A stretch of 64,000 nucleotides of DNA. Origin: Dictyostelium discoideum (Eukaryota). A program made the translations under genes and the position numbers. This document shows positions 1 to 64,000 of this stretch, piece after piece. The stretch's first letter is position 1. Every line of letters starts with the position of its first letter. Where the stretch lies: positions 2,048,001-2,112,000 of the forward strand of contig CM000150.2 in the NCBI GenBank assembly GCA_000004695.1, in the 5' to 3' direction. Below the pieces are notes generated by a model, which worked only from the letters and a program-made list of their open reading frames with translations, was not told the DNA's origin and did not search any database.

Positions 1-203
1 TAATTCTATACATATACAATACCATCTTATTAGTAAATATCTAAACAAAAAAAAAAAAAAATTCAAATAAAATATTAATTAATAGTATTTATTAAAAGTG
101 ATTTAGTAAATAAAATAAAATATTTAAAAAATAAATAATAAATAATAAAAAAAAAAGGGTATAAAAAAAAAAAAAAAAAAAAACTATTAATTAATAATTT
201 AAC

Positions 204-234
<31 letters not shown>

Positions 235-274
235 CTATTAATTAATAATTTAACAAAAAAAAAAAAAGAAGAAA

Positions 275-646
275 ATGAAATTTATTCAATTATTTTTAGC
301 AGTTTTATTTTGTTTAGTAATTGTTTCAGCAAATCATATTAAAGATGCAACAATTGAATTAAAACAAATTGGTTCATGGATGGAGAATAATCATGCTGTA
401 ACTCAATATTCAGCCACAATTATTAATCATAAAAATCAAGTTTTAAAATCAATTAACATTGCAACTGATTCAACATTTTGTTTAAATGATTCAACATCAT
501 TTTGGAATATTGAAAGACTTTCAAATGGAGATCTAGTTTTACCTGTTGGTCAACCAACCATTGCTGCTCAAAGTTCCTATACATTTTACTTTATCTTAAA
601 AGGTTCAACTCAACCATTCCTTCATGTTATGTCTGTTGTTTATTAA
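275..646 (+). CDS. Small secreted protein of unknown function (N-terminal signal peptide)
   Basis: 123-aa ORF. Hydrophobic N-terminus MKFIQLFLAVLFCLVIVSA, then a polar mature region. A/T-rich promoter-like sequence upstream and a poly-T tract downstream. No family recognised. Confidence 0.45.
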   Translation: MKFIQLFLAVLFCLVIVSANHIKDATIELKQIGSWMENNHAVTQYSATIINHKNQVLKSINIATDSTFCLNDSTSFWNIERLSNGDLVLPVGQPTIAAQSSYTFYFILKGSTQPFLHVMSVVY

Positions 647-941
647 AAAATAATAATAATTTTTAAATAAAATTTTTAACAAGGAATTCCCTTATTAAAA
701 TTTCAAAAAAATATAATTATATTATCATAAATTTTAAACACCACGGTTAGATAGTGATTTAATTTTCTGAAGTGCAAATTGGTTTATTTTATTAATAATT
801 TTTATTTTTTTATTTTTTTTTTTTTTTTTTTTTTTTTTTTATTTTTATTTTTTTTTTCGAACATTAGGATTCGAATTTTTTTTTTTTTTTTTTTTTTTCA
901 TATTTTCAGTTTGTATTGAGATTAAGGTTTTATAATATAAA

Positions 942-1046
942 ATGTCAAAAACTCCAGCTAAACTTGTAGATTGTAGTTCAACCCTCAGCAGAGTTGGTAA
1001 CCACCTCCAAATGGGTGTTGTTGTAAGTTATCAAAATAAATAAATA

Positions 1047-1098
<52 letters not shown>

Positions 1099-2448
1099 TT
1101 AAATTTTTATTTTTATTTTTATTTTTTTTTTAAAAATGATAGGGTATGCCAAATGTTGGTAAAAGTTCATTGTTCAATTTATTATGTAAAATGTCAATTC
1201 CAGCTGAAAATTTCCCATTTTGTACTATTGATCCAAATTTATCACGTTGCGCTGTTCCAGATGAACGTTATACTTGGTTATGTGAACATTGGAAACCAAA
1301 GAGTGAAGTCCCATCTTATTTACAAATCACTGATATTGCTGGTTTAGTTAAAGGTGCTTCAACTGGTGCTGGTCTTGGTAATGCGTATGTATAAAATTAA
1401 AAAAAAAAATTAAAAAAATATCACAATAATAATACTAATACTAATAATACTAATAATACTATAAATATATATATACCACCACAATTATTAGTTTCCTTTC
1501 TCACATTCAACAAGTCGATGGTATTTACCATATGATTCGTGCCTTTGAAAATGATGAAATCATTCATGTTGAAGATTCAGTCGACCCAGTCAGAGATTTA
1601 GATATCATTTCAAAAGAATTAATTGCCAAAGATATTGAATTCACAACTAAAGCTTTAAAAACTTTACAAACCTCTTTAAAAAATGTAAGTTGTTTATTAT
1701 TATTATTATTTAAATACAAAGGTGGTGATTGTAGTGTATTAATATTTTTTTTATTTTTTTATTTTTTTTTTTTATATTTTAGAAAACAATTGATAAAGCT
1801 AAACAAGTTGAACTTGGTACTTATAATAAAGTTTTAGAATTATTAGAATCAGGTAAACATGTAAGATATGGTACTTATTCAAATGCTGAAACTGAACATG
1901 TTCGTGATTTACATTTATTGACATCAAAACCAGCAATTTATTTAATCAATCTTTCTGAAGAAGATTTCATTAGAAAGAAGAATAAATGGTTAGCAAAGAT
2001 TAAAGCATGGGTTGATGAAAATGGTGGTGGTACAATGATTCCAGTTTCAGTAAGTTTTGAAAAAGCTTTATTGGATTTATCTTCAGATGATGAAAGAAAA
2101 GCATATGAAAAAGAAAAAGGTGCAGTTAGTATTATGCCAAAAATCATTAAAACTGGTTACAGCACATTAAATCTCATCAATTTCTTTACATGTGGTAAAG
2201 ATGAAGTTAGAAGTTGGTGTTTACAAAAAGGTAACAAAGCTCCACAAGCTGCTGGTGTCATTCACACTGATTTCGAAAAAGGTTTCATTATGGCTGAAAC
2301 TATGGCTTATTCTGACTTTTTCGAATTAAAATCTGAAGCTGAATGTAAATCAAGAGGAAAATATAGAATGGAAGGTAAAAACTATGAAGTTGTTGATGGT
2401 GATATTATTTTCTTCAAATTCAACGTATCAAATAATAAGAAAAAATAA
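942..2448 (+). CDS. ola1: Obg-like ATPase 1 (OLA1/YchF family P-loop NTPase). Exons 942..1022, 1143..1384, 1492..1684, 1783..2448
   Basis: The spliced translation matches OLA1 end to end. N-terminal block: [41 protein letters not shown], including the G1 P-loop. Middle block: [49 protein letters not shown]-terminal TGS-like block: [20 protein letters not shown]...[10 protein letters not shown]. Introns have GTAAGT/GTATGT donors and AG acceptors, and phases are consistent. Confidence 0.9.
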
Positions 2449-2766
2449 ATAAATAAATTAAAATAAATAAAAAAATAAAAAAAAAAAAAGAATCATTTTC
2501 CAACTTTTTTTTCAAAATAAAATTAATATATATTTAATTATTTAATTTTATTTTTATTACAATTTTTAAAACAATCTCAAAATATAACCTTAATATTGAA
2601 CGCGTTTGTTGTCGAGTTTGATGGTTTCTTTTTTTTTTTTTTGATTTTTTTTTTTTTGATTTTTTTTTTTTTTTTTTTTTAGAGTTTTGTTTAATGGTTC
2701 GCTTTTTTTTTTTTTATTTTTATTATTTTTAATCACTTTTGATCAAAACTCAAAAAAAAAAAAAAA

Positions 2767-3719
2767 ATGACAACAAAAATAGTTGAAGAAGGATATTGGT
2801 TTTCAAAAATCCCTTCAAAAAGATGGGCTGAAAAATTCTTTTTATTCTACAGTCCAGTTTGGATCACCGTATTTTCATTAATCGTTGCAACTGGTGCTTA
2901 TAAAGTAATATTAATAAAAAAAAAAAAAAAAAAAAAAAATAAAATCACTTTATTTGGGAAAACTAATTTTATTTATTTATTTATTTATTTATTTACTTGG
3001 AAAAAAAGAGTTTTTATGATGTTGAATTTTTTATTTTAGGTCTTGTTGTTTCATTGCCATGTGTGATTTATCCATTATTATTCCCATGTGCAGCAGATAA
3101 AGGTAAACCAATTTTAGAGAGATATTGGGTTAAAGCAAATATTTGGATTGCATTATTTGGATTTGTTGGAAATTATTTTTGGACACATTACTTTTTCGTT
3201 TTATTACAAGCAACTTATAGATTTCCAGTTGAATTCAAATTGAATGAGGTACCAGTAATGCTTTATTTTGTAACTCATGCATATTTCATTAGTTATCATG
3301 CTGCAACTACACCAATTTTACGTCGTTATTGGACTGCATTTGGTGGTCGTGATAATCGTACCTTTTTAAAGACTGTTGGTTCAATTTTGATCGTTTGTGC
3401 TATGGCTTATTTCACTGCTTTCATGGAAGCATGGACTATTAGTTCTGTACCATACTATCATATTGAAGATCGTACTAAAATGTATACAATCGGTTCAACT
3501 TTTTACATGTTATACTTTGTAATCTCTTTCCCAATGTTTGCCCGTATTGATGAGACTGGTCCAAAACATAATGAAAAATGGAATATTTCACGTGCTGCTT
3601 TAGAAGGTTTAGGTAGTGCTATGATCGTTTTCATTTTATGTGATTTTTGGAGACTTGCAATTGGTTCATTAAATGGTGAACAAGTTGGTCAAGTTTTTAT
3701 TGGTAAAAGTGGTGTTTAA
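2767..3719 (+). CDS. Cycloeucalenol cycloisomerase (plant CPI1-type sterol pathway enzyme), polytopic membrane protein. Exons 2767..2904, 3009..3719
   Basis: Translation blocks PSKRWAEKFFLFYSPVWIT, RYWVKANIWIALFGFVGNYFWTHYFF, ILRRYWTAFGG and SFPMFARIDE align with Arabidopsis CPI1 (PSKRWGELFFLLYTPFWLT, RYWVKANLWIIVFSYVGNYFWTHYFF). Intron has a GTAATA donor at 2905 and an AG acceptor at 3007-3008, phase 0. Confidence 0.8.
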
Positions 3720-3722
3720 ATG

Positions 3723-3777
<55 letters not shown>

Positions 3778-4353
3778 TACTTTTATTCACTTGATGGATT
3801 AAAAAAAAAAAATAATAATAATAATTTAAATCATTTAAAGAATAATAAAATAATAAAATAAAATTTCTTTTTTTTTCCTAATTCTATCTAAAAAAAATAA
3901 TGTTTCTCTTCCCATCTTTATATTTTTCTGCTTCAACACACCCAACAAACCAACATGGTTAAAAAAAAATTAGTAAAAATTAATTATTAATTTATTAATT
4001 TATTTTAAAAAAAACATCTAACCTCTTAATGATTTAGTAAACTTTTAAATTGTTTTATTTTGTTTTCCTTTTTCTTCTTTAGAATCTTCACTAAATTCAT
4101 TAAAGAATATGGTTAAAAAAAATATATATATATATTTATATACTTTGATTAAATTTATTTATTATACTTTATATAATGACAGAAAATTATGATTTAAATT
4201 CTCAATCTTTATATAATAATTCAAATATTAATATTTTATATAATGAAAAATCAGTTGTTAATACTACTGATTTTATTCATCAATCTCATAAGCAAATACC
4301 CATAATATATCATTTTTTAGTCAACACATTTATATTAATTTATAATAAATAAA

Positions 4354-4722
4354 TTATTCTTCTTTATTTAAATATTCATCTATTAAATGTTTAATAGCCT
4401 TTGTTAAATTATTCATATAATATTTTAACTTTTTTGTTTTATTATTTGGAAATAATATTGTTTTCATAGTTTGAAATGCTATAATTTCTGGATTTAAACC
4501 AGGTTGTAAAAGTGATTTGCCAATTACTAAATCATACTCATTAATTAGTTTGTTAATAGTTGAATATGATAAATTATTGTTGGTGACCCAGGTTTCTGAA
4601 ATATATTTTTCGGTATCTATTTTAAAATTGGTCAAAATGTAAAGTTGATGGCATTTTAAATCAATTATAAACACAGACATTTCTTGATAAATTTTACCTA
4701 AATATATAATATGCTTTAACAT
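4354..4722 (-). CDS. Hypothetical protein (122-aa ORF), possibly part of a decayed or multi-exon gene
   Basis: Only a single ORF. Upstream on the same strand (4723..5075) there are further open stretches in other frames (MLTEEILSFQQQPTEINLSLMDCIKKYLF...) separated by stops. No family recognised. Confidence 0.3.
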   Translation of the reverse strand: MLKHIIYLGKIYQEMSVFIIDLKCHQLYILTNFKIDTEKYISETWVTNNNLSYSTINKLINEYDLVIGKSLLQPGLNPEIIAFQTMKTILFPNNKTKKLKYYMNNLTKAIKHLIDEYLNKEE

Positions 4723-5379
4723 CTTATTTAAATGACGAGTGATAAAGATTTGGATTGATAAAAATTATATCAGGATTTTGAGTTTTTGTCTTTGGAATAA
4801 ATATTTTTAAAATTTTTCATAAATTGATTTAGGTGAATTTAAATCAACAATTGTTGAATTTTAATAAAAGGAATAACACATTGATATAAATAATACGCAT
4901 AAATCAGTATCTGCGTTGGTGAATAAATATTTTTTAATGCAATCCATTAATGATAAATTTATTTCAGTAGGTTGTTGTTGAAAACTTAAAATTTCTTCAG
5001 TTAACATATTAACTTTTTTTTTAGAGAATTAATTTCTTCATTTTCATTTTTTTCTCTTATGAGCTAAGTCTTCCATATTGGAAATCACAAAAAAAAAAAA
5101 ACTTATTATTTAATTAAAAAAAAAAATTAAAAAAAAAACTAATAAAAAATCAAAAAATCAAAAAAAAATTTCCTGGAAAAATAACATCGACAATTAACCG
5201 ATTTTTATTTTGTGGATACCAGTGAATTGATTTATTTTATTTTTTTTTTTTTTTTTAAAAGATATTTATATGTCCACTGAGCATAATAAAAAATTTAAAA
5301 TTGAAAGTTCCTCAAAATTAGAAGGCTATAAAAAAAAAAAATGAATGATAAATAATTAAACTAAAAATAAAATTAAAAC

Positions 5380-5415
<36 letters not shown>

Positions 5416-6000
5416 AATAGAACAGTTAAATTAGTTTTTTTATTTATTTATTTTTTTTTTTTTTTATATCATTTTGTGTATTTTTCAGTTCTCTATTTTT
5501 ATATACTAAATTCATATTAAAAAATAATAAAAAAATAAAATCATTGTCAAAAAATTCAAGTGAAAATAAAAAAAATAAAAAAAAATATTTTAAAATATCA
5601 AATTTATTTTTTTTAAAATGAAAAAAAAAATCAATTGGGAGTCAAAAAAAAAAAAAATCTTTTTTTTTATTTTATTTTTTTTTATTTTTTTTTTCATCAT
5701 TTTGTGCCAAAAAAAAAAAAAAACAATAAACACACACTAAAAACAATAAACACACACCAAAATCTTTTTTTTTTTTTTCATTTTAAAAACAAATCTAATT
5801 TCGTGGTAAAATACACATATATATAGAGAAAAAAAACAAAAAAAAATATATAAATAAAAAAATTTAAAAAAAGAAAAAAATTAAAAAATTAATTTTTCGA
5901 AAAAAAAAAGGTGAAAGAAAAAGTGTAAATAAATAAAAAAAATAAAAAAATTTATTTATATTTATATTTATATATATATATATAACAGTAATAGTATAAA

Positions 6001-6913
<913 letters not shown>

Positions 6914-7280
6914 TAAATAAATAAAAAAAAAAAATTAAAAAAATAATTTTAAAAAAAAAAAAAAAACAAAACAAATAATATTATTACACTAGAAAAAAGA
7001 AATTAATAAATTTTATTATAAATTAGGCAATTTCTTATTTTTTAATGCAATTTCTATTTGCAATATTTTAAGAAGTTTTTTCCTTAAAAATTGATTAATT
7101 CAATTAAAAAATAAGAAATCACCTAATTTTATTAACTTATAATAAAATAAATCAATTTTTTCCCGTGTATTATTTTAACTATTTTTTTTTTTTTTTATTT
7201 ATTTTTTTATTTTTTTATTTTTTTTTTATTTTTATTTTTTTTATTTTTATTTATTTATTTATTTATTATTAATAATTTAT

Positions 7281-8126
7281 TTAATTCTTTCTGTATAATT
7301 TCCAATCTTTTTTAGAAAGTTTCTTTAATTTTTGAGTATTATTAATAACTTGAACGACTTCAGATTTTTTAAGATTTTCTTCTTTAATTCTTTTATTTTC
7401 TCTGATTGCATTATGCATAAGTGTTTTATCGAGTTTAGTTTTCTCTTTGATTTCTCTTTCTTTATCTTTCATTCTCTTTAAGTCAATTCTTTGTTTTTGT
7501 TTATTTTCAAATGATTGTTTAAAACCTTTAGATTTAATAGCAGAGTTTAATTTTGATGATGGTGTTTTCCAAACTCTACCTGATACTGGTTTACCTCTAC
7601 TTGGATCAATTTCTTTGATTGTTCTTTTCATTTTATTTACAGTTGGTGTGTTGGTAGTAGTGGTAGTAGTAGTATCATTATTTTGTTCTTCTTTTGCTTT
7701 TGGTACATCTTCTTCTTTTGATGGTTTTGGAGTTGGTGCTGGTAAATCTTTTGTAATAATAACTTCATCGTCAACAATATTTTCAATTGGTTGCTTTTCT
7801 GTGATTACGATATCTTCTTTTTCTTCTGCTTGTTGTTCATTTTCAGTAGTTTTTGGTTGATCAATTGGTGCTGATGGTTGTGGTGTTTCAGTTGATTTTT
7901 TAGTTGCAGCTGGTTTCTTTGCTGAAACTTTTTTACTAACTTTTTTAACTGGTTTTTCAATTGGTTGTTCTACTTGAATTACATCAGTGTCCATTTCAAT
8001 ATTATCATCTTGGTTGGTTTCAGTATCTGGTTTAACTGATTTTCTTGGTTTTCTTATTTTTGTTGACTTTAAAAGAGTCATAAATTGAGTATCTTCAATA
8101 TTTGAGGTTCTTCTTGTTCCTGTCAT
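7281..8126 (-). CDS. Lysine-rich nucleolar-type protein with C-terminal Cgr1 domain (CCDC86/cyclon-like)
   Basis: 281-aa ORF rich in K/E/T. The C-terminus SGRVWKTPSS...KQRIDLKRMKDKEREIKEK...SEVVQVINNTQKLKKLSKKDWK carries the GRVWK and EVVQVI signatures of the Cgr1/CCDC86 family. Confidence 0.65.
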   Translation of the reverse strand: MTGTRRTSNIEDTQFMTLLKSTKIRKPRKSVKPDTETNQDDNIEMDTDVIQVEQPIEKPVKKVSKKVSAKKPAATKKSTETPQPSAPIDQPKTTENEQQAEEKEDIVITEKQPIENIVDDEVIITKDLPAPTPKPSKEEDVPKAKEEQNNDTTTTTTTNTPTVNKMKRTIKEIDPSRGKPVSGRVWKTPSSKLNSAIKSKGFKQSFENKQKQRIDLKRMKDKEREIKEKTKLDKTLMHNAIRENKRIKEENLKKSEVVQVINNTQKLKKLSKKDWKLYRKN

Positions 8127-8698
8127 TCTTGTTATTATTATATTGATTAATCAAAATTACTTTTTATTTATATAACTTTTAAAAAAAAAAAAAAAAAAAA
8201 AACAAAAAACGAATCGGGGGAATTGAGAAAAAATAATAAAAAAAAAAATTTAAAAAAAAATAAAAATAAAAAATCGTTTTTTTCACCCTTCGTCAAAAAA
8301 AAAAAAAATAAAATTTTATTTAATTTAATTTTATTTAAATTTTTTTTTTTTTTATGATTTTTATTTTTTTTTTTAAAATTAATTTTTTTTTTTTTTTTCA
8401 ATATAAAAAATTGAACAAACAAGGAATTCCTTTATTTGTTTCATTTTTTTTTTTTCTATGTATATAAAATTTAATTTCTTTTTCTATGTTACAATTTATA
8501 CTTAGAATAATTTAAACAATAAAACAAACTCGAACTAGTCAATACATGATTTATTAATTTTTTTTTTTTTAAAAAAGAAAATTAAAAAAAAAAAAAAAAA
8601 AATAGAAACAAACCAAAAGAACAATTCAAAATAATAAAATAAAAATAAAATAAAATAAATAAATAACAATATATATACCTTTTTTTATTATAGTCACA
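8127..8698. promoter_or_regulatory. Putative bidirectional promoter region between divergent genes
   Basis: AT-rich 570-bp spacer with long A and T homopolymers between the start of the minus-strand gene (8126) and the plus-strand gene (8699). Inferred from gene arrangement only. Confidence 0.3.
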
Positions 8699-9337
8699 AT
8701 GGATGACGATGATAATAAAAAATCTTCAAAACTTGAAGATATTACTCAAAATTTAGTAATGGATAATAAACATAATAATATTATTAGTAATAATGAATCA
8801 ATTGATAGTGGTGCAGTTTCAATTAATAAAATTGAAATTGTGTCTCCATCAAATGAATTAGAGGAACCTTTCAATTTTATCAATGATACAGAAAATATAG
8901 TTGAAGAAGAAGAGGAAGAAGAAGAAAAAGAACAAATTATCAATGTTAAAGAAAATCAACACGAAAAAGAGGAAAATGATAAAAATAATAGAATTGAAAA
9001 TGAAAAAAAAGACATTCAAAAAGAAGAGAGTCAACAAATTTTGGTTTTTGATCAATGTACAGAGTCAAGAGAGGAAGTTTATGTTGAAGAGGATGACGAT
9101 GATGAATATCATGATTTAACTACTGATAAAGAAGATAACGAATTACCATCCATAGAAGAGAATGAAGATGATCAATTAAATTCAACATTTACTATAAACA
9201 AAAAAACAATAAATAATAGTGACGATTATGATGACGATGAAGAGGAAGAGGATGATGAAGAAGAGGATGAAGAGGAAGAAGAAGAAGAGGAAGAAGATTT
9301 AGTTAGTAGTAATAAAAATAATAATAATAATAATAAC

Positions 9338-9377
<40 letters not shown>

Positions 9378-11794
9378 GCAATAATAAAAATAGTAATACC
9401 AAAAAAAGAAGCCTCTCAAATCCAACATCACCAACATTATCACCTTCTCCCACTTCTAATAATATTAGCGAAAGTAATAATATTGTTAAAAGTAATAATA
9501 GTGCTTTAAATATTAAAAAGTCAAACAATACAACGAATAAACCAAAAAATAGTGTTCATAGTAGTAGCAGCAACAATAACAGTAATAATAAAAACATAAA
9601 TAGTAGAAATTTATTAAATCATATCAATAGTGGTAATTATTCTACAGTACCAACAAACAATAATGGTGTTGTTAGTTTAACATTCGATAGCAATCCAAAT
9701 AGTAGTTATAGTATCAATAGTAGTAATTATGATGACGATGATGAACAATATTATAATGAAGTATTGGAGTTGAATATTAATAAAGTTAATAGCAACAATA
9801 GCAACAATAACAACAATAATAATAATAGTAATAATAATAGTAAAAATAAAAATACTAGCAACGGTAGTAACATCAATAACAGTGGCAACACCAAAATGGT
9901 AAAGAAAACAAGAAATACTATAAGTGGTAGTAAACATAATAGAACCAATAGTACAGCATCAATAGAAAATACAACTACAGATGAAGACTTTGGTGACTTT
10001 GAGGATGATTTAGATGAAAACTTTATCGAGGGTTCTGAGGAAGAAGAGGAGGAAGAGGATGATGATGACGATGAAGAAGAGGAAGAGGAAGAAGATGTAA
10101 CCAATGTATCAGATTCAAATGAAGAGGATCTTGGTAATTTCGAAGGTTTAGATGAAGAAAATGGTTTACTTGAGGGTAATTTCTCAAATGAGGAATTACC
10201 AAACAATACCAACGAAGAAGATGAAGAAGAAGAAGAAGATAACTTTAGTAATAAAAATAATCCTTTCCAATTCTCATTTAACAACAATAATAGTGGTAGT
10301 AATAACAGCAATAGTAATGCATTCCAAAAAACCTATAGCTTATTTGGTCAACAATCATTCTTTAATAATATTATAAATCCAGTTTCAGAATTAAATACAA
10401 ATTCATTCCTCAAACCACTTAATAATAATACTAATTTTGGTTCACCTTCAAAAGCACAAAAGAAACAACAACAACAACAACAACAACAACAGCAACAACA
10501 ACAGTTTAGTAATAACAATAACCAAACTATGCAATCCCCAATGTTTAATACTCCATTCGTTAACAGTAGTAATTTATTTAATGGTTATGATAATAATAAT
10601 AATAATAATAGTAATAATAACTTCATAAATAAATTCCCTTATGGCCAACCATTACAACAACCGCAACAATTTAATAACTTTGGATTTATTCCGAATTTAA
10701 ATGGTACACCAACTATAAATGAATTCTTAATTCAACACCAATTTTTAGGTTTATCAAATGAAAATCGACAATTTGTTATGACTTTCACAAGTTATGGCTT
10801 CTCGATGGAGCAATGTTTACATGCACTTTATAATAGTAATAATGATAGAAATATTGCTTCAAAATGGTTAATAGAATTAAAATCATTTCTTATTAATTGG
10901 CAATCACTCTCAAATAATAATAACAATAATAATAACAATAATAATAACAATATGAATATGAACATGAACATGGGTTTACCACAGCAATCTTTACAAAATA
11001 ATAATACTATCAACAATAACAACAATATCCCAAATGCTTTCTTTGATTTCCATAATAACAATAATAATAATAATAACAATAACAACATTACAAGTAATAC
11101 TTTTAACAATAACAATAATAGTAATAATAACAATAATAATAATAATGGATCACCATCAAATCAAGACTTTTTTAATCTTACAACTAGTAATAGTGGAAAA
11201 TCTATTTCAAATTCTTCATCACCAACATCATCTTCAACACCCCAACATCCATTTAGTACTGGAGTAAGAAATTCAATCTCTTCAAATAATCAAAAACAAA
11301 CAAAAGAATCAATGTCCTCAACCTCATCAAACTCATCGGCATCTAGTATTGATAAAAAACTATTATCACCATTACAAAAAACTCAAAAATTAATGAATAT
11401 CGATCAACAGCAACAATCATCACCACCATCCCTACAAGCAACACAAACAACACAACCAACAAAAGATTTAGATGAGGCTAATAGATATTATGAACTTGGT
11501 GTTTACTATCTAAAACAACATGATTATGAAAAAGCATTAACTCATTTCGACAAATCCTATGAAATTAATCCAACTAGTCAAGCTATGAATAAAATATTTG
11601 AATTAACAAATAAAATGTTTAAAAGTAAAAATAATAGCAACAATAACAATAGTAATAATAACAACAATAATACTAGTAGTAGTAGTACTAATAATAGTAA
11701 TAGTACTGAAAATCAAAATACCACAAGTTCTAATAACTCAAAACCTGATCCATTACCAAAAACTGATAAAAAATCAGGGGACTCAAATTTATTA

Positions 11795-11840
<46 letters not shown>

Positions 11841-12840
11841 TCACATGGGCGGATAAGTCAGAATCGAAAAAACCTGAACCAGGAAGTAAGGAACTATTGG
11901 CAAATCAAGCTACTGATAATTGGAATAAGAAACAACAACAACAATCAAAACTATCAAATGGTACAAATGTTTGGGGTATTGCAACAAAAACAACAACAAC
12001 AACTTCAACAACAACAATTTCTGATAATACCACAACTTCAAATAAACCAGCACTATCAATTTCAATACCATCAAATGACACTAATGAACCATTAGAATCA
12101 AAGAAGGATACAAAGTTACAAACTAAAAATAAAGTCGCAACAGCAACAGCAACAAATACTACACCAGCATCAACAATAACAGAGTCTAAAAAAGATGGTA
12201 ATGAATCATCACCAGAAGTTGATAAAGTAAATGATTCAACTCAAAGTAGTAATGGTGGTGATGAAACCGATTCAACAATAACACCATCGTCATCATCATC
12301 ATTATCATCTAAACAAGCAAGAAAGAAAACAAAACAACAACAAAAAGAAGAGAAAAGAAAAGAAAAAGAAGAAAAAGAACAACGTGAACGTGAAGAGAAA
12401 AAACAAAGAGATGAACAATTGGAATTGGAAAGATTGGAAAAGTTAAAGAAAGAAAAAGAAGATGCTGAACAACGTGAACGTGAAGAAAAAGAAAAACAAA
12501 AACAAATGGAAATCGATCGTATCGAAAGACAATTAAAAGATGAGAAGGAGAGAAAAGAACAAGAACATGAAAAGAAACAACAATTAGAATTGGAAAGACA
12601 CCAGAAAGAAGAGAAAGAAAGAAAAGATAAAGAAAAGAGAAGACAAGAAAGAGAAAGAAGAGAAGAGTCATTACGTTATCAAATTGAATTGGAAAGAAAA
12701 GAAAGAGAACAACGTGAAAAACAATTGGAAAAAGAATTAGAAAAAGAAAAAGAAAGAAAACTTCAATTAAAACAAAAAAAAGTTAAAAAACAACAAACTA
12801 ATCAAAATATTAATGATGACCATAATAATATTGGTAATAA

Positions 12841-12871
<31 letters not shown>

Positions 12872-13102
12872 GATTCACTTGATAATAATAAAAACCAACC
12901 AAATGAAGAGTATATTAAAAATCTTTCTAAAATCTTAAGTGAAAATGGTGTGGGTAATATAAATCTTGAAGATATACCAGACTTAATAAGTGATGATGAA
13001 AGTGATAATGATCTTCCACAACAAACCAATTCAAATAAACAAAAAGACTCATTAACTACCACAACCACTACAACTATAAAACACGGTAAAAATAAAAATA
13101 AA

Positions 13103-13161
<59 letters not shown>

Positions 13162-13951
13162 ATCAACAAGTGCTAAAAAAGGGACAGTTAATCGTAAAAA
13201 ACCAAGATTGAATTCAGATACAAATGGAAATACATTTACTTCAAATATTACTACGCCCTCTTTCAATAATAATAACAATAATAATAGTAATAGTAATAAT
13301 AATAGTAATAATAATGGTAATAATAGTAATAATAATGGTAATAATAATAGTAATAATAATAGTAATAATAATAACAATAATAGTAATAATAGTAGTAGTA
13401 GTAATAATAGCAATAATAATAATAATAATAATAATAACAACAATAATAGTAATAATAATATAAATGGTAATAATAGTAATAGTACTAATTCATCAACAGA
13501 TTCATTCCCTTCTAATTTAATGGGTAACCAAGATCAAACAAACTTTAGTATTCAACCAAGAAAAGCTTTACTCACAAGACATCCAGTTGGCAGTAAAAAT
13601 CGTAAAACCAATGCAATTTTATTATTTATTTGGTGGATTATTAAAATGTTTACATTACCATTACTATCAATACTGGTAAAAATATTTTTTGGTTTATCCT
13701 ATAAATATTGTAAAGCATGTGATTCCTTTCACGATATGACACCAGTTTCAGGTTTTGTTTGGGCTGAAGGTAATAGAATTTTCTTTTTAGGTCATGATCT
13801 TCAAAAGGAAGATGTAACAGATTATGTAGATTTAAAGCAACTAATTGATTTTGACTTACATCACAATAAAAGTGGTAAATCAAAGAAAAAGAAAAATAAT
13901 AATAATAGTAATAATAATAGTAATAATAGTAATAATAATAATCAACAATAA
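8699..13951 (+). CDS. Large (1750 aa) low-complexity protein with UBA-like domain, TPR-like segment, K/E/R coiled coil and a C-terminal hydrophobic segment
   Basis: Single continuous ORF. It has acidic poly-E/D tracts and long polyN/polyQ runs encoded by (AAT)n/(CAA)n. UBA-like segment: FVMTFTSYGFSMEQCLHALYNSNNDRNIASKWL. TPR-like segment: RYYELGVYYLKQHDYEKALTHFDKSYEINP. Charged coiled coil around nt 12300-12780 (e.g. KEKEEKEQREREEKKQRDEQLELERLEKLKKEKE). Near the C-terminus a TM-like helix: AILLFIWWIIKMFTLPLLSILVKIFFGL. Opposite-strand ORFs over it are repeat-frame artefacts. Confidence 0.7.
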
Positions 13952-15441
13952 TAATTAGGAAATAATATAACAAAAAAGAAATAAAACATAGAATAATTTT
14001 TTTTAATTTATTTTATAATAATTTATTTTTTAAATTTGTTAAAATTTTTTTGGTTGTAATTGATTTTTGAATTATAATTTCATTTTGATTATTATTAAAA
14101 GATGATGAATTATTATTTGTTAACTGAATTGAATTAATAATATGACCTACCAATTGTAAATTTTTAATTTCATTAACCAAATCAATAATTTCCTTTGCAC
14201 TTTTTAAATTGGTTTTACTTAAAAGATTAAAAGTTGTAACAGAGGTAACACCAAACATTTCCAAATCATGATAAAAAAGTTTCAATAATGTTTAATATTT
14301 CAGAGCAACAGGATCAAATTAAAGTATTGGAATTTAACCCATCATTTATTATTATTGGTCATTGGTATGTGTATATGTATATTATTTTAAAAAATTAATT
14401 TTAATTCTCTAAAATTTATTTTTTAAAATTTATTTTTAGTTTTGGAGATTGTTCGGGTATGATTGGTAATGGAATGTTACATTTACTATAAATTCAATTT
14501 CAAATCAATTATTTCTTCAAAAAATCATATTTTTGCTGGGACGTGGAATATACGAATCATTGGCTGAATTCTTAGTTGGTTTCAAACATTATATAATCAA
14601 CCTACCAAAGGTGGTGGTTTTTAAGTGGAGACGCTGCTTTGTTATTTAAATACATGATCTCAAGATATAATTAAAGTTTTACTAAAGTATAGAAAAAGAA
14701 AGATGTTTGATTGTTAGAAAAGCTATTACATTTTCCAAAATCAAAACATGAAGATTTAGAAATGTTAATTTTCAAATTTTCAAATTTATAATTGTTCAAG
14801 AGACTGATACACAAATTTCTCAAAGTGAATTGATTAGAAAATTTTACCACACAAAAATTCACCAAATTTACCATCCAAATTTACCACATCAGATGACACA
14901 ACTCACAGGTTGTTCATTTGTTGTTCATTTTAGTGATCACCCTAAAAAACAATAAACAGATTAAGATTCCTTAAAATAGGTTAACAAAAATAATACAAAA
15001 GCAATAAAGATGATTGAAACAAATAATGTTTAATTTATTTATTAATGTTTCAAAAGTTATTACAATAGCAGGTATGGATACTAAAATTATAAATCAATGT
15101 CATTCGAATGAATCTTGTGATGGTATCTTAGGTAAAAAAAGTTTTGAGATTGTGGTTTAATCGGTGCAATTAATGATGGAAATAATATATTATTTTCAAT
15201 TAAAGGTTTTAGTTCAAATAGTTATGGTATTGGCAAACGTAGTTTTTGATAAACCATCAACAATTTTTAAACCTGTTGGGCTAGCATTTAAATCAGCTAA
15301 TGGTACCATAGAACCTGATGAAATTTATTATGTTGGGGTTCATGGAACTGGTTTGGTATATTTTAGTCATTGATAATTTGATTTTTGTATTGGCTTTTGT
15401 GATTCAAAGCTTTTTAAGTTTTTTTTTTTTTTTTTTTTTTG

Positions 15442-16547
15442 ATATAAATAAACTATTGTAGTATACAATTAGTATGTTATTTTTATTTATTTATTTTAGG
15501 TTTTTTAGTTTTTGTGAATTTAAAATAGTATGTTATTTTAGATTAGGTAATTAATAATTAATTGGTGGTGTAATTGTTGGAATTGGTTCATTAGTGTTTA
15601 TGCTCCATTCTTTTTTAAATTTTTTGATGGTTTCGGACCATTGGGTTTCTTTTTGAGTTTTTGTGAGGTTGTTTTTAATTGAGTATTGGTTAAAGTTTGA
15701 TAAAGTTCTTGAATATTCCAATCTTATTAGCTTGTGCCATTTTGATTTTAATATATCATAATCTAGTGTTGTGTTGTTTATTTGGTTGTTCCAATTATCA
15801 ATTGATTGAGTTATATTGATGTCAAATAATGATTTGCATAACCATATCCATATTTGGTGAATAACTAATGAGATTATGTTCCAATATGCATGTGTTCTGA
15901 CTAGATCAAGATTTGTGTTTATATAATTCCAGTTGGACCTGTATTTTTTATATTGTGCGTTTTCTGCAAAATGAAAATTAATATTGATAGTTGGATCTGG
16001 TTTAAATGCTTTGTTGTTTGTTTGTGGTTTATAGATGAGTGTGTATAATTTTGTTGTTTGGTTTTTTGTTAGTGACCAGTTTTTGTTTCCATTGCAATTT
16101 TTATATATAAAATATTTTAATTTGTCGTGGTTTATGAAGTTGATTGTGTGCTGACAATTGAAAAACAAATGACCATAGGGATCATTTTTCATTTCATTGT
16201 TGCAAATGGGGCAAACTTTGTTGTGTAGATGATTAATCGGAAGACATCTAGCATGGAATCTTTGCATTGTATCACGGCCTTTTGGATCTTTTAATTTTTG
16301 AATATTGACAAAAAGTTGGTCGTATGTGTATTTCCATAATAGTTGTATTGATTGTTGGTGCGAAGTAAGAAGTAGATCTGAATATTTCTTGCCAATATAG
16401 TCTTTTGATTTGCATTGGTGATTGTTTAGTATTGTCGAGTAGATTTCTTTGAGTGTTGGTGGTAGTGGAATATTATTTGTGTTTAATGTTTGAGAGGGTT
16501 GGTTTTTTGTTAATATTGGTTGTAGGATTTGAACTTTATCTTTTAGC
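15442..16547 (-). mobile_element. 5'-truncated TRE3-like non-LTR retrotransposon fragment (3' part of ORF2 plus 3' UTR and oligo-A), copy 1
   Basis: About 95% identical to 23612..24714. The open frame runs from the truncation point (stop at about 16553) to 15551 and includes a CCHC-like C-terminal motif (CPICNNEM...HLFFNC). A roughly 110-bp 3' UTR ends in A21 on the minus strand (plus 15421-15441). The 5' junction lies 63 bp downstream of the 3' end of tRNA-Val(AAC), on the same strand as the tRNA. Confidence 0.65.
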
Positions 16548-16609
16548 TTTTTATGTTATCACATCCTGGAATCGATCATGCGATCCTTATTTCTCAAACC
16601 TAAAAATGA

Positions 16610-16683
16610 ATATTCAGAGCGGGAATCGAACCCACGACCTAATCCGTGTTAAGGATTCGTGATAACCGACTACACCATCCGAA
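16610..16683 (-). tRNA. tRNA-Val (anticodon AAC)
   Basis: Reverse complement gives GTTCGGATGGTGTAGTCGGTTATCACG-AATCC-TTAACAC-GGATT-AGGTC-GTGGG-TTCGATT-CCCGC-TCTGAAT-A. The 7-nt anticodon loop TTAACAC reads AAC. T-loop is GGTTCGATTCC. A T5 pol III terminator follows on the transcribed strand (plus 16601-16605). The sequence is identical to the copy at 51470..51543. Confidence 0.8.
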
Positions 16684-17537
16684 CTAATCGTTATTTTTTA
16701 AAATCTGGACACGTGTGGTCTTCCAATAACCTCGATCTGGCATTAAACGCAAACCTTATAGAATCCTCTTTGAAGCGATCTGAAAAAAGACACAAATTTA
16801 AAAATGATAACACAACCATACTTATCAACAAAAAGCAAATAATAAACAAACTTATAAAAACTCAAGAAGCTTCATATGACAAAACAAATCGAACATTAAC
16901 AAACTAATCAGACTAAGAACCAAGAAGATGAAAAGAAACTAACACAAACAATCTCAAGAGCACTCCAATATTTCAGCAAACAATGGAACTCCCACCCACT
17001 TATACCAATTCATCAATACCACAAACACACTTTTTGATAAAAAAAAATAAAAATAAAAAATAATAATAATAAAAATAACATCAATAATAAAAAAAAAAAA
17101 AACTAAACTAAACTCACCCCCTCTTTTAGAGGTCCTGTAAAAATATTACAAATAAAATGAGATTTAGCATCTTTAGGAAAAGCAACTAATAATTGCATCC
17201 AATTCAAAAAGTTTTTTTTTAATAATTAAACTAGAATAAGTTTTTGGTAAATTTATTTTAGTGAATTTTTGGTAAATCAAAAATAAAATTTTTTTTAATT
17301 TTACAATTTGAATCATCTAATACTTTAAATTTCTATTTTTTTGATAAAATAATATAAACTGGAAATTTCACATCAATATGGTTTAAAATTGGGGTAAATA
17401 TAAAATAAAATAATAAACTTACATTTTCAAATATTTTTTGAGCTTCATCATTTTTAAATTCAATTACATTATAACACCAAATGATTAAAGAATTTGTATT
17501 AAAATATAAAATATATTTTAAAAATAAAAAATATTAT

Positions 17538-17780
17538 TTAGTTACCAATAACTTTTTTAAAGTATTTTGCTAATCTAACAGTTGCTTGACCACTACCAGC
17601 ACCAACATCAATTGCAAGATCTCTTTTTTCATCACAATATGAATCAATAATTGAATATAATTCATCATTGTATGTTGGTCTAAAAATTTTATAAGATTCA
17701 CTTACACTTCCAAATTTATCATCAAATTTGGTTGGTGTTGGAATTGGAACTGATGATAAAGGTGATGATGATGATTTCAT
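17538..17780 (-). pseudogene. N-terminal fragment of a class I SAM-dependent methyltransferase (motif I), probably decayed
   Basis: 80-aa ORF ending in motif I LAIDVGAGSGQATVRLAKYFKKVIG. Downstream (lower coordinates) I could not assemble a consistent set of GT..AG introns and in-frame exons (stops in all continuations). It sits next to the tRNA-proximal repeat region. Confidence 0.35.
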
Positions 17781-18041
17781 TGTTTATTGTTTTAAATTAA
17801 TGAAAAAAAAATTATAAATAAAAAATTATAAATAGAAAATAAAAAAAAATTTAAATAAAAATTAAAAATTAAAATTAAAACATTTAGGGGTGTTTGTCTT
17901 TTTGGTGGTTTAAACAAAAAAAAAAAAATAAAAAATAAAAAAAAATAAAAATAAAAATAAAAATAAAATTACAGGGATGCTATTTAATAATTTAAAAAAA
18001 ATTAAAAATAAGTTTTTCCTTTTTTTAAAATTCAATTCCTT

Positions 18042-19379
<1,338 letters not shown>

Positions 19380-19610
19380 TTTTATTTAAAATTTAAACAA
19401 AACAAAGAGAAAAGGTCATATGACCTGTTTTTTTTTTTTTTTTTTTTTTTCTAAATTTTTTTTTTTTTTTTTTAAAAAAATAAATATCTTAATTCAAAAA
19501 AAAAATATAAAAACAATTTTTCTTTTTTTAAAAATCAGTTTTATGTTTTTATACTTTAGCAAACAAATAATACTTTGATTGTTTTAAATTATCTTTTTTT
19601 TTTTTTTTTT

Positions 19611-20170
19611 TTAATATTGATTAATCATAGTTTATCCTTTAAAATTACTTGGATCTTTTGAAAGAGTTAGTTTTAAGTCTTTTGCTTTTTATATATTCTG
19701 GGCTGGCTAGTTTGAACCATTAAGTAAGGTCGAGTATGAAAGCTTTTCAACTTTCGACGGTTCATCTCTGTACAATTGGTCGCAGACCCAAGTCCAGATG
19801 TTGTGAGATATTAGTGCGATTATGTTTCTATATGCGAAGGATTTAGATAGGTCATAGTTTACACATTTATACCCCCATTCGAAGTATTCTTTATGGAACA
19901 CACCTTGCAAACTTGGGATATGAAAAGTTACAGAACTCTAACTACCAAAAGGAGAGCCCTTTAGCTGATGTATTTAATGATGTCTATTCACTCCACACCA
20001 TCTAAGGTTTGCATTGGTTACCTTTTTGTGTAAAGAAGATGCACATTCATAAGGTTATTACGGAAAACAGCATCTATCCACTTCAATATGAACAAAATGC
20101 GAATGGTGAAGGTGATACCGATGATGATGACGATGAGGAGATGTTACATGATGAAGAATATAATAATTTT
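19611..20170 (-). mobile_element. Degenerate remnant related to the TRE3-like ORF2 C-terminus (a different, diverged family member)
   Basis: GC is elevated relative to flanks. The minus-strand ORF 19707..19910 (FHKEYFEWGYKCVNYDLSKSFAYRNIIALISHNIWTWVCDQLY) aligns with the TRE3-like ORF segment HFAENAQYKKYRSNWNYINTNLDLVRTHAYWNIISLVIHQIWIWLCKSLF. The frame is broken by stops upstream. A minus-strand oligo-A (plus T-run 19589..19610) marks a 3' end. Confidence 0.4.
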
Positions 20171-20279
20171 TAATTTTTTAAAAAATTAAAAAGGGGAAAA
20201 AAAAAATAATAAAAAAAAAAAAATAAAACCTTAATTGGTTTTGTTTATGTAATAATCTTTTAAAAAATATATTCTATTA

Positions 20280-20627
20280 TTATTTTTCTTCTTCTTTTGT
20301 TGGAATATCTGTTCTTTTTCGAGAACCAGGAAAATTAAGATCCAAAATATTGACTGTAAAGAGATCTTGAATATTTTTGTCTTGAACTAAATAATCCTCA
20401 CCACTTTGGTAGTGTAATACATCTCTGAATTGAAAAAGAGGTAAGGAACCATCTTCGTTAACTTTGAGTGATTGATAAAGTATTGATGCAGTTTTATACA
20501 TTTCAAGACTTTCTACTACTTCCTTGATACATTCTGCTGTACAATCTTTCCCAAATTCAAATTCCAATAAGTTATCATATTGAAAAAGTTTTTCAGTAAA
20601 ATCTGGGTGGTGGTGGTTACGGTTCAT
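20280..20627 (-). CDS. Conserved-looking hypothetical protein (115 aa), single exon
   Basis: ATG-initiated ORF MNRNHHHPDFTEKLFQYDNLLEFEFGKDCTAECIKEVVESLEMYKTASILYQSLKVNEDGSLPLFQFRDVLHYQSGEDYLVQDKNIQDLFTVNILDLNFPG... The composition is globular. I do not recognise the family. Confidence 0.45.
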   Translation of the reverse strand: MNRNHHHPDFTEKLFQYDNLLEFEFGKDCTAECIKEVVESLEMYKTASILYQSLKVNEDGSLPLFQFRDVLHYQSGEDYLVQDKNIQDLFTVNILDLNFPGSRKRTDIPTKEEEK

Positions 20628-21167
20628 TTTTTTTTTCTCTGTGTCAAAAATGAAAATTATTTGTGTGAATAAAAAATAAAAAAAAAAAAAAAAAATTTTA
20701 AAAAAAAAAAAAATAAATAAAAAAAATAATAAAATAATAACAATGACAACTTAATTTTTTGAGTGAGAAATTATAAATAAATAATAAATAAATTTGTAAA
20801 TTAAAAAAAAAAAATAATAAATAAAAAAATTATTTTTTAATTTTTACCTAATTTACACAAAAACATTAATGTTTTTCTCACCATTTTATCTTTGTATAAA
20901 TTTTTTTTATTTTTTTATTTTATTATATTATACTTCATATAAATAACTATCTCCAAATGAAATTTTTATTAAAAATTAATTTATTGATCTTTTTTTTTTG
21001 TGAATTCCTGTAACTCACATCACTATGTTGGTATTATCGATGACAATTCTATAACTCCAAACATGCAATGGTTTAACGATATTATGTTCATTAGAAGAAA
21101 CGCCAATGGTGCCTGGCCTAGAGTTAATTCTTTTAATTGAAACGGGGTATACTTTGTTTTCGGGAAT

Positions 21168-21746
21168 ATGGCTCCTCATGGATTGACCTTGCTGTATATA
21201 GGTAAAGCATCCCATCAAGATGGGATGGGTTTGTACCACAGAGGTTACTCAGATATAGTTGGTCGCCCAAGGTTTTGGGGGACTCCAAATGCAAGACCAC
21301 TAGAAATGGCAAATGCCCAAATTTTAATGTATTATAGAGGTTTTGATGGTCCAGTTGCTGGTCATGCTGAGTGGTTCCTTTCAGTATTTGGGTGCCCAGA
21401 AAATAGTTTCAACGAGGGTGGTTTAAAGGAATCTCAATTTTGTTATGGTGCAGGTCAATGGAATTTTTTCCATGCAACTGCTCCCGCAGTTAATGTTTGC
21501 CAATATATTATAAATCAAGATCCATCCCCTGGTCTTTTTTTTAGATATCCAAACTATCCATCTGCTCCAAGTATTATAAGAAGAATTGTTGATTGTGAAA
21601 CTGAACGATTACTCGCTGAAGGTCTTTCACTTCAAGTTCCTGGTCTTCAAAATCAAGTGTTAAATCTTCAAAATCAAGTGGAAAATCTTCAAAATGCAAA
21701 CCAACTATTTGCAAACCCCAAACTTCATTACAACAAGAATCATTAA
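21168..21746 (+). CDS. Unknown ORF (192 aa) in a GC-rich island; partner of the downstream YqaJ-like ORF
   Basis: About 40% GC with non-host codon choices (GGG, CCC, CGC). Translation: MAPHGLTLLYIGKASHQDGMGLYHRGYSDIVGRPRFWGTPNARP...YRGFDGPVAGHAEWFLSVFGCPENSFNEGG..., with a C-terminal heptad-like segment LQVPGLQNQVLNLQNQVENLQNANQLF. Its stop at 21744-21746 lies 7 nt before the ATG of the next ORF. No introns. Confidence 0.4.
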   Translation: MAPHGLTLLYIGKASHQDGMGLYHRGYSDIVGRPRFWGTPNARPLEMANAQILMYYRGFDGPVAGHAEWFLSVFGCPENSFNEGGLKESQFCYGAGQWNFFHATAPAVNVCQYIINQDPSPGLFFRYPNYPSAPSIIRRIVDCETERLLAEGLSLQVPGLQNQVLNLQNQVENLQNANQLFANPKLHYNKNH

Positions 21747-21753
21747 AATTACA

Positions 21754-22407
21754 ATGTACATGCAAACCATTATAAAACAATCGAAAAGTATCGATGAAGA
21801 TTTGGTACAAGGAACTAAAAAATGGGAAGAAGCAAGAGAGAAGTATTCTTTAACTGGAAGTAGATTAGCTGCTGCAATTGGAATTGATCCATACACTTCA
21901 CAACATGATTTAAAATTAATATTAGCGAAAAAGAAAACCCCATTCTTTAGTGACTACTGTAAAAAGGCAATGGAACATGGTAAACACCAAGAACCAATAG
22001 CAAGAGAATTTTATTTTAATGAATTGGAGACTTCAATTATCGAAAAGGGTATCTTTCCATTGCCAGGCGACAAAAGAATTGGATGTTCTCCTGATGGGGT
22101 AATTTACACAACAGTACCTGGTAAAGATGGAGTTTTACAGCGTGAAGGAGTTATTGAAATAAAATGTCCACTATCTACCACGAACTTCAGTGGCCTAAAG
22201 AATGGTAGAAAACCTGATGCCTTAGCTAATGCTCAGAAAATACCTCTAGATTACATTCCACAAATATTTGCAAACATGGCATGTACTGGGGCACAATGGT
22301 GTGATTATATATGTTGGGTTCCAGGTGAGGTATACTTTTGTAGAAGGGTATTCTTTGATACAAATGTATTCGTTAGCAAAATTATTTATAGATACACCTT
22401 TAAATGA
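21754..22407 (+). CDS. YqaJ/lambda-exonuclease-like PD-(D/E)XK nuclease (viral or mobile-element type)
   Basis: Motifs in order: W...R...LTGSRLAAAIG, GKHQEPIAREFY, IGCSPDGVIY, GVIEIKCP, IPLDYIPQIFANMACTGAQWCDYICWVPGE. These fit the YqaJ/alkaline-exonuclease fold. GC about 40%, no introns. The ORF track extends it to 21694 via a non-ATG start; the first ATG is 21754. Confidence 0.6.
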   Translation: MYMQTIIKQSKSIDEDLVQGTKKWEEAREKYSLTGSRLAAAIGIDPYTSQHDLKLILAKKKTPFFSDYCKKAMEHGKHQEPIAREFYFNELETSIIEKGIFPLPGDKRIGCSPDGVIYTTVPGKDGVLQREGVIEIKCPLSTTNFSGLKNGRKPDALANAQKIPLDYIPQIFANMACTGAQWCDYICWVPGEVYFCRRVFFDTNVFVSKIIYRYTFK

Positions 22408-22559
22408 AATACCTTAAAGAATGAAAAAACATTAATAATAAATACATTACTCTTACAGAAACTTAAAGTTTTAAATCCACACCTAAATATTCATGTACGA
22501 ACTAAATTATCATATAGAAAAAAAGTTATAAAAAAAAATAATAAAAAATTTCGTTGATT

Positions 22560-23530
22560 GGTGGGGTGTTAATGTTGTTTTTTGGTGGTTGATTGTTTTT
22601 GTTAATATTTAGGGTTTGTGAGAGCATTTTTTATAGTTGTTGCCATATCAGAATTTTTTGCATGTTGAATTTTGTGTTTAGTGACACTACGTGTTGCAGC
22701 TTTGATATATCTTGTGATACCAGATGGTTGTTCGATCTTTTGGTCTACAATGTTGTGTGTGTGATCAATTAGATGATATGTTATAATGTAGCTTTTAAAC
22801 GCAACAGCATATGAGTATGTGACAGTAAATGATTCAATTGATGTACAACTGGTGAATTTGGTGAGGTTGTTTATAATTGCATCATTTGCAAGTTTGGGTG
22901 AGTACGTTTGAATGAATGTTTTAATGATTGCATAATCATTTGATGATATTTCGAATCTATAGTTGAGTTTGTCGATATTTAGTGCAAGTTGGTTTTGAAG
23001 GTTGATTATTGAAGTTAATTTATCAACGTTGCAATTTACGAAGGCAGTTGCACTAATTATTTTAAATGCTGATGGCGACAGTATATCTTCGAAGAGTTTG
23101 TGAATGTTTTTGTGAATTTGTTGGATTCTTGTGTCATCTTTAGAGGCTAATTCTTCACGGATGTATGGTTGATTAAAGTAACACTTAATGTTGATGGTGT
23201 TATTGTTTTTTTCTAAGAAGGAGAGTGGTCTTGTGATTGATGGAGGTGCAATGATATCTAATTGATTATCAAGTCCTTTGTTAAGTGAGAATTTGTTTGT
23301 TGGGGTTTGTTTTTTAGGTGTGCCGATTTTTGCACTTTTGTTTTTTGTTGTTCAGGTTGTGGAGGTATTATTTGTATTGGTTGTGTCGTTATCTGTATGA
23401 TTTGACTGTAATTCAGTTGAGTGATCATCAGCCATTGTTGAAAAGTATATAGGACGATAGCCCTTGCTTTACTGAGCAAAAATAGGGTAAAATTAAGAGG
23501 AATGAATGTGGTGAAGACATAGCAGTGATT
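22560..23530 (-). mobile_element. Retroelement ORF remnant (frameshifted, no ATG) of a tRNA-associated non-LTR element family
   Basis: Strong G/T skew on plus, as on the TRE3-like copies. The minus-strand frame is open for about 230 codons without an ATG, so the ORF track missed it. It begins DIIAPPSITRPLSFLEKNNNTINIKCYFNQPYIREELASKDDTRIQQIHKNIHKLFEDIL, continues through ...TYHLIDHTHNIVDQKIEQPSGITRYIKAATR..., ends at a stop near 22614, and is joined by a frameshift to ORF 23258..23479. Confidence 0.45.
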
Positions 23531-23611
23531 TATTTTTATATGAATAAATTCTTGTTTATTTCTTTGCTTCGTTACTTTTTAAAAATTAATTGGTTTAAAT
23601 ATTAATTTGAT

Positions 23612-25215
23612 ATAAAAAAACTATTGTAGTATACAATTAGTATGTTTTTTTATTTATTTATTTTAGGTTTTTTAGTTTTTGTTAATTTAAAATGGTATGT
23701 TATTTTAGATTAGGTAATTAATAATTAATTGGTGGTGTAATTGTTGGAATTGGTTCATTTGTGTTTATGCTCCATTCTTTTTTAAATTTTTTGATGGTTT
23801 CGGACCATTGGGTTTCTTTTTGAGTTTTTGTGAGGTTGTTTTTAATTGAGTATTGGTTAAAGTTTGATAATGTTCTTGAATATTCCAATCTTATTAGCTT
23901 GTGCCATTTTGATTTTAATATATCATAATCTAGTGTTGTGTTGTTTATTTGGTTGTTCCAATTGTCAATTGATTGAGTTATATTGATGTCAAATAATGAT
24001 TTGCATAACCAGATCCATATTTGGTGAATAACTAATGAGATTATGTTCCAATATGCATGTGTTCTGACTAGATCAAGATTTGTGTTTATATAATTCCAGT
24101 TGGACCTGTATTTTTTATATTGTGCGTTTTCTGCAAAATGAAAATTAATATTGATAGTTGGATCTGGTTTAAATACTTTGTTGTTTGTTTGTGGTTTATA
24201 AATGTGTGTGTATAATTTTGTTGTTTGGTTTTTTGTTAGTGACCAGTTTTTGTTTCCATTGCAATTTTTATATATAAAATATTTTAATTTGTCGTGGTTT
24301 ATGAAGTTGATTGTGTGCTGACAATTGAAAAACAAATGACCATAGGGATCATTATTCATTTCATTGTTGCAAATGGGGCAAACTTTGTTGTGTAGATGAT
24401 TAATCGGAAGACATCTAGCATGGAATCTTTGCATTGTATCACGGCCTTTTGGATCTTTTAATTTTTGAATTTTGACAAAAAGTTGGTCGTATGTGTATTT
24501 CCATAATAGTTGTATTGATTGTTGGTGCGAAGTAAGAAGTAGATCTGAATATTTCTTGCCAATATAGTCTTTTGATTTACATTGGTGATTGTTGAGTATT
24601 GTCGAGTAGATTTCTTTGAGTGTTGGTGGTAGTGGAATATTATTTGTGGTTAATGTTTGAGAGGTTTGATTTTTTATTAATATTGGTTGTAGGATTTGAA
24701 CTTTATCTTTTAGATGTCCAATTTGAGTTGCATAGTTTTCCCATTCTTTTTTGATTTTTATAAGGTATGGAGAAGAGATTGATTTGTTGATGATTTGATC
24801 CATCCAACTTATCATGTATATTGAATTATTTGCAGATTTATGCATTTGTAAAAAACTGTATTTTTACAAATGCATAAATCTGTTGTATATCCAAATCTTT
24901 TGAGCAACTTGTCGTAATTGTATATTCCACATACCCCAACCACCTTCTTTTAATGGTTTTAATGATCTATCATAACACATCAAAGGTATTTTTGCACGTG
25001 AATGGATGGTTGATGTGTTATTTTCAATGGAATTGATATTGAGAGTTGGTGATTCAGAATTTGCGGGAGAATTCATAAACCATGAGATTAATTTATTAAT
25101 TTGAATTTCTTCATCTTTTGTAAATTCTTCAAGGTATGATAAATATGTTATTGGTGATAGTGAGTAGGTGTTTATGATGGTTGTTTTTGTTTTTAATGTT
25201 GTGCCACTAGTTTTC
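23612..25215 (-). mobile_element. 5'-truncated TRE3-like non-LTR retrotransposon fragment (ORF2 3' region plus 3' UTR), copy 2
   Basis: About 95% identical to copy 1 over 1.1 kb and extends about 500 bp further 5'. The open frame runs from about 25215 to 23718 except for one 30-nt palindromic insertion. It has the same CCHC-like C-terminus. The 5' junction is 50 bp downstream of tRNA-Val(TAC), same strand. The 3' end is ...CTACAATAGTTTTTTTATATC. Confidence 0.7.
24833..24882. repeat. Perfect 22-bp inverted repeat with 6-bp spacer (hairpin/palindrome) interrupting the retroelement ORF
   Basis: cagatttatgcatttgtaaaaa-actgta-tttttacaaatgcataaatctg. It supplies the TAA that ends the upstream ORF (stop at 24864..24866) and the ATG of the downstream ORF (24843..24845). 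Deleting 30 nt restores one continuous frame (...NRFMHKSANNSIYMISW...). Confidence 0.9.
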
Positions 25216-25264
25216 CATAGTACTATTATATATTAAAATTTATTTAACAATTCCAAAAAAAATA

Positions 25265-25338
25265 TGATCCGACCGAGGATCGAACTCGAGACCTGTTGCG
25301 TGTAAAGCAACCGTGATAACCGACTACACCATCCGACC
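25265..25338 (-). tRNA. tRNA-Val (anticodon TAC)
   Basis: Reverse complement gives GGTCGGATGGTGTAGTCGGTTATCACG-GTTGC-TTTACAC-GCAAC-AGGTC-TCGAG-TTCGATC-CTCGG-TCGGATC-A. Anticodon loop TTTACAC reads TAC. A T8 terminator follows on the transcribed strand (plus A-run 25252..25259). One G-G mismatch in my acceptor-stem pairing, so exact ends are +/-1. Confidence 0.75.
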
Positions 25339-25627
25339 TTATGAACTAATAATTTTCGATGGTTTGCCAGATTCGCAAATATAAGGTCGTAAGTTCGATT
25401 CTAGGTACTGACCATTAAAAAAATAAATGCCTTTGTTACCTATTTTAAACCTTAATACTTTTGAGGTACAATTAATTATGAAAGAATTATAAGGGAATAC
25501 ACCATCCAACCATTTGAAATTTTTTTTTTAAAAAAAAAACTTTATCAGCTATCAAATGCATTTGATTTTTTTAATTTTTAATATCCTAGAAGTTCAATTT
25601 GTTTTTAAATTTTATAAATATCATACC

Positions 25628-25655
25628 TCTCATAATAATAATAATAATAATAATA

Positions 25656-25716
<61 letters not shown>

Positions 25717-25720
25717 TTCG
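25628..25720. repeat. (AAT/ATA)n intergenic microsatellite
   Basis: About 30 uninterrupted trinucleotide units between the tRNA and the next gene. Confidence 0.8.
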
Positions 25721-25844
25721 ATTAGACAAACTCTTTCTGAAACTTAAAAGTGAAAAATAAATATTTCTACGACCATTTTTAATATTTACAAAATTTTATA
25801 AAAGAATTTTTTTTTTTTTTTTTTTATTTTTTATTTTTATTTCC

Positions 25845-26808
25845 TTAATATCTAAACCTCTTTTTAAAATTATCCATTGCCTCTTTATCAGTAGCTTTAT
25901 CTTCATTCCTTTGTTTTTTATTATTTGCATCTATTAAAAAAAAAAAAAATAAAAAAAAAGAATTAAAATTAATAACATAAAAAAAAATAATAATAATAAT
26001 AAACTTACATCTATTATGATATTGATAGTTTTGATTAAAATTTTGAGGAGTTAATAATTTTTCATAATTTCTAGGTTGTTTATCTAATGCATCTTTTGCT
26101 TTTTCAGTTTCTACAATATTCTTATACTTATAAACATCAGGTAATTGTACTTCAGCAATACCTGCGACCCAATTTGTTTTTTCCTCAACTTTACCTTTTT
26201 GACTTTTTAAATGTTCTGGTGTTTCAAATAAATTAATATCATTTTTATTTTCATCTTTGTCATTTGATTTATCTTTATCACTATCTAAATTATTATTATT
26301 ATTATTGTCATTTGATTTATCTTTATCACTATCTAAATTATTTTTTAAAATTTGTTGTTTTTTTAATTCCAATTGTTCATTTACATATTTTTCTCTAAAT
26401 AAATAAATAAATAATAATAAAAAATGAAAAAGAGATATTAATAAAATAGTTAACCATTTGTTTTTTTTTTTTTTAGAAAAAACTTACAAATATATATTAA
26501 CTTCTTGTTTATCTTGATGAACAGTAAAAGAATCATCCAATTTATTTTCTAATTCTCTAAAAGCTTGTTTAACATGTGGACCTTCAGCAAGTACACCAAC
26601 ATTTACACCTTTACCTTTTTCCCTTAATTTTTGTTTTTCTTTTGTTAACTCTAATAAATCTTTTAAATTATCTTCATTTTCTTGATTATCTTTTTCTTTA
26701 TTATTATTATCATCAATATCATCATTTGATTTAATTGATTTTCTTATATTTCTATTTTTTATTGGTTTTTTAAAATTTAATGGTATAATTGGTACTAATT
26801 TATCATTT

Positions 26809-26887
<79 letters not shown>

Positions 26888-27041
26888 CATTATTATTATT
26901 TTTAATGATATTATCTTTATTTTCTTGTTTAATATTATTATCTTTTTCTTTAATATTTTCTACATCTTGTTTACTAATTTCATTTTTTTCTTCATTTTCT
27001 TTAATATTATCTGTTTCTTCTTTTTTAGTTCTTTCACTCAT
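25845..27041 (-). CDS. Highly charged K/E/D/N-rich nuclear-type protein, 3 exons (26488..27041, 26009..26394, 25845..25930)
   Basis: Two minus-strand ORFs join via a GTAAGT donor and TTTAG acceptor (...EVNIYL/EKYVNEQLELKKQQILKNN...). A third short exon follows after the ...YHNR|GTAAGT donor, giving the terminus ...YANNKKQRNEDKATDKEAMDNFKKRFRY. The C-terminal FKKRFRY tail weakly recalls Cwc15/Cwf15 (FHKKFMEKYIK), but the N-terminus does not match; family unassigned. Confidence 0.55.
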
Positions 27042-27251
27042 TTTTTTATTTTTTTATTTTTAGATTTGTTTTTTTATTATTTTTTACAATATGAAATGAA
27101 AAAAAAAAAAAAAAAAAGTCAGAACACTTACAAAAATCTGTTTTTTTTATTTTTTTTATTTTTTTTTTTTTTTATTTTTTTTTTTTTTTTTCATTCGTTA
27201 AATTACAATAATACCTTTTTTATTATTTTTTTTTTTTTAAAATATTTAATA

Positions 27252-28868
27252 ATGAATTATTTAAATAAAATTAATAAAATTAATAATAAATTATTTTATA
27301 GTACAACAAGTAGTAGTAATGGAATTAAAAATGTTGTAATTAATAATAAAGATTATTTAAAAAGTTTAAAAACAAATGAAATTTGGGAATTAATAGTTGG
27401 TATTGAAGTGCATGCACAAACCAAAACTAAAGAGAAATTATTTTCAAATAGTTTAAATATTGGATCAATGGAAGGATTTAAAGCAAATTCACGTGTAAGT
27501 TTTGTAGATGCAGCATTTCCAGGTGCATTACCAGTATTAAATGATAAATGTGTTGAACAAGCCATTAAAACTGGATTATCAATTGGTGGAACCATTAATA
27601 GATATAGTTTTTTCGATCGTAAACATTACTTTTATCAAGATTTACCACAAGGTTATCAAATCACTCAATTAACCGAACCAATAGTTAAAGGTGGATCGAT
27701 CGAATTGGAATTAAGTGATGGTAGACAACACCAAATTCGTATATCACATATACAATTGGAACAAGATAGTGGTAAATCAATTCACGATTTACATCCAACC
27801 AAATCATTGGTTGATTTAAATCGTGCTGGTATCGGGTTAATGGAGATTGTATCACATGCAGATTTCACATCGAGTGAACAAGTTGGTTGTTATATTCAAA
27901 AACTTCAACATTTACTTAAACATATTGGTAGTTCAGATGCAAATATGCAATTTGGTGAAATGCGTTGCGATGTAAATATATCAGTTCATAAACCAAATAC
28001 TGAATTTGGTACACGTGTTGAATTAAAAAATATGATATCTGCTAAAGCAATAGTTTCAAGTATCGATTCTGAAGCAATTCGTCAAATTGACCTATTAGAA
28101 AATCAAAATAAAATTCAACGTGAAACTCGTGGTTTTAATCAAGAAACTGGTGAAACCTATCATTTACGTACAAAAGAAGATGAAGTCGATTATAGATTTT
28201 TCCCTGACCCTGATTTACCACCATTAATCATCTCTAGTGAAAGAATTGAAACAATTAAACAACAATTGGGTGAACTACCACAAGATATGAAAAAAAGATT
28301 AATCAAACAATATTCATTAACAAATTATGATGCAGAATTATTAATTCAAGATCAATCAATTGCAAAATTTTTTGAAAATTCAATTATATTTAATCAAAAT
28401 CATAATCAAAAACAAAGAGATATTAAAAAAATTTTAAACTTTTTATTACGTGATATTTTCTCTTGGTTAAATTCAAATAATATTCAAGATTTTAATTCAA
28501 TTATAAATGAAAATCAATTAAGTATTGAAAAGTTTACACAATTGTTAGATTTAATTGAACAAGGTTATATCTCAAGCAATATTGGTAAAACTATTCTTTT
28601 TCAAATTTTAAATGGTTCTGATAATAGATCACCAAAAGATTTAATAGATTCTCAAGGTTTATCTCAAATCTCTGATGATTCATTATTGGATCAATTGGTT
28701 CAACAATTGGTTGAAAATCATCCAAATGAAGTAACTGAATATCATCAAGGTAAACAAAGAGTTTATAAATTCTTTATGGGTGAAATTATGAAAAAAACTA
28801 AAGGTAGATCAAATCCTGAAATTGTTAATAATTTATTAAAAAAATATTTAGATTTAAAAAAAAAATAA
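27252..28868 (+). CDS. gatB: Glutamyl-tRNA(Gln) amidotransferase subunit B, mitochondrial (GatB/PET112)
   Basis: After a presequence-like N-terminus (MNYLNKINKINNKLFYSTTSSS) the protein matches GatB throughout: WELIVGIEVHAQ, RVSFVDAAFPGALPVLN, HYFYQDLPQGYQITQ, HIQLEQDSGKS, DLNRAGIGLMEIVS, MRCDVNISV, RVELKNM, RFFPDPDLPPL, and a C-terminal YqeY-like tail. The ORF-track start at 26925 runs through a poly-F junk frame; the real ATG is 27252. Confidence 0.9.
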   Translation: MNYLNKINKINNKLFYSTTSSSNGIKNVVINNKDYLKSLKTNEIWELIVGIEVHAQTKTKEKLFSNSLNIGSMEGFKANSRVSFVDAAFPGALPVLNDKCVEQAIKTGLSIGGTINRYSFFDRKHYFYQDLPQGYQITQLTEPIVKGGSIELELSDGRQHQIRISHIQLEQDSGKSIHDLHPTKSLVDLNRAGIGLMEIVSHADFTSSEQVGCYIQKLQHLLKHIGSSDANMQFGEMRCDVNISVHKPNTEFGTRVELKNMISAKAIVSSIDSEAIRQIDLLENQNKIQRETRGFNQETGETYHLRTKEDEVDYRFFPDPDLPPLIISSERIETIKQQLGELPQDMKKRLIKQYSLTNYDAELLIQDQSIAKFFENSIIFNQNHNQKQRDIKKILNFLLRDIFSWLNSNNIQDFNSIINENQLSIEKFTQLLDLIEQGYISSNIGKTILFQILNGSDNRSPKDLIDSQGLSQISDDSLLDQLVQQLVENHPNEVTEYHQGKQRVYKFFMGEIMKKTKGRSNPEIVNNLLKKYLDLKKK

Positions 28869-29108
28869 TAATAATAATAAAAAAATTATTATTATTATTA
28901 TTATTATTTTAAAAAAATTAAAATTTATTTAATTATTCTTTTTATTTTATTTTTTTTCAATAATATACATTTTTTTTTATATTAATTTAATTATTATTAT
29001 TATTTTTATTATTATAATTATTATTATTTAACATATACATTTTATTTTTTTTTGATTTTGTTTTTTTTTTTTTTTTTTTTTTTGTTTTTTTGATTTTTTT
29101 TTTTTAAT

Positions 29109-29611
29109 TTATCTTGATTTATGATTTGCTTTATCAAATTCAATTGAAATACTTGAAGAAATATCAGAAGCATCCATTCTAAAACCTTGTAAAAATTCTA
29201 AAGCAAACATTGAGGATTGAGTATCAATGAAATCACAAAAACACATTGGTAATTTTCCTTCTTTATTGATTAAACGAATTCCAACAAAACCTCTCATAAA
29301 TCTAAATAATATTGATAATTCTCTCTCTGTTACATCTTTTGGTAAATTTGATACAAATAATGTTGAACAAGGCATACCTGTTGTTGAAATTGATGATTGA
29401 GGTGGTAATGCTGAACCACCATGATAATGTGATGATGATAATGATGTTGATGATGGTGGTAAGTGATAATTTGATGAAGAAAGTGGTATTGAACTTGTAG
29501 GTATTAAATATGATGATGAAGATGAAGATGGTGTTGATCTCTATTTTCATTTTTTTTAAAAAATATAAAAAAATAAAAAATTATTATTATTTATTAATTA
29601 TTTTATTATTT

Positions 29612-29651
<40 letters not shown>

Positions 29652-30228
29652 TACATACATAGCTATCATGATATCTATCACTTGAAGAGTACAAAGATGA
29701 GGATGATGAGGATGATGATGATCTTGGATAATAATCTTCAGAACGAATTCTTTTTCTATCTTGATAATAATGTGAAGGTAATGGTGAAGATGATAATGGT
29801 GAAGATGATGATGATGAATATGGTGGTGAAGATGATGATGATTTAGATGTTCTATCTTTATAATCTATTGATTTTAAATCATCTTCATCATCCATTTCTT
29901 TTCGTCTATTACTACTACTACTACTATTATTATAATCTTTGCTATAACCTCTATCTCTACCTCTATCTCCACCATTACTATGACTATGATGATGTCTACT
30001 ACTACCACTACTACTATTATAGCTATCATTATGATGATAACTACTACTACTACTACTACTATTATTATAACTATAGCTATCCCTATTATCTCTAATTCTA
30101 TGATCATCATAGATATCTTTATTTCTGTCCTTTTGTTTTTTTATTATTAAAATTATTATTTTTTAAAATAATTGATTATTATCATCATAAAATTATTTTT
30201 AAAATTATTGATAAAATATATTAATACC

Positions 30229-30265
<37 letters not shown>

Positions 30266-30444
30266 GTTATTCTCCTTTTATCTGCAATCTATCATAATCT
30301 TATTATTTACTTTATCATAATCTATTATTAATGGTTTATCAGAAGAATCAAACTTATATCCAGTAAATTTGATCATTGCCATTGTTGCAAACTCTCTATC
30401 TTTAAATTCTACAAAAGCAAAATGAGGTTTCTATAAGAGAGAAG

Positions 30445-30479
<35 letters not shown>

Positions 30480-30704
30480 TATTAATAAAAATTAAGAAGA
30501 TGGAAATAAAAATATGTTTAAAATAATATTAATATTATTTAAAAAAAAAAAATAAAAAAAAAATAAAAATAAATAAATTACTCTTCTCATCATTAAATAA
30601 CCAGGTAAACTTTTAAATAAATTTTCAAAAGCGTCGTATGATACACGTTGTGGGATATCTTTTACAAATAAAACCCTTGATGGAGGTGCTTTATTTAAAT
30701 CCAT
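29109..30704 (-). CDS. RBPMS-like RNA-binding protein with two RRM domains and an S/Y/R/D-rich linker. Exons 30582..30704, 30311..30430, 29659..30129, 29109..29540
   Basis: Exons 1-2 encode RRM1 (RVLFVKDIPQRVSYDAFENLFKSLPGYLMMRR / KPHFAFVEFKDREFATMAMIKFTGYKFD). Exon 3 is a serine/tyrosine/arginine-rich low-complexity linker. Exon 4 encodes RRM2 (TLFVSNLPKDVTERELSILFRFMRGFVGIRLINKEGKLPMCFCDFIDTQSSMFALEFLQGFRMD...ISIEFDKANHK), which is like RBPMS/hermes (LRLEFAKANTK). Donors GTAATT/GTAAAT/GTATGT with in-phase acceptors. Confidence 0.7.
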
Positions 30705-30708
30705 TGTT

Positions 30709-30740
<32 letters not shown>

Positions 30741-31024
30741 TATTTGTTTTTTTTTTTTTTTCTTTTAATTTTAATTTTAATTTTTTATAAATGAAGTAAA
30801 AAAAAAAAAAAAAATTAAAAATAACAAAATTAAAAAAATTAAAAAAAAAAAAAAAAAAATCTTTTTTTAATTTTTTTTTTTTATTTTTATTTTTTAATTT
30901 TTATTTTTTTTTACATTTTTCATTCCGGACTGGAAAAACGTCTTTTTATTTTTTTTTTTTTAATATTTCAAAAAACACCTTTAGTGTGTGTGATTTACCA
31001 ACTAATCAAATAAAAAAAATAAAA

Positions 31025-31981
31025 ATGAGTGTAAATAAAATTATAGATTTTAGTAATAAATTTAGAAAAGAATTTCCATATGAAGAACTTGGTAAAATTA
31101 ATTGGTTCCCAGGTCATATGGTAAAGAATAGGAGATTATTAGTTGATACATTAAAATTTATAGATATCGTAATGGAAGTTCGTGATTCTCGAGCACCAAT
31201 TTCAACCGAGAATCCAATGTTATCAGAACTTTTAAAAGAATCTTCAAAAAAGAAAACTACAAAATTTATAGTTTTAAATAAAAATGATTTATCAAATAAA
31301 CATTTACAATCAAAAATTAAACAATATTTTGAAAAACAACAACCTCAACTACTACCACTACCACAACAACAATCACAACAACAATCACAACAACAATCAC
31401 AACAACAACCTCAACAACAATTTGTTGAATTTACACAATCAATTTTAACAGAATCACCACAAGCATTATCAATAAAATTAAATAAAGCAAATCCAAAACA
31501 CCCATTTCAATTAGTAAAGAAAGCAGTTGAAATTCATCATAAATTAAATCCACCAAAGTATAAAAACTATTTAACAACTCAATTAATGAGACCATTGAAT
31601 GTTTTAATTTGTGGTTTACCAAATGTTGGTAAATCAAGTTTTATCAATTCAGTTAGAAATGCTTCGAAAATTGGTAATTCAAAATCCGCAAAAGTCGGTG
31701 CACTACCCGGTGTAACTAGACATATTAGTGGTTTCGTCGCTTGTGAAGATCCACCAATTTTCATCGTTGACACTCCTGGTATTATGATACCTGGTAATTT
31801 AGATTCAAATGAAACTACACTCACTCTTGCATTATTAGGTTGTATCACTGAGAAAATAGTACCAATAATTTCATTATCTGATTTTTTATTATTTAAATTA
31901 AATTCAATTTCAAATTTTAATTATTTAAAATTAATTGAAAATGAAAATACAAAAGAAGAAGAAAAACAAGAAGAAAAACAA

Positions 31982-32019
<38 letters not shown>

Positions 32020-32332
32020 TGATAATTTAATACCAACAAATTTAGATAAATTTTCAAATGAACCAACTGATGATATTAATAAATTTTTAAAATTAGTTTC
32101 AAAAAGGAATAAAATGTTATTATCAGGTGGTTTACCAGATTTAGAATTGGCTGCAAAATATTTTATTGCCCAATATAGAGAAGGAAAATTAGGTTGTTTC
32201 ACACTAGATAAAATACAATTTCAACCAATTAATTCAAATCAAGAAGTTAAAAAAGATGAAAAAAAAGAAGTGAAAAAAGATGAAAAAAAAGAAGTAAAAA
32301 AAGGAAAAAAAAATGAAAAAAAAAAAAAGTGA
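31025..32332 (+). CDS. Mitochondrial ribosome-associated GTPase 1 (MTG1; YlqF/RbgA circularly permuted GTPase)
   Basis: Permuted motif order: NWFPGHM, DIVMEVRDSRAPIS, VLNKNDL (G4) before GLPNVGKSSFINS (G1), then DTPG (G3). A QQS-repeat insert (PQQQSQQQSQQQ) and a K/E-rich tail are present. ATG at 31025; the upstream track start is a non-ATG extension. Confidence 0.8.
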
Positions 32333-32757
32333 TGTAATTAACACACATGTATGCGCTTAATCCAAAAAAAGTAAACCTTTTTTTTTTATTTTTTTCTTTT
32401 TTATTTTTTAAAAAAATTTTTTTTTTTTTTTTTTTTTTAATCAAAATGTCTAAAAATAAAATTAACAAAATAAAAAATTTTTGGACTTGGGTTTGATATT
32501 TTCTTTATTTCCCAAAATAAAAGGAAATTTTTTGATTATTTTCCAAAATAAAAAAAAAATAATTGCGCCTTTTTTTTTTTTTTTTTTTTTTCAAAAATTA
32601 TTAAAAAAAAAACAAAAACAAAAAAAAATATACGATTTTTTTTTTTTTTTTATTTTTCATTCACCTTATCTCCCCCTCATTGTATAAAATAAATAAATAA
32701 ATAAAATTAAATTTTTGTATATTAAATAAATATATTTAAATTTTTGTATATTAAATA

Positions 32758-33408
32758 ATGATTAAAAATTCAAATATTAATTCAAATAGTAGATTAGATG
32801 ATCCAATTTTACAAGAAATTGAATTAAATAAAGTAGAGATTGGAAAGCATGCATCTTGGTCCGTTTCATCTGCAAAACCAGGATCAGGTGTTGAACAATT
32901 ACGTGATAATAATTTAGATACATTTTGGCAGTATGTTTTAAACAAAAAAAAAAAAAAAAAAAATAATAAATTAATAAATTTTTCTGACAATAATTATTAT
33001 TAATTTTTTTTATTTTTATTTTTTTTTATTTTTATTTTTATTTTTTTTAAAAAAAAAAATAAAAATAAAAATAAAAAAAAATAATAAATAATAAATTTTT
33101 CTGACAATAATTATTATTAATTTTTTTTATTTTTATTTTTTTTTATTTTTATTTTTATTTTTTTTAAAAAAAAAAATGACAGATCAGATGCACAGCAACC
33201 TCATCATATTACAATTCAATTCCCAAAGAAATGTTATATTGAAAACTTATTAATTCATTGTGATTATAAATTGGATGAAAGTTATACACCTTGTAAAATA
33301 TCAATAAAAGCTGGTACAATATTACACGACCTTCAAGAAATTATATTAACAGAATTAGAAGAACCATCTGGTTGGATCAATATTCCATTAAGTTTTAATA
33401 ATAAGTAG
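32758..33408 (+). CDS. anapc10: Anaphase-promoting complex subunit 10 (APC10/DOC1). Exons 32758..32930, 33183..33408
   Basis: Exon 1 ends ...[11 protein letters not shown] at a GTATGT donor. Exon 2 is [69 protein letters not shown], a canonical DOC domain. The 252-bp intron carries a tandem duplication. Confidence 0.85.
32961..33178. repeat. Tandem duplication (about 115-bp period, 2 copies) inside the APC10 intron
   Basis: The unit ataaatttttctgacaataattattattaattttttttatttttatttttttttatttttatttttattttttttaaaaaaaaaa occurs twice head to tail, separated by an (ataaaa)n spacer. Confidence 0.7.
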
Positions 33409-33545
33409 GTATTTATTTTTTAAAAATTTTTTTAAATTTTTTTAAATTTTTTTTTTTTTTTCTTTTTCTCATACATGCAATCGGTTTCAGTGTAAATTGG
33501 TCATATCTTTTTTTTTCAATCCAATCAATTTCAGTCCAATTTTCC

Positions 33546-33578
<33 letters not shown>

Positions 33579-34052
33579 TTTAGGTTGTAAATTTTTGTGA
33601 AATTTACCAAATAAAAAAAAAAAAAATTAGGAAATTAAAAATGATTAAATATTAACGTTAAATTTTATAATAAAAAAATAATAATAATAATAATAAAAAT
33701 TAACTACTAGTTCGCTTAAAGCAAATTTATTACAAATATCAATTTTATCAAATTTAAAAAATGGAAGAGATTCTCATATTAGGCAAATAAAAGTTTATGG
33801 AAAAAAAATGTATGTATTTGGGTTATAATATTCTACTACTAAAGTTTAATTACTAAATATTAATTTTTCTTTTTTTTTTTTTTTTTTTTTTTGGTTTAAA
33901 AAATTAGCTCAATAGAAAACTATACTCAATATCCAAAATTTAATTCACCAGAAGTATCAATGTTTCAAACTTTAAGATAAGATTCATTACTTTATTTTTA
34001 GGTTTATTTTTTTTTTATTTTTATTTTTTTTTAGATATATTTTTATTTAATG

Positions 34053-34084
<32 letters not shown>

Positions 34085-34802
34085 TAATTAATTATTTATG
34101 GAAATAGAAACAACACCCCAAAAACCACCAACAATTTCTGTGCTTTTTTTTTTTTATTTTTTTTATTTATTTTATTTTTTTTATTTTTTTTTTTTCGAAA
34201 TTTTTTTTTTTTTTTTTTATTTTTTTTTTTTTCATAAAACACTTATTATTTTTTTTTTTATCTTATATTTGATAGATTTGGTAACACACATATATAACCA
34301 ACCGTTAAAACCGTACCATATAAAAAAAAATTTTATTTTGATCAATATATTTTTTTTTTTTTTTTTTTAATCATATATTTTTTTTTTTAATATTTTATTA
34401 ATTTTTGTCATTAAAAATAAAAAAAAAAAAAGCCAAAAAAAAAAAAAATAAAAAAATAAAAAAAAATAAAAATAAAAATAAAAAAAATAAAAATAGAGGT
34501 AGAAAAAGAAAACAAAATAAAAGAAATCTATTAAATTTTATTACAGATTATTTTAAAAACAAACAAAAACAAAAACAAAAATTAAAAATCAAAAAAAAGA
34601 GATAGGGGAAAAGATATCGTATTTTCATAAAAAATATAAAAAATAAAAAATAAAAAAATAAAAATAATTATTTTATTTAGCTACATAAAATCCAAAAAAA
34701 AATAATAATAATAAATAAATAAATTAATAAATTAATAAATTAATTAATAAATAAATAAATAAGAAGGAAGTAAAGAAAAGTAAAAAATAAATTAAATTAA
34801 AA

Positions 34803-37800
34803 ATGATAAATAATGAATTACCAATAAATGGAGATATTGGTGGTGGTGGTGTTGGTGTTGGTAGTAATGGTATTGAAAAAAATAAAGAAAATAATCAAGA
34901 TAAAGTTAAAGAATCAACAATTAGCACTAGAAAAAAAAGAGATTTAGTTCAATGTTCAAATTGTAGTATTCAATTACCAATATCATCATATAAAACTCAT
35001 ATTAGTAATTGCACACCAATTTATTCGAAACCATCGATTACATTATCAATAAATTCACCACCAAAACACCAATCATCATCTTCATTAAAAGAAGCCACAA
35101 AAAGACTTTCATTATCACCAAAATCTCCATCACAACAACCATTATCACCAAACTCAATTAAAACTAGAAAAATGACGGGATCAATACCAACTCCATTATT
35201 CATTATTAATAATAATAATAATGATAGTAACAATACCACAAATAGTAATAATACAAACAATACACCAAATTCTAAAATTAAGAGAGGAAGAATGTCATCA
35301 TCAAATGTAATCCAACCAAAACCAACAGTAAAGAAAACACCAACAAAATCACCATCATCAAAATCACCTTCAAAATCACCTTCAAAATCACCAACAAAAT
35401 CATCTTCAAAATCACCATCAAAATCACCTTCAAAATCACCATCAAAATCTGAAACAACATCACCAAAAAAGAGAAAATATATAGCACCAAATAATAGTTC
35501 ACAATCTACAACACCAACATCATCAACATCAACTTCACCAACATCAAAATTAAAACAAACTCAATATAAGGTAATTATTATTATTATTATTATTATTACT
35601 ATTATAATTTTATATTTATATATATATATATAAAATATTAATTTTTTATTATTTATTTTATGAAAAAAAGGGATGGGCAAAAAATACAATTAGTGAATGG
35701 AGAATACCAGAAGCACCAGTATTTTATCCAACTATTGAAGAATTTAAATCACCATTAAGATATATTGAATCGATTAGACCAATAGCAGAGAAATATGGTA
35801 TTTGTAAGATTGTACCACCATTCAAGAGTGATTCAATTACAAAGAATATTGATCCAAAGAAATTTAAATTTAAAACTAAAGTTCAAAATATACATCAATT
35901 GAAGAGACGTTGGAATGGACCTAATGAATTGTTTGTATCTGATTTATGTGAGTTTTTAGATAAGAAAACCAATACACCATTGGAATCATTACCAAAATAT
36001 GATGGAAGGGATTTAGATTTCTATACATTGTTTTTAGAAGTCAATAGATGGGGTGGTTGTAATGAGTGTACTCATTCCTCCAAATGGAATGAAGTCATAA
36101 AGGTATTGAAAGTAACTGATTTCTGTAGTAAACCAATTCAAACCTTAAAGAATTATTATCATCGTTATTTGGATGATTTCGAATCTGATAGTAGAAAGAA
36201 ATTCATGATAACTCATAAATTAACTTCAAAAGATCAAATTGATAATCATTTATTTGTAAATGAAATCATTCAACAATATAATCAATATAGTAAATTTTAT
36301 AGTGAATTTGAAAAAGAAGAATCTTTAAATAATATTAAAAATAATAATAATAATAATAATAACAATAGTGATGATGAAAGAGATGAAGGTTCTGATGATA
36401 ATAATAATCAAAATAAAAATATTAATAGAAATATTGAAAGAGAAATTATTATTGAAGATTCAGATGATGAAAAATTAAATAATAATAATAATAATGATTA
36501 TGATTATGATTATGAAGAATCTGATGAAGAATCTGATGATGACCCAACAAAAGGTGTGGTTTTAAGAAAAAAAGAATTAAAGAAACCAATAATACAAAAT
36601 AAAACTATAACTACTCCAAAGAAAAGAGGTAGAAAGAGAAAGGTTCAACAAGAAATTAAAAAGGAGATAGAAGAAGAGGAAGAGGAAGAAGAAGAACTTG
36701 TAGAAGAAGAAAAAGAAGAACACATTGTATATAATAATAATAATAATAATAATAATATTAAAGAAGATAATTTAAATGATTTAGATGATGATTCAGATGA
36801 TTCAGATGATTCAGATGATTCAAAACAAGAATTTGGATTTTATGAAGGTAATACATATTCTTTGGAGGAATTTGAAATATTAGCTGCAAATTTTTCAAAG
36901 AAATGGTTTCCAGATGGTAATAATGATCCAAATACGGTTGAAAATGAATTTTGGAGAATTGTAGAGAATGGTGATGAAAATGTTCAAGTTCATTATGGTA
37001 GTGATTTAGATGTTACAACACATGGAAGTGGTTTCTCTAGAACTACAAATACGCAACCAAATGAACATTGGAATCTTAATCAAATGCCAAAGATGGAGGA
37101 ATCATTATTCTCTCATCTTACAGAGACAATCGCTGGTGTAACCGATCCAATGATGTATGTTGGTATGTTGTTTTCATCATTTTGTTGGCATAATGAGGAT
37201 AATTATCTCTATTCTATCAATTATCTTCACAAGGGTACCTATAAGACTTGGTATGGTGTGCCAGGCTCATGTTCGGATCAGTTTGAGAAAGTTATGAAAA
37301 ATCTTGTGCCAGAGTTATTCGAAAAACAGCCTAACCTTCTCTACCTTTTAATTACAATGATTTCGCCAGATGTATTCAAGCGTCGTCATGTTCCAATCTA
37401 TAAATGTTTACAAGGTCCTGGTGAATATGTAATTACATTCCCACAAGCGTATCATGCTGGTTTTAGTCATGGTTTTACAATTGCTGAAGCTGTTAATTTT
37501 GCACCACCAGATTGGATTCCATTTGGCAGTAGTTCCATCGAAAGATATCAAGAGACTCATCGTTCTTCAGTGTTTTCTCATGATCAACTACTCTATACCA
37601 TTGCAAATAGATCACCATCATCTGATCTTTCAGTTTGGTTATCTAAAGAATTTCAAAAAATTAAATCAAAAGAAAACTCATTACGTAATCAATTATTAAA
37701 ACGTAATCCAACTCTAATCATTGAAAAATCTCAAAAATCAACCCAAGAAATCTTAAATAATGAACCACTTCAATGTTTTGTTTGTAAATATGATTGTTTT

Positions 37801-37897
37801 CTTTCTTTTATTCAATGTAGTGAACATTCAATTGAAATTGATGATTTTAATCAACATCAATGGTTAGATAATAGTAATGATAGTATAGGTAGTAATT

Positions 37898-37984
<87 letters not shown>

Positions 37985-38128
37985 GTAATAATAAAACTAT
38001 TAAAATTTGTTGTCTTTCTCATTTTGAAGATCTTTGTGATTGTAATAAAAAGAAATTAATTTCTATATTTTCAATTGAAGATTTAGATAAAACAATTTCA
38101 AGTGTAAATAAAATTCAACATCAACATC

Positions 38129-38220
<92 letters not shown>

Positions 38221-38499
38221 CCAATCCAACCAACATCAACATCAACATCAAATAGTAATAATAATAATAATATAATACAACAACAACAACAACAACAATC
38301 AACACCATTAACAATTAAACCAATTTCAAATGCTCCACTTTCACCATCTTTACCAACTACAAGAAATATTCTTCATAAACCTGTATATAAATTTCCACAC
38401 CCATCTTCAAATGAAATTTCTCCAACTCCATCACTTACTTTAATTTTCTCAAAAAATTTAAAAAATTCAAGTTTAATTAAATTTAAAATAAATAAATAA
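34803..38499 (+). CDS. KDM5/JARID1-family histone lysine demethylase (JmjN-ARID-JmjC-C5HC2). Exons 34803..35570, 35671..38499
   Basis: Exon 1 encodes a 256-aa S/T/P/K-rich N-terminus with KSPS repeats and a CSNCSIQLP...HISNC motif, ending at ...QYK|GTAATT. Exon 2 opens with JmjN ([38 protein letters not shown]), then ARID (FLDKKTNTPLESLPKYDGRDLDFYTLFLEVNRWGG), then JmjC (HYGSDLD...[39 protein letters not shown]...[22 protein letters not shown]), then a C5HC2 zinc finger (CFVCKYDCFLSFIQCSEH). It carries polyN(30) and polyQ(35) tracts. The track 'M' at 35899 is an internal TTG. Confidence 0.85.
37901..37990 (+). repeat. (AAT)n coding microsatellite, about 30 Asn
   Basis: An uninterrupted AAT run inside the KDM5 ORF. 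A (CAA)n run encoding about 35 Gln follows at 38121..38220. Confidence 0.9.
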
Positions 38500-38829
38500 T
38501 TTATAATTTTTTTTTTTAATATATAAAACTTTTTTTTTTTTTTTATTTGTTTTTTTTAGAAATGTTTGTTTAACATAATAATTATTTATAAATATTGAAC
38601 ACCTATTATTTGAGAACCAATACATTTACCTAATTCTTGAGCATGATGGCTTTTATCACTATAATAATAAATTGTATTTTTAAAACAATAAAATATTTTA
38701 CTAACATCACCAACTGGTTTTATATCAACAAAACTAAATCTAGATTTTATTTTTTATTTTTTTAATTATCTAAAATTAGATAATGATAATTTTTCATGTT
38801 TTTTTTTTTTAAAAATTAATAATTAATAG

Positions 38830-39328
38830 TTACCCATTTTTTAAAATTTCTGAAATACCATTTGTAATATTTGAATAAATTCCATCCATACCACACATTG
38901 ATGATAATTGTTCCACTGATGAAACAAATAATGACCATGAAAATTGTCCATTTCCTTGAGTTTTTACATAATTCATCATTTGTAAAACACCTTTTGAACA
39001 AATACCATTTGTATCATTTTTATTATTCTCTATTATTACTTTCTTTTTTTTTTTTTTTTTTAAATTATTTTAAAATAAATTCAAATGTTTATATATAAAA
39101 TAAATAAAAAAATAATCTTACTTGAACATTTAATATTACTTCACTTGCAAACATTTCATATTCAATTGAATTTGAAAAAAGAAACCATGGAATATGGAAT
39201 TTTTCAGAATGATTATCATTTGAAAATACAGCTGGGGATGAGTTTGGTTTTGGTAAATCTTTACCTAAACTAAAATTAAAATTTAAATATAAGGTAATTA
39301 AAAAAAAGAGTAATAATATAGTTTTCAT
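38830..39328 (-). CDS. Small secreted protein (about 140 aa), 2 exons (39122..39328, 38830..39042)
   Basis: Exon 1 carries signal peptide MKTILLLFFLITLYLNFNFSLG and ends ...EVILNVQ at a GTAAGA donor. Exon 2 (after an AAAAG acceptor) is KVIIENNKNDTNGICSKGVLQMMNYVKTQGNGQFSWSLFVSSVEQLSSMCGMDGIYSNITNGISEILKNG. The alternative-frame track ORF 38816..39001 is rejected. Confidence 0.5.
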
Positions 39329-39967
39329 TATTTATTTTTTTTATAATTTTTTTTTTTTTACTAATTGTATTTTTATTTAAATAAACAATATACAATAAAT
39401 TTTTAATTTTTAATTTATACTCTTGATATTTTTTTTATTTTAATGAAAGAAATCTTGATAAGATTTATTTTTGTTTGTAGTTAAAAATGGTGTGAAATTT
39501 TTAGTTTTTTTTTTTTTTATTTTTTTTTTCTTTTTAATATTTCAATTTTCCAAGATATTGTTTATTTTTGGACCAAAAATAAGTGTGCCCCAAAACATAT
39601 AGTCTGAAGAAATAAAATAGTTATCGGATTTAAAAAATAGTTGTCAAAAATTGAAAAAATAAAAAAAAGAAAATAAAAACCATGAAAACACTAAATTATT
39701 AATATATTATTTCCAAATTTTTTTTTTCTTATCTTTTTTTTTTTTTTTAATGGGTTAATTACAACAATTATTTATTTCTTTGTTAAATTAAAAAGATTTT
39801 TTTTTTTAAAATTAATTTTGACTTATTAAATTTTGAGAAAATTAAAAATTAAAAAAAAAATTCCCATAATTGAAATTGTGCACACCCTTAAATTTTTTTT
39901 TTTTTATTTCAACTCAAATTTTTTACATTATCCTTAAAAACCCTCTTTATAATTTAAAAAAATAATA

Positions 39968-40687
39968 ATGTCAAAAGTTAAAAAAATAAAAACAGATAAT
40001 AATAATAAAATATTTCAAGATATTATTGATTTTGAAATTTTAAAATCTATAATCAATTATTTATTAATCAGCAAAAAAAATAAAAATAAAAATAATAATT
40101 AATAAATTTTATTTTAATAGAAATGAAATATTAAATTATATATTAGTTTCAAAAAAGTGGTATAATTTTATATCGTTAACAATATCAAAAAATATTATTA
40201 ATAAATTATTTGAATATTGGTTAGATATTAATCATAATGATTATAACTCATTTATTGAAAATTTTAATAATAAAAATCAATATGATAAAAATAATTTATT
40301 TTTTGAAAGTGGTAAACAAAATAAAATTAGGTTTAATAAAGAATTTTCAATTATAAAAATCAAAGAATCTGTAACAACTGGTGGTCGGTATCATCAGTAT
40401 TAATTTTTCCTAATGATTTCTTTATTGTGTTGGTTATTGCTGCTGAAGTTATTGGTGTTGTAATGTTGGGTGATGATGGTGGTGTCGTATGATTATTCAA
40501 TTGTTGTTGAGATTGTTGATTTATTAATTGAATGTGTTGTTGAAGAAGCTGATTTTGTTTATCTATTTGTTAACCTACAATTTTTAAATTTATATTATTA
40601 TTTTATATGGTGATTTTGTGTGTGGCATTTTTAATATCTGGTATCTAATATCTGTTATGAAAACTTTTGTGAAATTCAAATTAATTT

Positions 40688-40721
<34 letters not shown>

Positions 40722-42400
40722 AAAATTAAATTTAATTTAAAATTAATTAAATTTAATTACAACGGGAGAAAACCCCTTTAAACAAAACAATAAAATAAAT
40801 TATTATTATTTTCTGAATTGTATGTGTCATAACAAATTGTTGAAACAAAACTATATTCTAAATTATTATTATTTATTTTTGAATTATTGTTTAGTTGTGT
40901 TTAGTGAGTTTATTATATAAAATGAAACAATTTATTAAAATGAATTAAGTTAGTAATAATTAATATTGAATTATCAATTCAATATTAATAGTTATTTTTA
41001 AATGTTCTGTTTAGAACATTTCATAAAATTAAATAAATATTAGTATTAACAAGATATTTTTTTGAGATCTTGTTACAGAATCAATAATCAATGATTATTT
41101 TAAATTCAATTTGTTTTTATATATGATTACAATTGATGATTTTAAAGAAATTAAAAATAAATTTGAAATTAATCAATTAGTTTATAATAGAATTGAAGTT
41201 AATTTTGAAAATTATTGTGGTTTAAATGATGATTATACTATGTTCAAAATAAGTGAATATGTATCAAATGAAAATTCAGAAACCATATCAAATTTATTTA
41301 AAATATTAGAATTAAATTCTGATTTTTGGTTGAATGATGGTTATATTCCAAATTTTGAAGATGAAGGTAATAAGAAATGCACTGAAATATATTTTAATAA
41401 TTTATTAATTGGTGGTTATAATAAAAATGTAGGTAAAGATGGAGAAACAGTAAAGGTATTCAAAATTTTCAAAGGTAAAAATTTAATTTATGATGGACCT
41501 AGTGCAATTTTTGATTTTTTAACAAGTGTCAACTATTCAGCTTATTTGACCCAGATCGATTAAAGTAAAAAAAGAAAATAAATGTGAAGATTTTGTTGAA
41601 GCACGTCATTGAATCAAAGTTCATCAATTTGAAAATTTACATTCAATTACAATATGGCTGCTGAAATTAATACGGTAATTTTGGCAGACCTAAGTCCCAT
41701 GCCAAAATTAATATGGCTGCTGAAATTAATATGGTAATTTTGGCATGGGACAAATAACAACTAACTATTTTCAAATATTATCAAACATATCAAAACAAAT
41801 GGGATCTACTAGTTTCTATGATGATAACTCCGAATTTAATCAAATGGTTAATTCATTCATTACAAGAAAATCTTTAAAGAATTAAAAAATAACATTGATA
41901 ATTCCAATAGATTATCCAATCGATAATGAAGGTTGTGTTAATTATGATGATGGAAGTGATCATGAAATGTGTGCTAATGAAATAAATAAAACTATAGAAT
42001 ACTATTCTAATTGTTTTAAACCATTATTTTCAGAATTAAATACATCAATTGAAAGAATTGAATTTGATTGTATGGATCGATACATTTTCAAATTTATTAA
42101 ATAATAAATCAATTAAATATTATCTTTATATGGTAATAGTGATTTCATTGTTTACTCATTAGAACCAATTGGTGGTGGTGATGGTGATGGTGATGGTGGA
42201 CACAAAAACAACTACAAGAACAAGAACAAGAACAACAACAAAAATCAGATAACATAAATTTAAAAGAAAATAAAATTATAATTCTACATGATATTTATTT
42301 TCAAGAATTAAATATTATTAAAAATCCATTTTTCACAACAGTAATAAAGAAAATGCATACAGCTTGTTATTATGGATAGAAAAAATAAAAATAAAAACAA
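39968..42400 (+). pseudogene. Decayed tandem paralogue of the downstream family gene (43188..45082)
   Basis: Segment-by-segment nucleotide similarity to the intact gene (MSKVKKIKTDNNNKIFQDIIDFEILKSIINYLLIS..., ...IKIKES, IINDYFKFNLFL..ITIDDFKEIKNKFE..NQL.YNRI, ...EARH.IKVNQFENLHSITI, C-terminal ...NPFFTTVIK). It contains premature stops, deletions, a 710-bp insertion and a 108-bp foldback insertion. Confidence 0.6.
40369..41078. mobile_element. 710-bp insertion with 9-bp terminal inverted repeats (CTGTAACAA...TTGTTACAG) and AAT target-site duplication; MITE-like non-autonomous DNA transposon candidate
   Basis: The empty site is visible in the intact paralogue (43600-43640: ...aaagaatcaataatc...). 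In the pseudogene the same site reads ...aaagaat[ctgtaacaactgg...gagatcttgttacag]aatcaataatc... The insert has no long ORF. Confidence 0.45.
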
Positions 42401-43066
42401 TTGAAAATCTTTATTATAATATAATTTTTATAATAAAATTGTAGCTAATATTGAAACTAATAGTGGCATTTTTCATCCAGATAATTCAACTTTATTTCTG
42501 ATATTTTTGGTTTGTTGAGCTGGTTGAGCTGAATCACATAGAAATCCACCTCAATAGTTATTGATTGATGAGCCAACTGTTGTAGTTTGGCCATGAAGTG
42601 ATTGGTTGAGTTTGATCATTTAATAATGGTGTGGTTGGTTGTGTATTGAGTTTGACCTAATCATAATCACAAGGTTTATAAGTGCTGAAGACATTTTGAT
42701 GATTGCTGTGGTTGTGTGGGGGCAGTTGGTGCTACTGTTTTACTAATAATAACAAGATATTAGTAACCAAACTATCTGAACCTTCATTTTTATTATTTTC
42801 ATGTTCTTATATTTGAATAATTACTGTTGTACTTGTTAAATTATTGAAAGAATGAAAGAACTGTTTGAATTGGTTTCATTACAGTTGATGGTTGTTGTGG
42901 TGGACTACTGTTACTACAAATACTATCTCAATGGATATTGTGTGCTCTTTTCGTTCGCATGAGATTTATCACTTGAAAACCACTTGAGTTTCTATTGTTG
43001 TTTGGTACTGATAGAAAATATTAAACCAGATTGTTGATCCGTTTTTTTTTCTTCCCCATCCCATTG

Positions 43067-43098
<32 letters not shown>

Positions 43099-43187
43099 AT
43101 AATTTTAGAAGAAAAAAAAATATCTTGGTCAGTTTTTTTTTTTTTTTTTTATTGGGATGAAAAAAAAAAATTTTAAAAAAATAATAA

Positions 43188-45082
43188 TGTCAACAAATAA
43201 AAAAATTAAAACAGATAATAAAAATAAAATATTTCAAGATATTATTGATTTTGAAATTTTAAAATCTATAATCAATTATTTATTAATCAGCAACAAAAAT
43301 AAAAATAATAATAAAAATAGCAATACCTGTAATCAATATAAAATTAATAAATTTTATTTTAATAGAAATGAAATATTAAATTATATATTAGTTTCAAAAA
43401 AGTGGTATAATTTTATATCATTAACAATATCAAATAATATTATTAATAATAAATTATTTGAACATTGGTTAATTAATAATAATATAAATAATTCATTTAT
43501 TGAAAATTATAATAATCAAAATCAATATGATAAAAATAATTTAATTTTTGATAGTGATAAAAAAAATAAAATTAATTTTAATAAAGAGTTTTCAATTATA
43601 AAAATCAAAGAATCAATAATCAATGATTATTTTAAATTCAATTTATTTTTACATAAGATTACAATTGATGATTTTAAAGAAATTAAAAATAAATTTGAAA
43701 ATAATCAATTACTTTATAATAGAATTGTAGTTAATATTTGTATTATTGAATTCACACCATATAATAGTGAATTATATGAATATGTATCAAATGAAAATTC
43801 AGAAACCATATCAAATTTATTTAAAATATTAGAATTAAATTGTGATAATTCGTTGGAATATGGTTATATTCCAGTTTCTGAAGAGGGAGATAAACTTAAT
43901 AACAAATACAATGGGTTATATTTAAATAATTTATCAATTGATGGTTTTGATACATATGTAGATGAAGATGAAGATACATTAAAGATTTTTAATATTTTAA
44001 AAGGTAAAAATATAATTTATGGAGTATATGATACTAAAAGTAATGAAAGTCCAACACATATCAATTATTCAGCATTATTTGATCCAGATAATTCAGGTCA
44101 ACAAGTTGAATCAATTAAAGTACAATGTTGTACTGATTATGAAGAGGCTGTTGAAGCACGTCATTTAATCAAAGTTAATCAATTTGAAAATTTACATTCA
44201 ATTACAATACCAATTAATTCATTTCAAATATTATCAAACTTATCTGAAGAAATGGAATTTCATACATTATACCGAAATAGGGCAGAATTAGGTAATTCAG
44301 GAAATATGAAATCAGAATTAAATCAAATGATCAATTCATTCATTACAAGTAAATCTTTAAAGAATTTAAATATCAAATCGGAAAATTCAATTGAACACTT
44401 TCATCCAAATCATTATTATGATGGTAATAGTGATCATGAAATTTTTGTTAATAAAATAAATGAAACTATAGAATCATATTCAAATTCATTTAAACCATTA
44501 TTTTCAGAATTAAATACATCAATTGAAAGAATTGAATTTGATTGTATGGGTTTATTAAATATCGATACATTTTCAAATTTATTAAATAATAAATCAATTA
44601 AATATTTATCTTTATATGGTAATAGTGATTTCATTGTTTACTCATCAAAACCAACTGGTGATAATGGTGGTAGTAAATTACATGAAGAAACTATTTCAAT
44701 TAATCAATATTTATTTGAAAATATATTTACATCACCATTAACACCAATTAGACATTATAAAATTAATATCAAAAATTCAAAACAAATAAAATCAATATTT
44801 AATTTAATATTAAATAATATTTTTAAATTACAATTATATTCATTAATATTTGAATTTAATGAAAACGAATTAATTTGTGAATTTGTTAAAGAATTTAAAA
44901 ATTTAATAAATAATATTTCAATACAACTACAACAAGAACAACAAGAACACCAAAAATCAAAAAACATAAATTTAAAAGAAATTAAAATTAAAATTAATAA
45001 CGATAATGAATATTCTCAAGAATTAAATAGTATTAATAATCCATATTTCACAACAGTAATAAAGTATATTTCACAAGAGTAA
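43188..45082 (+). CDS. Dictyostelid family protein of unknown function (N/K/I-rich, about 630 aa)
   Basis: Long single ORF; the track starts it at 43157 (MKKKNFKKIIMSTNKK...), and the ATG at 43188 (MSTNKKIK...) is the likely true start. It has a decayed tandem copy immediately upstream. No recognisable domain; low-complexity N-rich segments. Confidence 0.55.
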
Positions 45083-45213
45083 TAAATGGTTAATAATAAT
45101 AAAAAATATAAAGTATAAAATAAAAAATAAAAACCCATTATCTAATGAAAATGAGTATCCCAAAGAGGACCTGATTTATTTTTGATTATTTTTTTAAAGA
45201 AAATAAAAGGTTC

Positions 45214-45244
<31 letters not shown>

Positions 45245-45908
45245 CTCGTAAAGAAATGTGGATGTGAATCTGTTTCTTCTTAGTTGATGATGTAACATGA
45301 GTAGTTGATAGACCAGTAGTGGTTGATCATACAGCATTTAAAATAATTACGACATTGAATATTTGCCATCTTTAAAGTCTCTATTGCAGATCGAATGAGC
45401 CATCAAAATCCTTCAAAAAATCATTTCTTTCATTGATTAAAACTGTATTCATCGATTGCATGAAACATAATTCGACATTGTTACATTATGTTGAATCTCT
45501 ACTATTTGACCTTTATGATTAACTTTAGCTGGTCTGCAAATCCCAATATTGATGATAATGACAGAACTAAAAATATAAAAAATAAAACTTCATTTGCTAA
45601 ACCTGCTTTATCAATTAACGCTTCTGTACCTAAATTACCAATAATTGGTCGACCATAGGTTGATTTATATTTTTTTTTTTTGCTTCACTTTTAACCCAAA
45701 TGTATATATTTATTTGTTTATTTGTTTAAAATTGAAAAAATGAAAATAAAAAAAAAAAAAATAAAAAAAAAAAAGAAAAAAAAAAAAAAAAGAAAAAAAA
45801 AAAAAAAAAAAAAAAAAATAATAAAACATTCCAAAAGTAATTAACGTTTTTTTTTTTTTTTTTTTAAATTTTTTTTTTTTTTTTTTCCTTTAAACAAAGA
45901 AAACCAAC

Positions 45909-48900
45909 ATGTTTTATAAAACATTTGGTTTTTTATTTATTTATTTAATTATTTTAATTAGTGGTACTCTTTCTCAAAAAGAAATAGATAGTAGTAATGA
46001 ACAACCAGTTATTGAAGTTTTCTTAGTACCACATAGTCATTGTGATGTTGGTTGGCTTAAAACAGTTGAACAATATTATACTGAAAATGTAACATTAATT
46101 CTTAATAATGTCATTGAAACTTTAACAAAAGATAAATCAAAAAAATTTAATTGGGCTGAAATGTAAGAAAACATAATATCATTTTTTTTTTTTTTTTTTT
46201 CTAATTATTATTTATTATTTATTATTTACTAATAAAAATAAAAAATTAAAGAATTTATTTTGAAAGGTGGTGGAATGATCAAAATGAAACTTTACAAAAT
46301 CAAGTTAAACAATTAATTTCAAATAAACAATTTTATTTTGTAGGTGGTGGATGGACACAAAATGATGAAGCAATAACGGATTATCAAGCAGTAATTAATC
46401 AAATGACATTAGGACATCAATTTCTTTTCAATCAATTTGGAATTAAACCAGAGATTGGTTGGCAAATTGATCCATTTGGACCATCAACTTTAACACCAAC
46501 ATTATTTAAATTAATGGGTTTTAAATATCATGTTATTAATAGAATTGATGAAAGAATAAAATATATTTTCAATGCAACTGAAATGAATATTCCAGAATCT
46601 GGTATAATGACAATAGAAAGAGAATTTGAATTTTTATGGTACCCATCTTCAAATAATCCAAATATTTCAATATTTACTCATGTTTTAGATCATCATTATG
46701 AATCACCATCGTAATTATTAAAATATTATTATATTATATTATTAATATTTATCTAATTAATTACAAATATATATGTTAATTTGTTTTTTTTTTTAAAAAT
46801 TAAAAGTTTAACAATTGTAGATTATGAAATACCAAATTTAACATATACATCAGGATTTGATTTTGAAGGTAATCCTAAAATTAATCCACCAATTACAATT
46901 TTAAATCTTAGATTTAGAGCAGATTTATTAGTAAAGATTATTAAAGAAAGAATTGATTTATTTAGACATAATAATCTTTTATTACCATTTGGAGGTGATT
47001 TTAGATTTCAAGATTCAAAAATAGAATTTAATAATATGGATAAATTAATTAAATTTATAAATTCAAATCAAAAAACTTATGGTGTAAATATAAAATATTC
47101 AACTGTTGATGAATATTTTGAAAAAGTAATACAAGATACCAATATTAATTGGAAGGAGGATACAACAACAACAACGACAACAACAATACCAATTGGTGGT
47201 GATGAATTCCCAAAATTATCAAATTTAGATTATTTTGATTATACGAAATGTGATTATAATGATTATCAAAAGTATAAAACATGTTCATTATATTATAGTG
47301 GTTTCTTTAGTTCTTATTCAGAATTGAAACAAATTTCAAGACAATCTGATAGTTTATTAAGAATTGGTGAATTTTTATATTCATTTGCAAATTTAATATC
47401 AAATAATAATAATAATGATGATGATGATGATGATGATAATGATTTTAATATTCAATTAAAAGAAATTTCTAATATATTAGTTCAACATAGAAATGTTAGT
47501 GGAATACTTACACATCATGATGCAATTACAGGTACAGCTAAAACTAAAGTTAGAGATGATTATCTTTTAATGTTGAATCAAGTACAATCGAATACAATGA
47601 ATAATGTAATTCCTAATATTGTTGGATATCTATTATCAAATAAATCAATTCAAAATTTTGATTACTCTTGTAATAATACAATCATTATGAATTCACCACA
47701 AATTGGTGATATATTTTCAATTTCATTTACAAATAGTTTAGGATGGGATCGTTCAGAATATATTCAAATTCAATTACCACCTTCAACCATTGTAACAGTT
47801 TATAATTATAATTTGATTTCAATTCAATCTCAAATAGTTCAAAGATTTGATAAAGATAATCAAACATTTCTTTATTTTAATGTTGAAACACCATCATTAG
47901 GTATTTCAACTTATTTCATTATAATTACTTCAACCAATGATGACAATGTTGATGATGATGTTGATAAAGTATTTGGTGATGATGAATTATTAATATATCT
48001 TTTAAAAAATGGAATTTTAAGTAAACCTATTTTATCAGAGATTAGTGAAATTTCAGAATTATCATCATCATCATCATCGTCATCGTCATCATCATCGTCA
48101 CAAATTACAATCGGAAATTCGAAATTTAATTTAAATTTCAATTATTTAAATGAAAATTATAATCTTTTAACTTTAACAAGTTTTGATGATTTAATTGAAA
48201 ATGAATATTCAATACCAATTACACAAAATTATATAGAATATATTAGTGGTAATGATAATTCGTATATATTTAAACCAAGTGGTTTACCAGTTAATTTAAA
48301 ACCAGAATCTCCTAAATTTTATAAAGTTACAGGTTCATTAGTTCAAATGATTACAATTTTATATACAAATAATTGTTCACAAACTTATATAGTTTATAAT
48401 TCAACAACAACAACAACAACAACAACTACTACTACTACTACTACCAACAATGATGATTCACCACCATTAGAATTAATAAATGATGAACAATACTTTGAAA
48501 TTGATAATATTGTTGCAGCAGGTTGGAATAAAGAAATTGGTAGTCAATTTAGTAGCGAATCAATTAATAATGATAAAACTTTCTATACTAGTAATGGTTT
48601 AGAATTAATTGAAAGAAATTATAAATCATTATTTAATGATACAACAGAATTTAATATGATTGCTGGTAATTATTATCCAGTGATTAATACAATTCAAATT
48701 TTAGATAATAAATCAAAAAAACAATTAACAATATTAACAAAACAAAGTTTTGGTGCAAGTAGTCAAAATAATGGTGAATTAAATTTACTTTTTATAAGAA
48801 GATCCACTGATCAATTTGTAACACTTAATGAAACAATGAATGATATTTCCAATCCTTTAATTAAAATTAAAGTATTATTTGGTAATTCAAATTCAATTGA

Positions 48901-49333
48901 AAATATTAGAACACCACATTCATTATTATTAGAGAATCCATTATTACCAATTTATTCAATTGTTTCCGATATTACAATAGATAAATGGATATCAATTTAT
49001 AATACAGTATTTAAACCATTTAAAACTTCATTACCTTATAATTTACATTTATTAACATTTACAAAACAACAACAACAACAACAACAAGATTTCAATGAAG
49101 ATAATCCTTTGGATTATTTCATTAGGTTTTTAAATATATATGAAATTTCTCAAAGTGAATCATTTTCACAACCAATAGAATTTAAATTAACAAATTATTT
49201 TAATAATTTTAATATTACAAATATTAGAGAATCTTCATTAACTTTTAATTCAATTATTAATAATAATACCAATTCAATAATTTTAAATCCATTAAATTTA
49301 ATTTCCTTAATTATTACAATTAGTAAAAATTAA
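45909..49333 (+). CDS. Glycosyl hydrolase family 38 alpha-mannosidase (lysosomal type). Exons 45909..46162, 46252..46710, 46807..49333
   Basis: Signal peptide MFYKTFGFLFIYLIILISGTLS. GH38 N-terminal catalytic motifs: VFLVPHSHCDVGWLKT, FNWAEIIYFERWW, FVGGGWTQNDEA, GWQIDPFGPS, LLLPFGGDFRFQD. A long C-terminal beta-rich region follows. Donors GTAAGA/GTAATT with in-phase acceptors. Confidence 0.85.
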
Positions 49334-49734
49334 ATGACTAATGAAAAAAAAAAAAAAAAAGTGTTAACACTTTTAAGTTAAAAAAGTGTTAGAAAAAATA
49401 AAACAAAAATTGATTGATTTGGTCATTTATTTTTTATATCTTTTTTTTTTTTTTTTTCTTAATTTTAATTCTTTTAATCATTAGTATTGTCCTTAAATAA
49501 GAATTATAGAAAGTCAAAAAAAAAAAAAAAGATTTATTTATGATAAATTCTGATTAAAAAAAATAAATAAAACTTTTAAATTTATAATTTTATTATTTTA
49601 TAAATATTATTTTTAACTTTTAACTTTAAAAAATAAAAAAAAAATATTATTTTTTTATTTTTTTTTTTTTTTTTACTTTTTTTCAAATTTTTTTTTATTT
49701 TTTTTATTTTTTTATTTTTTAATTTCAATTAAAA

Positions 49735-50286
49735 ATGGATAAATTATTTCAATCTGTATTTAATAATATTTATATATCAAGATTAATATTTAATTATTCT
49801 ATATTATATAAAAAGAATGAAGTTGTAAGATTTGAAGATAGAGAATCATTATTAAATTATACAGAAAGAGAATTTATTAGAAAAATTGTATATTATGGTA
49901 AAGAGTTGAAGATTGGAGATTTACCAAATAATGGTGCACTAAAAGAGATTTCATTTCGTTCGATCAATCAAAGATCAATTTCAGGAAAAGATGTTCCATT
50001 TGGTGTTGAAGTTATTGAATTTAATGGTTTTTCAGGAAATTTAAATGAATATCCTTCAACATTAAATAAAGTCATTCAATTAATCATACCACCAGATGAT
50101 GATGTAAATTTTGAAATACCAGCAAATATAACCTCATTATCAATTCGATGTTATAAACCATTAAAAGAAGTTTCAAAATATTTACCAAATTCAATTAAAG
50201 AATTAGAATTTGAAAATAATTATAAAGTTTATGATTGTTTTTATCAAGATTATGAAGAAAATGATGAAGATGAAGTGGAAAATGAA

Positions 50287-50338
<52 letters not shown>

Positions 50339-51012
50339 GCAATAATTCAAAAATTATACTACCAAATAATTTAATAAAATTATCATTAGGTAAATATAAT
50401 ATAAAGTATTTAGCAGAAGGAATTTTACCAAAAACAATTGAACAATTAGAAATTTCAACTTGTAAATCGAAAAATGTATTTGATAAAGTTAATAATGAAT
50501 ACTTTGAAAATAATAGTAATTATAGCATTGGTTTATTTAATGTTTTAAGGTCATTGGAAAATCTTAAAGTATTATCAATTGATACAAGAAGTTTAATTAC
50601 TAAAGAATCAAATTTAAAAGATTGCGATTCAATTAAAGATTTAACAATACATTGTAATTGTGGATATGACCCTAAAAAAGATTATCTTGAACAGTCAATT
50701 GAAGAATTCTCTTTACCACAGAGTGTAACAAAATTAAAGTTACTCGACTTTACAATGAATAAAATTCCATCAAATGTAATCCCAAATGGTGTACTATCAC
50801 TAACAATTGATAGAATAGAAATCGTTGAATTACCACCATCTTTAACTTATTTAAAACTTTATGAAAAACCTGCTTATTATTACACAAAAGAAGAATCACT
50901 TTCTTTGTTATCTTTATTACCAAAATCATTAACTAAACTTACAATACCACATTATTTCCAGGATTTCAATTTAATATACAATGACAATATTAAAAAAATA
51001 AAATTTAGATGA
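49735..51012 (+). CDS. FNIP-repeat-containing protein (dictyostelid-type leucine-rich FNIP repeats)
   Basis: Repeated roughly 22-aa units with an LPxS(I/L)xxLx(F/L) core: LPNSIKELEFENNY, LPNNLIKLSLGKYN, LPKTIEQLEIS, LPQSVTKLKLLDF, LPPSLTYLKLYE, LPKSLTKLTIPHYF. Confidence 0.7.
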
Positions 51013-51321
51013 AATAATCTTTATATATTTATTTATTTTTTAATATTAACAAGTTTTTAATAATAATAATATTAATAATAGTAATATTAATAATAGTAAT
51101 AAGAATAATAATGATTAACAAACAATAATAATTATTTTAATTATTAATTTATTAGTTTTATATTTTAGAGTTTTCGTTCGAAACTTATAAAAACTGAAAA
51201 AATGAAAAAAATAAGTTGATTCAAGCTTTACAGCATTCATATAATATTTTAATTGTGTGTTTATTTTTTATTATGACCATCCGGATATCCGAAGTTCGGA
51301 TTTCCATTTTACAGCAAAAAG

Positions 51322-51393
51322 CTCCCTGTCCGGGAATTGAACCCGGGCCTTTCGCGTGACAGGCGAAAATCCTCACCACTAGACCAACAAGGA
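51322..51393 (-). tRNA. tRNA-Asp (anticodon GTC)
   Basis: Reverse complement gives TCCTTGTTGGTCTAGTGGTGAGGATTTTCGCCTGTCACGCGAAAGGCCCGGGTTCAATTCCCGGACAGGGAG. Anticodon loop CTGTCAC reads GTC. T5 terminator on the transcribed strand (plus 51316..51320). Confidence 0.9.
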
Positions 51394-51469
51394 TGATTTT
51401 GTGATTTCTTTTTATTTTAGCCCGGAAATAAAGGTTTTAATTACAAACTAATTCTTAAAAATTAGTTTG

Positions 51470-51543
51470 TATTCAGAGCGGGAATCGAACCCACGACCTA
51501 ATCCGTGTTAAGGATTCGTGATAACCGACTACACCATCCGAAC
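51470..51543 (-). tRNA. tRNA-Val (anticodon AAC), second copy
   Basis: Sequence identical to the tRNA at 16610..16683. T5 terminator downstream on the transcribed strand (plus 51455..51459). Confidence 0.85.
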
Positions 51544-51730
51544 TAATCGTTATTTTTTAATTAGAATAACTACTACCGATTTTTAGACATTCGAATTTAA
51601 AAAAAAAATGATTTTTAAACATGAAAAAAAAAAAAAAAAAAAACGATTTTTAAATTATCAATAATTAATTAATTTATTATTTTATTTGTGTAAAAAAAAA
51701 AAAATTAAAATTTTATAAAATTGATTGCTT

Positions 51731-53526
51731 TTATTTATTTTTTGGAATTATGGACTTGGTATCAGTCTTTCGTGTATAAAAAATAATTAAAATACCAATG
51801 ATAATTGATAAAAGGTTAACAGAAAAACTAATAATGAAAGAAAGTACAAAACAATGATTACCATAGCATTGACCATCAATTGAATTTTCAGAGAGTCTAT
51901 CGTAAACCTTACTGCTAAAAGTACTGAATATTAGTGCACCAGAAGCTGAAGATAATGCCAACTAAAATATTAAAAATAGTGTTAGAATTTATTTATTATT
52001 TTATCAATATTGGTATATAAAAATTATAAAATTAAATTGAAAAAAAAAGTAAATACATACAAAACCGAAATTAAGACCAAATCTTCTTGGACCAAATCTG
52101 AATGTTGCTAATAAAACCATAATTGAAACAATTCCACCATAACCAATACCAGTGAAAAGAGTAGCTGGGTAAAATATAGGTTTTAATTCAAATGCACAAA
52201 CTAAATGAGTTAGTGTAATTATTAAACTTGATAAAACAACACACCAAAATCTTGATACTTTTTTCGAACTATTTATAAAAATAAAAATAAAAATAAAAAT
52301 ATTATTAATACTTTTTTTTCTATTTAAATAATAAATATATATATATATATATATATACATAAATAAATAAACATACATTAAATCTGATAAAAATCCCATT
52401 CCAACTCTACCAATTAAATTACCAATTGAAAAAACAATAACCAAATTACTTTGTGTTGAATCTGGTTCTCGCAAAGATTCAGCCATAATTGCAATATTAT
52501 TTAAAAACATAATACTACAACCACCAGCAAAGAAATAAATTATCCATAAGCCCCAAAATTCAACCATTTTTAATAATTTTAAACCGGAAACATCTCTTTT
52601 ACCATCTAAAAAGTTTGGATTAGAAGTATCAATTGAATTTAGATGTGATGATAAATTTGAATTTGATGGTGATGAAGATAATGAAGAAGATGATGATGAT
52701 GAACCTTCACCCAATAGTTTAGTTTTATCGTTGTTTGATATATTATTATTAGTATTATTATTATTACCATTTGTAATAATACCATTACCACTACCATTTA
52801 AATTACTTTCTTCATCTTTTGAAATTATATATTTTTGTTTTTCATTAATATCATCATCAGATTGATAAGCTTCATTTTGTTGTTTCTTTTGCTGTTCGTT
52901 ATCTTCATTTTCATTAGTTTCATCGAAAATTTCAGGTTCCTCAACACCTTCGATTTTAACAAGTCTTACAATATAAGTTGCAATAAACGATACAATTGAT
53001 AACAGAATTGCAATAAATAATAAATATCCTTCTAAATTAGTTTTAAAGAATAGTTTATAGATTACTCCAAATACACCAGCTGATAACGCAAACATTCCAA
53101 CAAGGACTCCACTAATCTAATTTTTATTTTAGAAAATAATAATAGTTAGTATTTATTTATTATTTATTTATTATTTATTATTTATTTATTATTTATTTAT
53201 TTATTTATTTATTATTTACCTTTCCTCTATGTTTAATACTATAGTTATGAACATTTGCTACAACACATGCAGTAAAACTACCATATGATGATTGACCAAT
53301 AATAAATAAAAAGAATGATAACAAATATACACTACTTGTTATATAACCCTTTACAATTGCCCATACACCCATACAACCAATAACATAAAATATTGTTGCT
53401 AATCCATTTGTAAAAAATGGTCCAAATAAATCGAAAAAGAATCCAACTGTAAGCCCAATATACCTAATTAATTTTATTATTATGTTTTTGAATAGTAAAA
53501 TAAAAAAATAAAAAATTTATTTATGG

Positions 53527-53566
<40 letters not shown>

Positions 53567-54093
53567 AAAAAAAAAAAAAAAAAAAAAAACATATTAAAAT
53601 AATGTTATAATTTTTAAAAAATAAAAGAAAATTCAAATATAAAATTGAAAAATAAATAAATAAATAAATAAAAAACTTACATTCCAACATCACCAATTGA
53701 AATTGCAAGACCAATATCAGTTTGAGAATATTCTAATTTATCTCTAATTTCATTTGAAATAATACTGAAACCATAAAGAGTACCAGAAGCTAAAATTGTT
53801 AAAATTCCCCAAAGTATTGACAAAATACGTTGAGTTTCTACATTTTTTATAAAGTGTGGAGGTTTATAAAATCTATGTAAACTTTTATCTTTTTTTTTTT
53901 TTTGAACGCTGTGTGGTTGTTTTTGCTTTATTGAATTTTTTTCATTCTTTAATAAATTTTTATTTTTTCCAATTGTGCTAATACTATCGACACTTTCATT
54001 TAATGATCTTTCTTCTTCTTCTAATCCTTCTTCGGTTGTAATGGAATAATTTGAATCATTCAATTTACTTAATAAATCCTTATCATTTGTCAT
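51731..54093 (-). CDS. Nodulin-like major facilitator superfamily transporter, paralogue A. Exons 53681..54093, 53220..53463, 52377..53116, 52061..52268, 51731..51961
   Basis: Five-exon structure identical to paralogue B. Exon 1 carries the nodulin-like N-terminal domain (ILASGTLYGFSIISNEIRDKLEYSQTDIGLAISIGDVGM). Later exons give 12 TM-type segments (YIGLTVGFFFDLFGPFF..., WGLWIIYFFAGGCSIMFLNNIAIMAE, FSIGNLIGRVGMGFLSDL, ITLTHLVCAFELKPIFYPATLFTGIGYGGIVSIMVLLATFRFGPRRFGLNFGF). There is a hydrophilic N/S-rich central loop. Confidence 0.7.
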
Positions 54094-54920
54094 AATTACT
54101 AAAAATTGTTTTTTTATTTATTTTTTTATTTTTTTATTTATTATTATTATTTTTTATTTTTTAAATTATATGAAAAACAAAAAAAAATATTTTCACATTT
54201 AATTTTTTTTTGTTATACTGTTTTTTTTTTTAATAATATTATAAATAAAAAAAAAAAAAAAAAATTTTATTTTATATTAAAGAATTATTTTATTTTTTTA
54301 TTTAAAAAATGTTTTTATAATAATTTATTTTATGAAAAGTTTATTATTATTTGTGTGTTTAAAATTTTTTATATTTTTAGTAGATATATTTATTTTTTAT
54401 TTTTTTACCTAGTTTATTATATAATAATTTAATTTCATCTGGATTGGAAAAATGGAATTTTTTTTTTTTTTTTCAATCAGTTTCGGTTTGTTCAAAATTA
54501 GTAAAAAAAAAAATTTAAAATTAATTAAAAAAAAAAAAAAAAAAATGTTAAAAAAAAAAAAAGAAAATATCTTTCCAATAAACCATGGTTATGAGAATAA
54601 AAGAGAGATCTAGATTCTTTTTAAAATGATTATTATTGTAATTGACATTTTTGACATTTTAAAAAAATTATTTTGTTGTAAAAAAAAAAAAAAAAAAAAA
54701 AAAAATTAAAATTAAAAAAAAAAAAAAAAAAAATAAAAAATAAAATAAAAAAAACAAACATGCAAAGCCGAAAACGACTGTAAAAAGAAGAAAAAAAAAT
54801 TGTACTTTTTTTTCTGTTTTTTTTTTAATAGATTATTAATTCTAATAATTTTATTTTTTTTCATTTTTTTTTTTCATTTTTTTTAATTATAAAAAATAAA
54901 ATTTTTTTATTTTTTTTTTT

Positions 54921-55447
54921 AATTATAAAAATTTGATTTTATAATTTTCATTTAAATTGTAAATTAATTTTATAAAATTTAATAAATACTTTTAAAACAA
55001 AATTCATCAGTGACTGGAATTGATTCAATAATTTATATTTTTTAAAGCTTTTTTATTTAAACCATAAATTCCATTTTCAAATTTTTTTATTGCTCTAAAT
55101 GTTGAAATTTTTTTATTGCTCCTAAAAATTGTTTTTTTTTTTTTTTTTAGGTTTTAATTTACCAAGATTTATTTTAAAAAAAAAAATTTAAAAAATAATA
55201 ATATATTTTTGTTAGTATTTTAATAATTAATAATTTTTTTTTTTTTTTTTTTAAATTATTAAAAATTTGATTTTATAGTTTTGATTTAAATTGTAAATTA
55301 ATTTTAAAATATTTTAATAAAACACTTATAAAAAAAATTCGTCAGTGATTTAATTTTATCATTATAATTTATAATTTTTAATTCTTTTTCATTTAAACTA
55401 TAAATTCCATTTTCAAATTTTTTCATTGTTCTAAATGTTTAAATTTT
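54921..55447. repeat. Intergenic direct repeat, two copies of about 190 bp separated by about 140 bp, between the two transporter paralogues
   Basis: 54921..55112 and 55254..55447 share ...aaatttgattttata(a/g)ttt(tc/g)atttaaattgtaaattaatttta(t)aaa(a)tttaataaa...ttc(a/g)tcagtga...ataaattccattttcaaattttt...ctaaatgtt(g/t)aaatttt. Confidence 0.6.
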
Positions 55448-56623
55448 AGAAAAAATTGGAAAATATACTTCGACTTGTTTCTCAATAATATGAATAACTT
55501 TAACTTCAATGCCAAGTTCATGTAAATGACAACCAAATAAAGTATTTAAATCATGGCAAACTGATCCTGAATTATTAATCAGCAATTCCCTAATAACAAT
55601 ATCAATTTCTAATGATAAAGTTCCGCCTATAACTATAATTACAAAATGGAAAAACCGTTGCAAATCTTAATTGTAAGAATTCAATATCTTTTAAAGATTT
55701 TATATATTTAAATTTAATTTGTTAAATATTAACTCTTTAATATTAATATTTTTTTCTATACAAGTTTTTCATATTGAATTATAATCCATTTTATTTTTTA
55801 TTTGATATTTTTAAAATATTTTGGAAAATAAAAATTTCAAAAAATTTTTTATTTTATAAATCACAATAGTAGTTATTTTTAAAATTAATTAAAAAATATA
55901 TTAAAAAATATAATATTTATTTGTGAAAAATAAAAAATTAGGTGTTAATTTTTGAAAAAAAGGTGTTTTGGGGTGTAAAAAAAAAATAAAAAAAATAAAA
56001 AAAAACGTCAACCCCATACAAATACAAAACACCTTTTTTTCGACACCTAAATTTTAATTATTCACGTTTAAATTAAAAAAAAGTCTTCATTATTTGCACA
56101 CGTGTGCAATAATAATAAAAGTCAATAAAAAACAAATTAATTTGAAAAGGATCTCAAAAATTTAATTTTGAAAATTTAACCCTTTCATTTAATTCGGATT
56201 TTATAAAACGCGTTAACTATTTAATTATAATCGTAAATAATTATTTGTTTAAAGTTTTTTTTAAAATTTTAAAAGAGAAATTTTTTTTTTTTTTATTTTA
56301 ATTAAAATTGTTAGATTGGAGATTTCAAAAAAATGATAGATTAAATTAGGAATAGTGTGCAAGTTAGAAAATTAGATCTAAATTTCTAACTTTTTGTTTT
56401 TTATTTATATTTTTTTTTTTTTGTTTTTTTTTTTAAAAAATTAATACCTTAAATTTGTTATTTGTTTTTCAGATTTTAATTTTTATTTGTTATTATTTTT
56501 TTAAAATATTAATTTTAATTAAATTATTTTTGAGATATTTTTAATTATAATTTAATTAAATTTTTAAAATAATAAAAAAAAAAATAAAAAAAAATAAAAA
56601 AAAGTATTGTTTTTTGGTAATAC

Positions 56624-58348
56624 CTATTTACTTTTATTTAATTCCTTTTTATCTGTTTTTTTAGTATAATAAATAAGGAAAAGCCCAATAATAACTGATA
56701 ATAAATTCAAAGCAAAACTTAAAAGGAAAGAAACTTCGAAACAATGATTACCATAACATTTACTATCAACTGAATTTTCTGAAAGGCCATCATAAATTTT
56801 ACTACTAACTGTACTAAAAATTAAAGAACCAGATGCTGAAGATAAAGCCAACTATAATAATAATAATAGTAATAATAAAAATATGTTAGTTTTTTATTAA
56901 TTTATTTTTTAAAAAAAAAAAAAAGTGCAATAGTTAATTGAAAAAAAAAAGTAAATACATACAAAACCGAAATTAAGACCAAATCTTCTTGGGCCAAATC
57001 TGAATGATGCTAATAAAACCATAATTGAAACAATTCCACCATAACCAATACCAGTTAATATAGTAGCTGGATAAAGTAATGGTTTTAATTCAAAAGCACA
57101 AATTAAATGAGTTATTGTAAGAACTAAACTTGATAAAACAACACACCAAAATCTTGAAACTCTCTTTGATCTATTATTAATAAAATGATTAAAATTAATA
57201 TTGAAGTTTTTTTAATTAATTTATATATATTTATAATATACATACATTAAATCCGATAAAAATCCCATTCCAACTCTACCAATTAAATTACCAATTGAAA
57301 AAACAATAACTAAATTACTATGGACTGAATCTGATTCTTTCATTGCTTCAGCCATAATTGCAATATTATTTAAAAACATAATACTTAAACCACCAGCAAA
57401 GAAATAAATTATCCATAAACCCCAAAATTCAATCATTTTTAATAATTTAAAACCTGAAATATCTCTTTTACCATCTAAAAAGTTTGGAATAGAAGTATCA
57501 ATTGAATTTTGATTATGTGATGATATTGTTGAATTTGAATTTGGTTGTTGTAATGATTCTGATGAATTTGAAGAAGATGATGATGATGATGATGAGGATA
57601 TTGAAGATGATGAACCATCCAAAACAAATTTAGATTTAGTATCACTATTACCACTACCTTCTAAATTACTTTCTTCATCTTTTGAATTTATAATTTTTAA
57701 TGGTTTTTCTTTATTAACTTCATCATTTTCATTTTGTTGTTGTTGTTTTTGTTTATCATTTTCATCATCATCTTGATTACTATGATTAAGTATTTCAGGT
57801 TCTTCAACACCTTCAATTCTAACGAGTCTTACAATATATGTAGCAATTAATGATACAATTGATAATAGAATAGCCATAAATAATAAATATCCACCCAAAT
57901 CATCTTCAAAGAATAATTTATAGATTAAACTAAACACAGCAGCTGATAATGCAAACATTCCACATAATATTCCACTAATCTAAAATTTTAAAAATTAATA
58001 ATAAAAATAATAAAATTAATTAATATATTATAAAAATCTCTTAATTTTTAATTTTTTTTTAATTTTTTAAATTTATAATTTACCTTTCCTCTATGTAAAA
58101 TATTATAGTTATGAACATTTGCAACAACACATGCAGTAAAAGTTCCATATGATGATTGACCAATTAAAAATAAAAAGAATGCTAATAATCCTACACTACT
58201 TGAAATGTGACCCTTTACAAGTGCCCAAACCCCAGTACAACCAATTACATATAATACAGTTGCTAATGCATTTGTAAAAAATGGTCCGAAAAAATCGAAA
58301 AATAATCCAACTGTAAGACCAATATACCTATAATTTTATTATTATTAT

Positions 58349-58406
<58 letters not shown>

Positions 58407-58869
58407 GGTAAAAATTAGACAATTAATATTTTATTAAAAATTAAATATAATATAAAATTAAAACTTACATTCCAACATCACCCATTGAAATTGCAAGGGC
58501 AATATCAGTTTGAGAATATCCTAATGTATCTCTAACTTCATTTGAAATTGTACTAAATCCATACAAAGTTCCAGAAGCTAAAATTGCAAAAATACCCCAT
58601 GCCAATGACAAAATACGTTGAACTTTTACATTTTTAATAAAATGTGGAGGTTTATAAAATCTATGTAAACTTTGATCTTTTTTTGGTTTAATTTTTTTAT
58701 TTTCTTTAATTGAAATTTCAGTAGATTCTAAATTATTTGATTTTCCATTATTTCCAAAACTATCAACACTTTCACCCAAGGACCTTTCTTCCAACTCTAA
58801 TTCCTCTGTAGTAACAGAATAATTTGAATCCTTCAGTTTATTTAATGTTGGATTTATTTCATTTGTCAT
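56624..58869 (-). CDS. Nodulin-like major facilitator superfamily transporter, paralogue B. Exons 58469..58869, 58084..58327, 57246..57979, 56963..57170, 56624..56851
   Basis: Exon 1 ...ILASGTLYGFSTISNEVRDTLGYSQTDIALAISMGDVG with GTAAGT donor in phase 2. Exon 2 MYIGLTVGLFFDFFGPFFTNALATVLYVIGCTGVWALVKGHISS...HRGK. Exon 3 ISGILCGMFALSAAVF...GFLSDL. Exon 4 ISKRVSRFWCVVLSSL...FGPRRFGLNFGF. Exon 5 LALSSASGSLIFSTVSSKIYDG...YYTKKTDKKELNKSK. All junctions are GT..AG and in phase. About 75% protein identity to paralogue A. Confidence 0.8.
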
Positions 58870-58871
58870 TT

Positions 58872-58921
<50 letters not shown>

Positions 58922-58985
58922 ATAATACCTTTAAAACTTGAAAAAAGAACTACTTTCACATTTAATTATTTTTAGCTCTATTTTT

Positions 58986-59018
<33 letters not shown>

Positions 59019-60025
59019 ATTATAATTTTTTTTTTTTTATTTTTTTTTTTATTTTATTTTTTTTTTATTTTATTTTTATTTTATTTTATTTTTATTTTTA
59101 TTTTATTTGTTTGCGAATAATTTTTATTTTTTTTTGTGTTATTTGTTGTTATTATTTTTTTATTTTTTTATTTTGAGATTTAATTTTTTTTTTTTTATTT
59201 GTTTTTTTTTTTTTTTATAATTTTACATGTATTAATAATATATAGTTGGTTGTTGTTATTATTATTACTATTTATTTTTTAATACTTTAACAAATAATAA
59301 TAATAACTTTGATTAATTGGATTAAAAAACAAGAAAATGTCAAAAAAAAATTTCTTTTTAATCATTTCCCAATTCGGTTGTTCAAAAAAAAAAAAATAAA
59401 AAAATAAAAAAAAAATAAAAATAGATACTGAAAAAAAAAAAGAAAAAAACTTTTTAGAAAAGAAAAGGAAGATCTGGATTTCATTTATTAATTTGGATAT
59501 TATTATAATTTACATTTAATTTATTTTTTTATTCATATGAATAAAAATTTATCTATTTTTTTTAATTTAATTTAATTTAATTTTTTTTTTTTTTTTTTTT
59601 TTTTTTTTCATTTTTTAGTTTTTTTTTGTTTTTTTTTTTTGTGGTTATTTTTAACTGTTTTTCGAAATTAATCTTGAGCGGTTTGAAAAAAAAAAAATTC
59701 CAAATTTGTATATTTTAAAAGAGATGAAGAGTGTAGGCAAAATTCGAAAATATAAATTTAGATATACATGATTCGGAGGAAAAAAAATAAAATAAAATAA
59801 AATAAAATTAAATAAAAAAAAAAAATAATTTGGATCCGAAGCAGTATTGAAGCAATATCAAGTTTCCTGGTCTGAAAATAATTTCAATTAAAAAAATAAT
59901 AACTGATCATAAATAAATAAATTAAAAAAATAAATAAAAAAAAAAGTGTTCTTTGGAATTTGTAAAGTTTTTATTATATTAATTATATTTTATTATTATT
60001 ATTATTTTTTATTTATTTATTTATT

Positions 60026-60078
<53 letters not shown>

Positions 60079-60111
60079 ATTATTATCCAGTTTTAAAATA
60101 AGTTAGTTTGT

Positions 60112-61504
60112 TTAATTTAAATTATTTTTTGGTTTATATTGATCTAATAAAATTCTTATAATTGGTTGTTTACGAATTTCTTCACGAATTAAAGAAGGTG
60201 AAGTGAATTTTCCAGAAGCTAAAAGTAAAGCAACTGGAACTATTGATTTTACTTTTGATTCATCACAAAATTCAATATGACGATAAACTGGTAACTCTTT
60301 AATTTCTATTGGTAATTCAGAGGTTGTATTAATTGAATAAACTGAACGTAATAAGAATTGACGTGCCATCTCTTCATTATTTAAATCCATTATACTATTT
60401 ATAATACCACAAGATCTAAAAAACAATTTATTATTTGTTAAACCTAAATCAATCATTCTATTACCATAGACTTTACCAGCCAATACAAATCCACCAGTTG
60501 TTAATGAATTTAAAATGCATTTTAATGAAATTTCATTAAAACATGGTAACCCATTTAAAACTTGATTATTTGTTAATTTAATTTTAATTAAATTTATATT
60601 TTTTTTAAGTAATTCATCTTCTTGATGATTTGTTCCTGGAAACTGTTGTTCTTGATTATTAATAAAATAAAGTAAATGAATTGATTGATTTTTAAAATTA
60701 TCATTTAAAATTGGTAAAATTTCAGATTTGAATTGATTAAATTCTTCATTTGATGAAATTGAAATTACTATAGTATCATTTGAATTTGAATTTTTTAAAA
60801 TTGTTTCCAAGAAATTTGATTGTGATATTTTATATTGTTCAGATACTGATGATAAATCACCATCACGATTTTCCATAACTTTCCAACCACTAATTTTTTC
60901 ATTATCATCACCACCACCGGTACCATTTTGATTCATTAAAAAACCACAGACATCTAATGGACGAGCACCAAATGTTGGTAAAGTTTCAGAAGCATCAATA
61001 AATCCAACAATACCTAATGATTGTGGTGCTAAATAATATAAATGACCAATTTTTGATTTTAAACTATTACCAACATTATCAATAATCTTTGAAATTGATT
61101 CAATATTATAATAAGTTTCACGTAATGTAATTTCATAACTTTTTAATATTAATTTTAATTTTTCATCATCATCATCATCATCATCATCACCATCATTATT
61201 ATTATTATTATTTAATAATGTTAATGGAAATTCAATTGATTTCCATTTATTTAAAACTAGTGTAAAAATTAATTCTAATAAAATTTTAGTACCAGTACCA
61301 GATTTCATTCTAGTTGAACCAGTTAATGGTTCTGGACCAAAGATTGGATTTAAAATGAAATAATCTAATTTTTCATTTTTAGAAATTTGTAATTCTCTTT
61401 GTTGATTTAATTGAATTACAATATCATTAAATGAATAATCCCATTTTTCAATTTTAATTTTTCTAGCCAATTCAATTGGATTAAATCCCATTAATGATAT
61501 AATA

Positions 61505-61553
<49 letters not shown>

Positions 61554-62076
61554 TTAAATCTAATAAATATTTTAATTGTGATGCAACATATGGTGCACTG
61601 AAACCACAAGTTACACCAATATAAACTAGTATTTCTTTTTTATTGCTTTCAGATTGACCGATTTGTGATTTAATATCTTTTAATGCTTGATCAATATTAT
61701 CTTCAGCACCTTCCATACCAACTGTTAAACATAGATCACCACCTGCAATTAAATAATTGAATCTAATTGAATTTGTGAATCCTTTCTCTTTGAGAATTTT
61801 ATTGAATGAACGTGATATGAAGAATGCTAATCTTCCACTTGTACCTGCACCTGTTGTAACAACGTTAATACTATAACCTTGATTTAATCTATCAACAATT
61901 CTATCTACTAATGATTTAATCTCATTTTGAATAGATTGATCATTCAATGATTGATAATCTAAATATCCTGAAAAAATTTGTGAATCACATTGTCTTAATA
62001 ATCTAAGTATTCCAACACTATTAACTTTATCTAAATCTTTTGTTAATTCATTTATTCTTTCTGTTATTGATGTCAT
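60112..62076 (-). CDS. Glucokinase-regulatory-protein-like / MurQ-like protein with two SIS (sugar isomerase) domains
   Basis: 654-aa single ORF. SIS-1 has VVTTGAGTSGRLAFFISRSFN and IAGGD...VYIGVTCGFSAPYVASQ. The second SIS-like half has ...YYLAPQSLGIVGFIDASE...LLASGKF. PolyQ and poly-D inserts are present. The MurQ/GCKR hallmark GAGTSGR(L/I)(A/G) is present. Confidence 0.7.
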
Positions 62077-62241
62077 TTTTTTTTTTTTTAAAAAAGTAAT
62101 AAGTAAACAATATTAAAAAAAAATGAAAAATGAAAAATGAAAAATGAAAAATAAAAACCAAAAAAAAACAATCAAAATAAAAAATTAAAAAAAAAAATAA
62201 AATAAAATAAAATTTAAAAAAAAAAAAAAAAAATATCTTTG

Positions 62242-62640
62242 GTAATTGGTGATATGGTAATAAAATTTATGCTAAAAAAGTAGTAGACCCCAATTTGTTG
62301 GGATATAAAAAAAATTAATAAATTTAAAAAAAAAGAATATCAGTTTAATAAAATTAATATTTGTATAAAAAAACAACCCACAATTAAACCTTTATATCAC
62401 AATATTTTTTAACAGGTTGACAAGTTTGAGAAATTTCAATATTTTGATAAGATGGAAACATTGGTGATGGAGGTTGTGGCTCCATTGCTAAAATTTGTTT
62501 AATTGATTTATAAGGTTTTATTTGACTTTCTGTTGGAAATGAAAAATTGTTATCTTTAAATGGATAACTTCCTACATTACCACCACCACCACTATTTGAA
62601 GGTGAAAATGTAATGGAAGCGGTACTACCTAGAAGGACTT
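62242..62640 (-). pseudogene. Truncated duplicate of the INO80C/Ies6-like gene first exon plus its downstream flank
   Basis: 62390..62640 is about 93% identical to 63680..63905 (...SPSNSGGGGNVGSYPFKDNNFSFPTESQIKPYKSIKQILAMEPQPPSPMFPSYQNIEISQTCQPVKKYCDI...), but the TGLI|GTAAGT splice donor is mutated to KV-stop/GTGGGT and the last exon is missing. 62242..62330 matches 63308..63380, downstream of the functional copy. Confidence 0.5.
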
Positions 62641-63459
62641 ATAATTTAATTTAATATGATAAAAGATTTATTTTTTTTTATTAATGTTATTAAAGGAAAT
62701 ATATATAACTTTTGTATTTAATTTAATAGTTTTTAGAATTTATTTATTTATTTTAATTATTTTTTCATTTTTTCTACTAAAATATTGTATATTAGTTTAG
62801 TTTGGTTGATCCAATTTAATTGCTCTTTCAAGAGAATATAACCCTTTTCACTTGAGAAAATTTTTTTGAATTCATTTTTTCATAAAATTCCTACCTCTCC
62901 AATTTATCTGGACCCAATTTACTTTGATATTTTGGAAAATTTTATCTTTTTCTTTTAATGCCATGGAATACTCAGAGAGAGCTTCTTCATGTTCTTCAAC
63001 AGTTTCGGTTAGTTTTTTTTTTTAATTCATCTCTTTCTTTTACTACGATTTTATATTGTTTGTCGAGTTGGAAAATAATTAAAATTTTAATAAACAAGTA
63101 AAGAAATCTGAATTTAAATAAAGTATAATTGGAATACAACATAAATCATAAATAAAAAAATTGGAATTTTTGCAATGTAAATAAATTACATAACAATTAC
63201 ATCCATCAATCTATTTCTATAATGATTATGTTTATTTTCCCTTGATGTGAACTGTTGCACGTTCATTTTCCTGCAGGTGGGGAATTGGAGATTTAATTCG
63301 TATTTTTGGTAATTGGTGATATGGTAATAAAATTTAAACTTTAAAAAAAAATATATTGGTAGACCTCAATTTGTTTGGATATAACAAAAAATGAATAAAT
63401 TTAAAAATAAACAAAAATTCTGTTTATAAATCTTTTTTTTTTTTTTATTAATTTCATAT

Positions 63460-64000
63460 TTATCTATAACCACTCTTTCTTAAACCTAAATAACTTTGTT
63501 TAACATTATCTGTAAAAGAATGAATTAATTGATAAACTGATGAATCATAATATCTTAAAGATGATGTTGGGTCAACATAATTTGACTGAAAAAAGAAAAA
63601 AAAAAAAAAAAAATTAATATCAATTTTATAAAATTAAGATTAATATTAATTGAAAAAAAAAAATAACTTACAATTAAACCAGTTATATCACAATATTTTT
63701 TAACAGGTTGACAAGTTTGAGAAACTTCAATATTTTGATAAGATGGAAACATTGGTGATGGAGGTTGTGGTTCCATTGCTAAAATTTGTTTAATTGATTT
63801 ATAAGGTTTTTTTTGACTTTCTGTTGGAAATGAGAAATTGTTATCTTTAAATGGATAACTTCCTTCATTACCACCACCACCACTATTTGAAGGTGAAAAT
63901 TCTGATGTCAACTTTTTTCTACCTGGTTTCTTTTTTGGTGTTGAAATTGTTAATGGTGTTGGTGGTACTGATACATTTGGTGAATTTGTAGGTTTCTTTT
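63460..64000 (-). CDS. INO80 complex subunit C / Ies6-like (YL1-C domain), partial; the 5' end lies beyond the window. Exons 63671..64000+, 63460..63585
   Basis: Open frame from the window edge (...KKPTNSPNVSVPPTPLTISTPKKKPGRKKLTSEFSPSNSGGGG...QTCQPVKKYCDITGLI) to a GTAAGT donor, then the last exon SNYVDPTSSLRYYDSSVYQLIHSFTDNVKQSYLGLRKSGYR-stop. KKYCDITGL...YVDPTSSLRY is the YL1_C signature. The track start at 63911 is a TTG artefact. Confidence 0.6.

Follow-up and report, generated by a model that had tools for sequence, protein, structure and literature searches.

The retroelement fragments found downstream of two valine tRNA genes in a stretch of 64,000 nucleotides of Dictyostelium discoideum DNA (GCA_000004695.1, CM000150.2:2048001-2112000; hereafter the window) are very probably dead TRE3-B insertions, left by target-primed reverse transcription at the known preferred site of this element downstream of tRNA genes. 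As such, the finding represents already known biology, fully explained by the published work on Dictyostelium tRNA-gene-targeted retroelements, and the locus constitutes a textbook case of the way in which TRE3 elements find safe insertion sites downstream of tRNA genes when a genome is densely packed with genes. The present analysis adds exact junction positions, places the copies in a subfamily and corrects the TRE inventory of the window. The call made by a first-pass annotation from the sequence alone, namely that a TRE3-like element had undergone position-specific integration downstream of a tRNA gene, proved accurate and is sharpened to TRE3-B on the basis of the identity of the copies to DDB_G0291686. 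Absent from that annotation were a third TRE3-B piece (fragment E1), a probable TRE5-type remnant upstream of tRNA-Val(AAC) and a relic at 19597-19940. The features of the window are listed in Table 1.

Table 1. tRNA genes, TRE copies and associated sequence features in the 64-kb window
Feature	Coordinates	Strand	Description	Basis
3' copy of the target-site duplication of copy 1, TAAAAAGCT	15408-15416	-		Sequence reading
Oligo(A) tail of copy 1	15419-15440	-	22 A; distal to the tRNA	Sequence reading
TRE3-B copy 1	15441-16546	-	1106 bp, 5'-truncated; same strand as tRNA-Val(AAC)	
5' copy of the target-site duplication of copy 1, TAAAAAGCT	16545-16553	-		Sequence reading
Candidate external B box (ex-B), TGATCGATTCC	16568-16578	-	2 mismatches to GGTTCGANTCC	Motif scan
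tRNA-Val(AAC)	16611-16684	-	Target of copy 1	ARAGORN; Rfam tRNA model, 57.9 bits
Probable TRE5-type remnant	16731-17210	+	Starts 46 bp upstream of tRNA-Val(AAC), opposite orientation	
Relic of a different TRE3 lineage	19597-19940	-	~330 bp 3' part, A18 tail	
Fragment E1, third TRE3-B piece	22547-23585	-	Authentic 5' end, 5' UTR, most of ORF1	
TRE3-B copy 2	23606-25225	-	~1620 bp, 5'-truncated; begins 39 nt downstream of tRNA-Val(TAC)	
Inverted-duplication insertion inside copy 2	24855-24878	-	24 bp	Alignment to L004; translation
tRNA-Val(TAC)	25265-25338	-	Target of copy 2, earlier of fragment E1	ARAGORN; Rfam, 53 bits
tRNA-Asp(GTC)	51321-51393	-		ARAGORN; Rfam
tRNA-Val(AAC), second gene	51469-51543	-		ARAGORN; Rfam

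tRNA genes of the window

ARAGORN predicts four tRNA genes in the window, each of them on the minus strand, and their Rfam scores are 53-61 bits, the gathering score being 29. The 53 bits of tRNA-Val(TAC) were obtained in an Rfam search of its region alone, the pass over the whole window at the gathering threshold having missed this gene. The two tRNA-Val(AAC) genes, one of them the further gene placed near 51470 in the first-pass annotation, are identical over 74 nt, and no TRE-like sequence was detected around 51.3-51.5 kb, in agreement with the portrayal of this gene and the adjacent tRNA-Asp as an element-free pair. The tRNA-Val(AAC) sequence agrees with the published Val(AAC) primer CAGAGCGGGAATCGAACCCACGAC (PMC3159450), and the internal B box of the gene at 16611-16684, located by a B-box scan at tRNA positions 53-63, reads GGTTCGATTCC. 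The GC content of the window is ~22%, and all close protein matches of the element derive from D. discoideum. At ~25385-25425 (+), upstream of and close to tRNA-Val(TAC) but on the other strand, the sequence GGTCGTAAGTTCGATTCTAGGTACTGACCA, with the B-box-like AGTTCGATTCT, is similar to the 3' half of a tRNA and is called by neither ARAGORN nor Rfam.

Structure of the insertion downstream of tRNA-Val(AAC)

On the tRNA strand, the order 3' of tRNA-Val(AAC) is a T-run, 64 nt of unique flank, the A/C-rich element (16546-15441) and a run of A22. This matches the earlier description of a 1.1-kb fragment that lies on the same strand as the tRNA, is 5'-truncated and ends in oligo-A distal to the tRNA. 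The downstream placement of the fragment likewise stands, with the distance between its 5' end and the tRNA 3' end, previously given as 63 bp, amended to 64 nt, or to 66 nt when the 2 nt of CT microhomology are counted as part of the target. Copy 1 comprises the last 331 codons of ORF2, in a frame that is open throughout and includes a CX2CX10HX4C zinc knuckle, and the 3' UTR. It is 99.0% identical to a near-full-length copy in L004, and its translation shares 96.8% amino-acid identity with P0145 (DDB_G0291686).

The target-site duplication flanking copy 1 spans 9 bp when exact and 12 bp when one mismatch is allowed. Its 5' copy overlaps the first two nucleotides of the element (CT), which constitute the junction microhomology. 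For random pairs from the window, the probability that two 24-nt flanks share a 9-mer by chance is P ~0.015. With one copy of the duplication, the empty target site would read ...AACATAAAAAGCTTTGAATC... Between the tRNA gene and the element, a candidate ex-B, in the sense of the external B box concept (PMC5911963), is situated 33-43 nt downstream of tRNA-Val(AAC) and 22 nt upstream of the insertion point.

Both the insertion at this locus and that at tRNA-Val(TAC) are present in GCA_054883475.1 (L001, L005), which is 99.87% identical to the window over 21 kb, and no empty site was found at either tRNA-Val locus in this assembly, the sole other one compared. GCA_054883475.1 probably belongs to the same laboratory strain lineage and would hence be uninformative on polymorphism. 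The comparison loci were retrieved by way of proteins of this assembly.

Two insertions downstream of tRNA-Val(TAC)

A second, differently truncated copy behind tRNA-Val(TAC) had been recognised in the first-pass annotation and is 98.3% identical to copy 1 over 1109 bp (15438-16546 versus 23606-24713, BLAST); the 50 bp by which it had been separated from the tRNA gene is revised to a measured 39 nt. Copy 2 reaches farther 5' than copy 1, to about 25225, and its 3' end at 23606 carries a tail of AAA at most, which does not amount to a real oligo-A. It shows 96.7% identity to the L004 copy and 95.1% amino-acid identity to P0145 (DDB_G0291686). The repeats that could represent its target-site duplication, TTAATAT (7 bp, exact) or an imperfect 14-bp repeat, are not significant in AT-rich DNA (P ~0.09). 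The sole in-frame stop of copy 2 arises from the inverted duplication at 24855-24878, a 24-bp insertion that produces a perfect 22-bp hairpin (DNA fold -21.6 kcal/mol, z = -7.9) and looks like the footprint of a template switch during replication or repair.

Fragment E1 begins 20 bp behind copy 2 and breaks off at 22547. It is 96.1% identical to L004 5863-6888 and 95-97% identical to L002 8059-9004, and these counterparts share the same element start position and lie downstream of other tRNA genes. The N-terminus of the E1 ORF1 (MADDHSTELQ...) equals that of the gene model P0129. A gene coding for a protein with a YqaJ-like viral recombinase/exonuclease domain (PF09588, L001 gene table) is located at 21079-22423 (+) in convergent orientation, with its 3' end ~125 bp from the E1 break point.

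Since E1 starts where the full-length 5' ends in L002 and L004 do, the tRNA-Val(TAC) site has been hit twice. The older insertion is E1, with a true 5' end, and the younger, truncated copy 2 inserted between E1 and the tRNA gene. The loss of the 3' ~4.2 kb of E1 most likely reflects a later deletion, which is assumed because target-primed reverse transcription yields no 3' truncation. Tandem TRE insertions at tRNA genes have been documented (Spaller et al. 2016, PMC5006619). An event less ordinary than a simple tandem with deletion, for instance template switching or recombination involving different TRE3-B copies, or the loss of host DNA beside the YqaJ-domain gene by deletion, appears unlikely to have produced the arrangement; were this the case, it would illustrate TRE-mediated rearrangement of a haploid, gene-dense genome.

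Assignment to the TRE3-B subfamily

The long frame of copies 1 and 2 encodes one shared protein end with the CX2CX10HX4C zinc knuckle. A protein search with the copy ORF returned only D. discoideum proteins, at 88-98% identity, and the protein database matches of the element are all annotated as 'hypothetical protein', none of them naming a family. In P0004, P0007 and P0151, an RVT_1 domain is located upstream of the same C-terminus as in the window copies. P0129, a 1389-aa gene model from another D. discoideum assembly, contains ORF1 (MADDHSTELQ), Exo_endo_phos (422-530), RVT_1 (726-846) and a zinc knuckle near 1170, and the L004 copy displays ORF1, Exo_endo_phos, RVT_1, the CX2CX10HX4C knuckle and an A19 tail, in that order. 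The order of the ORFs in P0129 and the presence of RVT_1 in the relatives therefore identify the family as a two-ORF non-LTR element. At the family level, the full TRE3 architecture is found, with two ORFs, an ORF2 running from endonuclease through reverse transcriptase to zinc knuckle, and a 3' oligo(A); in the window, copies 1 and 2 retain just the zinc-knuckle end of ORF2, and E1 just ORF1.

The subfamily is indicated by P0145 (DDB_G0291686), which falls in the 90%-identity cluster of P0007 and is listed as 'TRE3-B ORF2' in a table of dictyBase gene products (PMC12405889 Table 2, 2025). Because the copies share 95-97% protein identity with DDB_G0291686, they are assigned at the level of sequence identity to TRE3-B, a name taken from the dictyBase product label as relayed in that table. 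The similarity is thus to a TRE3-B ORF2, and neither similarity to an LTR element nor a lack of similarity to TRE3 was found. Another member of the cluster, GenBank AAC27746.1 (1998 entry), is named 'similar to HC domain of Tdd-3 and DRE', which describes a lineage related to TRE3-A and TRE5-A and distinct from both. The nearest relatives of the window ORF2 include an element of D. purpureum (55% identity), a species reported to have TRE3-like elements only.

The length of the element is in accord with this assignment. The near-full-length L004 copy measures 4742 bp, is bounded by a 12-bp target-site duplication and has a 549-bp internal deletion of reverse transcriptase sequence that is present in L002, P0004 and P0151. 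The reconstructed full length of 4742 + 549 = ~5291 bp (~5.29 kb) agrees with the TRE3-B consensus of 5279 bp; the consensus lengths of TRE3-A and TRE3-C are 5229 and 4734 bp, respectively (Spaller et al. 2016, PMC5006619), and of TRE3-D only a partial element of 1559 bp is known, full-length copies being absent (PMC5006619).

An origin of the fragments from another TRE3 subfamily (TRE3-A/Tdd-3, TRE3-C or TRE3-D) is very unlikely. The protein database gives no direct family name, the consensus lengths of TRE3-A and TRE3-B are only 50 bp apart, and the uncorrected 4742 bp of the L004 copy is near the 4734 bp of TRE3-C. However, the identity of 95-97% is to a protein annotated as 'TRE3-B ORF2', and the ~5.29 kb obtained once the 549-bp deletion is corrected misfits TRE3-C. 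A TRE3-D origin is likewise at odds with the full 5' end and ORF1 of the window family, given the partial nature of that element. With regard to TRE3-A, AAC27746.1 of the window lineage is merely 'similar to' Tdd-3, and a distinct paralogous lineage exists (P0009, P0017 and P0159), which probably represents TRE3-A. TRE3-A shares with the window element the family, the order of endonuclease, reverse transcriptase and zinc knuckle and the target preference, but the protein identity of the paralogous lineage to the window element is only 38-55%.

Position relative to tRNA genes and independence of the insertions

All TRE3-B insertions examined (n = 6) are located downstream of a tRNA gene, on the tRNA strand and with the 3' end distal to the tRNA. 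In the window, copy 1 lies 64 nt downstream of Val(AAC) and copy 2 39 nt downstream of Val(TAC), while E1, as reconstructed for the time before the arrival of copy 2, would have been about 45-52 nt downstream of Val(TAC). The others are the L002 copy, about 41 nt downstream of Thr(AGT), the L004 copy, 52 nt downstream of Phe(GAA) and with the 12-bp duplication TCTAATTGGTAA, and a 206-bp 3' stub in L004, 50 nt downstream of Asp(GTC) and with an 8-10-bp duplication. TRE3 integration is defined by a position 40-150 bp downstream of a tRNA gene in the same orientation (PMC5911963), and for TRE3-B, with 43 copies, distances of 34-188 bp downstream of tRNA genes have been reported over 39 copies (Spaller et al. 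2016, PMC5006619). A comparison of the junction distances with published TRE3 spacing, as proposed in the first-pass annotation, places the six insertions (39-64 nt) inside the TRE3-B range of 34-188 bp. TREs are carried by ~61% of D. discoideum tRNA genes (Spaller et al. 2016, PMC5006619). The zone 30-150 bp downstream of the four tRNA genes makes up 0.4% of the position-and-strand space of the window, and two independent hits have P ~1e-5; chance co-location with tRNA genes is therefore not plausible.

B-box-like motifs occur 13-22 nt upstream of two of the insertion points, at 16568-16578 in the window and at 5824-5834 in L004 (GGTTCGACTCT). These fit, in a purely correlative manner, the proposed reading of the B box/ex-B by TRE3 (PMC5911963); in the literature, experimental support for a role of TFIIIC and the B box in targeting exists for TRE5-A only.

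Further TRE3 pieces were observed in the sequences used for comparison. A mini TRE3-B occurs at L002 12195-12290, directly after the A-tail of a TRE3-B copy; it joins ~25 nt from the 5' end of the element to its final ~17 nt, followed by a second A-tail. Distant TRE3-like fragments are found at L002 6518-6973 (+), 148 bp downstream of a tRNA-Thr gene, and at L003 15674-15909 (-), 145 bp downstream of a tRNA-Ile gene, both in the same orientation as the tRNA, and are consistent with other TRE3 subfamilies.

The high identity of copies 1 and 2 (98.3%), their location beside valine tRNA genes and their spacing of ~8.6 kb on the same strand are also features that a segmental duplication of one ancestral unit of tRNA gene and element might leave. 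Such an origin is exceedingly improbable, however. The two tRNAs are only 76% identical and have different anticodons (AAC versus TAC), and the similarity between the loci is bounded exactly by the element borders, with no shared flank beyond them. The copies are truncated at different points (L004 positions 9482 versus 8994) and have different flanks, duplications and tails, and their identities of 99.0% versus 96.7% to the third copy imply different ages. With tRNAs, flanks, truncation points and duplications all differing, the insertions examined are independent, excluding a segmental-duplication origin.

Proposed mechanism of integration and comparison with other retroelements

The anatomy of the insertions, comprising position, orientation, A-tail, duplication, truncation and microhomology, is directly observed, and the combination of the A22 tail, the target-site duplication, the variable 5' truncation and the junction microhomology is the signature of the target-primed reverse transcription that L1-type elements carry out. 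The identity of the targeting factor and the enzymatic steps are inferred from the established scheme for L1-type elements and TREs, on which the mechanism is modelled. By analogy, the element RNA-protein complex would be guided to the transcription complex of RNA polymerase III, probably to TFIIIC on the internal or external B box, and reverse transcription would be primed by a nick and start from the poly(A) end of the element RNA. An early stop of reverse transcription would give rise to 5'-truncated copies of 1.1 and 1.6 kb, and a staggered second-strand cut to the 9-12-bp target-site duplication.

In terms of protein identity (95-97%), length (~5.29 kb), downstream position, same orientation, oligo(A) and 5' truncation, the window element resembles TRE3-B with no difference of substance, the window copies being defective: two are 5'-truncated, one is 3'-truncated and copy 2 is without a real A-tail. 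TRE5-A (DRE) is likewise of the L1 type, has the same ORF2 domain order and targets RNA polymerase III genes, but TRE5 elements insert ~48 bp upstream of tRNA genes in the opposite orientation and have untranslated regions composed of A-, B- and C-modules (PMC5911963, PMC3159450). The probability is negligible that the fragments derive from Skipper-2 (formerly DGLT-P), a Ty3/gypsy LTR element with integrase and chromodomain in which a preference for sites downstream of dictyostelid tRNA genes has evolved convergently and whose D. discoideum copies occupy a similar neighbourhood, 8-23 bp downstream: the distances in the window (39-64 nt) are outside that range, the window element shows an oligo(A) end and a target-site duplication, a repeat search across 14.5-26.5 kb revealed no flanking long direct repeats, and the Pfam domains of the family members include an apurinic/apyrimidinic-type endonuclease and RVT_1, with no RNase H, integrase or chromodomain. 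In yeast, Ty3 and Ty1 likewise find a safe harbour at RNA polymerase III transcription complexes, but are LTR elements which employ an integrase and insert upstream. Human L1 also integrates by target-primed reverse transcription and leaves 5'-truncated copies with target-site duplications and poly(A) tails, but tRNA-gene targeting is absent from it.

Other TRE-like sequences in the window

Aside from the TRE3-B copies, the relic at 19597-19940 shows 57% protein identity to the P0009/P0017 C-terminus versus 38% to TRE3-B, and no tRNA gene or tRNA remnant was found upstream of it or adjoining it. A 33-aa stretch at 42943-43041 (-) is 76% identical to the region following the reverse transcriptase in P0017 and adjoins long T and A runs; it is either a tiny TRE3-like remnant or, possibly, a chance match.

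The sequence at 16731-17210 (+) has no ORF and is A/C-rich and G-poor on this strand, as are TRE sense strands. Sequences matching its final ~130 bp at 76-84% occur in L004 upstream of both tRNA-Phe and tRNA-Asp, as well as once in L002, where no tRNA gene is nearby; the tRNA-Phe copy, which was the one read, ends in oligo(A). The B- and C-module structure of TRE5 has been described (PMC3159450), and the literature search yielded no paper printing the conserved 13-mer of the suspected TRE5 C-module. Judged from its sequence, 16731-17210 is probably a 5'-truncated TRE5 with a B- and C-module-like 3' UTR, in which case tRNA-Val(AAC) would have TREs on both sides.

Follow-up and report, generated by a model that had tools for sequence, protein, structure and literature searches.

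Endogenous viral elements related to double-jelly-roll (DJR) capsid viruses are known from protist genomes, where they comprise Polinton-like viruses, virophages and NCLDV fragments (Bellas et al. 2023, PMC10120064), and reports of such insertions extend to the Amoebozoa, within the Evosea (PMC10120064). For dictyostelids, the literature describes Polintons in D. fasciculatum and P. pallidum, which are different from the element considered here. The Mriyaviricetes, small relatives of giant viruses of 35-45 kb (Yutin et al. 2024, PMC11253617), combine a DJR major capsid protein (MCP) with VLTF3 and an AEP primase, and they also encode a stand-alone PD-(D/E)XK nuclease, a homologue of YqaJ that seems to have come from phages (PMC11253617). 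This nuclease is not orthologous to the YqaJ of NCLDV (PMC11253617), the latter represented by the YqaJ-like recombinase NCVOG1192, whose role is uncertain and which was probably acquired from phages (Yutin & Koonin 2012, PMC3493329).

Here we analysed a 64,000-nucleotide stretch of the Dictyostelium discoideum genome (contig CM000150.2, positions 2,048,001 to 2,112,000; hereafter the window, from whose first letter positions are counted) that contains a GC-rich island with a YqaJ-type nuclease ORF. Based on comparison with related loci, we put at roughly 70% the probability that this island is a dead, internally deleted fragment of an endogenous viral element, belonging to a unit that would derive from a DNA virus with a DJR capsid (Bamfordvirae).

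A foreign block among retroelements

The interval 21000-22500 is compositionally foreign, with 35.5% GC versus a window mean of 22.2% (SD 4.3%, 1.5-kb windows), and it ranks top in GC among 625 windows of 1.5 kb. The preliminary description had recognized a foreign GC-rich island at this position, and its figure of about 40% is too high for the interval as a whole, though local maxima at 21000-21450 attain 41-42%. Non-host codon usage, also proposed there, is borne out by a GC3 of 0.23-0.24 in both ORFs versus 0.07-0.16 in host genes of the same window. The same is true of the retroelement surroundings with a neighbouring tRNA-Val gene: such genes lie at 16611-16684 and 25265-25338, and pieces of TRE-like retroelements occupy the flanks. 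These flanking sequences are repeated separately (23606-24713 equals 15438-16546 at 98%) on the strand opposite to the block, and the block, 19847-22552, has no similarity to them, in agreement with the view that the island lies outside the TRE retroelements.

The extent of 1.5 kb first given to the island was an underestimate, as the element-derived block spans 19847/19901 to 22552, with DNA-level homology from 19901, leaving a remnant of 2.7 kb. Both ends are truncations; the right end, at 22552, abuts a TRE-like retroelement, and the related loci L001, L004 and L005 keep mutual homology further on. The block contains the following features:

19847..20170, plus strand: pseudogene fragment of the C7 family, 5'-truncated, with one in-frame stop, at the left end of the block
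20283..20627, minus strand: C3-family ORF, small and conserved, encoding 115 aa, an exact protein match to AX4 gene model DDB_G0268772
20957..21716, plus strand: ORF1-family pseudogene, as seen in its translation and when its DNA is aligned with L001 and L003
21713..21716, plus strand: deletion junction with 4-bp AAAC microhomology, where ORF1, read as far as ...NANQLFAN, meets the YqaJ 5' leader
21754..22407, plus strand: YqaJ/lambda-exonuclease-type PD-(D/E)XK nuclease ORF, 217 aa, AX4 DDB_G0269080 (UniProt Q55ES1) with a differing 3' end
22408..22552, plus strand: frameshifted remnant of the YqaJ C-terminal tail and 3' end, from DNA alignment and a tblastn match continuing to 22506 in another frame

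The C7 fragment shares 54% amino acid identity with L001 8471-8926 and 43% (E=1.6e-18) with L016 3590-4129, on a 17-kb contig where this family adjoins a capsid gene. The C3 protein falls in a 90%-identity cluster with members in D. discoideum (chr1, chr2, chr5), D. citrinum, D. dimigraforme and D. cf. discoideum, and in related loci C3 always lies upstream of ORF1 in divergent orientation.

The nuclease, ORF1 and the junction between them

The original assignment of the second ORF to the YqaJ/lambda-exonuclease family proved correct: it matches Pfam PF09588 along the entire profile (positions 1-150/150; E=7.2e-38; 130.6 bits, where the cut-off is 22) and the PHROG RecE-like exonuclease profile (3.1e-18), and its catalytic CSPDG...VIEIKCP, the PD-(D/E)XK motif, does not vary among the copies, the 50%-identical protein of L002 included. 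Identity is 91-98% to the other copies of the D. discoideum group and 50% to the family-B copy. Between divergent copies, with dS of about 0.4, dN/dS is 0.09-0.16, and this purifying selection implies that they descend from sources that were functional and replicating. The nuclease is nevertheless not intact, as had been supposed. Its catalytic core is kept, but a 14-bp deletion after 22366 creates a premature stop and is joined by a further 1-bp deletion after 22413, and the lost C-terminal tail of about 55 residues is conserved in all relatives (families A and B, 50% identical). The present locus is most likely inactive and would at most yield a tail-less predicted nuclease; the core ORF, open over 204 codons and annotated as a gene, counts against the dead-relic reading and may point to residual function. 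The closest YqaJ proteins outside the dictyostelids (28-36% identity) are found in phage-like contigs that also carry ERF, tail and integrase genes, directly downstream of the ERF annealing protein and with the two genes overlapping, and a scan of IMG/VR with YqaJ returned only contigs at 24-30% identity.

The first ORF, previously taken for an intact gene, is the open remnant (21168-21746, plus strand; AX4 model DDB_G0268984) of a pseudogene with its native ATG at 20957 and a signal-peptide-like N-terminus at 20957-~21020. It has suffered a +1 T frameshift in the T-run at 20990-20999, an in-frame TGA at 21138-21140 and the loss of its C-terminal ~230-260 residues, about two-thirds of the gene, which all other copies retain. 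The family evolves fast (dN/dS 0.7-1.4), is rich in cysteine and glycine, and has homologues confined to Dictyostelium in our protein search; a search of 1.84 billion representatives gave 10 matches, nine of them short dictyostelid-type relatives and one (P0046) a spurious repeat protein. The annealing-protein partner suggested in the preliminary description is not supported by these data. Neither ORF1 nor the intact family members have a Pfam match at E<=1-10, ERF, RecT and Rad52 included, or a PDB sequence match, and the AF2 model of the family was uninformative; signal-peptide-like N-termini recur across the family, whose members are probably surface or host-interaction proteins. For the N-domain of ORF1 and C5, a putative GIY-YIG nuclease motif is attractive, and searches for profile or structural similarity gave it no support.

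The two ORFs do lie on one strand, 21168-21746 and 21754-22407, with the first stop 7 nt before the second ATG, as originally reported. Judged from the alignments, however, the operon-like or polycistronic arrangement read into this spacing is an artefact of a deletion, and the pair does not form a functioning recombination module. In blastn comparisons with L001, L003, L004 and L005, the ORF1 side aligns up to 21716 and the YqaJ side from 21713, a switch displayed in alignments A3 and A4, and the sequence absent relative to L001 and L013 amounts to ~4.7-5 kb, comprising the ORF1 C-terminus, C4, (C19, C5), dNK and PrimPol. A microhomology-mediated internal deletion of ~5 kb in the window copy has fused the truncated ORF1 to the YqaJ leader. 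ORF1 now lies 37 bp upstream of the YqaJ ATG, continues into the leader in another frame and ends 7 nt short of that ATG, so that the spacing follows from the fusion. The adjacency is found in the window copy only and is absent from five other loci. The converse, a later insertion of the 5-kb interval, is contradicted so far because the ORF1 C-terminus is present in all other copies.

A multi-copy unit and its relative with a predicted capsid gene

The block belongs to a unit of which several decayed copies exist, in D. discoideum (AX4 chr1, chr2, chr5 and other strains), D. cf. discoideum, D. dimigraforme and D. citrinum. Compared with one another, the six loci of the family to which the window copy belongs (L001, L003, L004, L005, L013 and L014) gave the canonical order C7, C3 (minus), ORF1, C4, (C19 (minus), C5), dNK (minus), PrimPol-type primase, YqaJ nuclease, C6, C18/C8 (minus), C11 (minus). 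The primase has conserved AEP motifs and a profile match to human PrimPol (5L2X, E=4.5e-16), and none of the copies was found to encode a single-strand annealing protein. All the copies retrieved are truncated or rearranged. They vary in number, position and arrangement between closely related genomes, and some of them sit between normal host genes. As to the possibility raised earlier that the ORFs have ordinary homologues across dictyostelids, homologues do occur in several Dictyostelium species, in the form of decayed copies of a multi-copy element and not of ordinary host genes. The window copy has five lesions: the loss of everything left of mid-C7, the loss of everything right of YqaJ, the ~5-kb internal deletion, the ORF1 frameshift with its nonsense codon, and the two deletions in the YqaJ tail.

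A divergent relative on a 58-kb contig forms an element of at least 28 kb with intact ORFs. Five of its genes are homologous to and collinear with those of the window's family (E values 1e-17 to 1e-74), at identities of 45-50% for YqaJ, 26% for PrimPol, 28% for dNK, 36% for C8 and 38% for C11. This relative also encodes a predicted 410-aa DJR major capsid protein, with a homologue in Acytostelium; its structural model is of low confidence (pLDDT 48.6; TM-scores 0.2-0.33). A VLTF3-like match reaches 22.5 bits, below the Pfam cut-off of 25, and the dNK and Prim-pol Pfam matches on the relative likewise lie below the curated cut-offs. Pfam recognized no packaging ATPase (A32/FtsK-HerA) or penton in its ~28 kb, C11 (167 aa, beta-rich) being a candidate penton, and no pPolB or RVE integrase domain in any ORF scanned. 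A tyrosine recombinase on the same contig (L018 873-1489) was rejected as a viral integrase, as it is the C-terminus of a DIRS-1-like retrotransposon beside a reverse-transcriptase motif, and HUH and RuvC candidates on the relative are motif-level leads, with no Pfam or PDB match. Scans of IMG/VR with PrimPol and capsid alignments and one scan of metagenome contigs with the capsid alignment recovered no free-virus relatives. The contig is chromosomal, with a DIRS-1-like fragment on one side, and since an AT-rich stretch of ~2.9 kb without called genes separates the YqaJ block from the capsid block, the two could in principle be separate insertions.

Origin of the unit

A viral origin is apparent in the relatives, and we infer it for the window copy because its family shares homology and synteny with a relative that is 25-50% identical. 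Between the two candidate origins named in the preliminary description, the giant-virus-like one comes closest, by way of the collinear capsid-encoding relative, and the functioning recombination module that it was thought to have supplied does not stand. In the parental virus, to go by what is known of the protein family, YqaJ would act as a 5'-3' exonuclease that resects dsDNA ends in the service of recombination-dependent replication or concatemer processing, and it may have formed a replication block together with the primase and the nucleoside kinase.

Descent from a family of non-viral DNA transposons, such as a self-replicating element using PrimPol and YqaJ, would be consistent with the dispersed multiple copies, their different loci in each genome and their variable, decayed structure, as well as with the six loci of the window's own family, in which no capsid gene, packaging ATPase, polymerase or integrase, and no virion gene, was found. 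We nonetheless consider this origin unlikely, and the transposon option of the earlier account is not upheld, given that Pfam scans of the unit's ORFs detected neither a transposase nor an integrase domain, that the DDE_Tnp_4 genes of L001 lie outside the shared block, that the search for terminal inverted repeats at 19300-23200 found only A/T runs, and that five genes are collinear with a capsid-encoding element. Somewhat less probable again is an ordinary lineage-specific cluster of host genes, segmentally duplicated and decaying, neither mobile nor viral. The restriction of the ORF1 family to dictyostelids, the existence of cellular homologues of PrimPol and dNK and the placement of some copies among normal host genes would fit such a cluster, but GC3 is two- to three-fold above that of host genes, copy number, positions and arrangement differ among closely related genomes, and these gene families show linkage to a capsid gene.

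The gene pair could also be a functional recombination module retained by the host, an exonuclease co-expressed with its partner from an operon-like arrangement. AX4 carries gene models for both ORFs, the reading frame of the YqaJ core is uninterrupted with all Pfam positions and the D...EIK motif, and the ERF-YqaJ order in phage contigs offers a precedent; yet we regard this as very improbable, as the adjacency is a deletion junction of the window lineage, ORF1 is truncated, frameshifted and nonsense-bearing, without an SSAP signature and with a dN/dS of about 1, and the YqaJ tail is destroyed though conserved between 50%-identical relatives. We also know of no use of polycistrons in Dictyostelium. 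Direct horizontal transfer of YqaJ from a bacteriophage or bacterium to the amoeba, independent of any eukaryotic virus, appears about as improbable as the host gene cluster. Dictyostelium eats bacteria, and the best matches outside the genus lie in the phage-like contigs described above, but in every copy, the capsid-encoding relative included, YqaJ sits within a conserved, eukaryote-style dNK-PrimPol-YqaJ-C8-C11 block. Its phage affinity would be equally expected on a route from phage to virus to host, because the YqaJ/PD-(D/E)XK nucleases of NCLDV and mriyaviruses are themselves thought to be phage-derived (PMC3493329; PMC11253617).

Building on an origin of the unit from a DJR-capsid virus, a broader proposal can be made only tentatively, and we think it less likely than not: that the D. 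discoideum complex, and Acytostelium through its capsid homologue, carries an endogenised, undescribed lineage of small DJR-capsid viruses, mriyavirus- or PLV-like, with a dNK-PrimPol-YqaJ block and expanded signal-peptide-like families, of which near-intact copies in some wild isolates may stay active.

Annotation and significance

Both ORFs are already catalogued as hypothetical AX4 genes, and the value of the locus is that of a pointer: closely related wild genomes hold larger, open-reading copies that adjoin a capsid gene. It also brings together genes annotated as 'hypothetical' and dispersed over chromosomes 1, 2 and 5 of D. discoideum, which are pieces of one unit, probably virus-derived:

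Chromosome 1: DDB_G0268772, DDB_G0268984, DDB_G0269080
Chromosome 2: DDB_G0275481, DDB_G0275721
Chromosome 5: DDB_G0291087

Among these, DDB_G0268984 and DDB_G0269080 would be better flagged as pseudogene fragments of a repeat than as independent genes. In the literature searched, no paper describes the element, names its gene IDs or mentions YqaJ in a Dictyostelium element, and the DJR-capsid virus lineage behind it is apparently undescribed. To our knowledge, no dictyostelid virus has been isolated to date. If the broader proposal above holds true, social amoebae would gain their first associated virus lineage, in a model host that is genetically tractable. An endogenous lineage that encodes a capsid would raise questions of virus-host interaction and antiviral defence in a model organism and would give the small relatives of giant viruses a branch among the Amoebozoa.

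Comparison with known systems

The element resembles the DJR elements of protists in being multi-copy and decaying, with a foreign composition and many ORFan genes, and in having a predicted DJR MCP in its more intact relatives and a replication module with an AEP-type primase (PMC10120064); it differs in that neither a packaging ATPase or penton nor a protease, pPolB or integrase has so far been identified here. Its dNK-PrimPol-YqaJ block and signal-peptide-like ORF1 family were not found described for Polinton-like viruses, virophages or NCLDV fragments. In contrast to Polinton/Maverick elements, protein-primed PolB and the RVE integrase are absent from the ORFs scanned, and unlike a cut-and-paste DNA transposon, the shared block is without a transposase and its inverted repeats are A/T runs only. 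With phage Red/RecET modules it shares a nuclease of the same PF09588 family, whose nearest non-dictyostelid relatives lie in ERF-YqaJ pairs, but here the upstream ORF is no annealing protein, the adjacency is a deletion artefact and all copies are devoid of an SSAP.

As with NCVOG1192, a YqaJ-family nuclease is found within a replication and repair gene set of the kind carried by large DNA viruses of eukaryotes (PMC3493329). The element is far smaller than NCLDV, and so far without NCLDV core genes except for the MCP fold and the weak VLTF3 match. Of the hallmark genes of the Mriyaviricetes, the HUH endonuclease and RuvC are represented here by motif-level candidates only, and neither an A32 ATPase nor VLTF2 was identified. 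The type member of the Mriyaviricetes infects an amoebozoan, and Yaravirus, a member of this group, reportedly infects Acanthamoeba. What the Dictyostelium relative has in common with the mriyaviruses is a predicted 410-aa DJR MCP, a weak VLTF3-like match, a PrimPol and a phage-like YqaJ.

Composition and gene content of the island

The GC-rich island and its ORF pair are real, yet were overstated in the preliminary description. Positions 21000-22500 are the GC maximum among 625 1.5-kb windows, at 35.5% versus a window mean of 22.2% (SD 4.3%), but the claimed figure of about 40% holds only for 21000-21450 (41-42%). GC3 of ORF1 and ORF2 (0.23-0.24) exceeds that of host genes in the window (0.07-0.16), and a neighbouring retroelement ORF has a similar value (0.29). 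The same-strand arrangement with a stop-to-ATG gap of 7 nt was confirmed, as was the setting of tRNA-Val genes and retroelements.

Features of the island and its surroundings (window coordinates)
7284-8126, -, DDB_G0268762, exact match to a window-encoded protein
16611-16684, -, tRNA-Val
19847-20170, +, C7 family remnant, 5'-truncated and with a stop, upstream part of the block
20283-20627, -, small ORF of family C3, AX4 gene model DDB_G0268772
21168-21746, +, ORF1 remnant, existing AX4 gene model DDB_G0268984
21754-22407, +, ORF2, YqaJ nuclease, AX4 gene model DDB_G0269080 (UniProt Q55ES1, 'YqaJ viral recombinase domain-containing protein')
beyond 22552, -, TRE-like retroelement adjoining the right block end
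25265-25338, -, tRNA-Val

In DNA comparisons the repeated block covers 19901-22552, with nothing related to it in the rest of the window; the terminal inverted repeats sought around it, as a transposon might carry, were absent. A TRE-like non-LTR retroelement is represented by two copies of its 3' part (1.1 kb, 98% identical to each other) at 23606-24713 and 15438-16546, both on the minus strand and each 3' of a different tRNA-Val; another fragment of this ORF family, more diverged (19710-19937, -), adjoins the left block end. The C3 ORF is intact although its neighbours are pseudogenes, and its conservation is unusually high (90-96% among copies from D. discoideum, D. citrinum, D. dimigraforme and D. 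cf. discoideum).

Decay and origin of the ORF pair

The YqaJ assignment of ORF2 was upheld by an end-to-end Pfam match (E=7.2e-38) and the SPDG...EIKCP catalytic motif. Contrary to the preliminary description, the nuclease is not intact: deletions of 14 bp after 22366 and 1 bp after 22413, with a stop at 22407, remove a tail of about 55 residues that is kept even in a 50%-identical relative. Homologues are present in many copies in Dictyostelium, and dN/dS between divergent copies is 0.09-0.16 (dS about 0.4), values that imply descent from functional sources with local decay afterwards, as in the stops of the L001 (D. cf. discoideum) and L005 copies.

ORF1, whose frame reaches an upstream ATG at 20957 and a signal-peptide-like N-terminus (MKFLLKINLLIFFF...), is likewise damaged, by a frameshift (a T run of 10, versus 9 in L001 and the D. 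dimigraforme locus L003) and a nonsense codon (GGG to TGA, 21138-21140). Its proposed role as an annealing-protein partner was rejected: no match to any Pfam entry, ERF, RecT and Rad52 among them, was obtained at E up to 10 for ORF1 or its intact relatives, and PDB sequence and profile searches were also empty. Homologues occur in many copies in Dictyostelium only, with dN/dS between copies of 0.7-1.4; a full-sensitivity HMMER search with the N-domain profile against 1.84 billion representatives returned 10 proteins, nine of them short dictyostelid-type relatives and one a spurious repeat protein.

Six loci related to the block, taken from D. cf. discoideum, D. dimigraforme and a further D. 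discoideum assembly, bear directly on the operon-like pairing. In blastn alignments, window 20014-21716 corresponds to L001 8770-10545, and window 21713-22545 to the YqaJ region of L001 (15512-16361), 5 kb beyond the ORF1 region; the same break at 21713/21716 recurs against L003, L004 and L005, where the halves are 4-9 kb apart or reordered. The window tracks ORF1 sequence to ...GCAAAC and then enters the YqaJ leader, the crossover being an AAAC common to both sides (21713-21716). Every other ORF1 copy runs on for about 230-260 residues (coiled coil, Gly-rich stretch, Cys-rich domain), and the window therefore holds the deleted form. Out-of-frame readthrough of ORF1 into the YqaJ leader (PKLHYNKNH*) accounts for the 7-nt spacing. 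On these alignments, the pair is a deletion scar rather than an operon; the fused locus was also found in another D. discoideum assembly (P0068). Synonymous divergence from L001 is 0.10 for ORF1 (21141-21716) and 0.43 for YqaJ (21754-22365), and the block halves thus have separate histories, via recombination or gene conversion among copies.

The parental unit and a relative with a putative capsid gene

Related copies were recovered from D. discoideum, D. cf. discoideum and D. dimigraforme. ORF clustering across these loci revealed a recurring order: C7, C3(-), ORF1, C4, (C19(-), C5), nucleoside kinase (dNK, -), primase, YqaJ, C6, C18/C8(-), C11(-). The primase profile matches human PrimPol (5L2X, E=4.5e-16) and retains DxD, SxH and D..R..R motifs with a zinc-finger-like C-terminus. 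Copies of the unit lie between ordinary host genes and vary in content and arrangement. In D. dimigraforme, several PrimPol, dNK, ORF1-family, C3 and C5 copies fall within about 70 gene models (ACTA71_005963-006030) near a contig end, and in L003 (JBTAPM010000037.1 1278388-1299616) a second unit begins immediately behind the first, which points to integration in tandem or in clusters. In L001 the viral unit is preceded, at a distance of a few kb, by two transposase genes of the DDE_Tnp_4 (Harbinger/PIF) type (1-3721); these are outside the block common to other loci and probably part of an unrelated transposon.

A 57,978-bp D. cf. discoideum contig (JBTAPH010000006.1) carries the block in a divergent form whose ORFs are all open, with dNK(-), PrimPol, YqaJ, a 337-aa gene, C18/C8(-) and C11(-); amino acid identity to the window's family is 28% for dNK, 26% for PrimPol, 45-50% for YqaJ, 36% for C8 and 38% for C11. 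The contig also has a weak VLTF3-like match (22.5 bits). A further 14 kb along, the contig encodes a 410-aa protein (P0061) next to four small paralogues in tandem. The AF2 model of P0061, although of low confidence (pLDDT 48.6), retrieves almost solely double-jelly-roll (DJR) major capsid proteins (69 BFVD matches at E<=1e-3, best 4e-11), and homologues occur in other D. discoideum assemblies, a 17-kb Logan contig (L016) and Acytostelium subglobosum. The paralogues, without a Pfam match, may encode spike, fibre or penton-associated proteins.

Candidate genes on contigs with the putative capsid gene (L015 and L018, pieces of the 57,978-bp contig)
L015 16509-18616, four tandem paralogues of 152-176 aa (MTSVYGDLILQDGAKVIDKSG...), directly beside the capsid gene
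L016 257-763, -, homologue of the tandem paralogues
L018 3440-3976, -, HUH-like candidate, 178 aa, motifs FLLTINT / HSHTVI / YIRK
L018 4612-4971, -, RuvC/poxvirus-A22-like candidate, 119 aa, start IIGIDPGIKNLG ... IIIIEKQ

The viral segment terminates at a DIRS-1-like fragment and is therefore integrated; a 'Phage_integrase' match on this contig belongs to DIRS-1 and was rejected as a viral gene. On L016 the putative capsid gene and the genes around it are accompanied by a homologue of the C7 gene in the window. This homologue and the collinear relative with the putative capsid gene bear out the idea of virus-like foreign DNA, and the island is best read as the relic of an endogenised DJR-capsid DNA virus.

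Comparison with known viruses

On its own the window locus is an unremarkable, decayed fragment of an endogenous virus; the lineage behind it appears to be undescribed and merits proper reconstruction. In the literature searched, Polintons are reported in other dictyostelids and capsid genes in Evosea genomes, with no description of this element or its AX4 gene IDs. No environmental relatives were recovered from IMG/VR (PrimPol and capsid alignments) or metagenome contigs (capsid alignment). The nearest non-dictyostelid YqaJ proteins (about 30-36% identity) belong to phage ERF-YqaJ pairs, an affinity that fits the phage acquisition proposed for NCLDV YqaJ (PMC3493329) and the mriyavirus PD-(D/E)XK nuclease (PMC11253617). 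In its gene complement, with a putative small DJR capsid protein, a VLTF3-like factor, an AEP primase and a phage-type nuclease, the contig relative resembles Mriyaviricetes. Of the hallmarks of that group, HUH and RuvC are represented by motif-level candidates only, which neither Pfam nor PDB sequence searches supported.

Follow-up and report, generated by a model that had tools for sequence, protein, structure and literature searches.

Roughly 64 kb of Dictyostelium discoideum DNA (the window, 64,000 nucleotides in all) contains a gene copy that is interrupted by a segment its tandem neighbour does not have. This raises the question of what was inserted, where the inserted element begins and ends, and what kind of enzyme could have moved it. 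A first-pass annotation had described the segment as a 710-bp, non-autonomous, MITE-like DNA transposon with 9-bp terminal inverted repeats (TIRs), a 3-bp (AAT) target-site duplication (TSD) and no ORF inside. Here we compare the interrupted copy with its intact paralogue, use further copies of the element to define its ends, and weigh the enzymes and element types that those ends allow.

Results

A precise insertion in a decayed gene copy

The window is A/T-rich (per-kb GC content of 11–37%), and because unfiltered blastn and a repeat search of the whole window were obscured by A/T low complexity, we used blastn with low complexity filtered. The insert, taken as positions 40369–41078, starts with CTGTAACAA and ends with TTGTTACAG, and these two places are the only ones in the 64-kb window where CTGTAACAA is found. 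Its left flank aligned with the stretch 43172–43613 at the paralogue (88% identity) and its right flank with the paralogue from position 43611 onward (79–85%). The paralogue runs ATCAAAGAATCAATAATC unbroken, with no insert between, and a reconstructed empty window site matches it across the junction at 92%. Since the flanks join unbroken in the paralogue, the precise insertion that the first-pass annotation had recognized against an empty paralogous site is real. Filtered blastn found no second copy of the insert within the window.

The product of the intact paralogue is identical to the D. discoideum protein KAM9941563.1 and clusters with DDB_G0269084 of strain AX4. Used as a tblastn query, this protein aligned with the interrupted copy in frames 1, 2, 3 and 2 (46–91% amino-acid identity); the frame switches imply at least three frameshifts, and the host of the insert is thus indeed a pseudogene. 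An F-box-like N-terminus considered for the host protein received no support from Pfam. In GCA_054883475.1, the only other assembly recovered, the corresponding region (locus L001) shares 99.78% identity with window positions 33181–55117 and the site is likewise filled, the sole difference within the insert being a T-run that is five bases shorter; between these two assemblies we saw neither a presence/absence polymorphism nor an excision footprint. The coordinates of the features discussed here are collected in Table 1.

Table 1. Features of the insertion locus and its intact paralogue (window coordinates).
Feature	Position	Strand	Remarks
Host: decayed tandem paralogue (pseudogene) split by the element	39968..42349	+	tblastn with paralogue protein
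Left TSD copy, GAATC	40365..40369	.	pentamer recurs after the element; one occurrence in the paralogue (43610-43614)
Element copy, 708 bp, internally deleted	40370..41077	-	~96% identical to L002 17077-18239, in two blocks
Terminal repeat TGTAACAA on + strand	40370..40377	.	in sense orientation the 3' end, ...TTGTTACA
Family ORF remnant, 66 codons	40372..40569	-	no ATG; no stop inside the element
Deletion junction	40568..40579	.	12-bp filler TGTTAACCTACA replacing 478 bp of L002 (17272-17749)
T31 run	40690..40720	.	shared by all copies; reads as an A-run on the sense strand
Terminal repeat TTGTTACA on + strand	41070..41077	.	in sense orientation the 5' end, TGTAACAA
Right TSD copy, GAATC	41078..41082	.	
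Intact paralogue, DDB_G0269084-like, 631 aa	43187..45082	+	empty site GAATC at 43610-43614

Further copies fix the ends of the element

The filled site can be parsed in two ways. In the first, AAT repeats flank an insert that runs CTGTAACAA...TTGTTACAG, giving a 9-bp TIR and a 3-bp TSD; in the second, the site reads ATCAAA GAATC, then TGTAACAA...TTGTTACA, then GAATC AATAATC, so that the element measures 708 bp, its TIR 8 bp and its TSD 5 bp. Both parses fit because the pentamer GAATC begins with G and ends with C. As the window locus alone cannot choose between them, we sought other copies.

The first query, made by concatenating those pieces of the six-frame ORFs of the insert that were not of low complexity, matched AX4 DDB_G0279889, a protein whose last 38 residues are the plus-strand translation of the element. 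Through a neighbouring homologue we located a copy of 1163 bp on chromosome 3 of GCA_054883475.1, at the DDB_G0279889 tail (L002, positions 17077–18239; TSD AAACT). A HMMER search with the 67-aa remnant ORF, for which a 97%-identical protein is on record, returned five representatives, three of which led to additional loci; a protein-record look-up with an internal 47-aa ORF of the insert gave no match. One of the three loci holds a copy inside a DIRS-1 cluster (L005, 10674–11857; TSD TATTC), and when its empty site is reconstructed, four other DIRS-1 copies at this locus match it gap-free over the junction (95–97%). Another holds a further complete copy (L006, 9088–10195; TSD ATTTA), and the third a diverged, 5'-truncated copy from D. 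cf. discoideum (L007). DDB_G0294302, on an unplaced contig of 2.3 kb, implies an additional copy in AX4. The insert is therefore not single-copy: counting the window, there are four complete copies, at least five distinct loci and empty sites for two insertions, and full-length copies measure 1108–1184 bp (~1.16 kb). Two metagenome scans, one with a 22-mer and one with a conserved 20-mer, returned nothing.

In alignments of the copies, homology starts exactly at TGTAACAA and stops exactly at T(T/A)GTTACA, and all four complete copies are flanked by perfect 5-bp direct repeats, each of a different sequence. The bases immediately outside TGT and ACA are C/G in the window, T/A in L002, C/T in L005 and A/A in L006; because they vary among the copies, they are target sequence rather than part of the element. 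The window element is thus 40370–41077, a 708-bp unit with an 8-bp TIR, TG...CA ends and a 5-bp TSD, and the window target site happens to mimic a ninth repeat base and an "AAT" duplication. A TIR longer than 8 bp was ruled out by a shuffle control, in which end-to-end similarity past 8 bp was, across the first 45 bp of any copy, no better than in shuffled sequence. The three other complete copies accordingly replace the 710-bp extent and 9-bp TIR of the first-pass annotation; its expectation that all copies would share the same termini was borne out, and the 3-bp duplication that it expected with them gave way to one of 5 bp in four of four complete copies.

A read-out ORF and a conserved hairpin in the family, the one truncated and the other lost in the window copy

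The sense (ORF) strand of the family corresponds to the minus strand of the window. In this orientation the element starts with TGTAACAAGATC, continues with ~500 bp of A/T-rich sequence that includes an A-run of ~30, and then enters a stretch of ~140 nt, highly conserved and richer in G+C, that surrounds a TATAAAAG box. The predicted fold of this region is a long, imperfect hairpin of -48.5 kcal/mol (z = -6.8). Searches of Rfam gave no match in the element or the hairpin, and ARAGORN detected no tRNA-like part in the element. An ATG ~170 nt beyond the hairpin region opens an ORF of 108–111 codons (MSTNNN...ITNTIKKSLGK-NTDDTDHQLLQ), the last codons of which are the terminal repeat itself; the frame meets no stop inside the element and reads out via the element end.

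Intact ORFs are found in L002, with 108 codons, and in L007, with 111; the L005 ORF carries a frameshift, and that of L006 is truncated. Among diverged copies third-position changes dominate, and dN/dS is 0.14–0.39 (Nei–Gojobori); judged by these substitution patterns the family ORF is under purifying selection, which has acted on its protein while the family diverged by ~20%. Neither Pfam nor PDB yielded a match to the ORF, and no DDE domain was found in it. In DDB_G0294302 the frame continues for 275 residues past the element end, an extension that has no gag or other Pfam match, and an AlphaFold single-sequence model of this protein (pLDDT 32) was too poor for use. Other gene models across element copies are plainly chimeric. 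A selected, stop-less ORF that runs through a terminal repeat and a conserved, very stable hairpin at a TATA box are the features of the family that want explanation.

In the window copy both termini are kept, and an internal deletion took the ATG and the conserved hairpin/TATA region. The remnant ORF still reads through the element end and stops two codons into the flank. The earlier statement that there is no ORF inside the insert therefore holds in part: a 66-codon frame is open on the minus strand, yet it lacks an ATG and is what is left of the family ORF. MITEs are miniature elements, typically below ~600–800 bp, that have no coding capacity. Because intact copies are ~1.16 kb long and carry a conserved ORF, the family is not a MITE, and the window copy, described as MITE-like, is a dead internal-deletion derivative of a unit that has both this ORF and the hairpin. 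Its description as non-autonomous stands, since neither the window copy nor the family has a DDE enzyme. For the window itself the consequence is small: one old transposon copy sits in a paralogue whose decay was already under way. The event is ordinary, and the family is mildly interesting.

Discussion

The copies at other loci bear directly on two accounts of the insert. If it were a GT...AG intron of the interrupted gene, or a segment deleted from the intact paralogue, its ends would be explained in the former case by the GT...AG that they contain. However, this sequence recurs with the same ends at unrelated places, among them an FNIP-family gene and a DIRS-1 copy, each time with a 5-bp duplication of its own, and DIRS-1 gives independent empty sites; because the element occurs at unrelated loci with its own duplications, we reject both readings, whose probability is practically nil. 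Hardly less improbable is the account of the first-pass annotation, a MITE-like cut-and-paste element with the 9-bp TIR CTGTAACAA and a 3-bp AAT duplication, which would place it with the PIF/Harbinger-Tourist or CACTA types. Elements of these types share with the window copy a short TIR, non-autonomy and the lack of a transposase, and the 9-bp/3-bp parse can be made at the window site, and there only, by way of the first and last bases of GAATC. They generate 3-bp duplications, whereas the element here has 5-bp duplications and TG...CA ends and is, as a 1.16-kb family with an ORF, not miniature. In the other copies, moreover, T, C and A precede TGT and A, T and A follow ACA, and the duplications are AAACT, TATTC and ATTTA, which refutes this reading.

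TG...CA ends together with a 5-bp duplication are the signature of a DDE enzyme of the retroviral-integrase type, which makes a 5-bp staggered cut in the target DNA and joins the 3' ends of the element to it. D. discoideum has resident sources of such enzymes in Tdd-4/Tdd-5 and in the Ty3/gypsy elements Skipper and DGLT-A. The ends and duplications of the family point to an integrase-type enzyme (from Tdd-4/Tdd-5 or LTR elements) and not to one of the PIF/CACTA type. The distinction matters for classification: the 3-bp/9-bp parse steers a curator to PIF/CACTA, and the 5-bp parse with TG...CA ends leads to integrase-type elements (Tdd/Ginger2 or LTR). Within the latter, the end structure is compatible equally with a Tdd-type DNA transposon and with a solo LTR.

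We favour the DNA element because the complete copies are solitary, have no reverse transcriptase (RT) or integrase neighbours and are longer than the dictyostelid LTRs that have been listed. Specifically, neither a second element copy nor an RT/integrase gene was found within ±10 kb of the four complete copies. In our estimate the family probably belongs, as a small non-autonomous DNA element, to the Tdd/thug kind, and the window holds a dead, deleted copy of this ~1.16-kb family. As the family lacks a DDE enzyme, it must be mobilised in trans. An integrase-type enzyme acting in trans would join the 3' ends of the element to a target cut with a 5-bp stagger; the likeliest source of this enzyme would be the resident Tdd-4/Tdd-5 (Ginger2/TDD) transposase, with the element presumably moving as DNA. 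The window copy has lost 478 internal bp, among them the ATG and the hairpin/TATA region, while retaining its termini. Tdd-4 and Tdd-5 show a 5-bp TSD and TGTNR termini, and in them and in other Ginger2 elements the TIRs are long, at 45–297 bp (PMC2836005). The family has in common with Tdd-4/Tdd-5 its D. discoideum host, the 5-bp TSD and termini that are alike by pattern (TGTNR, here TGTAA). It differs in being 1.16 kb long with 8-bp TIRs and no DDE domain, whereas Tdd-4/Tdd-5 are 3.8 kb long and have 145–297-bp TIRs and an integrase-like transposase. An inverted repeat of only 8 bp is as in LTRs and unlike the Tdd pattern, and a selected ORF that leaves the element end is difficult to reconcile with passive hitch-hiking.

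Both of these points would be accommodated if the 1.16-kb unit were a solo LTR, a reading that we consider possible and, on balance, unlikely. The retrotransposon in question might be non-autonomous and gag-only, with a gag ORF that starts in the LTR as in yeast Ty1, and the copies would have been left by LTR–LTR recombination, each keeping its original 5-bp duplication. TG...CA ends, an 8-bp inverted repeat and a 5-bp TSD form the classic LTR signature, within the 4–6-bp range of duplications by which solo LTRs are recognized, and a TATA box lies upstream of the ATG of an ORF on which purifying selection acts and which stays open up to the element end. An LTR accounts better than a DNA element for an inverted repeat so short, for the TATA box and for the stop-less ORF; in particular, a selected read-out ORF is easier to explain if the LTR holds the start of gag. 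In DDB_G0294302 the junction between element and extension (...LL followed by H-G...) would read CA followed by TGG, which is PBS-like, if the histidine codon is CAT, but the 275-aa extension lacks a gag match and may belong to a chimeric gene model. Solo LTRs of Ty3/gypsy elements (DGLT-A 'H3R', Skipper and yeast Ty3 sigma) resemble the family in their TG...CA ends, short TIR, 5-bp duplication and solitary copies. Those of DGLT-A lie 13–33 bp upstream of tRNA genes, whereas no tRNA gene adjoins the window copy. The LTRs of DGLT-A and Skipper are 208–390 bp long, in contrast to the 1.16 kb of the family, for which, within ±10 kb of the four complete copies, neither an internal region nor a partner LTR was found; a full-length relative would have two LTRs in direct orientation around gag-pol, with PBS and PPT. 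Indeed, the unit is 2–7 times as long as any of the tabulated dictyostelid LTRs, which range from 163 to 601 bp (PMC5006619). We rejected a solo LTR of Skipper-1, Skipper-2/DGLT-P or DGLT-A/H3R, the three D. discoideum families, the LTRs of which measure 390, 208 and 265 bp, respectively (PMC5006619, Table 1), as against 1108–1184 bp for the unit.

If the family is a DNA element of the Tdd/thug kind, it may have been catalogued already. The DNA transposons of D. discoideum comprise the Tdd, DDT and thug families (PMC5633606). In the passages of PMC5633606 and PMC4894637 that cite Glockner et al. 2001, thug-S and thug-T are DNA transposons, and thug-S is multi-copy and has an intron that yields small RNAs; thug-S also has an annotated ORF, the 'thugS element' (PMC12405889). 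Thug-S is thus a small multi-copy element with an orphan ORF and a structured small-RNA part, with which the orphan ORF and the strong hairpin of the family can be compared; thug-S has an intron, whereas none is evident in the family. On this likeness the family could be thug-S. None of the small RNAs in Table 2 of PMC4894637, a table that perhaps does not include the thug-S RNA, occurs in the family or matches its hairpin, and AX4 gene models that enter the element are listed as plain hypothetical proteins rather than as transposable elements. The AX4 annotation and the absence of a matching small RNA are weak hints against identity with thug.

A literature search for TGTAACAA together with Dictyostelium gave no paper on transposon termini. 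It seems to us rather doubtful that the family is an undescribed kind of small integrase-type element, outside the catalogued thug, DDT and Tdd families. Such an element could be gag-only and LTR-like, seen mostly as solo LTRs. It could also be a 1.16-kb TG...CA element with a selected, stop-less 108-codon ORF and a conserved hairpin that contains a TATA box, and in this second form each insertion would yield a different read-out fusion with host sequence. Should the family prove distinct from the catalogued thug, the repeat inventory of this genome, counted as complete since 2001, would gain a family.

Two minor observations concern the surroundings of the window copy. The small RNA miRNA_can_D3, which may be the thug-S small RNA, is absent from the family and matches a different, 97-bp insertion nearby, a hairpin for which Rfam gave no match. 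The window copy itself lies in antisense orientation within a paralogue that already bears several frameshifts.

Conserved hairpin and open reading frame of the element

In full-length copies of the family, an imperfect hairpin of ~140 nt surrounds the TATAAAAG box and is kept between copies, being the most highly conserved of the non-coding parts of the element in an alignment of copies that are 80% identical. The predicted fold has an MFE of -48.5 (z -6.8). The hairpin is found at L002, L005 and L006 and, in shortened form, in the diverged partial copy of D. cf. discoideum (L007), and is gone from the copy in the window.

The ORF of the element lacks a stop codon, so gene callers join it to flanking sequence, as at L002 (16971-17402, minus strand), at L007 (10001-10566, plus strand) and in P0009 (DDB_G0294302 of AX4), and these fusions result in 'hypothetical proteins' that differ from assembly to assembly (P0008-P0012, found with the 67-aa remnant of the window copy). 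In the opposite direction, the last 38 residues of DDB_G0279889 (AX4) are a translation of the antisense strand of the element. In public proteomes, both the fusion proteins and this tail appear to be artefacts of annotation. A protein 97% identical to the 67-aa remnant is on record (KAM9949549.1); the word-index protein search missed it, and negatives from this search with Q/N-rich queries are unreliable.

Surroundings of the copies

The copy at L005 sits inside one DIRS-1 copy of a DIRS-1 cluster. The partial copy at L007 has, 1.4 kb upstream of it, a gene with domains of a PIF/Harbinger-type transposase. In the window, the four tRNA genes are of types Val-AAC (two), Val-TAC and Asp-GTC; the closest is >10 kb from the insert, which therefore does not look tRNA-targeted.

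Coordinates of hairpins, neighbouring genes and tRNA genes
Feature	Location	Strand	Detail
Element hairpin	L002 17545-17700	minus	
Element hairpin	L005 about 11215-11360
Element hairpin	L006		present
Element hairpin	L007 9820-9925		shortened form
DIRS-1 cluster (L005)	GCA_054859385.1 JBTAPF010000008.1:53369-76193		RVT_1 and Phage_integrase genes
DDE_Tnp_1/DDE_Tnp_4 gene	L007 6891-8538	plus
tRNA genes (n=4)	window 16611-16684, 25265-25338, 51321-51393, 51469-51543	all minus

Other differences at the insertion locus

The pseudogene that holds the insert carries a further extra segment of ~97 bp (window 41655-41750), which alignment with the intact tandem paralogue shows to be missing there. It consists of two tandem units of 59 bp that are predicted to form two neighbouring hairpins (-42.9 kcal/mol, z -7.3). 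Near-exact matches (1-2 mismatches) to the published D. discoideum miRNA_can_D3-5p lie at 41653-41675 and 41712-41734, together with a degenerate 3p-like arm in the segment; an Rfam search of the segment returned no match. Possible identities for the segment are a very small mobile unit of the hairpin type and a paralogue of the miRNA_can_D3 locus.

Across 3.3 kb surrounding the insert, the sole difference between the window and the same locus in a second assembly (L001, GCA_054883475.1) is the length of a T-run within the insert (window 40690-40720), which is 5 T shorter in the latter.
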